A stretch of 64,000 nucleotides of DNA from Heteronotia binoei. Its lineage: Eukaryota. Positions within the stretch are counted from its first letter, which is position 1, and each line of letters starts with the position of its first letter. Both the position numbers and the translations under genes were made by a program. Positions 1 to 64,000 of this stretch are shown here, piece after piece. The notes beneath the pieces are model-generated. The model was not told the DNA's origin and searched no databases. It worked only from the letters and a program-made list of their open reading frames with translations. The stretch is from assembly GCF_032191835.1 (NCBI RefSeq), contig NC_083243.1, positions 170,252,001 through 170,316,000 on the forward strand, read 5' to 3'.

Positions 1-105
1 TAACTTAAATGGAACCTCCATGTTCAGAAACAATGTATTTTTGAATATCATTTGCTGAGAGCACATGCAATCGGGGTATGACTTTCTAAACTTCAGAGAT
101 AATTG
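1..105 (+). mobile_element. Degraded CR1 LINE 3' UTR remnant, left half; continues at ~6542-6625 after the L1 insertion
   Basis: GGAACCTCCATGTTCAG here and GGAAACAGGAAGTTGGACTAGGTGG...CTAATCCATCAGGG after 6556 resemble successive parts of the CR1 3' tail seen in better-preserved copies in this window (29860-29937/33866-33960). Confidence 0.5.
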
Positions 106-230
106 TGTTTTAACAATTTATTGATAACATATAGTTACAATATTTAATTATAACCTTTCTATCTCTAACCCATATGATATTTTCTATCCCCCTCCCTCCA
201 TTGCTAGACTTCCCCCGAAGTTATATATTT

Positions 231-763
231 TGTTAGAGTATTTTGCACGCAGCAGAAGAGCTGAAGGAGAGGGACAGGCAAAACACAGGAATTAATAGAC
301 AAGAGAAACAGCTGTATTCAATGGTAGATATATTTACCAGGAATAGTATCCAATATTCAGAGTCGTTGCCAGGCCAAGGTCATACACAGTAATCAGTACA
401 CACTTCAGTAGATAACAGTATACAGCAGTAAGTATACACAGCACGATCCAAGCACAGTAGCATAGGATCCAACACCAGCAGTGATCGCTGCCACCCAGAT
501 AGCGGGCCTCACAGAACCCACAATCCTTACAGGCAGACTGAGCAAGCTCACTGAGCTTCCCTAAGTACACATACCAATCATCAGGGTTGCATCAGCTCTG
601 TGAGTCAGCACAAAGCCTAATTACAGGTGAGGTCATCCCACCTTACCTCAGTAACAGGTAACAGCTGGATCATGATGCAGCATGACTCAGCATGACATTG
701 CAGAAACAACATTACTATTACTAAGATGGAGTCAGTCAGCCATTTTAGGACTGAGTTCCAACA
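231..763 (-). repeat. 3' LTR of copia element
   Basis: TGTTAGAGTA...GAGTTCCAACA; matches 4841-5373 block for block (offset 4610). Confidence 0.97.
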
Positions 764-773
764 TTCTCCTCTT
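764..773 (-). other. Polypurine tract of copia element (AAGAGGAGAA)
   Basis: Purine run directly before the 3' LTR on the minus strand; it overlaps the gag-pol stop codon TAA (772-774). Confidence 0.85.
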
Positions 774-3700
774 AATAGTTCTGTTCGTTTCTCAATCCGA
801 GCCTTTTACAGTGCTCGTTATGCTTTTCCATAGTCTGGGGTTTGGTAAACATATCTGCCGTATTGTGGCCAGTATCACAATACCTTATGTTTATCAACCC
901 TTCCATGATACATGATCTGACATTTTGGTACCGTATGTCAGTGTACCTATTCCTTGTCTTTACTCCTTCCGCTTTTGCAATCTCAATCACAGCTTGATTG
1001 TCTTCCAGAACTTCAACAGGCTTCTCTGCCTCTATATGCAGGTCCTTTAGTAGCTGTCTAAACCATTCTACCTCAGTACAAGCAGTAGAAAGGGCGCAGA
1101 ACTCTGCTTCTGTGGTGGACAAGGCAACCACACGCTGCTTTTGTGTCTTCCAGCATACTAATACCTCTCCCAAATATATGGAAAGACCTGTTGTTGACTT
1201 TCTGGTTTCACAGTCACTTGCAAAACTTGCATCTGTATACACTTTCAGTGCTAGCTCCCCCCTAGGTTCGATATAAAGACACCAGTCAGCAGTGTTCTTT
1301 AAATATCTCAACACTCGCTTAGCAGCAATCCAGTGATTCTGCTTAGGGTTCTGGGTAGCTCTTGCCAACAGATTACAGGCTACTGATATGTCTGGCCGTG
1401 TCCAATTACTGATATAGCTCAGACTACCAATTAACGACCTGTACATTTCAACATTACATGGTGGGCTATCTGTAACATCATTTACAAAGCCAGTCACCAT
1501 AGGGGTTGAAACAGTTTTGCAATCAGTCATCTTGTACTTGTCCAACAAATCTATGATTTTAGGGTTTTGTGACAGTTTAAAACCTTGTGTAGTTTTTGCA
1601 ATATCTACACCCACATAGGTCTGTACAGTACCAAGATTTCTCAGTTTAAACTTCTTACTTAAGGCTGAAACAATATCATCTGTTTGTTTCTTTGTCTTGG
1701 TTAGAATCCCCAAGTCATCCACAAAAGTAAGAACAATACATCGTGTTTCACCATTTCCCTTGGTAAACACACATGGATCAGCAATGCTCTGGGTAAACCC
1801 TAGCTCTTTAAGTGTACCCACTAGGCATTTTGACCATTGATGACCACTTTGCTGTAGACCATACAAGCTCTTATTTAGCAACCAGTATCCCTTTCCAGTA
1901 CCAGGAATACCTTCTGGTCTCTTTAAATAAATTTGGTGCTCCAAATTAGCATTTAGGTATGCCACACAGACATCCAAATGGGTAAAATGGAGTTTTTCTC
2001 TGGCTGCCACAGTTAACGCAGTCAGAAGTGAACTGCTCTTTAACGTTGGAGCAAACACTTCGTCATAAGTCTCATTAGTCTGTCTGCAACCTTGTGCTAC
2101 AAGCCTCGCCTTATACTTTTTCCCCCCAGACTGGTCTGTTTTCACCTTGTATACCCATCTACTGCCTATGGGTTTTACACCAGCAGGTACAGTATCAGTC
2201 TCAACATAAACATTTAAATGTTTCAGGGAAGAAAGTTCATCGTCCATAGCAGCCTTCCAGTTACACTGCTCTTCCTTGGACAAAGAGAAAATGTCAGTAT
2301 ATTTCTCAGGCTCATGTATAGCAGACATTACAGGACTAAATCTCTCAGGAGCTCTTCTTTCACGTGTAGATCTCCTCAATGCAGGCTCATCAGTTGGCAC
2401 ATTCCTCCCGGATAATTCCTCACGAGTAGGCTTCTCCTCCATCTCCTCCTCGTCAGGCATCTCTTCTTTTGGGGTTAACTCAGCCGCCTCTCCCTCCTCT
2501 GGGTTGCTAGGCATCGAGCTGACTTGTAACCGGATTCCTTGGTCATCCTCAGGACAGAACGCTGGCGATTGGGTGCAACGATCCCAGCCCTCTGATCTCT
2601 CCAGAAACGTGGCTGAAGCACTAATCACCACCTCACGACTGTCGAGCGTGCCAAAACGATAACAGCTCCCGTTTCTCTCATACCCGAGAAACCTCATACG
2701 TCTAGCCTTCAGTTGGCCTTTACGTCTGAGCTGTTGAGGAATATGAACAAAAGCTGTAACTCCAAATACATGCAAATTTGCCAAGTTAGTTACCTTGTCA
2801 TGCCATAGGCTTGCTGGTATTTTGCCAGTAGATGAACACCAAACTCTGTTCAGGTTGTAGTTGGCACAGCACATAGCCTCTGCCCAAAATCTCCAGGGCA
2901 TATCTGCATCACGTAACATACACTGGCACATGTCTTGCAATGTACGGCCTCTTCTCTCACAAAAAGCATTATGGGTAGGTCTGTACGGAGCAGTCAAACG
3001 GTGCTCAATCCCAAGCTCTGCAAACAAACTTTGAAAACGTTTATTAACAAATTCCGAGCCTCTATCAGAAATAATGCATGCAGGCACATTTCCAGTTTTT
3101 CTCTTAACAAACCTTAGCCAATTCTGCACATTTTGAAAGGTTTCAGTTTTAGCTTTCAACAGGTAAACAAAACCATACCTTGAATAGTGATCTTCTATAC
3201 TTAAGACATATTTGGCCCCGCCCACTGACTCCTTAAAGGGCCCTATCAGGTCTAAGAACACTAGGTCAAGAGGTTTCTTACTAGTAAATTTACTTGGAGT
3301 ACGCACAGGAGCTTTTGTAGACTTTACCAGCTTGCAGATTTCACAGTCAAGAAATTCCTTGCAAGGTTTAAGACTAAGGCCTTCTGCCTGTTCCACAGTC
3401 TTCTTTAGAGCAGGAAAACCAGCATGGCCTAATTTCCTGTGTAAAAGATGACAGCAATTATCATGCACTGGTTTATTTACACAGACGTTATTACACGTTT
3501 GTACCTTGGTATGCAAGAAGTATAAATCTTCCTTCAGCATTGCCTTTACACACACACCGTCACTGGTCCTCAGCTCACAGCACGAGGTGTCAAATTGCAG
3601 TTTGAAACCTTCCCTGCACAGAGCAGACACAGACAGCAGATTCATCTTAAGTGAAGGAACAAAACCCATTTGAAGCTCCTTCCTTAGGCTTGGCAGGAAC

Positions 3701-4695
3701 ACTTTCCCTCTGCCAAAAACAGTTGCCTTAACTCCATCTGCTAAAACAACAGACTGGTTATCAACAGGTGTGTAAGTAGTAAACAAACTCCTCTCTCTAC
3801 AGAGGTTCTCCGACGCTCCGCTGTCAATTAGGAAAGATTGAGTGTGGTTAGTTGACTTACCAGTAGTAACGAGATGCACATTACCACTCTTATCAGCAGA
3901 CCTCATTCCAGACCGTCTCTCTTTCCCTTTCTGGCCTTGACAATTCCTAAACAAATGTCTGGATGAGCCACACCGGAAGGATTTCTTCCTTACAGCCATT
4001 ACATTACCTGTTTGACAGTCAGGATCCTCCTTAACAGTAAATCCACTGCCCCTCTCTGGCTTACAGACAGGCTTTCTCTCCGCACGTAGAGAGGAATTGG
4101 ACTGTCTCTTGCCATATTCATCAAGAAGCCGTCCAGTTACGACGTTCATGGTCAACCCTGTCTCAGGCAAACCCTCCAGGCTCGTTATCACAGCGTCATA
4201 TGATGCATCTAAAGAACTTAAAAGTATGCACACCTCCTGTGATTCAGAAAACATTTGGTTATGCTCTCTTAGCTCTAGAAACATCCTACGCATAGACTCT
4301 ATATGAGATAACATATCAGCATTAGCTGCCAGCCTGGTATGCAGAAGCTTCCTCACCAAACGAATCTGAGAACCGACAGTTCCTCGGACGTAAATTTCCT
4401 TCAAAGCATTCCAGCAGTCATTAGCCGTCTCCAGTCCTGCTATATGCACCAGCTGGGAGTCGTCTAGAGAAAGACCTATTAAAGACAAAGCCTTAACATC
4501 CTTTTTACGCAAAAGGTCTGCAGCTTTTCTGTCTTCAGCAGCTGCCAACAACCCCCGTAAAGGAGCAGCCACCACCTCCCACAGCTCTTGGTGCTTTAAT
4601 AACAGACTGACCTTCTGGGACCACGTAGCATAGTTAGTCCCATTCAGCTTAGTAATGCTGAGCCCAGAGAAGGAAACAACATTTGCAGCTTCCAT
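772..4695 (-). CDS. Copia Gag-Pol polyprotein, 1307 aa, single uninterrupted ORF
   Basis: Gag knuckle-like SFRCGSSRHLFRNC. Protease FLIDSGAS. Integrase HRKLGH...CEIC, D(LIGP), D(RGSEF)-x35-E and GKGY-type motif. RT YKARLVAQG and FVDD. RNase H YTDASF, TTEAEF, LEDNQA, TADMFTK. Confidence 0.97.
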   Translation of the reverse strand: MEAANVVSFSGLSITKLNGTNYATWSQKVSLLLKHQELWEVVAAPLRGLLAAAEDRKAADLLRKKDVKALSLIGLSLDDSQLVHIAGLETANDCWNALKEIYVRGTVGSQIRLVRKLLHTRLAANADMLSHIESMRRMFLELREHNQMFSESQEVCILLSSLDASYDAVITSLEGLPETGLTMNVVTGRLLDEYGKRQSNSSLRAERKPVCKPERGSGFTVKEDPDCQTGNVMAVRKKSFRCGSSRHLFRNCQGQKGKERRSGMRSADKSGNVHLVTTGKSTNHTQSFLIDSGASENLCRERSLFTTYTPVDNQSVVLADGVKATVFGRGKVFLPSLRKELQMGFVPSLKMNLLSVSALCREGFKLQFDTSCCELRTSDGVCVKAMLKEDLYFLHTKVQTCNNVCVNKPVHDNCCHLLHRKLGHAGFPALKKTVEQAEGLSLKPCKEFLDCEICKLVKSTKAPVRTPSKFTSKKPLDLVFLDLIGPFKESVGGAKYVLSIEDHYSRYGFVYLLKAKTETFQNVQNWLRFVKRKTGNVPACIISDRGSEFVNKRFQSLFAELGIEHRLTAPYRPTHNAFCERRGRTLQDMCQCMLRDADMPWRFWAEAMCCANYNLNRVWCSSTGKIPASLWHDKVTNLANLHVFGVTAFVHIPQQLRRKGQLKARRMRFLGYERNGSCYRFGTLDSREVVISASATFLERSEGWDRCTQSPAFCPEDDQGIRLQVSSMPSNPEEGEAAELTPKEEMPDEEEMEEKPTREELSGRNVPTDEPALRRSTRERRAPERFSPVMSAIHEPEKYTDIFSLSKEEQCNWKAAMDDELSSLKHLNVYVETDTVPAGVKPIGSRWVYKVKTDQSGGKKYKARLVAQGCRQTNETYDEVFAPTLKSSSLLTALTVAAREKLHFTHLDVCVAYLNANLEHQIYLKRPEGIPGTGKGYWLLNKSLYGLQQSGHQWSKCLVGTLKELGFTQSIADPCVFTKGNGETRCIVLTFVDDLGILTKTKKQTDDIVSALSKKFKLRNLGTVQTYVGVDIAKTTQGFKLSQNPKIIDLLDKYKMTDCKTVSTPMVTGFVNDVTDSPPCNVEMYRSLIGSLSYISNWTRPDISVACNLLARATQNPKQNHWIAAKRVLRYLKNTADWCLYIEPRGELALKVYTDASFASDCETRKSTTGLSIYLGEVLVCWKTQKQRVVALSTTEAEFCALSTACTEVEWFRQLLKDLHIEAEKPVEVLEDNQAVIEIAKAEGVKTRNRYTDIRYQNVRSCIMEGLINIRYCDTGHNTADMFTKPQTMEKHNEHCKRLGLRNEQNY

Positions 4696-4807
4696 CTCTG
4701 CTACTTATCACTGGACACCTGGGCAACTTGGCAGTCTGCCTCCGTCTCTTCCAAAACACTGTGTTGCCTCCTCTGTCTTCAGAACAGCAGCACCTCTAGA
4801 AACACTG

Positions 4808-4838
4808 GGCGCAGCGGAAGCGTGCTGGGCCCATAACC
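4808..4838 (-). other. Primer-binding site complementary to the 5' half of initiator tRNA-Met
   Basis: The + strand reads GGCGCAGCGGAAGCGTGCTGGGCCCATAACC, i.e. nt 9-39 of vertebrate tRNA-iMet as recalled; it lies 2 nt inside the 5' LTR. Confidence 0.93.
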
Positions 4839-4840
4839 AA

Positions 4841-5373
4841 TGTTAGAGTATTTTGCACGCAGCAGAAGAGCTGAAGGAGAGGGACAGGCAAAACACAGGA
4901 ATTAATAGACAAGAGAAACAGCTGTATTCAATGGTAGATATATTTACCAGGAATAGTATCCAATATTCAGAGTCGTTGCCAGGCCAAGGTCATACACAGT
5001 AATCAGTACACACTTCAGTAGATAACAGTATACAGCAGTAAGTATACACAGCACGATCCAAGCACAGTAGCATAGGATCCAACACCAGCAGTGATCGCTG
5101 CCACCCAGATAGCGGGCCTCACAGAACCCACAATCCTTACAGGCAGACTGAGCAAGCTCACTGAGCTTCCCTAAGTACACATACCAATCATCAGGGTTGC
5201 ATCAGCTCTGTGAGTCAGCACAAAGCCTAATTACAGGTGAGGTCATCCCACCTTACCTCAGTAACAGGTAACAGCTGGATCATGATGCAGCATGACTCAG
5301 CATGACATTGCAGAAACAACATTACTATTACTAAGATGGAGTCAGTCAGCCATTTTAGGACTGAGTTCCAACA
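4841..5373 (-). repeat. 5' LTR of copia element
   Basis: Identical by eye to 231-763; followed on the minus strand by the PBS. Confidence 0.97.
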
Positions 5374-6702
5374 TATTTAAATTCAATTATAAAGGTACCC
5401 CTAACCAATCAAAGTTCAGTGTCTTTTTCTTCTCATTCATGTTAAAAAATTGTCCAATGTCTTTTTACGTTCCACTCTTGCTCTATATATCTTTTAAATT
5501 TCTTCCACTCATTTTTAAACACCTCCAAATCACAGTCTCTTAAAGTTCTTGTTAATTTATCCATCTCACTCCACGATAAAACTTTCACAATCCAATCCCA
5601 TTTCTCTGGTATTTTTTCTTGCTTCCACAACTGTGCATACAATGTCCTAGCAGCTGAGAGCAAGTACCAAATTAAAGTCCTGTCTTCTTTTTGAAATTTT
5701 TCTATTTGTAATCCTAGCAGAAAAGTCTCTGCAACTTTCTTAAAGTCATAGCCCAAAATTTTAGAGATTTCTTGTTGTATCATTCGCCAAAACTTTTTCG
5801 CTTTTTCACAAGTCCACCACATATGAAAAAAAGAACCCTCATGATGTTTACATTTCCAACATCTATCCGAACATCTTTTTACTCATCTTTGCCAGTTTCT
5901 TCGGAGTCATATACCACCTATACATCATTTTAAAACAGTTCTCCTTAATATTCTGACATGTTGATATCTTCATCGAGTTCTTCCAAAGATACTCCCAAGT
6001 GTCCATTTGAATTTCTCTGTTCACATTGATTGCCCATTTGAGATTTTACTACTTCCTCTTCTGTAGACCATTTCAATAATAATTTATATACTTTCGATAT
6101 TAATTTTTCATTGTCTCCAAGCAGAACCCTTTCCAGTTTTGTTTGCTCACATCTAATTCCATCAGACTTAATATCATTTTCCATCAGACTTTTTATTTGT
6201 TGCATTTGAAACCAGTCATATTTATTACTTAGCTCTTCTGCAGATTTTAATTCAACTTTCTCACCTTGAATCTTTAGCAACTGATTGTATGACATCGCTC
6301 TTTCTTCCTCAGATTCAGCTGTTATTTTTATTACTTCTGCTGGCACTATCCAGAGCGGCTTCCTCTCATCACCATATGTCTTATATTTTATCCAAGTATT
6401 TAGTAAGCTGTTTCTAATATAGTGGTGAGAAAAAAGACCATCCATCTTATTTTTCCCATAATACAAATACGCGTGCCAGCCGAATTTATTCCCATGAGCT
6501 TCTAACCGTAAAGGTTTTTTTATCTAACAGCATTATCCAATCTTCAGAGATAATTGGATACTCATTGGTGGAAACAGGAAGTTGGACTAGGTGGAGCACC
6601 ATTGTCTAATCCATCAGGGCTGTTAGTTCTATCCATCGGAACTAGGTCTGAATGTGGGAAATGTATTACTCCAGCTAAACAAGCCCTCAGGCAGTATTTT
6701 AT

Positions 6703-7060
6703 TTATTTAATGTAAAACATTTCTATACCACTTTTCCACTAATTCAGGGCCCCCAAGGCAGCAAACATTAAAACATTTCAGACATTAAAAAGCAGTTAAA
6801 ATACAAATGCATATAAAATATTTAAAACAAACATAAATACAAAAATGTATAAATACAAACATATAACAACCACAGGGAGGAAGGCTAATAGGAGGGAATG
6901 CAAGACAAAAGGAAAAAAGTCTTCACCCACTGGAGAAAGACAATGGTAGGAGGAGTTCCAAAGTTTTGGCACCATGACCAAGAAGTCATTTTCTCAGGTC
7001 TACCTACCCTCAGATGGCAGGGACACCTGAAACAGGACCTCTGAAGGTGACTGTTGTGTT
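6703..7060 (-). mobile_element. L2-type LINE 3' end remnant (approximate bounds)
   Basis: ATTT-repeat tail followed by sequence resembling the reverse complement of the L2 3' end at 37375-37862. Confidence 0.45.
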
Positions 7061-8492
7061 ACAGTACCATCCATTCACCAGACTTCTCACATACCAACTG
7101 ATGTGATCAAGACTGCAGTGTGCCATAAGCAATGAATAGGAGATCTTCTGCTTAGATAATACAACAAAGCCACATGCTATAGCAGGGCAAGAAAAATAAT
7201 GAACCCAATGTACAAATGATGGTTGGCTGTTAGGGACAGGGACAGTATCTGCAAACTATTTTAATGTTGTAGTTATTAGATTTATTTTATTTATTTATTT
7301 GAAGTGGAATAGATTTCAGAGTCTCATCATCTTTTCAGTATTCCTTTTTTATTATTTTCTTATATTCATGGTTTGTACAAATAAACCAATACCTCCAGCA
7401 TGAATGAAATTCACTTCATTCTCAGGAACAGAGTGACTTAGAAATTGTTACAGTCAGATGTTAGCTTAAAGGGTAAAAATAGTCAGATTGTTTCACAACA
7501 GCTTTAATGTTGTGGTGCAGATTGTCATTTTTGCTTCCCTCTTTCTATGCATTATTTTTACTTGTAGTATTTTAACAGTTAACTACATAAAATCCAGTTT
7601 GTGTTCTCAAAAGCATGGCAGATGTAATAGATCTCTGGGATACACAAAATCACAGGAGAAAACAGTGTTGGAAGGATATCTCAATGGCCTTAGTAATTTG
7701 TCAAGTAGCACTAAAATTCACATCCTGGACATTACATTTGAAGGTCTATATAAGGATGTGAAACCTCTTTCAGAGAGCTCCACTGCATGTGAAGTAACTG
7801 TACTTGGAAAACAGTGAGGCACGGGAAGTTTCAACATTGAATAGAGATTTCCCAACAAAAATCAAGCACAGACCCTTGGCCAAGAAAAGATTGCTTGGAC
7901 AGAATTATTATATTGTTGACAATTAACAATCCTCCTTTTTTGCAAATTCAGCTAGGATGGTGGCTTTCTGCATAGCTACCTAGAAGCAGTAATGAGCGGA
8001 ATGAGGGCCAGTAAAATTAAACTCAGTTTAAATTACTAGGATCTTAGGGGTAGATAATATAGCCAGGCAGGGGTTGTTACTTTCCCATAACAGACCAGTT
8101 TTTCTGCTTAGCGGTGCTACTGGATCATCATAAGCAGATGAAGGCTCAGGTGTCAATCTATGGCACATAGTGCCTTTAGGCAGTTTTCAGTTGGCGGGCT
8201 AGCTGTGGCTGTTTCTTGGCAGGCATGATCTGAGTTATATGTGGTCTTATCATACCAAGGTTAGAGGAATGTAATGCACTAAATGTGTGTAGCTGTCCAC
8301 TGCAGTCTGCTCGGAAATTTCCGTTTGTGCAAAATGAAGTGCTAAGATGGCTGGCTGGCATGAATTTTGAAGAACCCCCCGCCCCATAGACTGAACACAG
8401 TTCAAAGGGTCAGTGTCACCCTTAAAACCTGAAATTGATTGAGACCTTGACTGAACCAGGATCTTTAAAGGATCATTCTCTTCCATGTGAAC

Positions 8493-8790
8493 CTGCCCAA
8501 CATTTATTTATTTATTTGATTTATATCCCGCCCTCCCCACCAAGGTGAGCTCAGGGCGGCTTACAACATAAAAGCATAGAACAATAACATTAATAAATAT
8601 TAAAATACATATTCAATAATTTACAGTAGTTAAAACAATTAAGACGAAGGAACAGAAACAGTCTATTAATTTGGTGTTAATCTGATGGTGATGGGCTTCC
8701 TCCGAAGTTCTTAAATGCCAGTCAGTTGTATGCTAACCTGGAGAGGACAGTCTTGCAGGCCTTGCGGAACTGTCCAATTAAGATCTTTGG
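8493..8790 (-). mobile_element. L2-type LINE 3' end remnant (approximate bounds)
   Basis: ATTT tail plus TTTATATCCCGCCCTCCCC...GAGCTCAGGGCGGCTTACA, the typical squamate L2 3' terminus. Confidence 0.55.
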
Positions 8791-9189
8791 AGACCTTGTT
8801 GCATGCATTTGCCTTCAGGTGGGTGGGTACCCAAGAAAGGGCCATCTCTGTTGTAGCATCTTCACTGTGTACCTCTTCCCCTACAATTGTTTAGCTATGC
8901 TAGGTTTGTTAAACTATTAGACAAATCAGTTGAAACAGTTTTTTCCTCCAGCTTTTTGTAAATGTTGGTGACTTTGCTGTTTACCTCTGGTCAGTAACCA
9001 TCTTCTTGATGCATTGACGATTTTTTTCTTCTTTGGGGTTTATATCCTTAAAAACAAACCCCCTCAATTTTATCCACATGGAGAGAACTCTATATATACA
9101 ATATCAAGGAAGATGGGAAAATGTTCGCATCATTTGTTGCATATCCTCCACTGCCAACATTTTCTTTAATGAGCATGATATAACAGAGG

Positions 9190-9390
9190 CCTGCGCTGGA
9201 TAGTCCAGGCTAGCCTGATCTTGACAGGTCTCAGAAGCTAAGGAAGGTCGGCCCTCATTAGTATTCAGATGGGAAGCCACTAAGGAATGCCATATTGCTA
9301 TGCAGAGAACATAACAGCAAACTACCTCTGAGAATTTTTTTGTCCTGAAAATCCTACAAAGTCATCACTAGTCAGCTGTGACTTGGTAGC
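9190..9390 (+). mobile_element. 5S rRNA-derived SINE (5S-Sauria-like), degraded
   Basis: GCCTGATCTTG...TCTCAGAAGCTAAG...GGTCGGCCC...TTAGTA...GATGGGA resembles the 5S rRNA internal promoter region; it is followed by a non-5S, Sauria/BovB-like tail. Confidence 0.65.
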
Positions 9391-11199
9391 AAACCCCCCC
9401 CCCCAAAGTGGTTACTGTGTAGGACTAGAATTAGAGAGACCCAAGTTCAAATCCCAGGTTTGCAATGGAAACTTACTGGGTGACCTTGGGTACATCACAC
9501 ACGCTCAGCTTATCCTACTTCACAGGGTTGTTGTAAGGATAAAATAATGGGGTAAGACACTTTGGGAGACAGGCACAACTGAAGTGAGTAAATAATTGGA
9601 GCTATTTTGAGTACTAAAAAATATACTGAGATACTTGCCAAGTTTTGTTCTGACCTAGAAACAGAACATGAACACTAGGAAGAGTGCCAGAAATAAAGCT
9701 GTCAGCTGCAAAATAGCACAGAGAAAAAAACCTATGAAATAAAAGGGTTTTTTTAAAAAATAAAAGAAGTAAAAGAAAAAGCATAGAGTATGTCTCTTTG
9801 TAGTCTTTTCCTGGGTCTTGTAGGAGATGCATGAGCTACTCTGCAGTAGCTGAGCTACCTGTTGGAGACCACTTCCTTATCACCCCTTCTTTATAATGTG
9901 TAAAATGGCCCTCATGAAAGGCAACTAATTGAGAATAGTTCAATGGTTTTAAATGGAGGCAATCTACAAATCTTGAGAAGAATTCAGAATTTGGAGGGCA
10001 AACTGCAGGGGAGCATTTGAGATTTTAGACTGCTCCTGACCTGCAATTGCTTCTGACATAATTTCATTTGGCATACCCAACAGAATATAAAAATCCTATA
10101 TCTTTCCTTCACGCCCTTAAATATCAGCACATAGGAAATAATCACACCTAACATTAAAGTGTTGGTTGAGGGTGATCAGATAGGAGGCGAATATATTCCT
10201 GTATATCATATGCATATAAATATATGTACCCATATAAAGTTGCCTTTTCTGGAGTGTTGTTTTAAACTGTTTTTAACAAGAGCGTTTATTTATTTATTAT
10301 TTAGCTAATTTCTATTCTGCCGTTTCCCATGAAGGGCTCAGGGTGCAGTACAACGTATTAATAGGAACAATAGTAAATCATAATAATAGCTAACCCCCCC
10401 CCCCCAACCATTAACACTATAAAATCCATTCATTTATAAAATCCATTTATAGTAAATTATGCAATTTCAGCAAGACGCAGTTCTGGTGCATTTATGTTGC
10501 ATGCTTGATGGGCAATATCGGATTAAAGATTAGGAAGGACTGTTATAGTGGAAAGAAACTTCAAATCTGCATGTTCATAGCACTGAAATAACAGGAAGTG
10601 GGGTTTCAGTGGAATCTCGGTTTCCCCCTTGTGGTGAAATTTCCATAGTACTCTTAATATAACAGCCGTAATCCGGGCAGTCCTCCTCGGTACTACTGCA
10701 TGCGTGTTGGGTTGATGTACCGCTTTGCTCTTTTTCACGCGGGGGTCCTGCATCACAGCAGGCAAAGCGTGATCGTGCCACTACATGATATGCGCCTTTT
10801 CAGCCCGCCCCCCCCCGAACATGCAATGTTAACACAGGAAGCCCTTTTTCAGCCCCCTTGTGAAGCGCTCTCTCATCTCAACCACCAATTGTTAGTTCGA
10901 CTTTCCGCCCCTTTCACAGGAGCAGACATCTCAGGCGGATTAGAAAACAACCCAGAGAGAGCAGTAGCTAGGTATCCGGGAATACCCTTAAAGAACGTGG
11001 GGGACAGTTTGCCTTTTACCTTTTTTCTGGTTTTGCCTGAGCTAGCTCTGCTCCTCACTTGCCCACCGAAAGTTTAAAGCAGGTGAGCCATAAAGAACCC
11101 ATAAAGTGAACAGCGACTACTGCCAATGTTCTCTTTCAGATAAATACATAAATGAATAAAAGCAAGCCACTGATCCTCCCGCCAAAAGCCACCCTTCGT

Positions 11200-11420
11200 T
11201 CTTATTTGCTGGCGTGAAAGCCAATGGGAAGACTGTTTCTGAGAGCGGGCGAGGGGGCGTGGTCGGCGCGTGCGCACGCTTTTCCCACTCTTTTCCTTCG
11301 TCGCTGAGTCGGCGGCGGCGGCGTGCAGCGCGGCGCGGCGCTTTAGCGGCGAGATAAACGCGCGACGGTGGGCGTCGTGGGGTTGCGGCCAGAGGGCTCG
11401 AGGGAAGTCTTTGTAGCGAA
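11200..11420 (+). promoter_or_regulatory. CpG-island promoter, probably for BTBD18
   Basis: CpG-rich. CCAAT at 11221-11225, GC box GGGGGCGTGG at 11253-11262, NRF1-like GCGCGTGCGCA at 11266-11276, then GGC repeats. It is the nearest CpG island upstream of the BTBD18 exon whose acceptor is at 15163-15164. Confidence 0.65.
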
Positions 11421-12129
11421 AGGGGAGAAGACCCCTACGGGCCTTACAGAGTGAATGGAGAACAGATGGTGGGAAAGAAATTCGTGTCGCCTTTTACTAG
11501 GATGGAGTAGTATCTTCATTAGAGATACAGAAAGGGAATCAGTGGAACTTACGTAATACGGGTGTGGCGCGAGGAGCTTTAATTCTCAGGTCAACTGCTA
11601 ATTTCAGCCTGATATCGACCGTCTAAGGCAGCTAACAAACTTACTATCCTGCGATGTAAAACATGTAGGGGTTGGAATATAAAATTAATTACTGTTGACC
11701 TGGGGGGAGACGGTATGCAAAAGTAAGCCGTTTGCCCTTGGTAGAGTTTCCTGGATGTTTTCCTTCTGATCTTGGTCCTTTGGGGAGAATTTACACTCAG
11801 CGCTTGGGCTGCTGCCTTTATTCTGGCATAGTTAAACATACAGGAATTTTGTCTGTTATCTAGAATAGGGCTTGTATTTGAAAAATGACAATGTAATTGG
11901 GCTGTCCCCTTTAAACACATTTTAGCCACTTTGTTCTCGTAATTTTGCTACCCTTTTGATGCATACTTGTGGGGATTCTGCCTCGTGCTGGAAGGTAGGG
12001 TGGCTCTGTATTAATACAGAATAATGAATTTGTGTTTCTGCAGTGGGGGTTCCAGATGGAAGCATTGAAACAGAGCTTTGCTTTTTTAACAAGTAGGACA
12101 GCTGATTATGTGTGCAATTTAGTAGTTAG

Positions 12130-12700
12130 GAAAAAGTGCAGAAAGGGCAACTGGAATGATTAAAGGGCTGGAACGCTTTCTCTATGAAGAAAGGTTAAAA
12201 TGCTTGGGGCTCTTTAGCTTGGAGAAACGTTGACTGCGGGGTGACATGATTTACAAGATTGTGCTTGGGTTAGAAAAGGCAGAGAAAGAAGTACTTTTCT
12301 TGCTTTCTCACAATACAAGAACTTGTGGGCTTTCAATTAAATTGCTGAGCAGTTGGGTTAGAACTGATTAAAGGAAGTACTTCTTCACCCAAAGGGTGAT
12401 TAACATGTGGAATTCACTACCACAGGAGGTGGTGGCGGCTACAAGCATAGACAGCTTCAAGGGGGGAATGGATAAGCATATGGAGCAGAGGTCCATCAGT
12501 GGGTATTAGCCACAGCTTATTGGTGGAATTTTTTGTTGGGCTGTGATGGCTCTGTATTCTTGTGCTTGGGGAAGGCACAGTGGAAGGGCTTCTAGCTCTT
12601 GATGGCACTTGTTTTTTTTTGGGGGGGGGGGCACTGTGTAACAGAGTGTTGGACTGGATGGGCCATTGGCCTGATCCAACATTGCTTTTCTTATGTTCTT
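12130..12700 (+). mobile_element. CR1 LINE 3' fragment
   Basis: End of ORF2 (GAAAAAGTGCAGAAAGGGCAAC...GAAGAAAGGTTAAAA) through the 3' UTR ending TTATGTTCTT; near-collinear with 57324-58110. Confidence 0.85.
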
Positions 12701-15195
12701 ATCTACTCTTTTCAGATTGCATTTACATATTTTCAGTCCTGGTTTTATTCCAGTAGTAAAATCTACTTTCTCCCCTGTGAGCTTTCTTCATTCTCCAGCT
12801 TTCACAGCCATGGACAGTAATGGGGAATAAAATGGCACGGATTAACTTGATCTCAATCACCAACAATCATCCCTACATTTAAGAATCTTTTCTAGATCTT
12901 TAACAGCTGCCCTTCCCAGGTCTCAGTTTCCTTCAGATTTCTTAGTTGCAGTTTCCCTTTTGGTTGATGATGGAACCAAGGAATAGAAAATATTGAACAA
13001 TTTCAATTACTTCATTGTCAACCTTAAAGTTGTGTAATTAGCCAGTAATTACTTTTGTGTTTTTAATGTTCAGCTGTTATCCTCCTTTGGCACTTAATGC
13101 TTTAACCTTCACCAGTAGCTGTTCCTTCACTATTTTCTGCCAATAATGCAGTGTCATCTGCATGCCTCAGATTGTTAATATTCCTTCTTCCAGTTTGCAC
13201 TCCACCTTCAGCTAAACCACACACACACACACTAATCGGTGTGGATCACTTTATTTCTATAACTGCTATGCAAGATTAGTGTGTACCAGTAAAATCGTAC
13301 TCAGTCTTGTGAAATAATGAAGATTGTATGATGTATTTTTGTATAAGATGCATTTTGCCCCCTTGAATAGCTGACTTCTGCACATAGGCTTTAATGAGAA
13401 GTGTAGTTTCCTCAAAGTGAGAATGCTGTTCTTGAAAAAGACACTTGCTTAGTTGTTTCTCTCTGAGAAGTCTGGTAGCTACTCTGAAACCTGGCAGGAC
13501 CCTTGTTCCCTTAAAAAATTGGGAACAAGCAGTCTACAAACAGACTATCTAGCCTGGGAGCTTGGAGTGCAGGTTTTGTTCAGTAGTTGCTGTGCCATCT
13601 GTCTTATTCTTGTATGTGTTTGTACTTGCAGTGATATGCACCATCTTCCTGCAGTTGGAGGTGATATGCATGCTGACGCAATATACATATTTAACCCTTG
13701 CAAACTCCTCCATGTAGAAGTTGTTCTCGTCATGTCTTCCCTGTAGATCCTAGCCTTGTATAATTTCAGAATGTCAAAAACAAAACATCTCAACTATAGT
13801 AGGACAAATGATAGCCAAGAACCTTCAAAAATGCTATCCGGGATTATTAAGAAACACATTTTCTGACATGCCTGTCTTGGTATCCTGAATATGTGAGCAA
13901 ATTTCCCGGCTGATGTTTGACTGTTTTCTCATGGTACCTAGATACCTATTGGGATGTGAGTCCAGTTTATTGAATTAAAATAGTGTTTTTACTGTTGAGC
14001 TGCAAGGAGGGAATTCTCTGTTTTGGGTGTCATTACAGCTGTGGAAGTGTGATGCTTTGAATGGAAAATATCTGGCAGCTGCAGAAAACTATTAAAGCAC
14101 CAGGCTAAGAGCAGCTTCTCTGGTGCCACTCATCTATTATATTACTATGGAAACTGAGTAGGTTTTTTAAAAAATTTACTTGACTGTCTTGGGGTACCAA
14201 ACTTTGACTCTTTTACTAGAAACTTCCAAACAGCTATTTGATATACTGTTTCTATGTATGCTGTATACTCTTTTTCTGGAGCTTAGAGTGTTTTCTTCAT
14301 TTCTCGTCATATAAACTTTTGATCTTTTGATGATAGGATAGGCTTTAACCAACTCTAACTTGTTAAATTTAATCTGGTGGGGTAGTTTGGTTGTTCTGCT
14401 GACTATATTCTCATAGTTCTGATTTGTGTTTGTTCCAGTTTGAATATACTTCCCCGGCCCGGTGAGTGGCAGGTGTAGAAATCTCTTTCTCAAAATAAAA
14501 TGGCTGTTAAACCCTGAATGATCAACAGAAACACCTGTTTACAATTTAGATAGATATACAATTGCAGTGTGCTTTCCTATGGAATACTGTGGAGTAACAG
14601 GCCTCTGATATAAAGAATTTCCATTACATTCTGTAGTGTTATGATGGTAGACCTCATTGTGCTATGTAGACTGTTTTGGTTTTACAACTTGAATAGTTCA
14701 TTTTTGGCTTTTAAGTCTACCAGTTTTGATTCTATAGCTGACTGTTTTTTTCTACAGTTCTGGTTGTATTCGAGGCAAGATTTCTGTGCCCTTGTCTGAT
14801 ATCAGCTACTTGAATGCTTGAAGTCTGATATGTCTGCGTAGTAAGGGAAGAGCATTAAAACATTTGGAATATTATTACTTGGTTCAGCTGAAAAATACAG
14901 GTACTGCTGGCAAATCACATGGTGGTGTATTTTCTACCATGCCATTCTGTATTTAATTCGCTGAGGTAAAACTAAAATATCGAGGGTCATTAGTACTGTG
15001 GAGGAATACAGGTTAAGAAGGTGTTTTGGCAGTTAGATGAAAGAAAACGTGCATGGATCTTTCTCATTGTCTGCTGGCTGAAGGTTAGAGTTAGTTTGAG
15101 TAAAGCTGTGAAGAGTACTGCTCGTAAAGGATGATAATTAAATTTTTAGCTCTTGTGTTTGCAGAAATTTGGCACCTAACAAAGGTTCTTCTGCC

Positions 15196-18100
15196 ATGGG
15201 CTCTCCAGCTGCAAATCCCAAGATTCTGTATCGGAATTCCCGCCTCCTTCGTATGGTGTTCCTGCAGCTCCATCGGCAACAGAGGGCTGACTTATTTTGT
15301 GATGTTGTCCTGCAAGCAGAAGGTAATTGTCTCGCAACTAATAATAGGGAAAGGGTGCTGCGGGGGGGGGGGGTGGACTTGGTGCCACATCACCTTGACA
15401 ATCTCTGCGCTGGGTCTGTGAATTCTAAGTATTAAGATGTGTGAAAGACTCACAGCTGAAATTTTGATATTGGCTCTTAAAAATGTCAAGTGTTGTTCTA
15501 GTCCTAACTAGTAGCTTGACTGCATAGGTTGCAAAAATATCCCTAATTCATGTTGTTAGAGTTGTGGTTTTCTATAGAAAGTGATGTGTGCCCTTTAGTT
15601 GTGGTTTAGCTCCCAAATTGTTTTCAGTGCCATGGCTTAGCCTTGACACATTTGTATTAAAATTGCCTCTGAGCATTCTCATTACTGAATAAGTACAGTC
15701 TGTACCCAGTCCTCTGGCATTAGTGAGAAGGGCTTGAAAGGCAAAGAGTATAACGTCCATGTTAGCATGAGATGTTACCTCTAATTTTTTACATTATGCT
15801 CTACATGGTTGAAGTGGCTCGAACTTATATAGCTCAGTCTCATCAGATTTGAGAAGCTAAGCAGAGTGTAACTCTACTAGTTCTCCTTAATTTCAACTGA
15901 AGAGAGAGATAAATATGTGTTGAACTCTTCTGTTGAAGTTAGGAGGGAGTTTATTGTTTTTAACTTCTAGGACTGTTACTTTTGTGTGCCTTGACTGTAG
16001 TAATGGGTAGGATATTAATGGAACTTGCTTATTAGGCAAGTGGTGTTTTTGGTTTGTAACATTTCAGAGCCAGTGTGATGTAGTGATCAGAGTGTCAGAT
16101 TAGGAACTTGGAGACCCAGGTTCAGGCCCTACTCTGCTATGGAAACGTGCTGGTTTACCTTGGGCAAATCATTCTTTTGTAGCCTAATCTACCCCATAGG
16201 GTCATTGTGAGGATATAAAGTTGATGTATTGAGATTAATGTAAGCAACTTTGGGTTCATATTGGGGAGAACAGTGGAATATAAATAAATTCCTGCCCCTC
16301 GAAGATACAGGAACACAAACTGGAGTCTTTTTCATAAGCAAAATTTGGTGAAACAAATTGAAGCATATTTCTCTTAGGAAAAAGTGTACCTGTGCAAGTA
16401 TACACATTTAAATAATTTATAGGCCATCCTGTACAGTGGGTTATTTTTATTAGCAGCAGTTTTCTCAGAACTTTGTGGTGGGTATGGGTATAGGGGAGGA
16501 TGGGATTAGTTTAACTTTTAAAGTATATTTTTACAGATGCAGAAAGAGTTATAGGAGCAAGTAATGATACATAACTGAGCTCTGCACCTACGCATGTAAA
16601 ACAAAACTGTCAAATTATAATGTGTTTATATGTAAGGAGGATTAAATGCGGTACAACTTAACGTATAAACAGGAAGGAGTTGCTTGCTGCTTGGAAAAGA
16701 AGTGCCTGCAAAATAGCACTTGAGAAGTCCCAAGGCAATAGTTTATTGGGGGCTGGAGCACCAGAGGGCCAGGTCATGGGGGGGAACAACCTTTGTCAGG
16801 AGAAGTTTTGAAGGTAGCAGTACATCCAGGGTTATTTGCTGACACAGTAGCCACTAATGATGATGTTATTTACAGGAGAGGCTGTTCCTGCACACTGTTG
16901 TATCCTGTCAGCCTGCAGCCCCTTCTTCACAGAGCGTTTGGAGCGTGAGATGCCTCCCAAGGGACATAAGGTTGTGCTGGAGCTCCGGGGACTGAAGATT
17001 GGGCCACTGCGTAAGCTGGTGGATTTCCTCTACACCTCTGAGATGGAAGTGTCCCGGGAAGAAGCCCAGGATGTTCTTGCAGCTGCCCGGCAGCTTCAGG
17101 TGTCGGAGCTAGAATCTCTACAGCTAGAGGGAGGAAAGCTGGTAAAAAAAGCACTGGGCCGGCGTTTGAACCGGGAGTGCCTGCAGTTGTCCAGTCCTGT
17201 GTCCATTCCAGAGGAAAATCTGATGCAGTCTCTTCCTGCCTCTCGTGTTAGGTGTCTGACATCCCACCTACTTGCAAGTAGGCAGCAGACAGCACTGCAG
17301 CATCCATGCACCAAGGAAACAGGGAACAGTAGCAGTGCTAGCCAGAAAGAGACTGTCAAGGAAAAATCGGTCATTAAGAGTGAAGACAAACCAGCAATTA
17401 AGAGTGAAGACAAATACCAGATGCCTGCAGATGCATCAGCTATGGCAGAGTTCCTAACACCCAAAGCTAAAAAGCATAGTGTAGGTGCAGTAAAGGATAT
17501 AATGGGCAATGAGGAAACTGGCAATCTGTCAACAGAACAGGCCAGGCCCAGGGTTAAGCAAGCCATGGCTGGCTTGCAAGAGTCAAAAAAGATCAAGCTG
17601 AGCCGCCCAAAACTCTCGTCACCGCCTTTACCCATGCCATGCACCCCTGAAGACCATGGTGTTATTGTTTCCCATAAAATCTCAAAGTCCACTAGACGCC
17701 TTTGGCGTAAGAAAAGTTCTCCTGTGAAGGATGACACCAAAGAAGCTGAAGTGCTTAGGCATTTGCATGGCTTCCTGAGTCCCTCACTGCTTCCAAAAGC
17801 TACTAAGGGTAGAAAACGCAGCGCCAGTGAGCCAGCTCCGAGCATAAACCATCCCCAAGAGGCTGGTCAGGTTCACCGAGTGAAGCTTAGGAAGGTTATT
17901 AATGGCAGTTGCTGGGAGGTGGTGCAAGAGCCATCTGCTGCACATCCCATAAGAGCAGCAGATTCTGTGCATGTTTTGACAGAGGCCTCCCCACCTCAAC
18001 CCAAATATACAGAGCAAGAGGTAACAGCCACACATCAGCAAGCTAGCTCTACTAAACATCTGCTTGCAAAAGCAGAGAGTTCATCTTTCACTGGGAAGAG

Positions 18101-18911
18101 TCTGGTAGGAAAGGCTGGGAGTGCTGTGACCTTAGCTGACAGAGGCTCATACCAGCTGCTCATGCGAGACCAATTAGCTGAGGGTGAAGGATATGACAGT
18201 CTGGCTTCTACTGGGGAGCTGGAACACATGCTAGATTTGCTTTTGGCCGATGATGATGCTGTTGAGGCGTCCCAAGACACCATTGTTCCAGAGGGCATGC
18301 CTGCCTCAGGCCCTGCACCAAAGACAAGTAACAGTCCATTAGGAAATGCTGGAGCTGAGGGAAAATGCTGGTGCTCTGCAGGAGTGTGTGTTTGTCCACA
18401 GTGGATCAAGGAAGAAAAGAGTCCCCCCCAAGGAGAGGAGGGGTGTGCTGCCTCCAAGATCAGTGAAGGAACTCCTGGTTTGACAAATGGAGTTCCCTTT
18501 CCGGACCCTGTTCATAGTTGCCTTCCACTTTCGACGTATCAATCCAGTAATGATTGCCTTCCGTTATGCAGCCTTACTTCTCCCCAGCAGGAAAGTTTGA
18601 CAGCTCATCACCGGTTGCCTGAGTTGGCAAATGGGGCTACAAGACTTACTGCCCCCTTGCTCAGCCATGAGAACCAAGGGCTTCCATCCTGTGGAGAGGC
18701 TACCTCAAGTGCAGAAACAAAGCCACAACCTCAGGCATTCCTAAGGAATCCCTTGCAGCATCACTTGGACTGTAAGCTGCTTCCCCAGTTAGTCATCTTA
18801 GAAGAGGATGAGATAGATGTTGGTGGGGTAGAGGATTTCTTCCTTAATAATGAATGTGTCCGGCCAGATACCTCTCCAATGTCTGAAAATGAGGTGGATA
18901 TTATGAACTAG
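15196..18911 (+). CDS. BTBD18: BTB/POZ domain-containing protein 18; 2 coding exons, 720 aa
   Basis: Exons 15196-15322 (MGSPAANPKILYRNSRLLRMVFLQLHRQQRADLFCDVVLQAE) and 16876-18911 (GEAVPAHCCILSACSPFFTERLERE...LESLQLEGGKLVKK) are joined in frame by a GT-AG intron. The N-terminus matches human BTBD18 as recalled; synteny with SELENOH agrees. Confidence 0.93.
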
Positions 18912-19440
18912 TGAGGGCAGGACTGGGGACAAGCAGATGCCTTGGGTCTGCGTTAATGTGTGGTGTCTCTCAGCATTAACACTTAAGTTCTGTGGCAAGT
19001 TGCAATAGGCATATGATTAACAACCATGCATAGTGTTTAGGTACTAGTTTAGATTCTAACAAAGATATGCTGAAAAGAAAGCTCCCTCTGAAATGTGGAG
19101 GGGAGGAGCTGGTCAGGAATAACACCATCTCTCAGCACTCCTTATATGTAAAAACAGTCCAGCAGGCTTTCTGGGAATCTGCTAGGTGGCGTCTGTCAGG
19201 GGAAGTGGTCAATTGGAGGATAGGGCTGAGATAGCAGCCAAATTTAAGTGTTAGATTCCTTGCATCAGTTGGTGGACTACCACGACCATTGTGACTATAC
19301 TCTTTTCCTGCACTGGTACCTGAGGCTGTCCTTTGATACATTTTGCCACAGCTGCTGCTTTGGCTGTGCTTGTAGCAGATCTAAAGTATTTCAAGTAGGG
19401 AGCTGCTCATCTGGAAATGTTACCCCCCTCCCCCACAATA

Positions 19441-19445
<5 letters not shown>

Positions 19446-19500
<55 letters not shown>
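19446..19500. repeat. (TA)n microsatellite
   Basis: About 27 TA units, read directly. Confidence 0.95.
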
Positions 19501-19502
<2 letters not shown>

Positions 19503-20170
19503 CCCTATCAGGGTACTTATTCTCTTCTATAGTAGCCAGTAGCAGCAGTATAGTCTGTTTATTTAGAGTTGTCTTTATCCTTTTCCATCATGCCTAGAGC
19601 TATGATGGTCTACTGTAACCCAAGGTCCTTGGTTTTCCTGTATTACAGGCAGAAGTATTCACTGCTAACTATATGAGTATTGGACAGCTGTCTTATTTTA
19701 AATCATAGGCTGATCCAATAAGCTATTAATTAGCCCTTCTGCTGGTTTTCCATATTTTGTCTAGAGAAGGCACACCAGAGGTTGAGTGTTAAATTCCTTT
19801 TTTTTTTCATTGAAACCATCTCCCTTGTGTTTACAGCTTCTTCAGAGAGAGGTGTACTCAAGTGCAGTGACCCATCTCCATGATCCTGTACCAAATGCTA
19901 AAGCTCTCAATGTATGGATCTAAGAACATTCTGAAGAGCACATGGCACAAAGAATGGAATAAATGTTGAGTTGTAGTTTGTTCAAAATAAAATGAATAGT
20001 AGTCTTTCTTTTACAGTTTAACTGGAGTTTAAGAGCCAAACTACATGACAGACAGCAGTGATTAGGCCCTACAAGATGTAATTTAACTGCAAAAAATAAA
20101 CTGGTGGATTCACTGAAAACGATTGATCCAATAAATTACATGTTTGGTAACACTGCAGAACCCCCACAAG

Positions 20171-20352
20171 CAGTGTTCCCTCTAAGCTGAGTTAGTGTGA
20201 GCTAGCTCAGTCTTTTGGTCTCCAGCTCACACTTCTTTGTCTTAGCGCAGGAAAAATGGCCTCGGAGCAAACTAAAGCTCACAACTTTAATGCCAGTGGC
20301 TCACAAAGTAGAATTTTTGCTGACAAAACTCCGCAGCTTAGAAGAAGCATTG
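20171..20352. mobile_element. hAT-type MITE, CAGTGTTCCCTCTAAG family
   Basis: TIR-like ends; 8-bp TSD CCCACAAG/CCCACAAA; homologous to 27520-27716 and 52545-52739. Confidence 0.8.
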
Positions 20353-20524
20353 CCCACAAACGTGGACCAGTGCCACTCACTGCCAAAACTTTGCAACACT
20401 GAACAGAATTAAACAAGAAGAATCAAGTATTACAAAGTTGACCATTTATTGAAAATGTTTCAAGTTATTTCAGATAAAGCAAAACGATTTCAAAGTGGGA
20501 AGACAGGAAACATTTTATTTGGAG

Positions 20525-20604
20525 GAAGAGCAGCAACTTCAGAGAAATGACTGAGGTTTTGCAGTTTACCTCACTTGGTCATATCCCATCATAAATGCTC
20601 CAAC
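20525..20604 (-). other. SECIS element of SELENOH (cis-acting RNA hairpin in the 3' UTR)
   Basis: Minus strand: GGAGCATTT-ATGAT-GGGATATGAC-CAAGT-GAGGT-AAACTGCAAA-ACCTC-A-GTCATTTCTC-TGAA-GTTGCTGCTCTT. It has the AUGA/GA core (20592-20589; 20541-20538), helix II, an unpaired AA and an apical mini-stem. AATAAA follows at 20519-20514 and 20450-20445. Confidence 0.85.
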
Positions 20605-21120
20605 TCACAAGGGATGAACAATTCAGCTGATACCCTGTGGGAATAAAATGGTCATTAGCAGAGAGCTTGTTTCCGAGATAAACAGCTAACACACCTCACC
20701 TACCTGATGCCAAGCACCTGCTTGCCTGTGTTCAGTACACATGGATAAATTAACAGGATGGCAGAAGACCAAGAAAGGTACTGTATATAGTCAGGTGCAC
20801 TTCTCTTGGGAGGGTAATTCAGAATTGAGATGCTGCTCTGGATTTCAGATGGGATTCCCAGGCAACCTACCTCACAAGATGCATAGAACTTGCAAGGTAC
20901 AGTAAAGGATAGAAGAGTAGTTCTTCAGCAGCTTCTCTCTCCTCCATCCCCCACCCACCAAGAATCAGGGACTGCTACAAGCAAGGTGTAAGATTATGAC
21001 TATAGGTTGTAATAAGTGTTGGCTGAAGTTACAAAACCCACATCAATGGGTTAATTATGCTCATACTCAAGATCCAATTAATTGCAACACCGAGGTTACA
21101 AAATAAATGTTCCTCTAGAG

Positions 21121-21400
21121 CAGGAGTGGCCAAACTTGCTTAATGCAAGAGCCACATAATAAACATCAGACGTTTGAGAGCAGCAAAGCATGGACATCAG
21201 ACGTTTGAGAGCCAGAAGGAAAATAGCTTGGGAATAGTGGAAAGAAAGCAACTTTAAATGTGTTCTTCAAGCTGGCTTGGAGAGGTGATTTAAAGACAAA
21301 TGCGTTCCCAAGCCAGCCCAGGGGAGGTGGGGGGCTTCAAGAGCCACACAATGTGTGTGAAAGAACCACACGGCTCCTAATCGCAGTTTGGCCACCACTG
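21121..21400. mobile_element. hAT-type MITE
   Basis: Ends CAGGAGTGGCCAAACT / AGTTTGGCCACCACTG; perfect TSD CTCTAGAG at 21113-21120 and 21401-21408. Confidence 0.88.
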
Positions 21401-21871
21401 CTCTAGAGTAACATAACTAGTCTCTGAGATTCAATATATGTGACAATCTAGCCTGAGCCATTTACTGACCCTCTTGCAAGTCATTGGTGGCACACTACAC
21501 TCTTGATCACACAAGCCAATATGTAGTGGGCTATAGGATGGAAGGCCCATTCTTGGGTGAATTAGCAATGGGGTTTCTACTTGAGATATGGAGTAATTAC
21601 TCTCCTACACCATATCTGCTTTATGCAACTCCCAAGACTGCTTTGAGGAAGAATGGTAATAACAAGCAGAACATGAAGCCTGGTCTATGTATTGGCCCCA
21701 TTTCCTGCTGCGGTTAAGTAGTAAGAACCTGAAGTGGCAATGTATATTCAGAGTTAGTACAGAGCAGCTGCATCAGTGGCTCAGACCAGTCTAGTAGGTT
21801 TTTTTTTAACTAGCAAATCTCATAACAAACCACTTGCTTATATCAATTTACCTTTAGCAATCCTGTCCAGT

Positions 21872-24800
21872 TCACCTTATTTCTAAGCTGCCCTTCAGAG
21901 TTTCAACCACCTTGTTTGGTTCTGGGAACTTCAGCTTGCGTGGTGGCCCCTTCTTAAGACCACTCCATAACTCCACCTCTAAAAGCAATAACAGCAGAAG
22001 ACAGTTACCAGCAGTATTTGCACTGCATTACTGGAAACAAACCACAAGCACATCAAGAAGCCAGTTCCTTCTGCCATGTTTTTGTAAGCAGGGCTGCACA
22101 CATTCATTATGCAATCTGCAGCCTTCACAAAGAGAAGTTATCCATAGGAGGCATCTGAACTATGGATTTCCCAAAGCACCAGCAATATCTTTCCACTCCA
22201 GCTAACTTAGTTTGGATTCAGAGAGCAACTGGGAGGAGGAGGAGATTGGACTTATACCCCACCCTCTGCTAGCGAAAGGAGTCTCAAAGCAGCTTACAAA
22301 TCTCCCAAGAAACACCCTGTGAGGTGAGGCTGAGAGCTCTCCCAAAACTGCTTGAGCAGAACAGCTTTGAGAGAACTTGAGAAGCCCATGTAGTATTTTC
22401 ATTCAGCACAACAACATTTGGTTGTGTCTCTCCCCGCCCCTCCCATTGGATGCAGTTGCCACTCATCTACCAGCTCTCTCAGTGGCTACTCATGTTTTAC
22501 GGAACACCATCCACCAAAAGTAGAAAGCCTCCACCCTGACAGCATTTTGAAGGGGTTGTAAAACTGAATTCTGAAGAGTGTTTTTGAGTATTATATAATG
22601 CTTTTTTAAAGCTGAGTACTTTAACTTCATTATGCACATCAGGTCCCAATTGGGAGAAAGAAACAAAAGAGCAGGCAGCAGTGAGAGAGCAGAAAAGAAA
22701 CTGTAAGGCCAGTTTTGCACTACACCTTTAATCCTGGTTCAGCCCTGTCCCCAAACTGATTTTCTACACTAGAATCATGAACTCGCAGAGCTGGTTTCTA
22801 TGATTCCATGATTCAAGTGTAGAATGCCAGTTTGGGGACAGAGCTGAACCAAGATTAAAGGTCTAGTGCGGAATTGGCTGTTATTAGATAGCTACAGCAG
22901 CTGGAACTTCTTGATGCTGTGGTCATCTTGAGGTTCATCACTCTCATTCTCTGACTCCTTTTGCCTAGTAAGGTTCTGTCTCCCAGAAAACTAACAAGCA
23001 TGGCACAGGAGCAGTCCTTATTCTGCAGTAGCCATCATGTGGAAATGAGAGAGAGAGAGCGCGTTTTTTTTTTTTAACAGGAACGCATAGGAATGCAGTT
23101 TTGACTGGCTTGGCACCAAGGGGTGTGACCTAATATGCAAATGAGTTCTTGCTGGGGTTTTTCTACAAAAAAAGCCGTGTGTGTGTATACACACACAGCA
23201 GTTGTAGTAGACAATCTGCAATCTGATGCGTCAACTTTTGGCTAGTCTTCTAACAGACACCAGATACACAACACTAACAACGGTGCTCTGGAATGCACAG
23301 AAGTCATTGTAAGCATCAGGGTTCTCTGTCACAGCAAAAGCCTCTTCCCTGCTGTTGCTTCTCCAGGTTATAACACAAATCAGAGCTCTGAAGATTCAGT
23401 GTTTCTGAGCATTCTATTCACCAGGGATTCCCAGTGGGTGGATTTGCAGGAGCCTGGTTACATGCATACTAGGCAGATTAATCCCCAAAGCAGTCCTCAC
23501 ATGGGCAAGCCTCCTGTGAAGACAGTACTTACTTGTGCCATCCTCTTTCAACAGGAGCACCTCAAAGCTATTTCTGCGGGGCTTATCAGGGTTGATCTCC
23601 ACGGTGAGGTCAGGAAAGGCCTGGCGCAGGGCCTGGCCAACAGCATCAGCGTTACGCCCATAGACTCGTCAGCTTTTACTGCAGGACAAAAAGGAAGTGT
23701 TTGTTTTTCCCAAACTACTGAAAAACTCAGCCATTATCTAAAAGTCTGCCAAAACCAAATCCAGCTAAATCATTTGGCTCCCTAGAGAAAGGTCTCCTCA
23801 AGCCCCAGTTAACAGTGTGTTTGCTGCTCATAAAAGATCTTATATTTTCCTTACTACATAAGGTATCTTCAAAAAAAATTACTCAAAAATTAAAAAATTA
23901 CATGAAGTATCTTGAGTGTCATGCAAGAAGCCCTCCAATTAAAAAGTACACATGTCCTTTAATACATTACTAAAAGATCCTAAGCATATATGTATTTAGG
24001 AATGGTAATCAGAAATGGCTGAGCCACTTGTTGCACGTTTATTTGGAAACAAAACCCCCCCACTTTTTTATTGGTACAATTCATACAAAGTATTTTTGTA
24101 TTCCAGAATTCCTTCCACAGTTAAGGTATCCTTTTCCCAGTAACTTATTTGCCTCATTTATCTCTCTCTTCTTCTCAGGTAGCCGGCTCCAGATTGACTC
24201 AGCCTTCCATCCTTCCGAGGTCAGTAAAATGAGTACGCAGCTTGCTGGGGGGAAAGTGTAGATCAGGGGTCCTCAACCTTTTTAAATAGGGGGCCAGTTC
24301 ACTGTCCCTCAGACTGTTGGAGGGCCGGACTGTCGTTACTGTACAAGGCCGCGGGCCGTCAGTTCTCCGTCTTCTGCATCTCTCTCCCTTCCCCACATCA
24401 CACACCCCGGCCTGGGAACTCACCTCACCTCGGTATCGCCTCACACTCTGTCTCCGCCGCCTCAGCCTAGTGCCGGAAGCATGCGTTGCTAATGCGAGTT
24501 TAGGTCGAACGTCACTTCTGGTCTGATTTTGCCATAACCCGGCGGGCCGCATCTGGCCCACGGGCCGTAGGTTGAGGACCCCTGGTGTAGATGACAGGGG
24601 AAGGCAATGGCAAACCACCCCGTAAAAAAAAGTCTGCCACGAAAACGTCATGCTGCGAAGTCACCCCAGAGTCGGAAACGACTGGGGCTTGCACAGGGGA
24701 CTACCTTTACCTTTTTTCTTCCCAACAGGAACCTAAAGTAGCTTCCAACATTCTCCCCTTGTACATTTTATCATTATAATCATCCTGTGAGGTAGGTTAG

Positions 24801-25657
24801 GTTGAGAGTGAGTGTGTGACTGGCCCATGGTCACTCAGTAATCTGCCATGGCAAGTGGGGATTTGAACTTGGTCTGACGCTCTAACCAAGGACTCCTTGC
24901 TGGATTCAGCACACTAAGGCCCTGTTCACACAGCGTGTTGAGTCCGTGTTAAACTGACCCAGTTCTGTTCCAAATATCTGTGCTCCAGATATTATCATTC
25001 AGACTGCCATACTACAATTCGAATCACTCCGCGGTGAAACCGTCTTCTGCCATCCACACGACAGCACCATGCAGTTCTTTGTTTCCCCACCTTTATGTAC
25101 ATATGCGCACGAGCACATTATGTGCAAATGTGCATGCACATAGGTCAGAAAACATGATGCGGTTATGCGCATGTTGCTAAGTAGTAAAAAAAAAATGGCG
25201 GCTGTAAACCAGATGTCTGAGGCTCCTTTTGCTCTGGGACAGCCTTCAGATATCTGGAAGTTGGTTAATATCGCAGCAGAACTATCCAGACGGAGAAAAC
25301 GATGAGGTCAAACCAGACAACTAAAAAAACACAAAGGAGCAGGTAACAAAATAATCCGGTTTGGAGAAGGATGGGAAAGCACAACGATTACTAGGAGGCA
25401 GATGTTGCTGTCTGATCAGCCACTTTTAATCCGGTAGGAAACAGCAGCGACAACTGATTAAACTGTGACTCTGAACAGGCCTTAAGAGATGTAAAGATAG
25501 AGACTCACCAGTGTTCAATGACCACATAAGGGTCTGAGCCTCTGCTCTTCTTCAGTTTCTTGGGTGACTGGTCAACTTCCTTGGCTTCCACCTCATAGCA
25601 CTCTGCCGCTTTTACTGCAGGGGTAACTGCCTTCCTCTTCTGCCCTTTAGGGGGCAT
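21872..25657 (-). CDS. SELENOH: Selenoprotein H; 3 coding exons, 133 aa including Sec
   Basis: Exons 25657-25509, 23678-23533 and 21978-21872 are all GT-AG and in frame: MPPKGQKRK...VVIEH-C-K-S-U(TGA 23671-23669)-RVYGRNA...NPDKPRRNSFEV...ELWSGLKKGPPRKLKFPEP...LEIR*. CxxU motif and downstream SECIS. Confidence 0.95.
22708..22878. repeat. Palindromic (foldback) MITE-like element
   Basis: Arms of about 60 bp, GCCAGTTTTGCACTACACCTTTAATCCTGGTTCAG... and ...CTGAACCAAGATTAAAGGTCTAGTGCGGAATTGGC, are near-perfect reverse complements. Confidence 0.75.
24175..24716 (-). mobile_element. Sauria SINE interrupted by a hAT MITE (24264-24584)
   Basis: Reverse complement of the AAGGTAAAGGTAGTCCCC...GTCATCTACACTTTCCCCCCAGCAAG...GAGCCGGCTACCTGA family seen intact at 29160-29450. 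Confidence 0.8.
24264..24584. mobile_element. hAT-type MITE, 321 bp, CpG-rich
   Basis: Perfect 16-bp TIR CAGGGGTCCTCAACCT / AGGTTGAGGACCCCTG; perfect TSD GTGTAGAT at 24256-24263 and 24585-24592. Confidence 0.92.
24917..25482. mobile_element. Non-autonomous TIR element in a SELENOH intron (superfamily uncertain)
   Basis: Ends AGGCCCTGTTCACA / TCTGAACAGGCCT, flanked by TA on both sides; CpG-rich interior. Confidence 0.6.
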
Positions 25658-26599
25658 TCTACCTACAAAGCAAAAGCCAAGGCAAAAGGACAAGCCAAAC
25701 AATATTTGTGATGCTTTTAATCTGGTAAAAACATTCCCATGATTCTACACTGCCCACCTATTAATTGCTGCTTCCATTCCCATTTGTCTGATGAAGTCTG
25801 CTTAAGAGCATACGAAAGCTTACATTCTGAATAAAGCTTAGTTGGTCTTAAAGGTACATTTGTCTACTGCTTTGTTCTAGTATCTCCATGGGTTAGGTTT
25901 CCACAATAACCCAGAATAAGAACAAAAATATATGGAAAGATAAGGGGGTGAAAATAATAATAAACTTGCTAGAAACAAACCCAGGGAGGACATTAGCAGT
26001 GGTTCTATTATTTGCGTTATGGACCCTTTTGAAAACGGGCTCATTTGTGTATTTACAAAAGGGCCTTTCAGGCAAGAAGAGATCATTCCCCCACCATTCA
26101 ATTAATCAATTTGAATTATAAATGGAGAATCCTGAAACAGACTCCTTCATCTGAGACAATTCGCTATGAACAAAAACCACCTGAAATACCCTTTCCTCGG
26201 ACTGAGAAAGCTTGGTGCCTGCGAACAACAGGAACAAGAAAACAAAGGGGGCAACAAAGGCAGTTTAGAGACGACAAATAATGGCGGATTCCAAATAAGA
26301 GAGGCATGGCTACACTGGAAGAAAGGCTTACGGCTCGACATAACAGAACGTGAATGAGAAAGAATTGCAGATCGGCGCAGAACTGCACACGACAAACAAC
26401 GTCCTGCATAATCTCTCATCGCAGCTGACTTTCCCTTAATTACCAAGGCAGAAATACTTGCAGCTCTGCCGCCCCCAGTTCTTAGAATGCCGAAACGACA
26501 AAGTCTCCACGTCCAAGGTCTTCCATAGAGCAAAACCACGACCGCCGTTTCAACCAATGAAATGTAACAGTGAAGCAAGAAAAAACACACACACACACA

Positions 26600-26900
26600 C
26601 ACAACGTAACCGTCTTGAAGCATTACCTTCAGAGGCGGATAAGCCTTGCGCACACTCAAAGGCCGTTATTCAGCTGGCGCTGCAGTCCCCGCTTTAAAAA
26701 AAAATAGTATCGTCCACTCCGCTTGAAGTTCTACGCAGGTTGCTGCTCGTGCCGAAACAAGGAAAGCTCGCGCGGCTGCGGCATCCAATCAGAATGTAAT
26801 CCAAGCGTTGGAACGCCCTACGGAGGAAGACGGTCCTGGGAGCGCGGGTTAAAAACGTCTTCGGCGTGCCGAAGAGAAACTGCAACTCCGGCATGTGGTA
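26600..26900 (-). promoter_or_regulatory. SELENOH promoter and probable non-coding first exon
   Basis: CpG-rich; CCAAT at 26785-26789. Candidate donor GAAG|GTAATG at 26627/26626 could splice to acceptor TTTGTAG| at 25663/25662, just before the ATG. Confidence 0.6.
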
Positions 26901-27519
26901 TGGTGAGCCGCGAGAATAGAGTTCAATGCTCCAAATCTTTTAGCCAGTGTAAACGTTGGAAGCAGCAAGACACAAGATCACAACAGGGATGCGCACAATA
27001 CCCTGTTTCACAGGAGGCTTCTGCGAGCTTCAAAAAACATTTAAGTAATTCATATGAGAGACCAGCTCTCCAACCATTCTGCAGACAAACCACGTTGTTT
27101 GTTCTCACGGCTCACCCCATACCACATCCCAGAGTTCCAGTTTCAAAGGACAGGCTGTCAACTAGAAGTAGATGGACTTTACGTTCGGGTGTGGCTTATA
27201 TTTGCACTTTGCTTAGCATCGTATTATCTTACAAGTGAATTTTGTTATATAAAATATTTGAATTGTCTACAATTGAGGCTGGTTTGACGTGGATGCCTTA
27301 GGGCTTCTCACCTCCAATTTCCACGTTGCTCTCTTTAGTTGCTAAATCTCCAGTTGGGGGCAGGGGAGGGATCCCCTGGTTTGGAAGCGCCTCTCCCGGC
27401 TTCAGAGTTATTAGAAGGGGGAGGGGAAATGTGCACTGGGCACTCCATTATACCCTATGGTGAGCGGTCCACATAAGGTATAATGGAAAATAAATCTGTC
27501 GGTATCTGGGGCTCAAGAA

Positions 27520-27716
27520 CAATGTTCCCTCTAAACTGAGTTAGTGTGAGCTAGCTTACAGATTTTTGGGCTCTGGCTCACACTTTTTTTGTCTTTGTTC
27601 AGAAAGGATGGCCCAGAGCAAATTAATATGCAGTAGCCAAACTGCTTACTCAAATGCCAGTGGCTCTCCAAGTAGAATTTCTGCTCACAAGGCTCCATAG
27701 CTTATAGGGAGTATTG
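27520..27716. mobile_element. hAT-type MITE, CAGTGTTCCCTCTAAG family (older copy)
   Basis: Collinear with 20171-20352 and 52545-52739; TSD not recognisable. Confidence 0.7.
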
Positions 27717-29159
27717 CTGGGCAGGGGTGGGGGGGTTTTGAGGTAGAGGCACCAAATTTTCAGCATAGTATCTGGTGTCTCCTCAAAAACAAAAACCCAC
27801 GTTTCAAAAAGATTGGACCAGGAAGTCCAATTCTATGAGCCTCCCCAAAAGGTGCCCCCATCCTCCATTATTCCCAATGAAGAGAAGGCAGTTCCTTTAA
27901 ATGTAATGAACAGAACTCCCTTCAGAGTTTAATCGTGCTTGTCCTGACCTAACTCCTGGCTCTCTCCCTCCCAAGTCCCCAGATACTTCCTGCCTGGGAC
28001 CTGGCAACCCTACTCCTAACTTTTGTCTTCCACGTACCACTTCCACTTAGCATGAGACTAAGGGTGCTTTCACACAGCAACTGGTTGCAATTGGATTTTT
28101 CCATTCTTACAGGGAAAATCCAGTTGCAAAGGGCAGTATTTAGTGTGTGTGAACGCACCATAAGACCTAAACAGGTCTATTCTGAATTCTACTATGGTTT
28201 TAGGGCTTACTCCCAGGAAAGTGTCCTTCAGATTGTGCTGTAAAAAGCATAAGGAGCCACTTCTGCTTATCTAATATGTATTGATGAAGAGGATATAAAT
28301 TATTTTAGTTCCCTTTTGTAGTTGTTTTGGACAAGATAATACCTAAAAGAGTGGAACTTTATGAAAGTGTCTTGAATCACTGTATGCCCCAGCTACCTTT
28401 CACCCATTGCCCAGTTCAGTGCTTTCTTCGACACCCTAGATTGAACGAAGGATCAGTTCACGCTGACAATTCTGACTCAAAGGTGATCAAGTGCAGTTTG
28501 ATCTGTTAGATGCATCATGTGATAACTGCAGCTTTTAGTTGACTTCAGTTGGGATCATTAGGCAACCTGTCATAAGTCTTCTTAACTACCAAGTTGAGAG
28601 ACAAATTTTGTATTGCCCTGCCTGTTAGCATATTTCTCCTAGTATCAGTGCTGTATGCTTTGCTATGATTCTGGTCTCTTGCCACCGCTGCCCCCCCGTC
28701 TCCCTGAACGATGCCTTTCCCTTCTAATCCTGGTTAGGCTGTTCCTTCTTCCTGCATCATGGCAAGTTTTCCTGTAATAATTTCCTGAAATAGTTACCAG
28801 GCCTTTGCTATAGCCGAACCAAACTGAATGAAACTTACTGCCACTTTCGTTTATCCAGATTTCTTCACATTTTATTCCTACATAACTGCTTTGGTTGTAA
28901 CTTTACTAAAAGCCAAAGGCTGGAAAGGATATAAAATAAAAATGTGTGCCTTCGGCAGAAGAGCAATCCATATTCTAGGAGCAGACTCTGACACAAAGCC
29001 GTTGGGATTAGGTCCAGTAGAGCAGTGATGCTCAACCTTTCCGGTCAATCACTCTGTCAAAGAATCTGGTTCATACCATGGTAGGAGCAGCCAGTATTAT
29101 AATACCCGTTTAAATCTGTGGTGAGGCCTCATTTGAAATACTCTGTGCTATGCTGATTA

Positions 29160-29450
29160 AAAAAAGGTAAAGGTAGTCCCTTCTGCAAGCACCAGTCGTT
29201 TTCGACTCTGGGGTGATGTTGTTTTCACGGCAGACTTTTTACGGGGTGGTTTGCCATTGCCTTCCCCAGTCATCTACACTCTCCCCCCAGCAAGCTGGGT
29301 ACTCATTTTACCGACCTCGGAAGGATGGAAGGCTGAGTCAACCTGGAGCCGGCTATCTGAACCAGCTTCCACTGGGATCGAACTCAGGTCGTGAGCAAAG
29401 GGCTCTGACTGCAGTACTGCAGCTTTACCACTCTGCACCATGGGGCTCTT
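29160..29450 (+). mobile_element. Sauria SINE, full length
   Basis: AAAGGTAAAGGTAGTCCC...GGGGCTCT; 14-bp TSD TGCTATGCTGATTA at 29146-29159 and 29451-29464. Confidence 0.88.
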
Positions 29451-29937
29451 TGCTATGCTGATTACTGTATTTTAAAAAGGACACAGCAGAACTGAAAAAA
29501 GTACAGAAAAGGGCAACCAAGATGATTAAGAGGCTGGAGGAGCTTTCCTATGAGGAAGGGCTGAAGAGTCTGGGCCTGGGAAAAGACAACTAAGGGGACA
29601 CATGACAGAGGTTTATAAAATAATGCAAGGAAGTGGAGAGGGTGGACAAAGAGAATTTTTCTCCCTTTCCCAAAATACCACTACTCAAGGATAGGCATCC
29701 AATGAATCTGATTGGCAATAGATTCAGGAGAAACAAATACTTGTTAACTTTGTGATTCAAATGTGGAATTTACTGCTAGTGGATGTAGTCATTGCCGCAG
29801 GTAGAGATGGTTTTAAAAGGGGATTAGCCAGGTTCATAGAGGTTAGAACTTTCAGTGGCTATTAAAGGAAACTTCCATATCCAGAAGCAGTAATCCTCTG
29901 AATACGAATACCAGGAGGCAGTATCAGAAGGCCTCAG

Positions 29938-32900
29938 TGTTGGAATACAAGCTATGCACATTCCAGCCATTATAGAGTTAACTGTTTGTTTACCTGATAG
30001 AGGAAGTGATGTATTGTAACCTAAATCCAATTGTGAGCTGAGTCTTCTTTACCGGCGAAAGATATAAAAACAACATTGGTCAGAAAGGATGTTAGGTGTG
30101 AATGCTTTGATCTTGTATGCAAGCTGAATTGCTCTTCTTCCCGGCGACACCCATTGGGCAAGTGGAAAATAGCAACCAACAGAAACGTGATTTTAAATCT
30201 GCAAAGCCAGCAACCAAGCCTGAGAATGTGTCTGATAGGAATCCTAAATATGCAATTACTGAATCAAATGCAAATCTTGAGAATCATTGGATCATAGATT
30301 CTGGAACTTATTATCATGTCTGTAAAGATAAGAAATATTTTGTGGAATTGGATGAGAACAACTCATTTTGTGGAATTGGATGAGAACAACTGCCCAAAAT
30401 TAGAGCAAGCCAATGGACAAATACTGAAAGTTGAAGGAAGTGGGACTGTAATCTTAAATGTTATGGATGAAAGTCAAGAAATTAAAAAGGTTACACTAAC
30501 AGTGTGTGCATATGCCCCTGAGGCAGTCAGCAACTTAGTCTCAACAAAGAGAATTATCAGAAGAAATCATGAGATTGTACTCAAAAAGGACAATGGAAAT
30601 ATTGTTGATCCTGAATCTGGAACTGAATTTATGCTTGATGTAGTTGACAGTCTTCATTATCTAAAGCTTGCATGATGATGATGATGTGCAAAATGATGCT
30701 GAAAATATTTCTGATGTAACAAAAGTTGTTGGGTCAGTGTATAATACAATGCAATCTGTATGTAAGCATAAATGTCTTCTTAAATGGCACATAACTATGG
30801 GGCACCGGAGTGTGCAAAGTGTGCAAAATTGTTGAAAGAATGTAATGTTGATGTTATTGATTGTGATCAAATGCAATCTGGTTGTGATATGTTTAAAGGC
30901 AAAAGGTACCGCCCAAGATACATGGGCAAAAATACGGTACACAATGAACAATTTCTAGCGATGGTATTCTCAGATATTGCAGGGCTAATCAAAGAATTGG
31001 CTGGTGCAAGCAGGTACTTTTTAACGTTTATAGAAGCTAAGTCAAGATATGTCTATGTCTACTTAATTAAAAGCAAAGATCAAGTCTTTGACAAATTTAA
31101 ATCCTATGTTGCTGCTGTGAGAAATAAATCTGGTAAAGTTCCAGAAGTATTGTTCACAGACAATGGAACTGAACAGAAGCAGTGAGTTCCAAAGGTTTAT
31201 GGAACAATAAGGCATTCAACATAAAACTACTACACCCTATTCACCACAGCAGAATGGTGCAGCTGAGAGACCTAACCGAACAATTATGGAAATGGCCAGA
31301 TCAATGCTAATACAATCTGGACTGCCAGATTATACATGGGGTGAAGCTGTAAATACTGCAGTTTATTTGCATAACAGAATTCCATCCAAAGTAACTAATA
31401 AATCACCGTTTGAGATTTGGTATGGCAAACGACCCGGTTTGAAACATTTAAGACCTTTTGGTTGCAAAGCATACGTGTTTATACCTAAGGAGAAAAGGGG
31501 CAAACTAGACCCCAGAGCAGAACTTGGTATTCTTGTGGGCTATGCTAATGGTGGAAGAGGATACAGAATCTTAGACCCTAATGCATATACTGTCAAAGAA
31601 TGCAATGTGGTATATATAGATGGCAACAGTGTTTTGCAAGCTCCTATGCAAGCTGAATCCACAGTACAGAATCCTATAGAGGATCTTACCTTCAGTGAAT
31701 TTGCTATTTGGGAACCTGCAGAGACCACCTGTGAGCAGGCAGGTCCACTTTCACAAGAAAGCAATGAATCAGAAAGGGAAGCAGGAAGTCCAAGAGAAGC
31801 AGAGACAACCATAGTTACTGTGAGAAAGTCAGCAAGGAGCAACAAAGGCATACCACCGCCAAGACTTGGAATTTGTGCAACAGTACAACCTGTCAAAGAA
31901 CCCTCAACTTGGGAGATAAATAAATCAACTACCAGATCCAGAAAGAAAGAAATGGATGGATGCAATGAATGATGAAATGAAGTCTTTACATGACAAGCAA
32001 GCTTGGACACTTGCAAACTTACCTCCTGAAAGAACAGCTATTGGTTGTAAATGGATACTAAAGTAAAATACAATCCTGATGGAAGTGTGGATCGATACAA
32101 AGCACGTTTAGTAGCAAAAGGATACAGGCAAGAACAAGGAATTGACTATACAGAGACTTTTGCACCTGTCATAAGTCATGTTGCGTTCAGAATACTTCTA
32201 ACAATTGCAGCCTCCAAAGGCATGCAAGTTGAACACGTGGACATTAAAACAACTTTCCTCAATGGAGACTTAACAGAGGAAATCTACAAGGAACAACCTG
32301 AAGGATCTGAAGACTCTGGAAAGGAAAAACTTGTGTGTAAACTTCAAAAAGGAATTTATGGATTAAAACAAGCCGCAAGAGGTTGGTCGGATAAGCTGAC
32401 AGAACTACTAAAGAAGCAAGAATTTCAACAAGGGAAATCAGAACCCTGTTTGTTTACAAGACTAAAAAATGGACAATACCAGGACATATTGTCTTACGTT
32501 GACGATCTGATTTTATGTTGCTACAACAAGAAGGACATCAAAGAAATTGCTGATGAGCTAAATAAAGATGTGGCAGTCAAACAACTGGGAGACATAAAAC
32601 ATTACCTTGGAATACAAATTGAAAGAGCTGAAGACAGACGTTTTCTGCTGAACCAAAACCACAAAATTATGGACTTTGTTCAATCCATGGGAATAAAGAA
32701 ACATGGAAACATTAGTACACCACTTGATCCAGCATACTTAACTTTGAAAGAAGGAAAATTGCTTGAAAACAATCGTGAGTATAGAGAAGCAACTGGAAAA
32801 CTACTGTACTTAAACAGAATCTCGAGACCAGATATTTCTACTGCTGTTGGAATCTTGCGTAGAAAGAAAAGTTCACAAGTTCACTATATTACCAGATTGG

Positions 32901-33865
32901 AATGCCATAAAGAGACTGCTGACTACAAATTACTAATTTCAGCATGTGACAACCCAAGACTAGTAGTCTACATGGACGCCAACTATGGGAGAAATGAAGG
33001 AGATGGAAAATCAACAAGTGGAAATATATTCTTCTATGAAGATAGTGTGATTGACTGGAACACTAAGAAACAAAAGATTGTAGCTCAATCTACTGCTGAA
33101 GCTGAATGTGTGTCTGCTCAAAGGGCATGCAATGAACTGGAATGGATTATTTTTCTTCTTAAGGAATTTGGAATAGAGGAACCTAAACCAGTACTCATGT
33201 TTGAAGACAACCAAGCATGCATAAACATATGCAAAGCTGAGAACATAAAGCTAGACAACAAACATATTGTCATCAAGTGTTTACTTGTGCAAGAGATGAT
33301 TAAAGGACTGATTGAATTACAATACTGCCCTACTGAAGAAATGACATCATGACGAAGCCGCTTGACAGACTGAAGTTTGAACAACTACGTGAAAGTATGA
33401 ACTTGATAGAAATTGCTAATGACTGAAATGTTACATAACTTGAGAAGGGGTTTGTTAGAATACAAGCTATGCACATTCCAGCTATTATAGAGTTAACTGT
33501 TTACCTGATAGAGGAAGTGATGTATTGTAACCTAAACCCAATTGTGAGCTGAGTCTTCTTTACCCGTGAAAGATGTAAACACAGCATTGGTCAGAAAAGC
33601 TGTTAGGTGTGAAATGCTTTGATCTTGTATGCAAGCTGAATTGCTCTTCTTCCTGGCGAAATGCTCTTTGGGAAGAAGAACTGTTAGATGTAGCCATGTA
33701 GAGGACACACATACTTAGACTAGCTGGTATGCTAAATTGTTTTTTTTTATCCCAAGTACCCTATCCTGATGTTTTCTAGTAAACTTTACTTCTTTTGATA
33801 AGCTTAAGCCTCGACTCCAATTATTGCCACTCCAAACCTCTGAATTCAACGTATATTTCCCATCA
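29938..33865 (+). mobile_element. Degenerate Ty1/copia element, a different family from 231-5373
   Basis: LTR homology between 29938-30149 and 33453-33661. PPT GAGAAGGGG at 33442-33450. Broken ORFs carry protease WIIDSG, integrase FTDNGTE/AERPNRT, RT YKARLVAKG and YVDD, and RNase H YMDANY/FEDNQA. Probable TSD CTCAG (29933-29937) / CACAG (33866-33870); the right end is inferred. Confidence 0.9.
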
Positions 33866-35483
33866 CACAGCCGCTGAGAAAATAGTTGGCCACTGTGATA
33901 GACAGGATGCTAGGCTAGATGGATAGTTGGTTTGATCCAGCAGGACTTCTTTTGTTCTTAAGGACATAAAAAATGACAGAAGCAGAATGGATAATTCCTG
34001 GCAGGAGTGTTGACAGGAAGTGATACAAAGACACTTGCTCCTGGACAGGGAGAATGGGAGATCAGGAGAAATGCCAAGTGTTCAAAGCTACTACCAGCAT
34101 TCTTGAAATCACAGATAATTTGCGGCAGGAAAAGTTGAGAGAAGATGGCAAATCACGTGCGCAGGTGGACATGAGCCTCAACAGAAGGAATTCTTAGTAT
34201 TTGCATAATAAACACTACATCTCACCTAGACTGCTTCTGTGACATGCATACTACCAGTTGAGAAGCACTGCCGTAGAAGATTTTCACAAACAGAGGAGGG
34301 GATGATTATAACCAATCCCCACCTCAAGACTCACTCCTGGTCTGGACCTCAGTCTATTCACTCATGCAGTTCCTGGGCATCACTCGGTCCCAGGAAAAAA
34401 GAAATGCTTTCTGGAAGCAGAAGTATTCCATAGGATCCAAACCCTGGAAACCTGCATTTGTGCGATACAGCACTGGTACCAGTTATATTGTAACTCAGAA
34501 AACAGCAGCACACTGATAAATAACATTCCCAATTTATTAGAGACATATGTAGAAAACCATTAATAGAATCTGAAAACTAAAATGTGAGCATGGTTAAAAA
34601 AAGGAGCTTATGACTAAACTCCTCATATTAACAATGACACAACGTTAACATCTCTATAAGTCACTGCCCCATACTTTGCACATTAGAGGCAATAGGGGCA
34701 GCTACCAGCACAGTACAAAACTCCCTGGCCCACACATGAACAGGTTACTCTATGCTGGCAGCCGCTGATTCAGGAGGTCCTTTAAGACTAGGCAGCAGCC
34801 TAGTCTCTGGCACAGCAGCATGCTCAGGCTCAGCTAGCATTCAATTTCTGGCACTCAAGGATTTAAACCCCTAATGATGAAAAGAGACACCATCAGGATT
34901 TCTGCTGTTACAAAGTGTTAATGGGTAATGAAACCTACCAATGATAAATTTCTAAGTATCTCCAACCGGAAAGATCACTCCGGAGAAAATAAAATCAATA
35001 GGACCTAAGTGTCAGTTTTGACTGCAGAATTGGTCAAAACTGGCAATGTTTGTTTAATGGAAGATCTTAGCATCACTGGTGAACAGGAGATAGGGCTCCA
35101 CTGCAACTAAAAGTGTTGCTTCTTTCCACAGCCTCTATTCATTTGCAGAATCTTTCAACTCGTCTTGAAAAACAAAACGTTATATAATATCCATAATGGG
35201 AGATAACTCCTCTTAACTATTCTAATCAGCTCCTCAAAGCGAGCTCCAGATTGTTCTGGAAAAAGAATCAGGAAACCACCCCCCAACACGCACCAAAACA
35301 ACAACAACAAAAAATCAGAGAAGCAACAAATAGGACCAGTAGGGAGAATCATTATTTTTAAATACATCTCGTGCTGCTGGGTAGAGGCAAATGCCTGGTG
35401 ACTCATGACGGGGGGTTAAAATGGAAATGAAAAAAAAAAGGGAAATTAAATGGCAAGGAACACACAGTTCAGTCCAGTGGGTT

Positions 35484-38400
35484 CTATTTATCTTTTTTAG
35501 TCTCTCCGTTGAGCTCAGTTGCAATAGGTTGCTCCTCGGAGATTTCTTCACTCTGCTTAGGTGTTTTCTTCGCCCTCTGGAACAGCTCATTGAGGTTGAA
35601 CTCCCGAATCACATTCTCCTGTGGCAGACACAAACCAGCATTGCTTAGTGGCAGTCTCATATCCTTCCCCACATGTTCAGTACAAGACTCACATCCTTAT
35701 CTGGAAGACCCATGGCTTAGAGGTAGAGCATCTGATTTACATGTAGGTGGTCACCCAGTTTGCTGGGTCTCATTCTCCCTTTAGACCAGGGTTTCCCAAA
35801 CTCCCCCTCTCCCCGTGGCCTGGTTTTTTCCCCGTGGTCTGGGCGGAGGATGCTCAGGGAGTGATACAGAGACTGCACACCAGCCAGGAGCTTTCCCCGT
35901 CCTTCTCTGATGTTTCTGTACATCAGAGAGGGACGGGGGAGGACTTCTGGCCAGCACATAGCTTTTGTAGCACTCTTAGCGTCCTCCGGCTGGAGGATGC
36001 TCAGAGTGTGTTACAGTTAGCAGCAGCATGGGGGGAAGGGGCTGGAGCATGCAGTGCCGAAGATAAATAGAGGGGGGAGGGGCTGTCGGGCCACCCCTGG
36101 TGACCAGCTATTGAGGCTTGTGTGGCCCAGTACTGGGCCACGACCCTGCAAATGGGAAACACTGCTTTAGACAGTTACAAGATACTATATGGCATGTACC
36201 CCTATCTAAAGACCCTACAGATAATATTTCTTATATCATTACAACAGCTGCCAATGAGGCTCCAGTTAAAATGTCCACCTCAAACATTTTAATTAATTTA
36301 CAACCTCAAATTCTGGTCTGGCACATGCTTCCTAAAATACTTAAACCAGGATTTACACCACCTGGCCAACTTATTGTTTTGGGTTTCAATTCAGTATTGG
36401 AACCTTTGCCTCAGTATATGGGTTCCTTTTTATGACAAGCTCTCATTAAATCACCTTCCTGTGTTAAGGATACTAAAGATGTCTTTTCCATTACAGAAGG
36501 CAAAATAATTTCACTGGAGACTGTTTTGACCTTTTTAAAGGAGTCAATTCCCTCTATACAAGTATCCCTCATGAGAAGGAGCATATGGTGCTTGAATCTA
36601 TTCTGGATTCTTGTAACAAATTGAAACCGCCTATATATTTTTAATGGAGCTGACTTACTTTAAAGGGTGGGGGAGGAGAGAGTCTCAGGTTTGCTAGCCA
36701 GTTCTGTTACTGCACAAGAAACATAGGAATGGGCATTCTTTTTGCTCCTGATTTAGCTGACTTATTCATGAGCCCCTTGGAAGATTCTATAACACACAAT
36801 CTGGACCAGAACCCTTTTCAGTGATTAATTGCAAGTTAATCACTGAAAAGGACTTCAGTAACAGAAGAAGGATTGCAGATTTATACCCCACCATTCTCTC
36901 TGAATCAGAGACTCAGAGCAGCTTACAATCTCCTGTATCTTATCCCCCCACAACAGACACCCTGTGAAGTGGGTGGGGCTGAGAGGGCTCTTGCAGCAGC
37001 TACTCTTTCAAGGACAGCCTCTCCAAGAGCTATGGCTGACCCAAGGCCATTCCAGCAGGTGCAAGTTGAGGAGTGGGGAATCAAACCCGGTTCTCCCAGA
37101 TAAGAGCCCACGCACTTAACCACTACACCAAACTGGCTCTCTTATACACCTATTTTGACCCTGCTAAATTATATAGCAATCTTCCATAAGGCCAATATTT
37201 GAGAATTAAAAGAAACTTAACGCTACATGAGCATCATATTCAAAAAAAGATTTTAAAAACTCAACTAGAGGTTACCCAGTTAGAATTTTTAGGACACTGA
37301 TATTAAAGCTTAATACCTAAGTTTGAACTGCTTAAAAAAAAACTAAAACTGTTAAGGAACCAGAATGCAGTGGCCTGTGTCCTTATGGGGACACCACTGA
37401 CTGCACATATCCAACCTGTGCTTCATCAGCTGCATTGACTCTAGATTGAGTACCGGGTCAGGTCCTGACCTTCAAGGCCCTAAGCGGTCAGGGACCAACC
37501 TACCTGCGGAACTGCCTCTCTTGGTATGTCCCCCGGAGAGTGCTGCACTCAGGAGAACAAAATCTGCTAGAAGTTCTTGACCCAAAGTATCCAGCTGTCC
37601 TCAACCAGAGCCAGGAATTTCTCAGCCCTGGCTATGACTTGATGGAACTCTCTGACAAATGACACCAGGGCTCTGCAGGACTTGTTACGGTTCTGCAGGG
37701 CCTGTAAGGCAGATGTTCCACCAAGCATACTGTAAAGCACAGCAATGGCTTTTAAGAGCAATCAGTTGCATTCTCACTCTTCCCCTTGTCTCCGGGGGTC
37801 ATTATATCCCTGAGCCTGCTTGGGGGGCGGGCAGGCTATAAATGGAAAATAAATAAATAAATTTATTCTGTGGTGCCAGATAGGTTTTATGATTTCTCTA
37901 TGATATTTGTATGCTTTTAATGACTTTTGTATTTTATGTGTATACCTAGATTAGTAGATGGGTTTTAATATTTTTGACGTAATCTGTTGTACACCGCTCT
38001 GAGCTCGCTCTGTGGGGAGGGCAGTATAAAAGTTGAAATAATAATTGTTTTGACGATCTACAAGATCACTGCGAGTTGGAGCTGTAGAATATCTCTGTCT
38101 GTAATACTAAACACGTCATATTTTATCACATGAATATCTGCTCTACTAGAACTTATGTAGTGGAACGTCACTCTTATATAGGAACTATGACTACAGAAAA
38201 AACACCTGTTGAATATTTTGTAGGTAAAGGGGAAATATATGAAATTGCAGTTTTTTGTCACTGAAAAAAATATTAAAATTATTTCACAGCCTTTTAATAA
38301 AGTGGAACTCTAAGCTGTTATGCAAGGATGTGGGGTTGATTAATAGTTTAAAATGTTAGATATATGGCTTTTAACCAATTTTATTAATCATGTTCCTAGA

Positions 38401-41400
38401 TGAGGAATGTAGAACAGTACAACACAACAGCAACTTTACAATTGTAGTTTTTCTATGTATAATCCTGCTTTTCTATATGATCCTAATTTTGTCTGTATAT
38501 ATGACACGTTTACCGACAGGGGTCCCTTTTTTCGTCAAATCATACATACACATTTTTTAGTATGTGGGTCCCTTTGAATTAGTTCTTTTTTTCCATTTCA
38601 GTGACATTCAATAAACCTAGTAGCACATCGGCAATAAGTTATGTTGACTATTACATCAGTTTGCTATCATGTCTCATTCACTTTATGCTTTCCATTCTGT
38701 AATATGCACTTTATTTCACTGACTGCTGTTGGAAATTTCCAAGCAGAATATTACATAGGTACTAGAAATAAGGTCCGTTGTGGGAAAAATACAACGGGCT
38801 CTCGAAAGAGGCTCTGGGTGAGTACCCCCCCCCCCTTGCTGTCTTCCCACCTATCCACCAAAGTGAAGGCATTCACTCCCCCCGCCGCGACCCTTGGTGC
38901 CTTACCAGCCACCCACACTCCAACTACCCCCAACAACCTCTTCCTCTCAACTACCCCACAACAATGGCACCCCACTACTCCCCCCACTAGTGACATTCAC
39001 TCATCCCCCTATCCTTGCTGTCTTCTCACCCACCTTGCTGTCCCAACCCTTGTCTTTCATCCCATCCTGCAGCTGAAACAGATGCTGGCTTCCCCGTGCA
39101 CATGTGTTTGTGTCCCTGTGGTATCTCAAAGCCCTGAAAGAGGCTCAGAATGGGGATAAGGAAGAATAATTATGAGGGGGGGGGGAGATGATGGTCACGT
39201 AGACGCTGAAGCTCAGCATTCCTTTTATTTGCAGTGCACTGTTGTTACCTTTTCCTGTCCTATTCAGCCTTGTGGCTTTTAGCATCATTGAGAGCTTGTG
39301 GCATGATCTGGGGTTTTTTGCCTGGCACGGTTGTTTTATGGTATTCCATAGGGCATGCACCACAAGGTGGCTGTTTTCTGTAGGGCAGGGGTATCAAACA
39401 TGCAGCCCCCAGAAGGCTATCAGGCCCGGGAGCAACTCACTGTCATCTGCTTCCTTCTCTTCCTCTTGCCTCCTTCTGCAACATAGCTTGCTTTGCCAGG
39501 CTTGCTCAATCACACCGGCGCTACAGAGCAAAGCCTCTATTTTCTCCACTGGCTGACCAGCACACGAAGCAACTTATGTACAAAAGCTCTCAATACCCAC
39601 CCATTTCATGTTTTCCCCTGGGTCTTAGGCTCAAAGCACTGACCATGAGATTTCTGTAATGAATGTCACTCAATCAAAAGTAGGTTTGCAGCTTACAGAC
39701 ACACACCTGAACAGCATACTCAAGATTGCTACAGCACAGACATTGTCTCCAGATTTTGATGCAATAATTCAGAGCAAGAGGTATCAGTTATCAGAAACTG
39801 TTAAATAAACAATATATTGCAACAGTGCTAATCTTTTAAGCGTATTTTATTTTACGATTTAAAAAAATCTTTGTGTTTGTCTGTGTCCTTTATAAAGTTT
39901 ATCTCTCCGCGACCTGGCAATACATTTTATGACACACATGGCCCAGCCCAAAGAGGTCTCATTTATGTCAGATCCGTCCCTCATAACAAATGAGTTTGAC
40001 ACTCCTGCTCTAGGGAAATTGATCTGACTTCAGCTTTCCATCTCCTTCCCCTTCTCTGAAGCCTCTATTTAGGAAAAGGACAGTCTTTCTCCCCAGTGAG
40101 GTCCAAAGCAGCTTACATTATTCGCCTCTTCTCTTTTTGATCTGCAGTAGAACCCTGTGAGGTTGGCTGAGCTGAAAGTCTATGACTGGGCTGAAATCAC
40201 CCAGCCAGCTTCCATAGCGAGAACCTGAGCCTAGCAGACCCTGCTCTGAAGCGCTAACTCCTATGCTATACTGGCTGTCATGGGGGGGCTGCTACTGAAC
40301 AGAAGCAAGCAGCCAGGCTTAGTGTAGCGAACCTCCAGGTGGAGCCTGAAGATCTCCTGGTATCACAACTGAACTCCAGACAACAGATCTCTCTCCCCCT
40401 AGGGAAAATAACTGCTTTGGAGAGTGGACTCTGGCATTTTATTCAGCTGAGGCCTCTCCGCTCCCCAAACTTTGGCTTTCTTAGACTCCACCATAAAATC
40501 GCCAGGAATTTCCCACCAACCTGAAACTGGCAACCCTAGTCAGGACTGGCCCCAATGAGTTCTCCCTCAAAGGCCAAAATAGGCCTGGAAAGGGCTTCCA
40601 CCTTTTACTGACAAAACCAAGTTTTGTTGCCTAGCAGTAGCCCAATCCTCATCTGTCCTGGGTTAAGGCTGAAGGTAGGAGGGAAGGAAGAAGTGACAGG
40701 AAAGAGGCAGTCAGTGTGGCCTCTGATGAAACACTCCTGGTGGGGGCCAGGCCTTGCTGCCTAGTCACATTTCAAGGAGAAGGCTTGCCCACCTGTTCAC
40801 CTGAGTAGTCATCTGCCCTTTGTTCCCCATCTCTTTGCTGTCTCCTTGCTGCTACTGCCTACTTTCTCTGCTGAATGCCACAGAGAGTGGGTAGGCAACA
40901 GTAGCAGGAGAGAGGAGTGGACTCAACCAATGGAAGGCAACAAAACTTGAGTAGCAGTTGACAGGCCAATGGCTGATGTGGTGAGTCGTGACCAGTATGT
41001 CTGGGTGCATGCATGCAAACACACACAGAATCCTTAAATATGTATGAACTTAAAACTAAAACATTAAAGTTTTAATTATGTTTATAATTATACAAAACAG
41101 GTGAGGTTTTTCTAAAATTCAATTTAGTACATTTTTATAGCTTCCTTCAGGCTGGGTGTACATAAGGAATATTTATTTGCGTATCAGCATTAAAGAGTTA
41201 ACACTGTTAAGTGACAAGGGAATGTTTCAAACTGCAGCTGTGTTCAAAAAGGCTCCGTAGTGTTCTTCTGTATTGTATTTGAAAACAAAATAAAAAATAA
41301 CGTAGTTCTACAGAGAAATCTGGCTATATCAGAATAGTGACCTGATAAACCCATATACTGGTGTAACTCTTGAGTTATGTCAGTGTATGGGAAGTTTACA

Positions 41401-44400
41401 TTGGAGCAGGGTGCTGCAGAGCTGAGTCCCACTGCCGTAGGAGTGCCACAGCTGCACACCAGTGGGGCGATGGCACAAACCCTGCTGCCTATGGGCATTC
41501 CAGGGGGCATGGCAGCGGTTAGGCGGTTTCTAAAGTATTTTCAGCATGGGAATGCCCCTCTGAGCAGGCACAAAGTTGTGCCAGCAAGGATGGCATTGTC
41601 AGCCATTGGCATCCATGGTAACTTCAAATTCAGTCTTCCCCACACAGCTGCCGCCACACCCAAGCAGGCTCAGGATACCAACTACATTCTCACTCAGTCA
41701 GCACACTCCCTTGCTCTGGCTGCACTCAGGGTCCAATTATGCCTCCCAACCCTACAAATGGTTGCAGAAGCTCCCCCCCAGTGCAGAGGTAGTGTGCAGG
41801 ATATGGAATGCTGTCTGACAGCTCTCTGCTGTGCAAGTGTACATGCGCTCTGGTGGCAGGCACATCACAGACAAGATACCTAGTGCTGCTGGGAGAGCAA
41901 CTGGGGGGAATACACCACAGGGTGAGCAAAGCCCACACTTTGTGGCTGACCTCTCCCAGATTTCAGCCCCCACAGGTGCACCAGGCCCTCCTCTGGGATT
42001 CTAAGGAGCAGCTGCATATGAATAGGTAAGCAAGGCTCCCATACTTCTCCTGGGCGTACCGTGATGCCACCAAACCACACTGGACACAGCATCTCCCCCT
42101 CCTGAACCCAGCAGCCATGTGGGTGAGCAATAGGTCTTCACACAAACATGGATGCCACATACCAGGCAGCTGCTGGCACTGTGATGGCTGTGAACTAGCC
42201 AGGTGGCAACACTTCCCCAGGTCAAAACCCTGCGGCAGCTAGCAAGCATCACCAACCTATGTGCTGGCCATACCCTTTCAGTCCAGGAGAAGTATGCCCT
42301 GAATAGTGCTAACGCCATTTCTCTTCCATTACAGGGAGGTGCCAACAGGATGCCAACTCAGGTGGAGGGTGCAAGAACCTTCACCTGGGCCCCCCCCCTT
42401 GAGGTACTGGAGTGCCAGATGGGGCACTCCTTTTGCCTCATGGAGACCCCTATGAAACTGCTAATGGCAGTTCTGCCATGACAGAATGTTGCCAGCTGCT
42501 GCATCATCTGTTTTGGCCCATACAGCTGCTGATCCAACAGGGAGAGGGGATATCCCAGCCGTGCATCCGAAACACCATCAAGTGCTCATGCTGCAAGAGA
42601 AGTGCCCAGACACATCTAGCAACCTGGTCGTTCCCTCCCCCTTGCCTTTGAGGAGGCACCTTAGTAACAAAGGACCGAGCAGGATACTAGTTGCAGGTGC
42701 TGTGATCCCACGAGAACCACTCCATTGTCCCTGGATATCTTTAATAAAGCTGAATCATTGTGCCGACCTGAAATGTTGGTATCTGTTGGGAAGGGAGCAG
42801 GAGGAGAGTGTTGCTGAAGCAACAAGAACCCAATAGACACAACAGGGGCAGGGGCTTCACCCTGGCAAGACTGCAGCCACAGAAACAGGCACAGATGGGT
42901 GGGAGGGTAAGGCAAGGGGACAGGCTGCCATTCCCCCAGCTACAGACACACGATGGACTGGCATCGGGTTGTGGGTCAGCCGACTCACCCCATGGAAGAA
43001 GGGAAATGGGAGTCATCCTAGGCAGCAATACCATGAATGACTGCTTCCAGAACAGCCCTGGGGAAGGTGGCTGGCCCTGGTGGGCTGGCATGGCTCGACA
43101 AGGAGAAATGGATTGGATGGTGAAACAAAGCTGCTGGCATAAAGGCCCGCCACCACAGTGAGATCTGACTGATAGCTGAAAGTGCTGCGCAGCGGATAGA
43201 GTCAATATCAGAGAGCACAGCCCTACAAAGCCTCCCAAGGGCCACCTTGGAGAATATTTGGGTATGCAAATAAGGGGTTCAAAGGCAAGCACTAGCAGTA
43301 ACTAGGCAGTGTCGGCTGCCCACAGCACTAGTGATGGGTGCCACAAATGATATGCATGCCACCCTTTCAGATGACTCTCCAGCAGCATGCCATCACTGCT
43401 TCCCTGGCCTCCTGCCCCTCCTCCTGTTGTGCCTCCAACTGGGGTGGCACGTGGGCTGGCACAGATGCTCTCAACAGTGCAGGCACCCTGTTGGATGCTG
43501 CAGCTGGCAGTGAGCACCCTCACATCCACATTCTTGTCCATCATCACCCTCTGGGGCCCTATGCACTCTGTATGCTGAGCACCACCTTGGGGGGCCCACA
43601 GGGCTAACAGATGACAGCCCCCTCCCTACTGAAAGATGGCTGACACTTGTAATGGGATCTGGTCTCTTTAACAAGGATGTGCAGCAGAGGAGAATCATCA
43701 CTCTCCTGGTCTGCTCCTCTCCACCCCCTGCCAGTGACAGATGCTTGGCTCAGTCACCTTGACTCGTGACTCCCATTGGTCCTGCCTGCCCTGTCTATGC
43801 CATCCCAACCTCACAATAACACTGGAGTGGAATGCTGCAGTGGAATCACCACAGACACCATTGCAGCACTGCCCAGCAACATTGCTGGGGCACTTTTTTC
43901 CCATTTGGCCACCACATAACTATCCCTTTAAGGTGATGACTAGTGGTCCCACTGCTGTCCCACGGCTGGCTGCTGCAGCAAAGGCACAGCACAGAATTGC
44001 TCTGCCCACGTCCTTTATTATGTACTGTAGTGATTATATTAATCTTTATAAAAGGACCGAACAACATTTTTGTTTTGTTTACAATATACTGAAAAATCCT
44101 TCAAACAGAACTACACCTGTATTCCTATCTTGAACTTGAACTGCATCTGAATGTGAATTGTCATTCCTCAGTCACTATCATTTGAACTATATATTTCGTG
44201 TTCCTACGACAACTGCTTAGTTTTAACGATGCTATCAGGGTCACCACCATGTTGCCCTGTCAACTATAGCAGTGCCTGCAGTCAGGACTACCATTTGGAA
44301 AAGAATCCCTACAACAGAACTCCTAACAAGGCATACTTATACTAAAATTCCTGTGTCGACCTGCGTCAATGCTGGATTTTTTAAAATAGCAAAGTGGGAG

Positions 44401-47400
44401 GGGAAAAAAATCTATTAAATAATATACCTCAGAGAAGTTCCACGAGACTGCTCGTCCCTTTTTATCTATCTGTGGACGGCGCATCATCTCCTTCCCTCCC
44501 TGGAAAAGGATTAAGGTGGGCAACTGCTTGGTAAGAGGAGAGGTGCTGACTTTGTACCTGTGAAGAGACAATTGGTACAAAGTTCAAAAACAAATGAATG
44601 GCCAACCTCCTCCCCCATAACTGCCCCCACTAATGGAAGAGGAATCTTCATGGCACTACACACCACACAGGGCACATCAACTTTGGCCTTCTCCACCTGT
44701 CCAGTCATCACACCCCTGAGAAGTTTCCTAAAGCAAGAGCTTCTGAATATATCTCACCTGGTGGCAACATCAGGGTAGCGGCCCACATCCACCTTTCCAA
44801 AACACAGTCCAGTGCAGTTATACCTGGCAGAATACAACAATTATAAGAGACCACTTAGAAAAGTTTGGAGAACCTCAAGAAGCCTAGACGTGCACTGTCA
44901 GCTAATTACAGCACAATCTCACCATTCTTTCCCATTTCAGCCACTGCTCTGAGTCGGCATGAACTCACTGAGAGGCAGACCTGCACCTGCCTCCATAAAC
45001 AGCAACTGGCCTAATGCAATATTTCCAGGGAAAGAGGATTATTCCTTAGGTCTAAAATTGAAACAACTTTTTACACTAACTACAGGTCATCATTATGTGG
45101 ATACAAGATTTTTCAGGAAAGGTGTCTTGCAGCTCATACCTAGCCTAAAGCTTGATTCAGGTGGGTAGCCATGTTGGTCTGAAGCAATAAAGGTAAAGGT
45201 AGTCCCCTGTGCAAGAACTAGTCATTTCTGAATCTGGATGACATCACAACATGACGTTTTCACAGACTTTTTTTTTACAGGGTGGTTTGCCGTTACCCTC
45301 CCCAGTCATCTACACCAGGGGTGGCCAACAGTAGCTCTCCGGATGTTTTTTTTTGCCTACAACTCCCATCAGCCCCAGCCATTGGCCATGTTGGCTGGGG
45401 CTGATGGAAATTGTAGGCAAAAAAAACATCTGGAGACATACCGTTGGTCACCCCTGATCTACACTTTACCCCCAGCAAGCTGGGTACTCATTTTACCGAC
45501 CTCAGAAGGATGAAAGGCTAAATCAACCTTGAGCTGGCTACCTGAACCCAGCTTCCGCCAGGATCGAACTCAGGTCGTGAGCAGAGCTTGGACTGCAATA
45601 CTGCAGCTTACCACTCTGCACCACAGGGCTCTCTGAAGCAACAGAATAAAGTTTGCTGAAGCACACTGAAGAACTCTGCTTGCACATGAAACCTCGTACC
45701 TTGAATAAAACTTTGTTGCTCTCAAAGGTGCCACTGAACTGTAACTTTATTCAAGTCCAAAGCTATTAAAGTCAGAATCCTCCTTTCATTATTAGCGTAA
45801 TAAAAAGCCTATGGCTCAGCTGATTGGTAGGGCTACTAGAATCTACTATGAAGTGTTACACAACACCAGTCAGCAGAAATAAGCTACTACCAGTTTAGGT
45901 ACTAGCAGTGCAATCCTAACCATCAGCAGACCACAGACTTCACTGGATTTAAAAGTGCGTAACTCAGCTCAGGACTGCACCGCAGATCTCTTTCCTCCTT
46001 CTTCCATGCCTTTTCCAAGGTTCACTGAAATGTAAAGCAACTAACCAAGCTAGTTTACTTTATATTTAAAATTTATTTCCAAAGGAGCAAATATTGTACA
46101 GTCCTACTAGTCCATGTATAATCCAAAAACAAAATCTATGTAATACATTTTGTTAGGATCACATTGACACAAAACACTGTGCAATCATCTGAGCTCACCA
46201 GAGTTCTTCGTCATGCTGGATGTTGCAAAGTTTGAAAAACTAGAAGAGCAGAATGCAGATTTTCTCAGGCCATGATGTTTTCTGATCTTCCCTGAAAATT
46301 TGTAACATCCAGCTAATGAAGGTATTACACAGAGCTTGTTCCTGTGCTTGGAACCTTAAAGAGAATTACACTCTAGAAAAATATGCAGTGCTCTATATAG
46401 TGTGAATTGGGATGTTGCTTTTTACTTATATTTAGTAAACAAATTGTTTTCTGTGGAATACCTGAAAAGAGAGACAGACAAGAGAGCAACTCCTTACATT
46501 GTTTAAGTTTAAGGGAAACAATGAAGGCACTGAAAACTGTTGACACCTCAGTTTCAGCACACCTAAAGAATTGTGCTTGATTTGTTGTGGACATGGTTGT
46601 CCACTCTTCTGTTTCAGCAGCCATTCAATCTTTGCCATGTGGATGTTAACCTTCATTTCAGTATCATTCAGCACAGCATTAGTTCCATATCAGATTGAGT
46701 ACAATAGCCCTTCCACGATGTAAGAGGAGACACAAAAAGAGAATTTGGGTTTGATTTGACCTGCACAGCCAACACATGCATTCACAACTTTTTTATTTTG
46801 GTTATTATATGTATTTCTGGTGGGGGTTTCCCCCTGCTACTCCCGATTTACAAATCTGGAAGATGTGCAAGTAGCTTCTCATCCTGAACAGCCTGGGCTG
46901 AAAAAACAGCCCTGGAAAAGCCATCCTCCTCCCCCTGAAAACAGGCGCGAGAATGTCTGCCCAGCCAGCCCTTGCACCCTCTCACTTCAGTAATGGTGTG
47001 TTAAATTTCAACTTTGAGAATCTGGCAAAACTCCTTTCCCCATACTGTATGTATACTAGAATGCTATTGCAAGAATTGTGTTTGCACTTAAAATAGCCAC
47101 ATGTCTTATATTCCAGGGCATTGGCCACCAACTTTGCCTCAGAGCTATGACACAGGACTATTCCAGTTGTTTAATAAAAAAAGGAAGGACTAACTTGAGA
47201 GACAAGTCAGCATAGATGGGAGCAAATGATTGGCACTCATTAGACCAGTTAGCAAAGAATTCAACAATCCAGGTAATCCGTTTATCCCGTGCTAGTTCTT
47301 CCTGTAAAGAGAGGAATCAAATTGTTATCATCCAAGGGCTTTAGCGATAGACATACTTCTTGCAAAAATTGGAAAATTAACCTATCATGATGTACAACCA

Positions 47401-50400
47401 TTCATACACTAAACATATATAAGGATGCATATACAAACAAGCCCTTCCAATCCAAAAACACATCCAAGATCACCACAAAAAAGACTCATGCAGAGCAGTT
47501 AGCACTGTAACATCCTAATATATGAGCCAGACCATGGTCATTTTGTGCTGCTGGACATCCCTTGTTCCAACAGCAGACTTTGTGTATGGCCACTGGAGGC
47601 AAGAGTTCTTTAGCAAGAGTTTAGCAAGATGGCAAGAGTTCATTAGCAGGGTCTTGCTGTTATGTCCAGCCACCAGCCTTCTCTTTATCCTTTTAGATTA
47701 CCAGTGAAACCCTTTTCTTTACTCATTGTATTAGCCTAAAAAGCCCCTGCTCTGCAGATCTGTCAGCAATCTCCTCAAGCAGACCAAGGTATAGCTTAAG
47801 ATCTTAGCAGGCATTTATAGGTGTGCAGAAGATACAATACTCACATCTATGGTTTTATCACTGAAATATTTGATGTATTCAGGACCCAGGTATAAAGGTG
47901 GCTTACAAGTCATCAGGAACACTGAAAATGCACACCAAGAAACATGGTTTAGCAGCATATTGAAATGCTATCAACAACTCATGAAAGCACTCCAAGAGAT
48001 ATTGTTCAACTAGCATATATCCTTTTGAAATGACAGCATTCATGACGGATGTGATGAGTAAAATGCATTGATTTTCACAAATTTACACACATTCCATAAT
48101 GAAATCGTTCAAATAAAAAAGAATTCCAAGATGTTTGTTCTATGGTAACTCAAGGCTGATTCATACAAGATGAAAATACAGAGTAATGTTTCAAACAATT
48201 TTCTCTGATGGGACTTATGAGTCTAAATAGGCAATGCAAATTTTGAATCTAATTATCTTACTCCTGATCTCTGGAACTGCAAAAGTGGTGTAATCTCAGC
48301 CACCTGCATTGAAGGATCTTACCTATGCAGAGGGTGAGGTAGAGCAGTCCCATCCGGATGTCAAGTCGGAAGAAAAGGATGACATTGGCTACTTTGCTGA
48401 ACATGAAGATATTTCCCACATGTTGGTCCACAGTAACTTGAGACACAGAAAGAAAGATGTTATAACACTGATGAGTCAAGGAGCTCTTCCTGCAACTTGG
48501 ATGGGCCCAAAATGCTTGTGTCTGAAGCCTAGACCCCAAACCTGGCAGTTTGGAGATACTTTCTCTACAAATTTAAGAATCCATGCTTCAAATAATTGCA
48601 GGGCCTTTACCACATAATGGTGTACTGTTTTTACATTATACTGTTTTGTATTCTATGGCATGTGTGATAAGCTTCTAATATTCACCATACAAACAAACAA
48701 AAGGTTTGCATTTTCATGTCTGCCCCCCCACCCCAATTTTTTTTCATTTTTTTCTAACTTTCAATCTCTTTGCCTCCCTTGACCCTATTAACTTCAAATT
48801 GTTCTTCACCCATAAAATATCGAGGCTTGGCCCACAAAGGCATTATCCCCCTGACCTCCATACCTTGGATAATCTCCAAGAAACAAAAGAAACAGTGAGA
48901 AATTCCAGAGTAGTAGCTTTGTTATTTTGTTACTCTGGTAAGTCTGAAATAACACCACACAGGGCTGTACTGTTACTTGTGGCATAAGCTTTTGTGAGCT
49001 ACAGCCCAATTCTTCAGCTTCATGAAATGTTATCAACTGACAGTAGAAAAGGGTAACAGTGCAGTAACACCTTCAAGACTAATGAAATTTGTAGTGCTGT
49101 GAGTCACTGCTCACTTCTTCAGATCTTAAGAAGTAAGCAGTAACTCACAAAAGCTCATACCATACCACAAACATAGTTGATCTTTAAGGCGCTACAGGAC
49201 TGTTTCTACTTCTATAGACAGATTAACACTGTTACCCATCTTGAAATATCAATTAACAAACACACATACAAGGATACAAACAGAAGGACAGTGGGGAGGG
49301 AGAAGAAACAGTATGCAATTCAAGAGATAGTGGGTCACATTCCTATGCAGACTACAACTAAATACAAGATCCATTTAAGCAAATTAAGTGATTCACTCAC
49401 AACTTGGGATCAGCAGCCAATTCAAGACAAAACAGTACACAAGCTGCTTTAAAGGAACAAATGCCCTCTAGTGAGCTGACCACTTTCAATCTATTGAGAC
49501 CAAGTCTAGTATTTTATCTGCATATGAATAGTAACTCACCACTACAAGCTGAATTCTCCCTTTAAAACCTTTTCTGATATAGCAAGGGCATCTTCAAGGA
49601 GGCATGCATAGATAATCATTGAGGTACAGGGACAATTTCCTGGCGGTCATTAATCCAAGAACCTTTCAAACCTTTTAAGTAGTTAGTATATCAAATAAAC
49701 CACTTATCACAATCTCACCCTGCTTGAGTTTTACTGATTTCCCTGTATCAGATGACATGTGTAAATAGCTTTCACCCTAAGGAAGCCATGCCTGAAGGTT
49801 GTTTTTTGATTATTCCAAAAGTGGTCACTCACTGAAAATCTCTATAGTTCCAGGAGAAGTATTTACTGCAAAAAAAATACTAAGGCAAATATACATGTAA
49901 CTCACTGGATCTGCGGTTCTTCATCATCACAATTGCACTGAGAAACATAAGGATCTCCACTTCTCGCTGGGGCAGGAGGGGGAAGACGAAAAACAGAAGG
50001 TGAGCCACCCAGCAAGGATATAACAGATCCAAATGCTCTTGAAACAGATGTCACACTTATCCTTCTATTTCAGTAAATGTAATTTAAATACCCCACACCC
50101 CATATTACTCCCCTTTAATTTTTCATTCAACCATACTGTCAATTCAAGCAGGAACACAACCCCCACCATTTTGCAGTTGCTTGAAATGTAAAAGAACCAC
50201 AAAAAAGCAAGGGACAAGGTACTTTGTAACATACCTATGAGGGCAAAGTTAAAACTTCAAGCAAACAGCTGAAGTGAGAAAGGGTTAGCTAGGCAGCCAG
50301 TTAGAACAATGGCCTTCAACATAAGCCTCTCCAGCAGCTACAGGATTCCCACTTAAAATGCTTACACAACATTTCCAAGCTATAGTTTTGTATACTCCTA

Positions 50401-51473
50401 GTGCATGGAAGAAAAGAAGGGGGAAATGCTGCAGAAAGGGTGGGTTTCTCCATTTTAACACTACTATGGTAAACATCAATAGCAGCCCGCTGTCCAGTGA
50501 CTGGTTTCCTTCTTTCTGTCAATCCAGTTGGACTGCAGGCCAGACCTCGCCACAAGAAGAGCTGCCTAAACAGGGAGCAGAAATGACTGAGGATTTTGAC
50601 TGGAGAACTGTTGCAAGACAACATATGGGGTGGGGGGGGAGAGACAAAGAGAAAAACCCCACACCTGTAGCTTCGGTGCAAGTAAGCCATGTCTGGGGTC
50701 ACTTGTGCCTGATATGAGAATTTTTTAAAAAAATTGCTAGTTAGTCTAGCAGCCTTGCACTTGTACCATCGTAAATCTAGACGGATAGCTGTGTTGGTCT
50801 GAAGCAATAGAATAAAATTAGAATCCAGTGGTGCCTTTGGTCTTGAAAGGTACCACTGCACTCGTACTCTTGTAGAGAGTATGAGTTTTGAGTTGGACTT
50901 GATGGGCCGTTGGCCTGATCCAACATGGCTTCTCTTATGTTCTTATGCGACAAAGAGCCCAAAGACAGTCTGTGCACACCACTTCCTGAGTACAAATAAG
51001 AGGGGAATAGAACACCCACCCTGCCGCATTGCCCTCCTGGGATCCGTAGACACGCTGGAGGCAGTGAAGTGATATTACATGGTTTAATAGATGTCTCATC
51101 TTGTTAATCGAATTTAATTTACACTGCGCAATCCGCCTCGAGTCTCACTGAGAAAGGCGGACTTTAAACAATATAAGCAAATAAAATCATCCCTCTAGGA
51201 GCGGAGGAGCAGCGAAGGCTCCTGGCAAAAAGGGAAAGAGAAATAAGAGGCAGGAATACAGTAGGCGGAGACGGGCAGTCTCACCCAATCGAAGTCGCAG
51301 GGGTTCCCATCTTCGCGCTGGCTGGGCAACCCTTGACATAACGGTGGCACCTTCCGCACTAGCAGGAAGGCAACTGAGAGAAGGACGGAGAGGGGGTAAT
51401 AAGGCTGGGCTAACCAACGGCAGATCCCAGGTACGGAGTAAATCAGAGCGAGCAGAGGAGCTAGCACCGCCAT
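35484..51473 (-). CDS. TMX2: Thioredoxin-related transmembrane protein 2; 8 coding exons, 292 aa
   Basis: Exons 51473-51285, 49966-49906, 48436-48323, 47921-47845, 47301-47195, 44823-44758, 44557-44428 and 35618-35484 are all GT-AG and in frame. [15 protein letters not shown]...[16 protein letters not shown] (SxxC motif)...GETKKDK* (KKxK ER-retrieval-type end). Confidence 0.96.
35787..36164. mobile_element. hAT-type MITE
   Basis: Ends CAGGGTTTCCC / GGGAAACACTG; perfect TSD CTTTAGAC at 35779-35786 and 36165-36172. Confidence 0.85.
36863..37141 (-). mobile_element. tRNA-derived SINE (Squam3-like)
   Basis: Head with A/B-box-like TTTGGTGTAGTGGTTAAG and GGTTTGATTCCCC, and a (TCT)n tail. More degraded relatives lie near 9410-9590, 16070-16260, 22230-22400, 24720-24890, 40100-40280 and 59680-59870. 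Confidence 0.8.
37375..37862 (+). mobile_element. L2 LINE 3' fragment
   Basis: Degenerate ORF2 end ([10 protein letters not shown]...[17 protein letters not shown]-like) and an AAAT-repeat tail. Confidence 0.75.
39386..40007. mobile_element. hAT-type non-autonomous element, 622 bp
   Basis: Ends CAGGGGTATCAAAC / GTTTGACACTCCTG; TSD CTGTAGGG/CTCTAGGG; relatives at ~62884-63583 and from 63734 to the window end. Confidence 0.8.
45189..45632 (+). mobile_element. Sauria SINE interrupted by a hAT MITE (45316-45456), inserted in a Penelope-like remnant
   Basis: Same SINE family as 29160-29450; flanked by TCTGAAGCAA(T/C)A repeats. Confidence 0.8.
45316..45456. mobile_element. hAT-type MITE, 141 bp, fully palindromic
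   Basis: TIR CAGGGGTGGCCAAC / GTTGGTCACCCCTG; perfect TSD ATCTACAC at 45308-45315 and 45457-45464. Confidence 0.9.
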
Positions 51474-51905
51474 CTTCACCTCCCACTGACCGAACCTCCA
51501 GCGCTGCACCTCCGCTATGATGCTCCAGTATGTACCGTCCTAGCTTGTGTTCATTTCATTGGCCAGCAATGACACCAATCAAATAAAAGGTGGGACTAAT
51601 GAAGCATAGCTTGTCTTTATTGGCCAGCTTTATACCCTCTTCATTGGCTGCTCAGAACACAAACAAGGAAACGATTTTGGAGCATTCGCGTCTCTGGCGC
51701 ACTATATTGACGTTAGGATGTCGCTACAAATGCGCCGTTGACTAGCTAAACAGCGGACCAATCAGAGTAGAATTAGGTTTCTAGGCCTGCTGGCCAATGA
51801 CCTATAGGGGTGGGTTAAACGTTGTCCAATGAAAACCAGACAAACGTAAGGGATCGTCAGGATGCGGAGCCAATGGGAGAATGCTGCGCGGAGCATGCCG
51901 GGATG
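51474..51905. promoter_or_regulatory. Bidirectional TMX2/MED19 promoter
   Basis: Divergent start codons at 51473 (-) and 51906 (+); CpG-rich; eight CCAAT/ATTGG boxes. Confidence 0.85.
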
Positions 51906-54693
51906 ATGGAGAATTTTTCCGCTCTCTTTGGTGGGGCAGAGCCGCCTCAGTCTACTACAGCTGCTGCTCTGGGGTTTGGTCCGGGAAAACCCGGAGGGCC
52001 CGGGAGTGGACCACCCCCTATACCTGCGGTGACTGCCGCTGGAGAAGAAACTGCACGCAAAGCGGCGGCTGTCGGCCCTTTTTACCTAATGCGCGAATTG
52101 CCAGGTAGTAAAGGGGAGGGGTGCCAACCGGTGCTTAGAGACGGGTTGTGCGTATTGGGCCAATGGTAGTTTACGAATATGCTGCTTAAGAGCAAGTTTT
52201 GTTGAGGACGGTGGAATTTGCAGCTATGCAATCATGGGCTCGGGCTGTTCTGCTTGTTTCCTTACACTAACACACCATCTCTGTGACACCAAAGGAATAG
52301 CTCCGCTTGACAACATTTATTACATCTTGGTTGGAGAGGGGGTGGTTTGCAACATGCGTGTCCCTTTCCTTGCAAAAGTACTGTGCACTTAAATGTGTGG
52401 GAACCTAGAGATTCAGAATGTTGTGGTACGGATAAAGGTTATGTGGTAGGAGGGGAAACGTTACATTGCTTCATACCGAGATAAAGCAGTCGGCTGCATA
52501 AGAAATTTGGTTCAGTACTGAGAGTTTTACATGGTACACCTGACCAGTGTTCCCTCTAAGCTGAGTTAGTGTGAGCTAGCTCACAGATTTATAGTTCCCA
52601 GCTTACAATTTTTTGTCTTAGCTTAGGAAGAATGACCCCAGAGCACACTAAATTTATGCAGTAGCTCACAGCTTTAATGCCAGTAGTTCACAAAGTAGAA
52701 TGTTTGCTCACAAGACTCTGCAGCTTAAAGGGAACATTGCACCTGACCTATTCTGAATGTTGCTTTCTGATAAACTAATCACGGTACATGTTACAATGTT
52801 TTATGCTTTGCACAGGCACCACTGAATTAACAGGGAGCACCAACCTTATTACCTACTATAACCTGGAACATGCTTACAACAAGTTTTGTGGCAAAAAGGT
52901 GAAGGAGAAGCTCAGTAACTTCCTGCCTGATCTGCCAGGGATGATAGATCTTCCAGGCTCTCATGACAACAGTAGTCTGCGTTCTCTCATTGAGAAGCCT
53001 CCCATCTGTGGGAGCTCATTTAACCCCATAACTGGTACAATGCTCACAGGCTTTCGTCTCCATGCAGGCCCGGTAAGTCAACGATGGGAGCTGAATAGGG
53101 ACTATAGTGAGGGGGGGCATCTTTGCTCTTGATGGAAAATTACACTGTAGTCTCCTGATAGAGAAGAAAACCTGTTTGTGCTGGAAAGCTGTGGTGAGAG
53201 TTGAAGATCATGGGAAAAATATGAATTCCTATTAGTGTATTCATGAGAGACTGAGATCACATTTTGAGTTCAGCACCTTAGGAATCATCTTGTTTGGTGG
53301 TAAAAAAAGGTAGTCCCCTGTGCAAACGCCAGTCATTTTTGACTCTGGGGTGACGTTGCTTTCACAAAGTTTTCACGGCAGACTTTATGGGATGGTTTGC
53401 CATTGCCTTTCCCAGTCATTTATACTTTTCCCCCAGCAAGCAGCGTACTCATTTTACCGACCTCGGAAGGATAGAAGGCTGAGTCAACTTGGAGCCTGCT
53501 ACCTGAACCAGCTTTCGCTGGGATTGAACTCAGGTCGTGAGCAGAGGGCTCCTACTGCAGTTTTACCACTCTGCGCTGCGGGGCTCTTTTTGTTTGGTGG
53601 GCACAGTGGTAAATAGAGATCCCAAGCAGGAGATTATAGAAGTTCTTCGTTCTGTAATAGAAAAGATTATTACTGGGCAGAGAGCCATGGGTTTTCTTCC
53701 TTAGTTACTGAGCAGGTATGCAGAGCAGAATAATTTTTCTTTGAATTCCGGTGGAGTATTCCATGAAGGATAGGTTTATCATTTATTGAGGGTGTAGCAG
53801 ATAGAGTATGTAACAGTAGCTTGGGGACAGCTGTGGAAAGCACTGAGGATAGCAGAGCCTGAGCTTTGCTGTGTTTGGAAAGTTTGGACATGGTAGATAA
53901 TGTCACTTAGTGGCTTCAGAATAGCTGGGCCCCTTTGACCCAAAGGCGGCCCGGGAATTCTGAGTTGTCAACAGATAGAATGTAAACTAGTATGAACTTT
54001 CCCTGTGGAAGTCTCGAGAGCCTCCTTCCTCAAAATTGCCCTGTGCAACAGCAGAATGATGAGATGCTCCCTGTACTAATGTGCTTCCGTTTCTTTTCGT
54101 GCTGTTAAAGCTGCCAGAGCAGTGTCGTTTAATGCACATCCAGCCACCTAAGAAAAAAAACAAGCACAAACATAAGCAGAGCCGTACCCAGGATCCTGTC
54201 CCTCCAGGTAAGATGCTTCTTCATCCAATAGCCTAAACCACCACTATTCCTCACCTCTGTCTGAATTATGCCTTCTTCAATTACTGAATCTTTTTGGGCA
54301 GAAACACCTTCAGATTCTGATCACAAGAAAAAGAAAAAGAAAAAAGAGGATGATCCTGAGCGGAAAAGAAAAAAGAAGGAGAAAAAGAAAAAAAAGGTGA
54401 GTTTGGGGGGCCTTTTTACAAGTATTCCCCTTTCAGCACAAGGAAGTCAGAAAGGAAAAGTATTAGAGCAGAGGTTTTTTTTTCTGGTCTGAAACTCTGT
54501 GGTTCATGCTGCTTCCATTGGCTTACTGTGCTATTTTCAATTGTAACCCGCCTTGAGTCTCAGCAAGAAATAAGTAACTAATAGGGTTTCCCTGTTATTC
54601 TTCTGTGTTTTTCTTTTTCCTCAGAACCGGCATAGCCCTGAGCACCCAGGTGTGGGCAGCTCTCAAGCCAGCAGCAGTAGCAGCCTCCGGTAA
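51906..54693 (+). CDS. MED19: Mediator of RNA polymerase II transcription subunit 19; 5 coding exons, 238 aa
   Basis: Exons 51906-52104, 52816-53072, 54111-54207, 54302-54396 and 54625-54693 are GT-AG and in frame. MENFSALFG...GPFYLMRELPG-TTELTGSTNLITYYNLEHAYNKFCGKKVKEKLSNFLPDLPG...Lys-rich tail...SSQASSSSSLR*. An alternative ATG lies at 51903. Confidence 0.96.
52545..52739. mobile_element. hAT-type MITE, CAGTGTTCCCTCTAAG family, in MED19 intron 1
   Basis: TIR CAGTGTTCCCTCTAAG / CTTAAAGGGAACATTG; perfect TSD CACCTGAC at 52537-52544 and 52740-52747. Confidence 0.9.
53301..53590 (+). mobile_element. Sauria SINE in MED19 intron 2
   Basis: Collinear with 29160-29450; TSD TGTTTGGTGG at 53291-53300 and 53591-53600. 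Confidence 0.85.
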
Positions 54694-55704
54694 AGTCCTG
54701 CCAGAAAGTATGCTGGAGAGAGTGCTTCAGGAAGGTGCTGCAAGCTTGCTGACAAAAGGACAAGCAATGACGGTGGAGTGACTGCTGATTCATATACTTT
54801 CCTTTAACCTTGTGGAACAACTTGTAAAAGACAACTACTGGGTGGAACTTCTGAGACTCCACTAGGGAACATACAGACTGCTTGTGACATGAAGCACGCT
54901 GTTGTCTTTTGGCAGAGAACCTTCCATTGTTTCAGGGGTTTTTTTTTGGGGGGGGGGATGTGGTATAAAATGATCCTGACTAAGTTGGGATGTCTGTCTC
55001 AGATTTTAATTAAATCTCTGTTGGAGGAGATGCTAATGATTTGAAGGAATCCTGAGGGCTGCCTCCTCATTTATCAGGGACTTTGTAAGTAGCTCTGTAA
55101 TCTTCTGCAGAAAGGTAAATAATTCCACTGATTCATTATTATTCATGGAGCATGGCTTCTATTTACTCCTGGACACGCTAATAACCTGATTGCACTAAGC
55201 TGCTCTCTCTGAATGGAGTATGACGAGAGAAGGCAGCACACTGATAAGACAATGGTAGATTTCATCTCCCAGGGATTAAGCTTGCTGGATAGAAGAGCAG
55301 CTTTTGCCCTCAGAAACCAAACGCAGGCCTTGGAATTCTAGTACTGCTTTCTAGACTTGCCGTGTTGTACTCTGCTGTGTTGCCTTGCTTATGTATGAGT
55401 CGCTTACCAAAGGATGACGTGGAAGAATTTTCTTTGGTGTAACCATGGGTGCAAATTTCAAGCTGATCAGCTTAGGAAAAAGGAAAGGTATTAAATCAGG
55501 CTGATCCTGTGGAACCACTTTTAGCACAAAACATTTGTTAAGCAAATGCCCTTCATTGACTACAGCTGAATGCAGCAGTTCAGGAGACAAGCTGGAGCAT
55601 AAAAAGTCTGGTGTGTTGTTTATACTAGATCAAGGTGAAGGTCGGGTTCTGCTCACTCCTTATGAAGTTCATAAAGCTTGAGAAAGTAGAAATAAGTAAT
55701 GACT

Positions 55705-55885
55705 GGACTAGATTCAGGTGAGCAGTCATGTTGGTCTGAAGCAGTAGAACAGAGTTTGAGTCCAGCATCACCTTTAAGACCAACGAAGTTTAATTCTGGT
55801 TATAAGCTTTTATCAGATGTGCACACAAAAGCTTATACCCACAATTAAATCTGTTCATCTTGAAGGTGCCTCTGGACTGAAACTT
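55705..55885. mobile_element. Penelope-like terminal-repeat remnant (family assignment from memory)
   Basis: GATTCAGGTG...GTTGGTCTGAAGCAGTAGAAC...GAGTCCAG...ACCTTTAAGACCAAC motif; similar pieces near 25790-25860, 45150-45755, 50770-50840 and 58425-58520. Confidence 0.5.
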
Positions 55886-57323
55886 CTAATGATTGGAGTA
55901 TAAATCATAATGGTTTGGAAAGCTAAATTCCTCCAAATTTTCTAACCAGTGTGCTTGTAATATCATTTGTATCTATCGGCTCTTAAAAACAAGTGGGATG
56001 GCTGTCCAGCGAAGGCTGTTGGTATGTCTTCATCTGTATATTTCACTCTTGACACCTTTTCATCATCTTTCTCTGTGTGTTCTTTCCTCTTGTGTCCCAT
56101 TAGAATTACCACACCTAAATGACTGTTTACAGTGGAGTGATATGAAAAAATATGTTCCATCATTCTGCCTTTTTGGACTATACAATTCTGCCAATACTTA
56201 GAGGAGTTCCTGAAAGAGAGATTTGTTGACCTTTTCAGTTCTATGTTTAGGATTTTTTCTGTGGCTTTCCATCAACTTCTTGTAATCTCATTACTCTTAA
56301 AAGGAAACAGGTAAGCTGCAGCAAGGTTTGCCCCTCACACTGCCTGTCTCCTCAGCTGCATCTACCAAAGTGGGTTAATTTTGTGTAGCTCTGTTGGCCC
56401 AGACCTTCTGCTAACAGAGCAAAGTTGGAATGAGGTAACACAGTGACTACAGTAGCACCAACTGCATTGGCCTGAAGGAAAAATGATGCAGCTGTGTCCC
56501 CTCCTCACCCCATAGGCCAGCTTGCTTTCATCAGAATAAACTGTGGTTACCATAAACTGGGAAATGAGGGACAGAACTCGTAATAGCTATATAGTGGTTT
56601 AGAAGTGACATCTGCGTAAGGATTGCCATAGGGCTATTCAGTTACCATCCATTGTATCCTTCAGACAATCATATCTCTCATTAAGAGCTATTAGGTAACT
56701 TAAAGTACATTATTTTATAATCTGCATATGTCTATAGCCATCTTGCCCTCTTCCCTCCCTCATGCACAGGATTTTCCATTTTTTCTTATTTCTTGCAATG
56801 TTTTATTTAACTTAGAGGAGAAAAGGTCAGGTAGAATAAGGGGTAGAATATATGAAGTGAACCAATAATAAAACAGAGGGAACTGTAATCACACTAACTT
56901 CAGATAGTTTGTTGCCAACAAGTGTGTTTGCCATTCAGAAAGGTCTTTTAAAACTTTAAGGAGAAACTTCCTTTTCATTTTCTGTTTAAATACTCAAGCA
57001 TAGGTTTGTAAGTTTCACTGATTCTTAAAAGTCTAGAAGGGAGGAACATACAACGAAGTTCCCAAAATCCTATATATACAGACCAGGATCACTCAACAAT
57101 TTTAAGAGCTATTTCCCTTTTCACTGGGCAGGGATTACTTCTCTTAACTAGAAGCAGTTTCTCTTGTCAGTTTCAGTGGGGAGTCCCTTTTGATCCTCTC
57201 ACTACTTTTGCCTCCTCAGCCCAGTCATTGCTTAACTGCCTCTTCTTCAGCTGTCAGTTCCCAGCTGTCTTTTCTTAACTGACTCTCTCCACAGAGTTCC
57301 ATTTGAACAGCCTGTCACTTAAT

Positions 57324-58110
57324 GTGGTCTCATTTAGAATACTGTGTACAGTTCTGGTCACCGCACCTCAAAAAGGATATTATAGCATTGGAAAAAGTCC
57401 AGAAAAGGACAACTAGAATGATTAAAGGTTTGGAACACTTTCCCTATGAAGAAAGGTTAAAACCAGGGGGCGTTTTGTAGAAAAATAGGTGATGGAGCTC
57501 CTCCAGGGATTGTTATGCTCAATGGACAAGGAAGTGGAACTCTCAAAGATTCAGGAGCTGCCCTCCTGTGAGCTCCCACTGAATCCAAGGCCTGGTTAAA
57601 ATGCTTGGGGCTCTTTAGCTTGGAGAAACGTCGGCTGTGGGGTGACATGATAGAGGTTTACAAGATTATGCATGGGATAGAGAAAGTAGAAAAAAGTACT
57701 TTTCTCCCTTTCTCACAATACAAGAACTCGTGGGCATTCAATGAAATTGCTGAGCAGTCGGGTTAGAACAGATAAAAGGAAGTTCTGCTTCACCCAAAGG
57801 GTGATTAACATGTGGAATTCACTGCCACAGGAGGTGAGGGTGACTACAAGCATAGCCAGCTTCAAGAGGGGATTGGATAAAAATATGGAGCAGAGGTCCA
57901 TCAGTGGCAATTAGCCTCAGCATATTGTTGGAACTGTCGGGGGGCAGTGATGCTCTGTATTCTTGGTGCTTGGGGGTCAAAGTGGAAGGGCTTCTAGCCC
58001 CACTTGTAAACCTCCTGATGGCACTTGGGTTTTGTTTTTGGCCACTGTGTGACACAGTGTTGGGACTGGATGGGCCATTGGCCTGATCCAACATGGCTTT
58101 TTATGTTCTT
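57324..58110 (+). mobile_element. CR1 LINE 3' fragment containing a small TIR insert
   Basis: Collinear with 12130-12700 apart from an insert at 57464-57594. Confidence 0.85.
57464..57594. mobile_element. hAT-type MITE, 131 bp
   Basis: CAGG...CCTG ends; TSD GTTAAAAC/GTTAAAAT; it interrupts the CR1 copy. Confidence 0.7.
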
Positions 58111-58878
58111 AAAGGTCTCAGACTCTGTTAGGCATTAATCATCGATAGCCCATCACAGTCTGCTTTTAAGATACTAATAAGTGTTGAACTTTTCCAGGTA
58201 AATGTTTGTTTTTTCACTACAGTCAGGGAATATTTTCACAGTGGTTTCCATGACTAGAGCTGGTAGTGAATGGTGAGTGCTGTGCATGCTGGATGCAACT
58301 TTGGAATGGTGCTCTTGACCTAAAAAGTTCCAGATTCATCCCCCAGGCCTCTTGCCTACGTTTTCCTTCCTGTGGGTTCACTGTCTCAGCTGATTAGCTG
58401 CTTGCATTAGCCTGAACTAAGTGAGTCCAGTGGGACCTTTAAAACCAACAAAGTTTTATTCAAGGTATAAGGTTTTTGTGTCAAAGTTCCCATCTTCAGA
58501 AATTAGTCTGAACTGTGTGACTATATTTCTCTGTTCTGTCCTTACACATTCCTTCTGTTTGTTACAGAGAACAAAGTAAAAAGGGGTGGCAGCGGCAAAT
58601 GAGCTCAGATACCTTTTGCTCATTAATTGAAACAGGCAAAGGTTTATTGTGCGTTGCATCTGTTGTCCTTTCCTATGTATTACTTTGGAATGGGTGGGAA
58701 TGAGAGTTAAGACTGATGGAGGTAAAACACATGACAAATACCTCTGCTGGACCCAACACAGCCAGTTTTTCAGCAGTTGCTGATAGTAAAAGACTCGTCA
58801 ATACTGTAGTTCAAACTGTAAATTGGGTGAGATGATGGTGAATTCTAACACCTGCAAACTTCTGCCCACACCCACCCT

Positions 58879-59266
58879 GTGCCGGCCAGCAGCACACAGC
58901 GCCCTAGGCAGGCTTCCTTCCTGTCCACCCCCCACCCCCGGCCATCGCAGTGCCGCAACACACGCTCCGCTGCCTTCCCTCCCTTCACCACTGCAATGCA
59001 GCTGCGCTCCATCGTCCCTATGGAACCGGAAGTGAGGGGGAGCAGGCTTCAAAGCATTAGATGGCATGCTGGCATGCAGCGGGTAGGATCCAGCTTTGGC
59101 GCAGTGAGGCAGGGGGCGATGGAGCACGGCTGCACGGCAGCGAGGGAAGGCGCATGGCGGCAGGGCAAACTAGGCGGTTGTCATGGGCACCAGGAGGGGG
59201 GAGCTCAGTTTGGTGCCCCCTCGTCCCAGTGCTCTAGGTAACTGCCTAGTGGGTGAGCCGGCCCTG
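58879..59266. mobile_element. CpG-rich hAT-like MITE (left TIR degraded)
   Basis: Right end GCCGGCCCTG; direct repeat CCCACCCT at 58871-58878 and 59267-59274. Confidence 0.5.
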
Positions 59267-61144
59267 CCCACCCTTACATTCATAGCTACTAGTAGTAGTA
59301 CAAGTGGGAAACTGCAAAGATTAGAGGGGAGGGGAAAACTAATTTCTCCCTCCCCTACTATTTCTTCCCTCCCTGAAAGCCTCTGTAGCCTCTCCTGTCG
59401 TCCTCCCCTCCCAGTAGCTAAGATACCTTCATCTACCGCTTACATCAGCTTTCTTTCTGCCTGGGGAAAAAAAGTGATCCAGTTGTTTGGTGCCATCTGC
59501 TGGACCATGCCCACTTGTGTGGTAGGGAATCTTCAAGGACTTGGGGGGGAACATCACTTCCCTGTATTACTCTCCCCATGCCATTTCTTCTTTCCCTGCT
59601 GCTTTCTCTTCTTCCTACCCACCAAAGTGTCTTTTATCTGCCTCCCATTTTACTTTATATTGACTTTATATCTCACCTTTCCTTACGGTGGGGACTAAAG
59701 CAGCTTACATCATTCTCCTCTCTGCCCTTTTATCTTTACAACAATGCTGTGAGGTAGGTTAGACGGAAGGTATGTGACTGGTCCAACATCACCCAGTCAG
59801 CTTCCATAGCAGTCTGGCGATTTGCGCCTGAGTGTCCCAGACCCTACTTTGTAGCACTAGCTGCTGCATCGCACTGACTTATAGGGTGGCTGCTGCTGGA
59901 ACAGTAGCAAGCAGCTAGGTCAAGAGTCATTTGAGTAGAATGGTATCAAATCACCCAATAGTTGTTGCTAGGCCAAGATTGTCAACCTTGAGGTAGGACC
60001 TAGAGATCTCCCAGAACTATAACTGATCTCCAGACGAGAGATCTGTCCTCCTGGAGAAAAATGGTTGCTTTGGAAGGTGGACTCTATGGCACAGTATCTC
60101 TCTGAGGCTTCACTCCCACTCCACATCGATGCTTGCCATGCCTGCTGAGGCTACCTAAACCCTGCCACCCATTATCCCCCACCCCAACATTAATGCTGGC
60201 GAGTCCAGTGTGGCTGGGCTTCTCTGCTGGGCCTGCTGCAGCTTCCCAAACCCCTTTCCTTTTGCAGCTGCCACAGGCAAGTGCTGTGCAGCTTTCACCC
60301 CTCCACATCAGTGCTAGGAAGCCCAGCATAGCTCCTGGCCTCAAGCACCACTCCAGCTCCTGAACCCCCTCGATCCTCACAAGTGCCGCTGACAAGCCCA
60401 TTATGGCTTCCCCCTCATCGCTGCCAAGACTTCGCAAACAAGTGCACAGGGAGAGATTTAATGCTCCGATGTAAGATAATGTATTGTAACAAGTCTTCTC
60501 TGCTTTATTGTGATCTGTCCTGAGCCTGCTTTGGGGGAAGAGTGGAATAAAAATCTGATAAATAAATGTATTTTGCTGTGAATCTGGGTATGTGGGGGGT
60601 TGTCCCCCCAAGCTTAGAGAAGAATCTCAGTGTGGGCTGGATATATGGATTTAGGTAGCTGCAAATTGGATCGCACTTGAGGAATGGATATCTAGATGAT
60701 AGAGAAGGTGAGACCATATTTTAGTTTCCTAGTCATCATGGCTTCCAGATAAAGGATTCCTTTTCCCCAGCTTCAAAGCATCAGCAACATGTTGTATTTT
60801 TCTTCCTAGGAGTTTGATGTGGGGCATTTTGTTCTTGCAACAAAGGCCATGAGACAGATTAGGCTAAGAGGCCCAAAGGCAGCCAGCAAACTATGGAACA
60901 GTGTTCTGCAGTGTGCCTCTACACATTCTCACACAAAAACAAACAGATGCAATCAGCTCCTGCAGCAATAAATCACTGAGGAGAGTTGTGTGTGTGTGTT
61001 GAGATTGGGGGTAAAGCTAGGTGCAGTTTTTCTCATCAAGATGAGTAGCACTATCACTGCACAGTTTCCCACAGAAGTGGGGCTGCGGGAAGGTCTGATG
61101 GAGAGGCTGTTTCTGAAACATTCAGGGGGCTGCCTTTACACTCT

Positions 61145-61803
61145 GTGTAAAGTGGTATTTCCTATTGTCTATCCTGAACTGGCTACCCATCAGTTTCACT
61201 GGATACCCTCAAGTGCTTACATGTTGGGAGAGGGAGAAAAAAAATTATGAACTCTCTCCACACCATGCTTAATTTTGTAAGCCTCTATCATGTCCTGCCT
61301 TAGTCATCTCTCCTAGACAGAAGAGTCCCAGTCTCTTCAGCCTTTCCTCAGGGGGAAGGTGCTCCAACTCCCTTATCTTGGTTGCCCGCCTCTGTACTTT
61401 TCCAGCTCTGCAATGTCCTTTTTGAGATATGACCAGAACTGAACACACTATTGCAAATGAGGTTCCATTATAGGGGCATTAAAATATTGGCCATTTTATT
61501 CTCAACCCCTTTCCTTATAATCCCGAACGTTTTCTTTTTTCATCATTGCAGCACAGTGGCTGACACTTGCATTGAACTATCCATTGTGATCTCAAGATCT
61601 TTTCCTCTCTGTCTCAGCAAGTTCAGACCCCACTAGCCTATACTTGGAAGTTATTTTTTTTTGTCCCAGTGTGCATCACCTTACGCTTATCAACAATAAA
61701 CTTAATTTGCCACATTGTCACCCATTCACCCAGTTTATGGAGGCCCTCTTAGAGCTCTTCACCATCCTGAATAATTTTGTGTCATCTGCAAACTTGGCCA
61801 CTA
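61145..61803 (-). mobile_element. CR1 LINE ORF2 fragment
   Basis: Reverse-complement CR1 features (CCCTTATCTTGGTTGCCCGCCTCTGTACTTTTCC, GACCAGAACTGAACACA, GTCATCTGCAAACTTGG); more CR1 pieces at ~62700-62883 and 63584-63730. Confidence 0.75.
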
Positions 61804-64000
61804 CCAATCCTTGAGGGACCTACTGCTTACCAGGGGTGTGCATTCAGCATAACTAAACCAAATAAATACCCCCAAATACCCCGTTATTGGTATTTTTGGG
61901 GTATCAACTAATCTGCATTCCTGTAAAACCGAACTCTTTCGACAGGCCTGCAACAACTAATGTGGGATGAGGCTGCCACTGCTATGTTGCTGAGCAATAC
62001 TGCTAACAGATTAACAGAAGAACTGATATCGATATAAACTGCCTGTGTTACAAAATCTCTTCTGTAGCACCAAATGTTTGGTTTTAAATTTTTATGTTTT
62101 TTATCCTTTTCCAACTGTGATTTAAATTGTCTTTATTATGACTGTTAGTCGCCCAGAGTCTGCTTGCGGAGTGGACGACATATAAATCAAAAGTAAATAA
62201 ATAAAATCTACCAATATAGCTAACCCCAAAACTAAACTTCCCTCCCCTCCTCTGGTTAGGACACAAAGTCATTTAGATCTGACAAGTTGTCAGTTTCACT
62301 CCCCTGTGCAGGTCAGATTTAAATGCCTTTCCCTCCCAGCTGGAGGTGGGGAAAAACATTTAATAATGCCTCCCCTCTGTCTCTTGCGTTTCTAATACTG
62401 CCTGCTAGGCACCAAGGGGAGCTCTTTAAAGAGGGCTCCCCTTTCTCCTTTGAGGGGTTACATTCCCACCTTGTCCAGGTCACTTCCAGTTGTCAGTTTC
62501 ACTAAAAGGACCAGTGATAGTAACCAGAAAAGGGAGGATGGGGTGGCATTGCCATTGCCCTCCCAGCTGAATATTTTTGACAATACCAATTCTTTCCCAA
62601 ATCCCAGTGCAGTACCAGTATCGGGATTTGGGAATATCAGTATACACCGATGTTTTTTGTTTGGTATAGCCAAACCCAAAAAAACCTACCTTCCCCCCCC
62701 CCACACCCTTATTGCCTGCTTCTCTGCATTGTGAGAGCTGTCCATTCTTACTCTTCGCTTTTTCATTTAATACATTTTTAATCCATAAAAGAACCTGTCC
62801 TCTTATCGTGTGGCTGCTAAATTTACTCAAGTCTTTAATGCGGTACCTTGTCAAAAACTTTTTGAAAGTCCTGATATATATTGCAGGGATGTTAAACTTA
62901 CAGCCCATGGGCCACAACCAGCCCACCCAGAGCTTTAATCAGGCTCATGGCTTTCCCCTCCCCCAATAGAAAATTCTTCCTACATTTTCCTTGCAGCTTT
63001 GTGCAGCAATGTATTTCAATGCAGTACAGCTCAAGTAGTTTCACTTTTCAACATTTGGATGGCCAGTTGAAGCTGTTGCTTGAGTTGTCTTCTTGCAAAT
63101 AAAGGGTTGATGCTTTGAGCCAGCTTGTTTCTGCTGAATGGACCTGAGAACTGGTGGCTAGTGAGTACTCTCACCTGGGAATCCACAGCCAAAGGGGGAT
63201 ATTACACTGGAGAGCCATTGCCAATCTGAGTAGAGCCAAGGGGGTTGAGAGAAGCTTGCAATGCTCAGCCATTACATGTTTTCATTTTCCTAGGCTCAGA
63301 GCATTTTATATTTTTAGTTTCTGCTGTGATCCTTGTGCTTCTTCATGTTTTCTTTTTAAAACTGCATTGCCAAGTCCCACTATTCCCCCACCCTTGTATT
63401 TTAAACAAAATACTGCAAGAATTTGTATTCTAAATAAATAATATCTTTGTTTTTGTCTTTATCCTTTATAAAGTGTATAGCTTCACTACCTGGTGTTACA
63501 TTTTATGACATGCATGGCCCAGCCCAACAAAGTCTCATCTATGTCAGATCCAGACCTCATAACAAATGAGTTTGACACCCCTAGTCTACTAGGTCACCAC
63601 TGTCTACGTGCTTGTTCAATTTCTCAAAGAAGTCCAAAAGGTTGGTGAGGCAAGACTTCCCTTTGCAGAAGCCATGCAGATTTCCCCTCAAAAGTCCTTG
63701 GCCCTCTATATGCCTAATCTGTCTTTATTATAGCAGGGATGTTGAACTCATTTGTTATGAGAGCTGGATCTGACGTAAACGAGACCTTGCTGGGCTGAGC
63801 TATGTCAGGCCGGGCTGTGTGTGTACCTATTTAAGATTAGTTGGTAGAGATATAAACTTTATAAAGGACACAGACAAACACAATTTTTAAAAAACTTAAA
63901 ATAAAACATGCTTAAAACATTAGCACTCTATGTTAAAGGTGCTTTCCTTGTATCTCTCCCATGGGATCCAGTGAGCATGCCAAAGGAAGCTCTGACTCCT

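What the first reader, a model, noticed from the sequence alone, without database searches (positions are those of the whole stretch)
4808..4840. 31-nt primer-binding site that copies most of the 5' half of initiator tRNA-Met
Seen: 4808-4838 (+) is GGCGCAGCGGAAGCGTGCTGGGCCCATAACC, separated from the 5' LTR by 2 nt. Established, from memory: this equals nt 9-39 of vertebrate tRNA-iMet (D arm plus anticodon stem-loop). Drosophila copia and yeast Ty5 prime from a tRNA-iMet cleaved in the anticodon stem (a 39-nt 5' fragment for copia), but with only about 14-15 nt of PBS pairing. Here the match ends exactly at nt 39 and runs about twice as far, stopping at G9/G10. Inference: (i) a vertebrate copia depends on tRNA-half production; (ii) the left boundary fits plus-strand synthesis copying the half-tRNA primer until blocked by m1G9, analogous to m1A58 for full-length primers; (iii) endogenous 5' tRNA halves would be perfectly complementary to the element RNA and could serve as primer or as silencing guide. 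I do not know whether this has been described.
Basis: partly seen in the sequence, partly recalled or inferred. Interest (0 to 1): 0.78.

Follow-up and report, generated by a model that had tools for sequence, protein, structure and literature searches.

The report
Extra-long half-tRNA primer site in copia
An intact, recently inserted copia-type jumping gene starts DNA copying from a site that pairs with 31 bases of the front half of initiator tRNA, about twice the usual 14; this long form recurs in many unrelated copia lineages and always stops just before the tRNA's acceptor stem.

Summary
Window 4808-4838 (+) equals nt 9-39 of human/mouse initiator tRNA-Met as printed in PMC8216282. It lies 2 nt from the 5' LTR of an intact Ty1/copia element on the minus strand (231-5373): identical 533-bp LTRs, TATTT target duplication, 1307-aa gag-PR-IN-RT ORF.

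It is a copia/Ty5-type "half-tRNA" primer-binding site (PBS), but 31 nt long rather than about 14.

The closest relatives I could fetch (28-45% protein identity, 7 families) have the 13-14-nt site at the same place. One metagenome scan found 35 distinct flank clusters whose site runs through the D arm. Their inner end falls at tRNA nt 10 (15 clusters), 11 (7), 12 (5), 13 (1), 9 (2, plus this element) or 8 (5). None goes beyond nt 8. An RT tree mixes long and short forms, with at least 4 switches.

A rival fits equally well: the acceptor stem simply stays paired. This element's own C opposite G9 is not predicted by a strict block.

The scan has already noted the same 31-32-nt site on other copia copies of this genome. 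I found no paper describing 30-nt half-tRNA sites; Candida Tca2 is a partial precedent. Verdict: a new variant of a known kind, of moderate interest.

The parts
4808..4838 (-). Minus-strand primer-binding site, 31 nt, complementary to tRNA-iMet nt 9-39 (D arm, anticodon stem-loop, first two bases of the 3' strand of the anticodon stem)
   Evidence: same start motif GGTTATGGG as the PBS of related copia
4839..4840 (-). 2-nt spacer (TT on the element strand) between the LTR end CA and the PBS
   Evidence: most relatives have no spacer, a few metagenome elements have AT or A
4841..5373 (-). 5' LTR (533 bp, TG...CA), 100% identical to the 3' LTR
231..763 (-). 3' LTR
772..4695 (-). Single open gag-PR-IN-RT/RH polyprotein ORF, 1307 aa
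   Evidence: Pfam Retrotran_gag_2, Pol_BBD, gag_pre-integrs, rve, SH3_retrovirus, RVT_2 in copia order
764..773 (-). Polypurine tract AAGAGGAGAA abutting the 3' LTR and overlapping the stop codon
226..230 (.). Target-site duplication TATTT (left copy)
5374..5378 (.). Target-site duplication TATTT (right copy)
4861..4867 (-). U5 motif whose element-strand RNA could pair with tRNA-iMet nt 1-7 (6 Watson-Crick pairs plus one G-U); weakly supported and possibly chance
   Evidence: enrichment across 35 long-PBS elements p about 0.04-0.09

Best explanation
The 31 nt are the minus-strand primer-binding site of an intact, very young Ty1/copia retrotransposon. As in Drosophila copia and yeast Ty5, reverse transcription is primed by a 5' fragment of initiator tRNA-Met, not by the tRNA's CCA end. 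The fragment's 3'-OH lies at nt 39, inside the 3' strand of the anticodon stem. In this lineage pairing runs through the anticodon stem-loop and the whole D arm to G9, giving a predicted duplex of -72 kcal/mol against -28 kcal/mol for the 14-nt form. Shown here: the element's anatomy, the exact identity to tRNA-iMet nt 9-39, the shared PBS position with relatives, the recurrence of long forms, and an inner limit at nt 8-10. Inferred: the site's length equals the stretch of primer that the element's RT copies into plus-strand strong-stop DNA. That stretch must match the PBS for the second strand transfer, so the inner end marks where copying of the primer halts. The likely halting point is m1G9, with the still-paired acceptor stem as the alternative. 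Mammalian tRNA-iMet carries m1G9 and m2G but no m2,2G.
For: Element anatomy: identical LTRs, 5-bp TSD, PPT, and a 1307-aa ORF with copia domain order. The sequence equals nt 9-39 of tRNA-iMet. Seven related copia families carry GGTTATGGGCCCAG (nt 26-39) directly after the LTR, so the nt-39 end and the primer identity are family traits. No site for the tRNA 3' end lies near the LTR. The metagenome scan gave 115 stretches in 52 flank clusters, 35 of which reach the 5' strand of the D stem. Several have a full copia polyprotein downstream (L048, L061, L121). Their D-loop variants match real tRNA-iMet genes found in the same scan (L060, L084, L014). Inner ends fall at nt 10 in 15 clusters, 11 in 7, 12 in 5, 13 in 1, 9 in 2, 8 in 5, and beyond 8 in none. 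Chance 14-mers in phage contigs extend to 16 nt at most. Long and short states are interspersed on an RT tree, with at least 4 changes forced by well-supported branches. Literature: plus-strand strong-stop DNA ends where tRNA modifications stop RT, which gives perfect PBS complementarity (PMC13191261). m1G and m2,2G are major RT barriers (PMC8062790). Mouse and human tRNA-iMet carry m1G, m2G, t6A, m7G, D, m5C and m1A (PMC11347157).
Against: No primer or strong-stop DNA was mapped; priming from nt 39 rests on homology with copia and Ty5. The host tRNA-iMet gene and its modifications were not seen. This element pairs with G9 itself, which a strict m1G9 block would not template. Five clusters reach U8, so position 9 is not an absolute stop. 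Thirteen clusters have intermediate lengths of 19-26 nt, which a simple two-stop model (position 26 or position 9) does not predict. The scan required at least 19 nt and excluded sites reaching nt 40, so the frequency of long forms and the outer end could not be measured. Some clusters may share ancestry.
Confidence: 0.8

Rival explanations
1. It is the same PBS and the same half-tRNA primer, but the inner limit has nothing to do with m1G9. After the cut in the anticodon stem, nt 1-7 of the 5' fragment stay paired with nt 66-72 in the acceptor stem, so only nt 8-39 are free to anneal. Selection for stable, specific annealing, or for unfolding the fragment, then lengthens the site up to that structural limit.
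For: No retroelement site passes U8, and five clusters reach exactly U8. Of the 8 elements that include G9, 5 also include U8, more than the 25% expected by chance (counts). The window's site includes G9. Site length varies continuously from 13 to 32 nt among lineages and switches often, as expected of a selectable quantity. The 31-bp duplex is much more stable than the 14-bp one.
Against: It does not explain why the mode sits at G10 rather than U8 (15 clusters against 5). From general knowledge, RTs can displace a 7-bp stem. In retroviruses PBS length is set by the RT stop, not by annealing strength (PMC13191261).
Confidence: 0.35
2. The long match is a recent, neutral capture. One retrotransposition cycle read further into the primer and wrote extra tRNA sequence into the leader. 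Only the outer 14 nt or so matter for priming.
For: The nearest fetched relatives work with 13-14 nt. The element is very young, with identical LTRs. Three short-PBS relatives (L001, L009, L012) show broken D-arm-like remnants after the 14-mer, as if such captures decay.
Against: Perfect 27-32-nt sites occur in 35 independent clusters, several with intact polyproteins. Earlier unchecked notes of this scan report the same 31-32-nt site on other copia copies and on an RT-less family in this genome. A neutral tract would not end so regularly at nt 8-12.
Confidence: 0.1
3. The long site mainly serves, or suffers, pairing with abundant 5' tRNA-iMet halves that cannot prime. They would act as host inhibitors or silencing guides, like the 3' tRNA fragments that block mouse LTR elements.
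For: There is perfect complementarity to nt 9-39. A precedent exists for tRNA fragments competing at a PBS (Schorn et al. 2017, as cited in PMC10275265).
Against: There are no small-RNA data. An element would be selected to shorten such a target, not lengthen it. The site sits exactly where a PBS must be.
Confidence: 0.05

Closest known systems
Drosophila copia 'half-tRNA' priming (Kikuchi et al. 1986, cited in PMC10275265 and PMC5371799)
   Same: Ty1/copia element. The PBS next to the 5' LTR is complementary to an internal part of tRNA-iMet ending at nt 39. It has the same first 14 nt (GGTTATGGGCCCAG) as the relatives fetched here.
   Different: The copia-type site is about 14 nt (anticodon stem-loop only). 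Here pairing continues through the D arm to G9 (31 nt) and a 2-nt spacer follows the LTR.
Yeast Ty5 (Ke et al. 1999, cited in PMC10886601 and PMC5371799)
   Same: [quoted passage not shown]
   Different: Short site. The length for Ty5 is from my memory, as the paper is not held.
Candida albicans Tca2/pCal (LTR 'gamma'), per Goodwin and Poulter 2000 as summarised in PMC4139406
   Same: A copia-type element whose PBS is 'an extensive region' homologous to an internal region of a tRNA. This is a published precedent for a long internal-tRNA PBS.
   Different: The tRNA is Arg(UCU), not iMet, and the host is a fungus. Exact length and inner boundary could not be read because the primary papers are not held.
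Plant and fungal copia lineages with 1/2-tRNA sites (Osser, Bryco, Gymco-II, Bianca; Puccinia Copia and Helenus), PMC6317226 and PMC10886601
   Same: Catalogued use of 3'-truncated tRNA-iMet (and Ile, Tyr, Asp) by copia lineages only.
   Different: No statement on sites of about 30 nt. The published Helenus internal sequences that I could search match for 15-16 nt.
Retroviral 18-nt PBS set by m1A58 (PMC13191261, PMC8599865)
   Same: Proposed logic: PBS length equals the part of the primer copied into plus strong-stop DNA before a Watson-Crick-face methylation stops RT.
   Different: There the primer is the tRNA 3' end and the stop is m1A58. Here it would be a 5' fragment and m1G9, and this is not demonstrated.

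Membership tests
Ty1/copia LTR retrotransposon | Polyprotein order gag-protease-integrase-RT/RNase H with a copia-type RT (RVT_2) | tested here: met
   Pfam: Retrotran_gag_2 31-201, Pol_BBD 288-364, rve 474-573, RVT_2 836-1067
Ty1/copia LTR retrotransposon | TG...CA LTRs, 5-bp target duplication, PPT next to the 3' LTR | tested here: met
Half-tRNA(iMet)-primed copia (copia/Ty5 type) | PBS at the 5' LTR complementary to an internal stretch of tRNA-iMet whose outer end lies in the anticodon stem (nt 39) | tested here: met
   same start as 7 related families
Half-tRNA(iMet)-primed copia (copia/Ty5 type) | No PBS for the tRNA 3' CCA end | tested here: met
   No match to the complement of the iMet 3' end near the LTR
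Half-tRNA(iMet)-primed copia (copia/Ty5 type) | Site of about 14-15 nt limited to the anticodon stem-loop | tested here: not met
   31 nt here; 13-14 nt in the relatives
Half-tRNA(iMet)-primed copia (copia/Ty5 type) | A 39-nt tRNA fragment joined to minus strong-stop DNA in particles | not testable with these tools
   Needs particle or extrachromosomal DNA from the animal
Modification-limited PBS (retroviral m1A58 logic) | The 3' end of plus strong-stop DNA lies opposite the base before a blocking modification and coincides with the inner end of the PBS | tested here: inconclusive
   The modal inner end in 35 clusters is G10, next to position 9, but the window's site includes G9 and 5 clusters reach U8. 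The modification state of the host tRNA is unknown.

The most novel reading that the evidence does not exclude
In half-tRNA-primed copia elements the PBS is rewritten from the primer at each cycle. Its length would then be a genomic record of the first RT-blocking modification on the host's initiator tRNA fragment: about 14 nt where position 26 blocks, and about 30 nt where copying runs on to m1G9, as in a host whose tRNA-iMet has m2G but no m2,2G. Repeated short/long switches on the copia tree would then track host tRNA modification, and TRMT10A-type enzymes would set a retrotransposon's replication geometry.
Probability: 0.25. Interest if true: 0.75.

Novelty: new variant of a known kind. 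Interest (0 to 1): 0.55.

Why it matters
Reviews give 18 nt for retroviral primer sites and 8-18 nt for retrotransposons (PMC7773854). A perfect 31-nt site on an intact, apparently active vertebrate copia lies outside that range. More than 30 independent lineages show the same thing, which indicates an overlooked, recurrent mode of half-tRNA priming. The sharp inner limit at tRNA nt 8-10 gives a concrete, testable link between a tRNA core modification (m1G9, written by TRMT10A) or tRNA structure and retroelement replication. It also matters for annotation: PBS finders that look for 8-18 nt against tRNA 3' ends will miss or truncate these sites.

Tried and rejected
1. A chance match or a tRNA gene fragment is rejected: there are 0 expected matches, no tRNA gene in the window, no Rfam hit, and the site sits exactly at the PBS position.
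2. Priming by the full-length tRNA 3' end is rejected: no such site exists near the LTR.
3. The search for closer relatives failed. The word-based protein search and the exhaustive representative search gave at most 39-41% whole-protein identity. No squamate or other vertebrate copia could be fetched, so PBS length across this family and other vertebrate copia was not surveyed. P0076 is not on record. L129 has no PBS motif.
4. The viral-contig scan for the 14-mer returned only chance matches in phage-like contigs. It is useful only as a control.
5. Left as inconclusive.
6. An excess of A opposite position 9 in elements ending at G10 (8 of 15, read) was considered as a misincorporation trace. 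It is not clearly above base composition, so no claim is made.
7. A special leader RNA structure is not supported: the fold of 4696-4900 (-) has z = 0.63.
8. Primary papers on copia, Ty5 and pCal (PMC1369817, PMC179655, PMC60234) are not held. The supplements of the mim-tRNAseq paper are not held either, so position-26 status of fly against human tRNA-iMet could not be checked.
9. None of the fetched contigs was taken for human. The tRNA-gene hits (L044, L060, L084, L099, L014) differ from the mammalian sequence. L073 was only described.

Full report
**The sequence and the element**

Window 4808-4838 (+) reads GGCGCAGCGGAAGCGTGCTGGGCCCATAACC. It occurs once in the window even with 3 mismatches allowed, and shuffles give none. 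A shorter 15-mer or 14-mer probe finds no second, degraded copy.

The human initiator tRNA-Met printed in PMC8216282 is AGCAGAGT, then exactly these 31 letters, then CAGAGG. The match is therefore to nt 9-39 in sequential numbering. In standard tRNA numbering, which skips position 17, the outer end is position 40, inside the 3' strand of the anticodon stem. The neighbouring window bases do not extend the match on either side. Mouse and human tRNA-iMet are stated to be identical (PMC11347157). The host's own gene could not be inspected: the window holds no tRNA gene.

Two direct repeats, 231-763 and 4841-5373, are 533 bp long, 100% identical and bounded by TG...CA. TATTT flanks both ends, at 226-230 and 5374-5378.

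Between the repeats the minus strand carries one open 1307-aa ORF (772-4695). Its Pfam domains follow the copia order: gag, aspartic-protease-type beta barrel, pre-integrase, integrase core, SH3-like, then RVT_2. A polypurine tract, AAGAGGAGAA (773-764), abuts the 3' LTR.

On the element's strand the order is therefore 5' LTR, TT, then GGTTATGGGCCCAGCACGCTTCCGCTGCGCC, which is the complement of the tRNA stretch. This is the position and polarity of a minus-strand primer-binding site (PBS). There is no complement of the tRNA-iMet 3' end anywhere near.

**Relatives found through proteins**

The word search gave at best 39% whole-protein identity and the exhaustive representative search 41%. The public protein libraries therefore hold no close (squamate) kin.

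I fetched the DNA of seven related families: L001, L002-L007, L008, L009-L011, L012-L013 and L130-L131. Every one has, directly after an LTR ending ...ACA or ...ATA, a site that begins GGTTATGGG. In most it continues to GGTTATGGGCCCAG, complementary to nt 26-39.

The outer end at nt 39 and the use of a cut tRNA-iMet are thus family traits. They match what the literature reports for Drosophila copia and Ty5 (PMC10275265; PMC5371799; PMC10886601). The usual length of 13-14 nt is also confirmed.

Three of these short sites are followed, after a 1-2-nt insertion opposite position 26, by pieces of D-arm complement. L009 has CACGCT, L012 has CAC.CTT, and L001 has CCAGC..GCTTC. I note this without a firm reading.

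**A DNA scan for long sites**

I scanned the metagenome collection once for the first 19 nt of the site, preceded by any base except G. That condition excludes tRNA genes with C40. The scan returned 115 stretches.

After orienting the hits and clustering them by flanks, there are 52 clusters.

- A few are real tRNA-Met(CAT) genes with a variant base 40: L044, L060, L084 and L099 (ARAGORN).
- The others have the retroelement signature ...ACA followed by the site.
- Many have copia coding sequence downstream on the same strand, including full-length polyproteins in L048, L061 and L121.

Thirty-five clusters continue through the D loop into the complement of the 5' strand of the D stem.

Their D-loop letters come in four variants, and tRNA-iMet genes caught by the same scan account for three of them. 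These are L060 (the T variant), L084 (the A variant) and L014 (a longer loop). L014 comes from the same lake-metagenome series (the Ga03079xx contig names) as the elements that carry its variant. The fourth variant is the mammalian form seen in the window. The complementarity is therefore to each host's own tRNA.

As a control, 24 chance occurrences of the 14-mer in phage-like contigs extend to 16 nt at most.

**Where the long sites end**

The table counts clusters by the last tRNA base paired.

| Last tRNA base paired | Clusters |
|---|---|
| nt 13 | 1 |
| nt 12 | 5 |
| nt 11 | 7 |
| nt 10 | 15 |
| nt 9 | 2, plus the window's element |
| nt 8 | 5 |
| beyond nt 8 | 0 |

Thirteen further clusters stop at 19-26 nt. 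Extension from nt 10 to nt 9 occurs in 8 of 23 elements, close to the 25% expected by chance. Of those 8, 5 go on to U8, and none of the 5 goes on to nt 7.

This gives a main pile-up at G10, a minor class ending at U8, and a hard limit before the acceptor stem. The window's element ends between the two classes.

**Long and short forms on a tree**

I built a maximum-likelihood tree of the RT/RNase H region from 16 elements. Rows with less than about 400 aligned residues and near-duplicate loci were left out.

- The window's element is sister to L001 (100/99 support, 45% identity), a relative with a broken site.
- L061 (long) is sister to L002 plus L008 (short).
- L100 (long) is sister to L012 (short).

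Well-supported branches force at least four changes of state. PBS length is therefore labile, and the long state is recurrent or repeatedly lost. It is not the mark of one clade.

**How it most likely works**

Shown: it is a PBS for an internally ending tRNA-iMet primer, and pairing of 31 bp is possible. The predicted duplex energy is -72.3 kcal/mol, against -27.6 kcal/mol for 14 bp.

Established for retroviruses: plus-strand strong-stop DNA copies the primer until tRNA modifications stop RT. This makes its 3' end exactly complementary to the PBS for the second strand transfer (PMC13191261). m1G and m2,2G are among the main RT barriers in tRNA (PMC8062790). Mammalian tRNA-iMet carries m1G (position 9, written by TRMT10A) and m2G but no m2,2G (PMC11347157).

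Inferred: with a 39-nt primer, copying can run from nt 39 back to the first block, and the element must match all of that stretch. A block at position 26 would give the 14-nt class. Read-through to m1G9 would give a site ending at G10. The modal end at G10 is what this predicts.

Four points count against a strict version:
- the window's C opposite G9;
- the class of sites that reach U8;
- the 19-26-nt sites;
- ignorance of the hosts' modifications.

The rival is that nt 1-7 stay locked in the acceptor stem and selection lengthens pairing up to that limit. It explains the hard stop at U8 but not the mode at G10. I put the PBS and half-tRNA reading at about 0.8-0.9, the m1G9 reading of the boundary at about 0.35-0.4, and the structural reading at about 0.35.

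What cuts the tRNA at nt 39 is unknown. From my own knowledge, stress-induced halves end in the anticodon loop with a cyclic phosphate and could not prime. Point (iii) remains speculation.

**Comparison with the literature and with earlier notes**

Reviews give PBS sizes of 18 nt for retroviruses and 8-18 nt for retrotransposons (PMC7773854). Surveys list half-tRNA sites for several plant and fungal copia lineages without mention of about 30-nt forms (PMC6317226; PMC10886601). The Helenus sequences in the latter's supplement match for 15-16 nt.

No paper in the searchable library prints the long site. Six keyword searches found no description of one.

One partial precedent exists. [quoted passage not shown] I could not read the primary papers.

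Earlier notes of this scan report the same 31-32-nt site on other copia copies of this genome, which they take for a gecko, including an RT-less family. These are unchecked leads. They argue against a one-off capture but were not verified here.

**Verdict**

The thing is a known kind of device, a half-tRNA PBS of copia, in an unusually long form. That form is recurrent across eukaryotic copia and has a regular inner limit at tRNA nt 8-10. It is a new variant of a known kind, of moderate interest, with a testable link to tRNA core modification.

Noticed in passing
window 29960-33660 (+): A second, older copia element. Its LTRs are about 190 bp and 93% identical over the aligned core. ORFs give SH3_retrovirus and RVT_2 hits, and tblastn covers only aa 442-1280 of the young element at 32% identity, so gag-PR is missing or decayed. 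The sequence after its left LTR shows no tRNA-iMet half site.
   Followed up: partly
window 16857-18911 (+): A 684-aa open reading frame with an N-terminal BTB/POZ domain (Pfam E 1.7e-13). It is probably a single large exon of a host gene.
   Followed up: no
L009:185-205, L012:2808-2830, L001:323-347: Short-PBS relatives carry D-arm-complement fragments (CACGCT, CAC.CTT, CCAGC..GCTTC) after a 1-2-nt insertion exactly opposite tRNA position 26. This could be the decay of a formerly long site or a slip at a modified G26.
   Followed up: partly
L073, about 1583-1660 (+): Inside a tRNA gene cluster (Ile, Pro, Thr, Met) lies a truncated initiator-like gene. Nt 1-39 are identical to the mammalian 5' half and are joined directly to a T arm and acceptor strand, lacking nt 40-48, and a T run follows. 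ARAGORN does not call it.
   Followed up: no
L052:2128-2191: Two copies of the 19-25-nt site face each other on opposite strands about 44 nt apart, each preceded by a similar LTR-like end. This looks like a head-to-head pair of elements or a palindromic rearrangement.
   Followed up: no
window 4861-4867; L100 and L088, 38 nt upstream of their PBS: U5 motifs complementary to tRNA-iMet nt 1-7 or 1-8: 6 nt in the window, 8 nt in L100 and 7 nt in L088. Enrichment over 35 elements is weak (p 0.04-0.09).
   Followed up: partly
L018, L023, L109, L021, L033, L064, L071, L074 (base after ...CTGCGC): In 8 of the 15 clusters that end at G10, the next base, opposite position 9, is A. In 4 of those 8 the following base is also A, which would pair with U8. 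This may be a mismatch tolerated or written at m1G9, but it is not clearly above base composition.
   Followed up: partly
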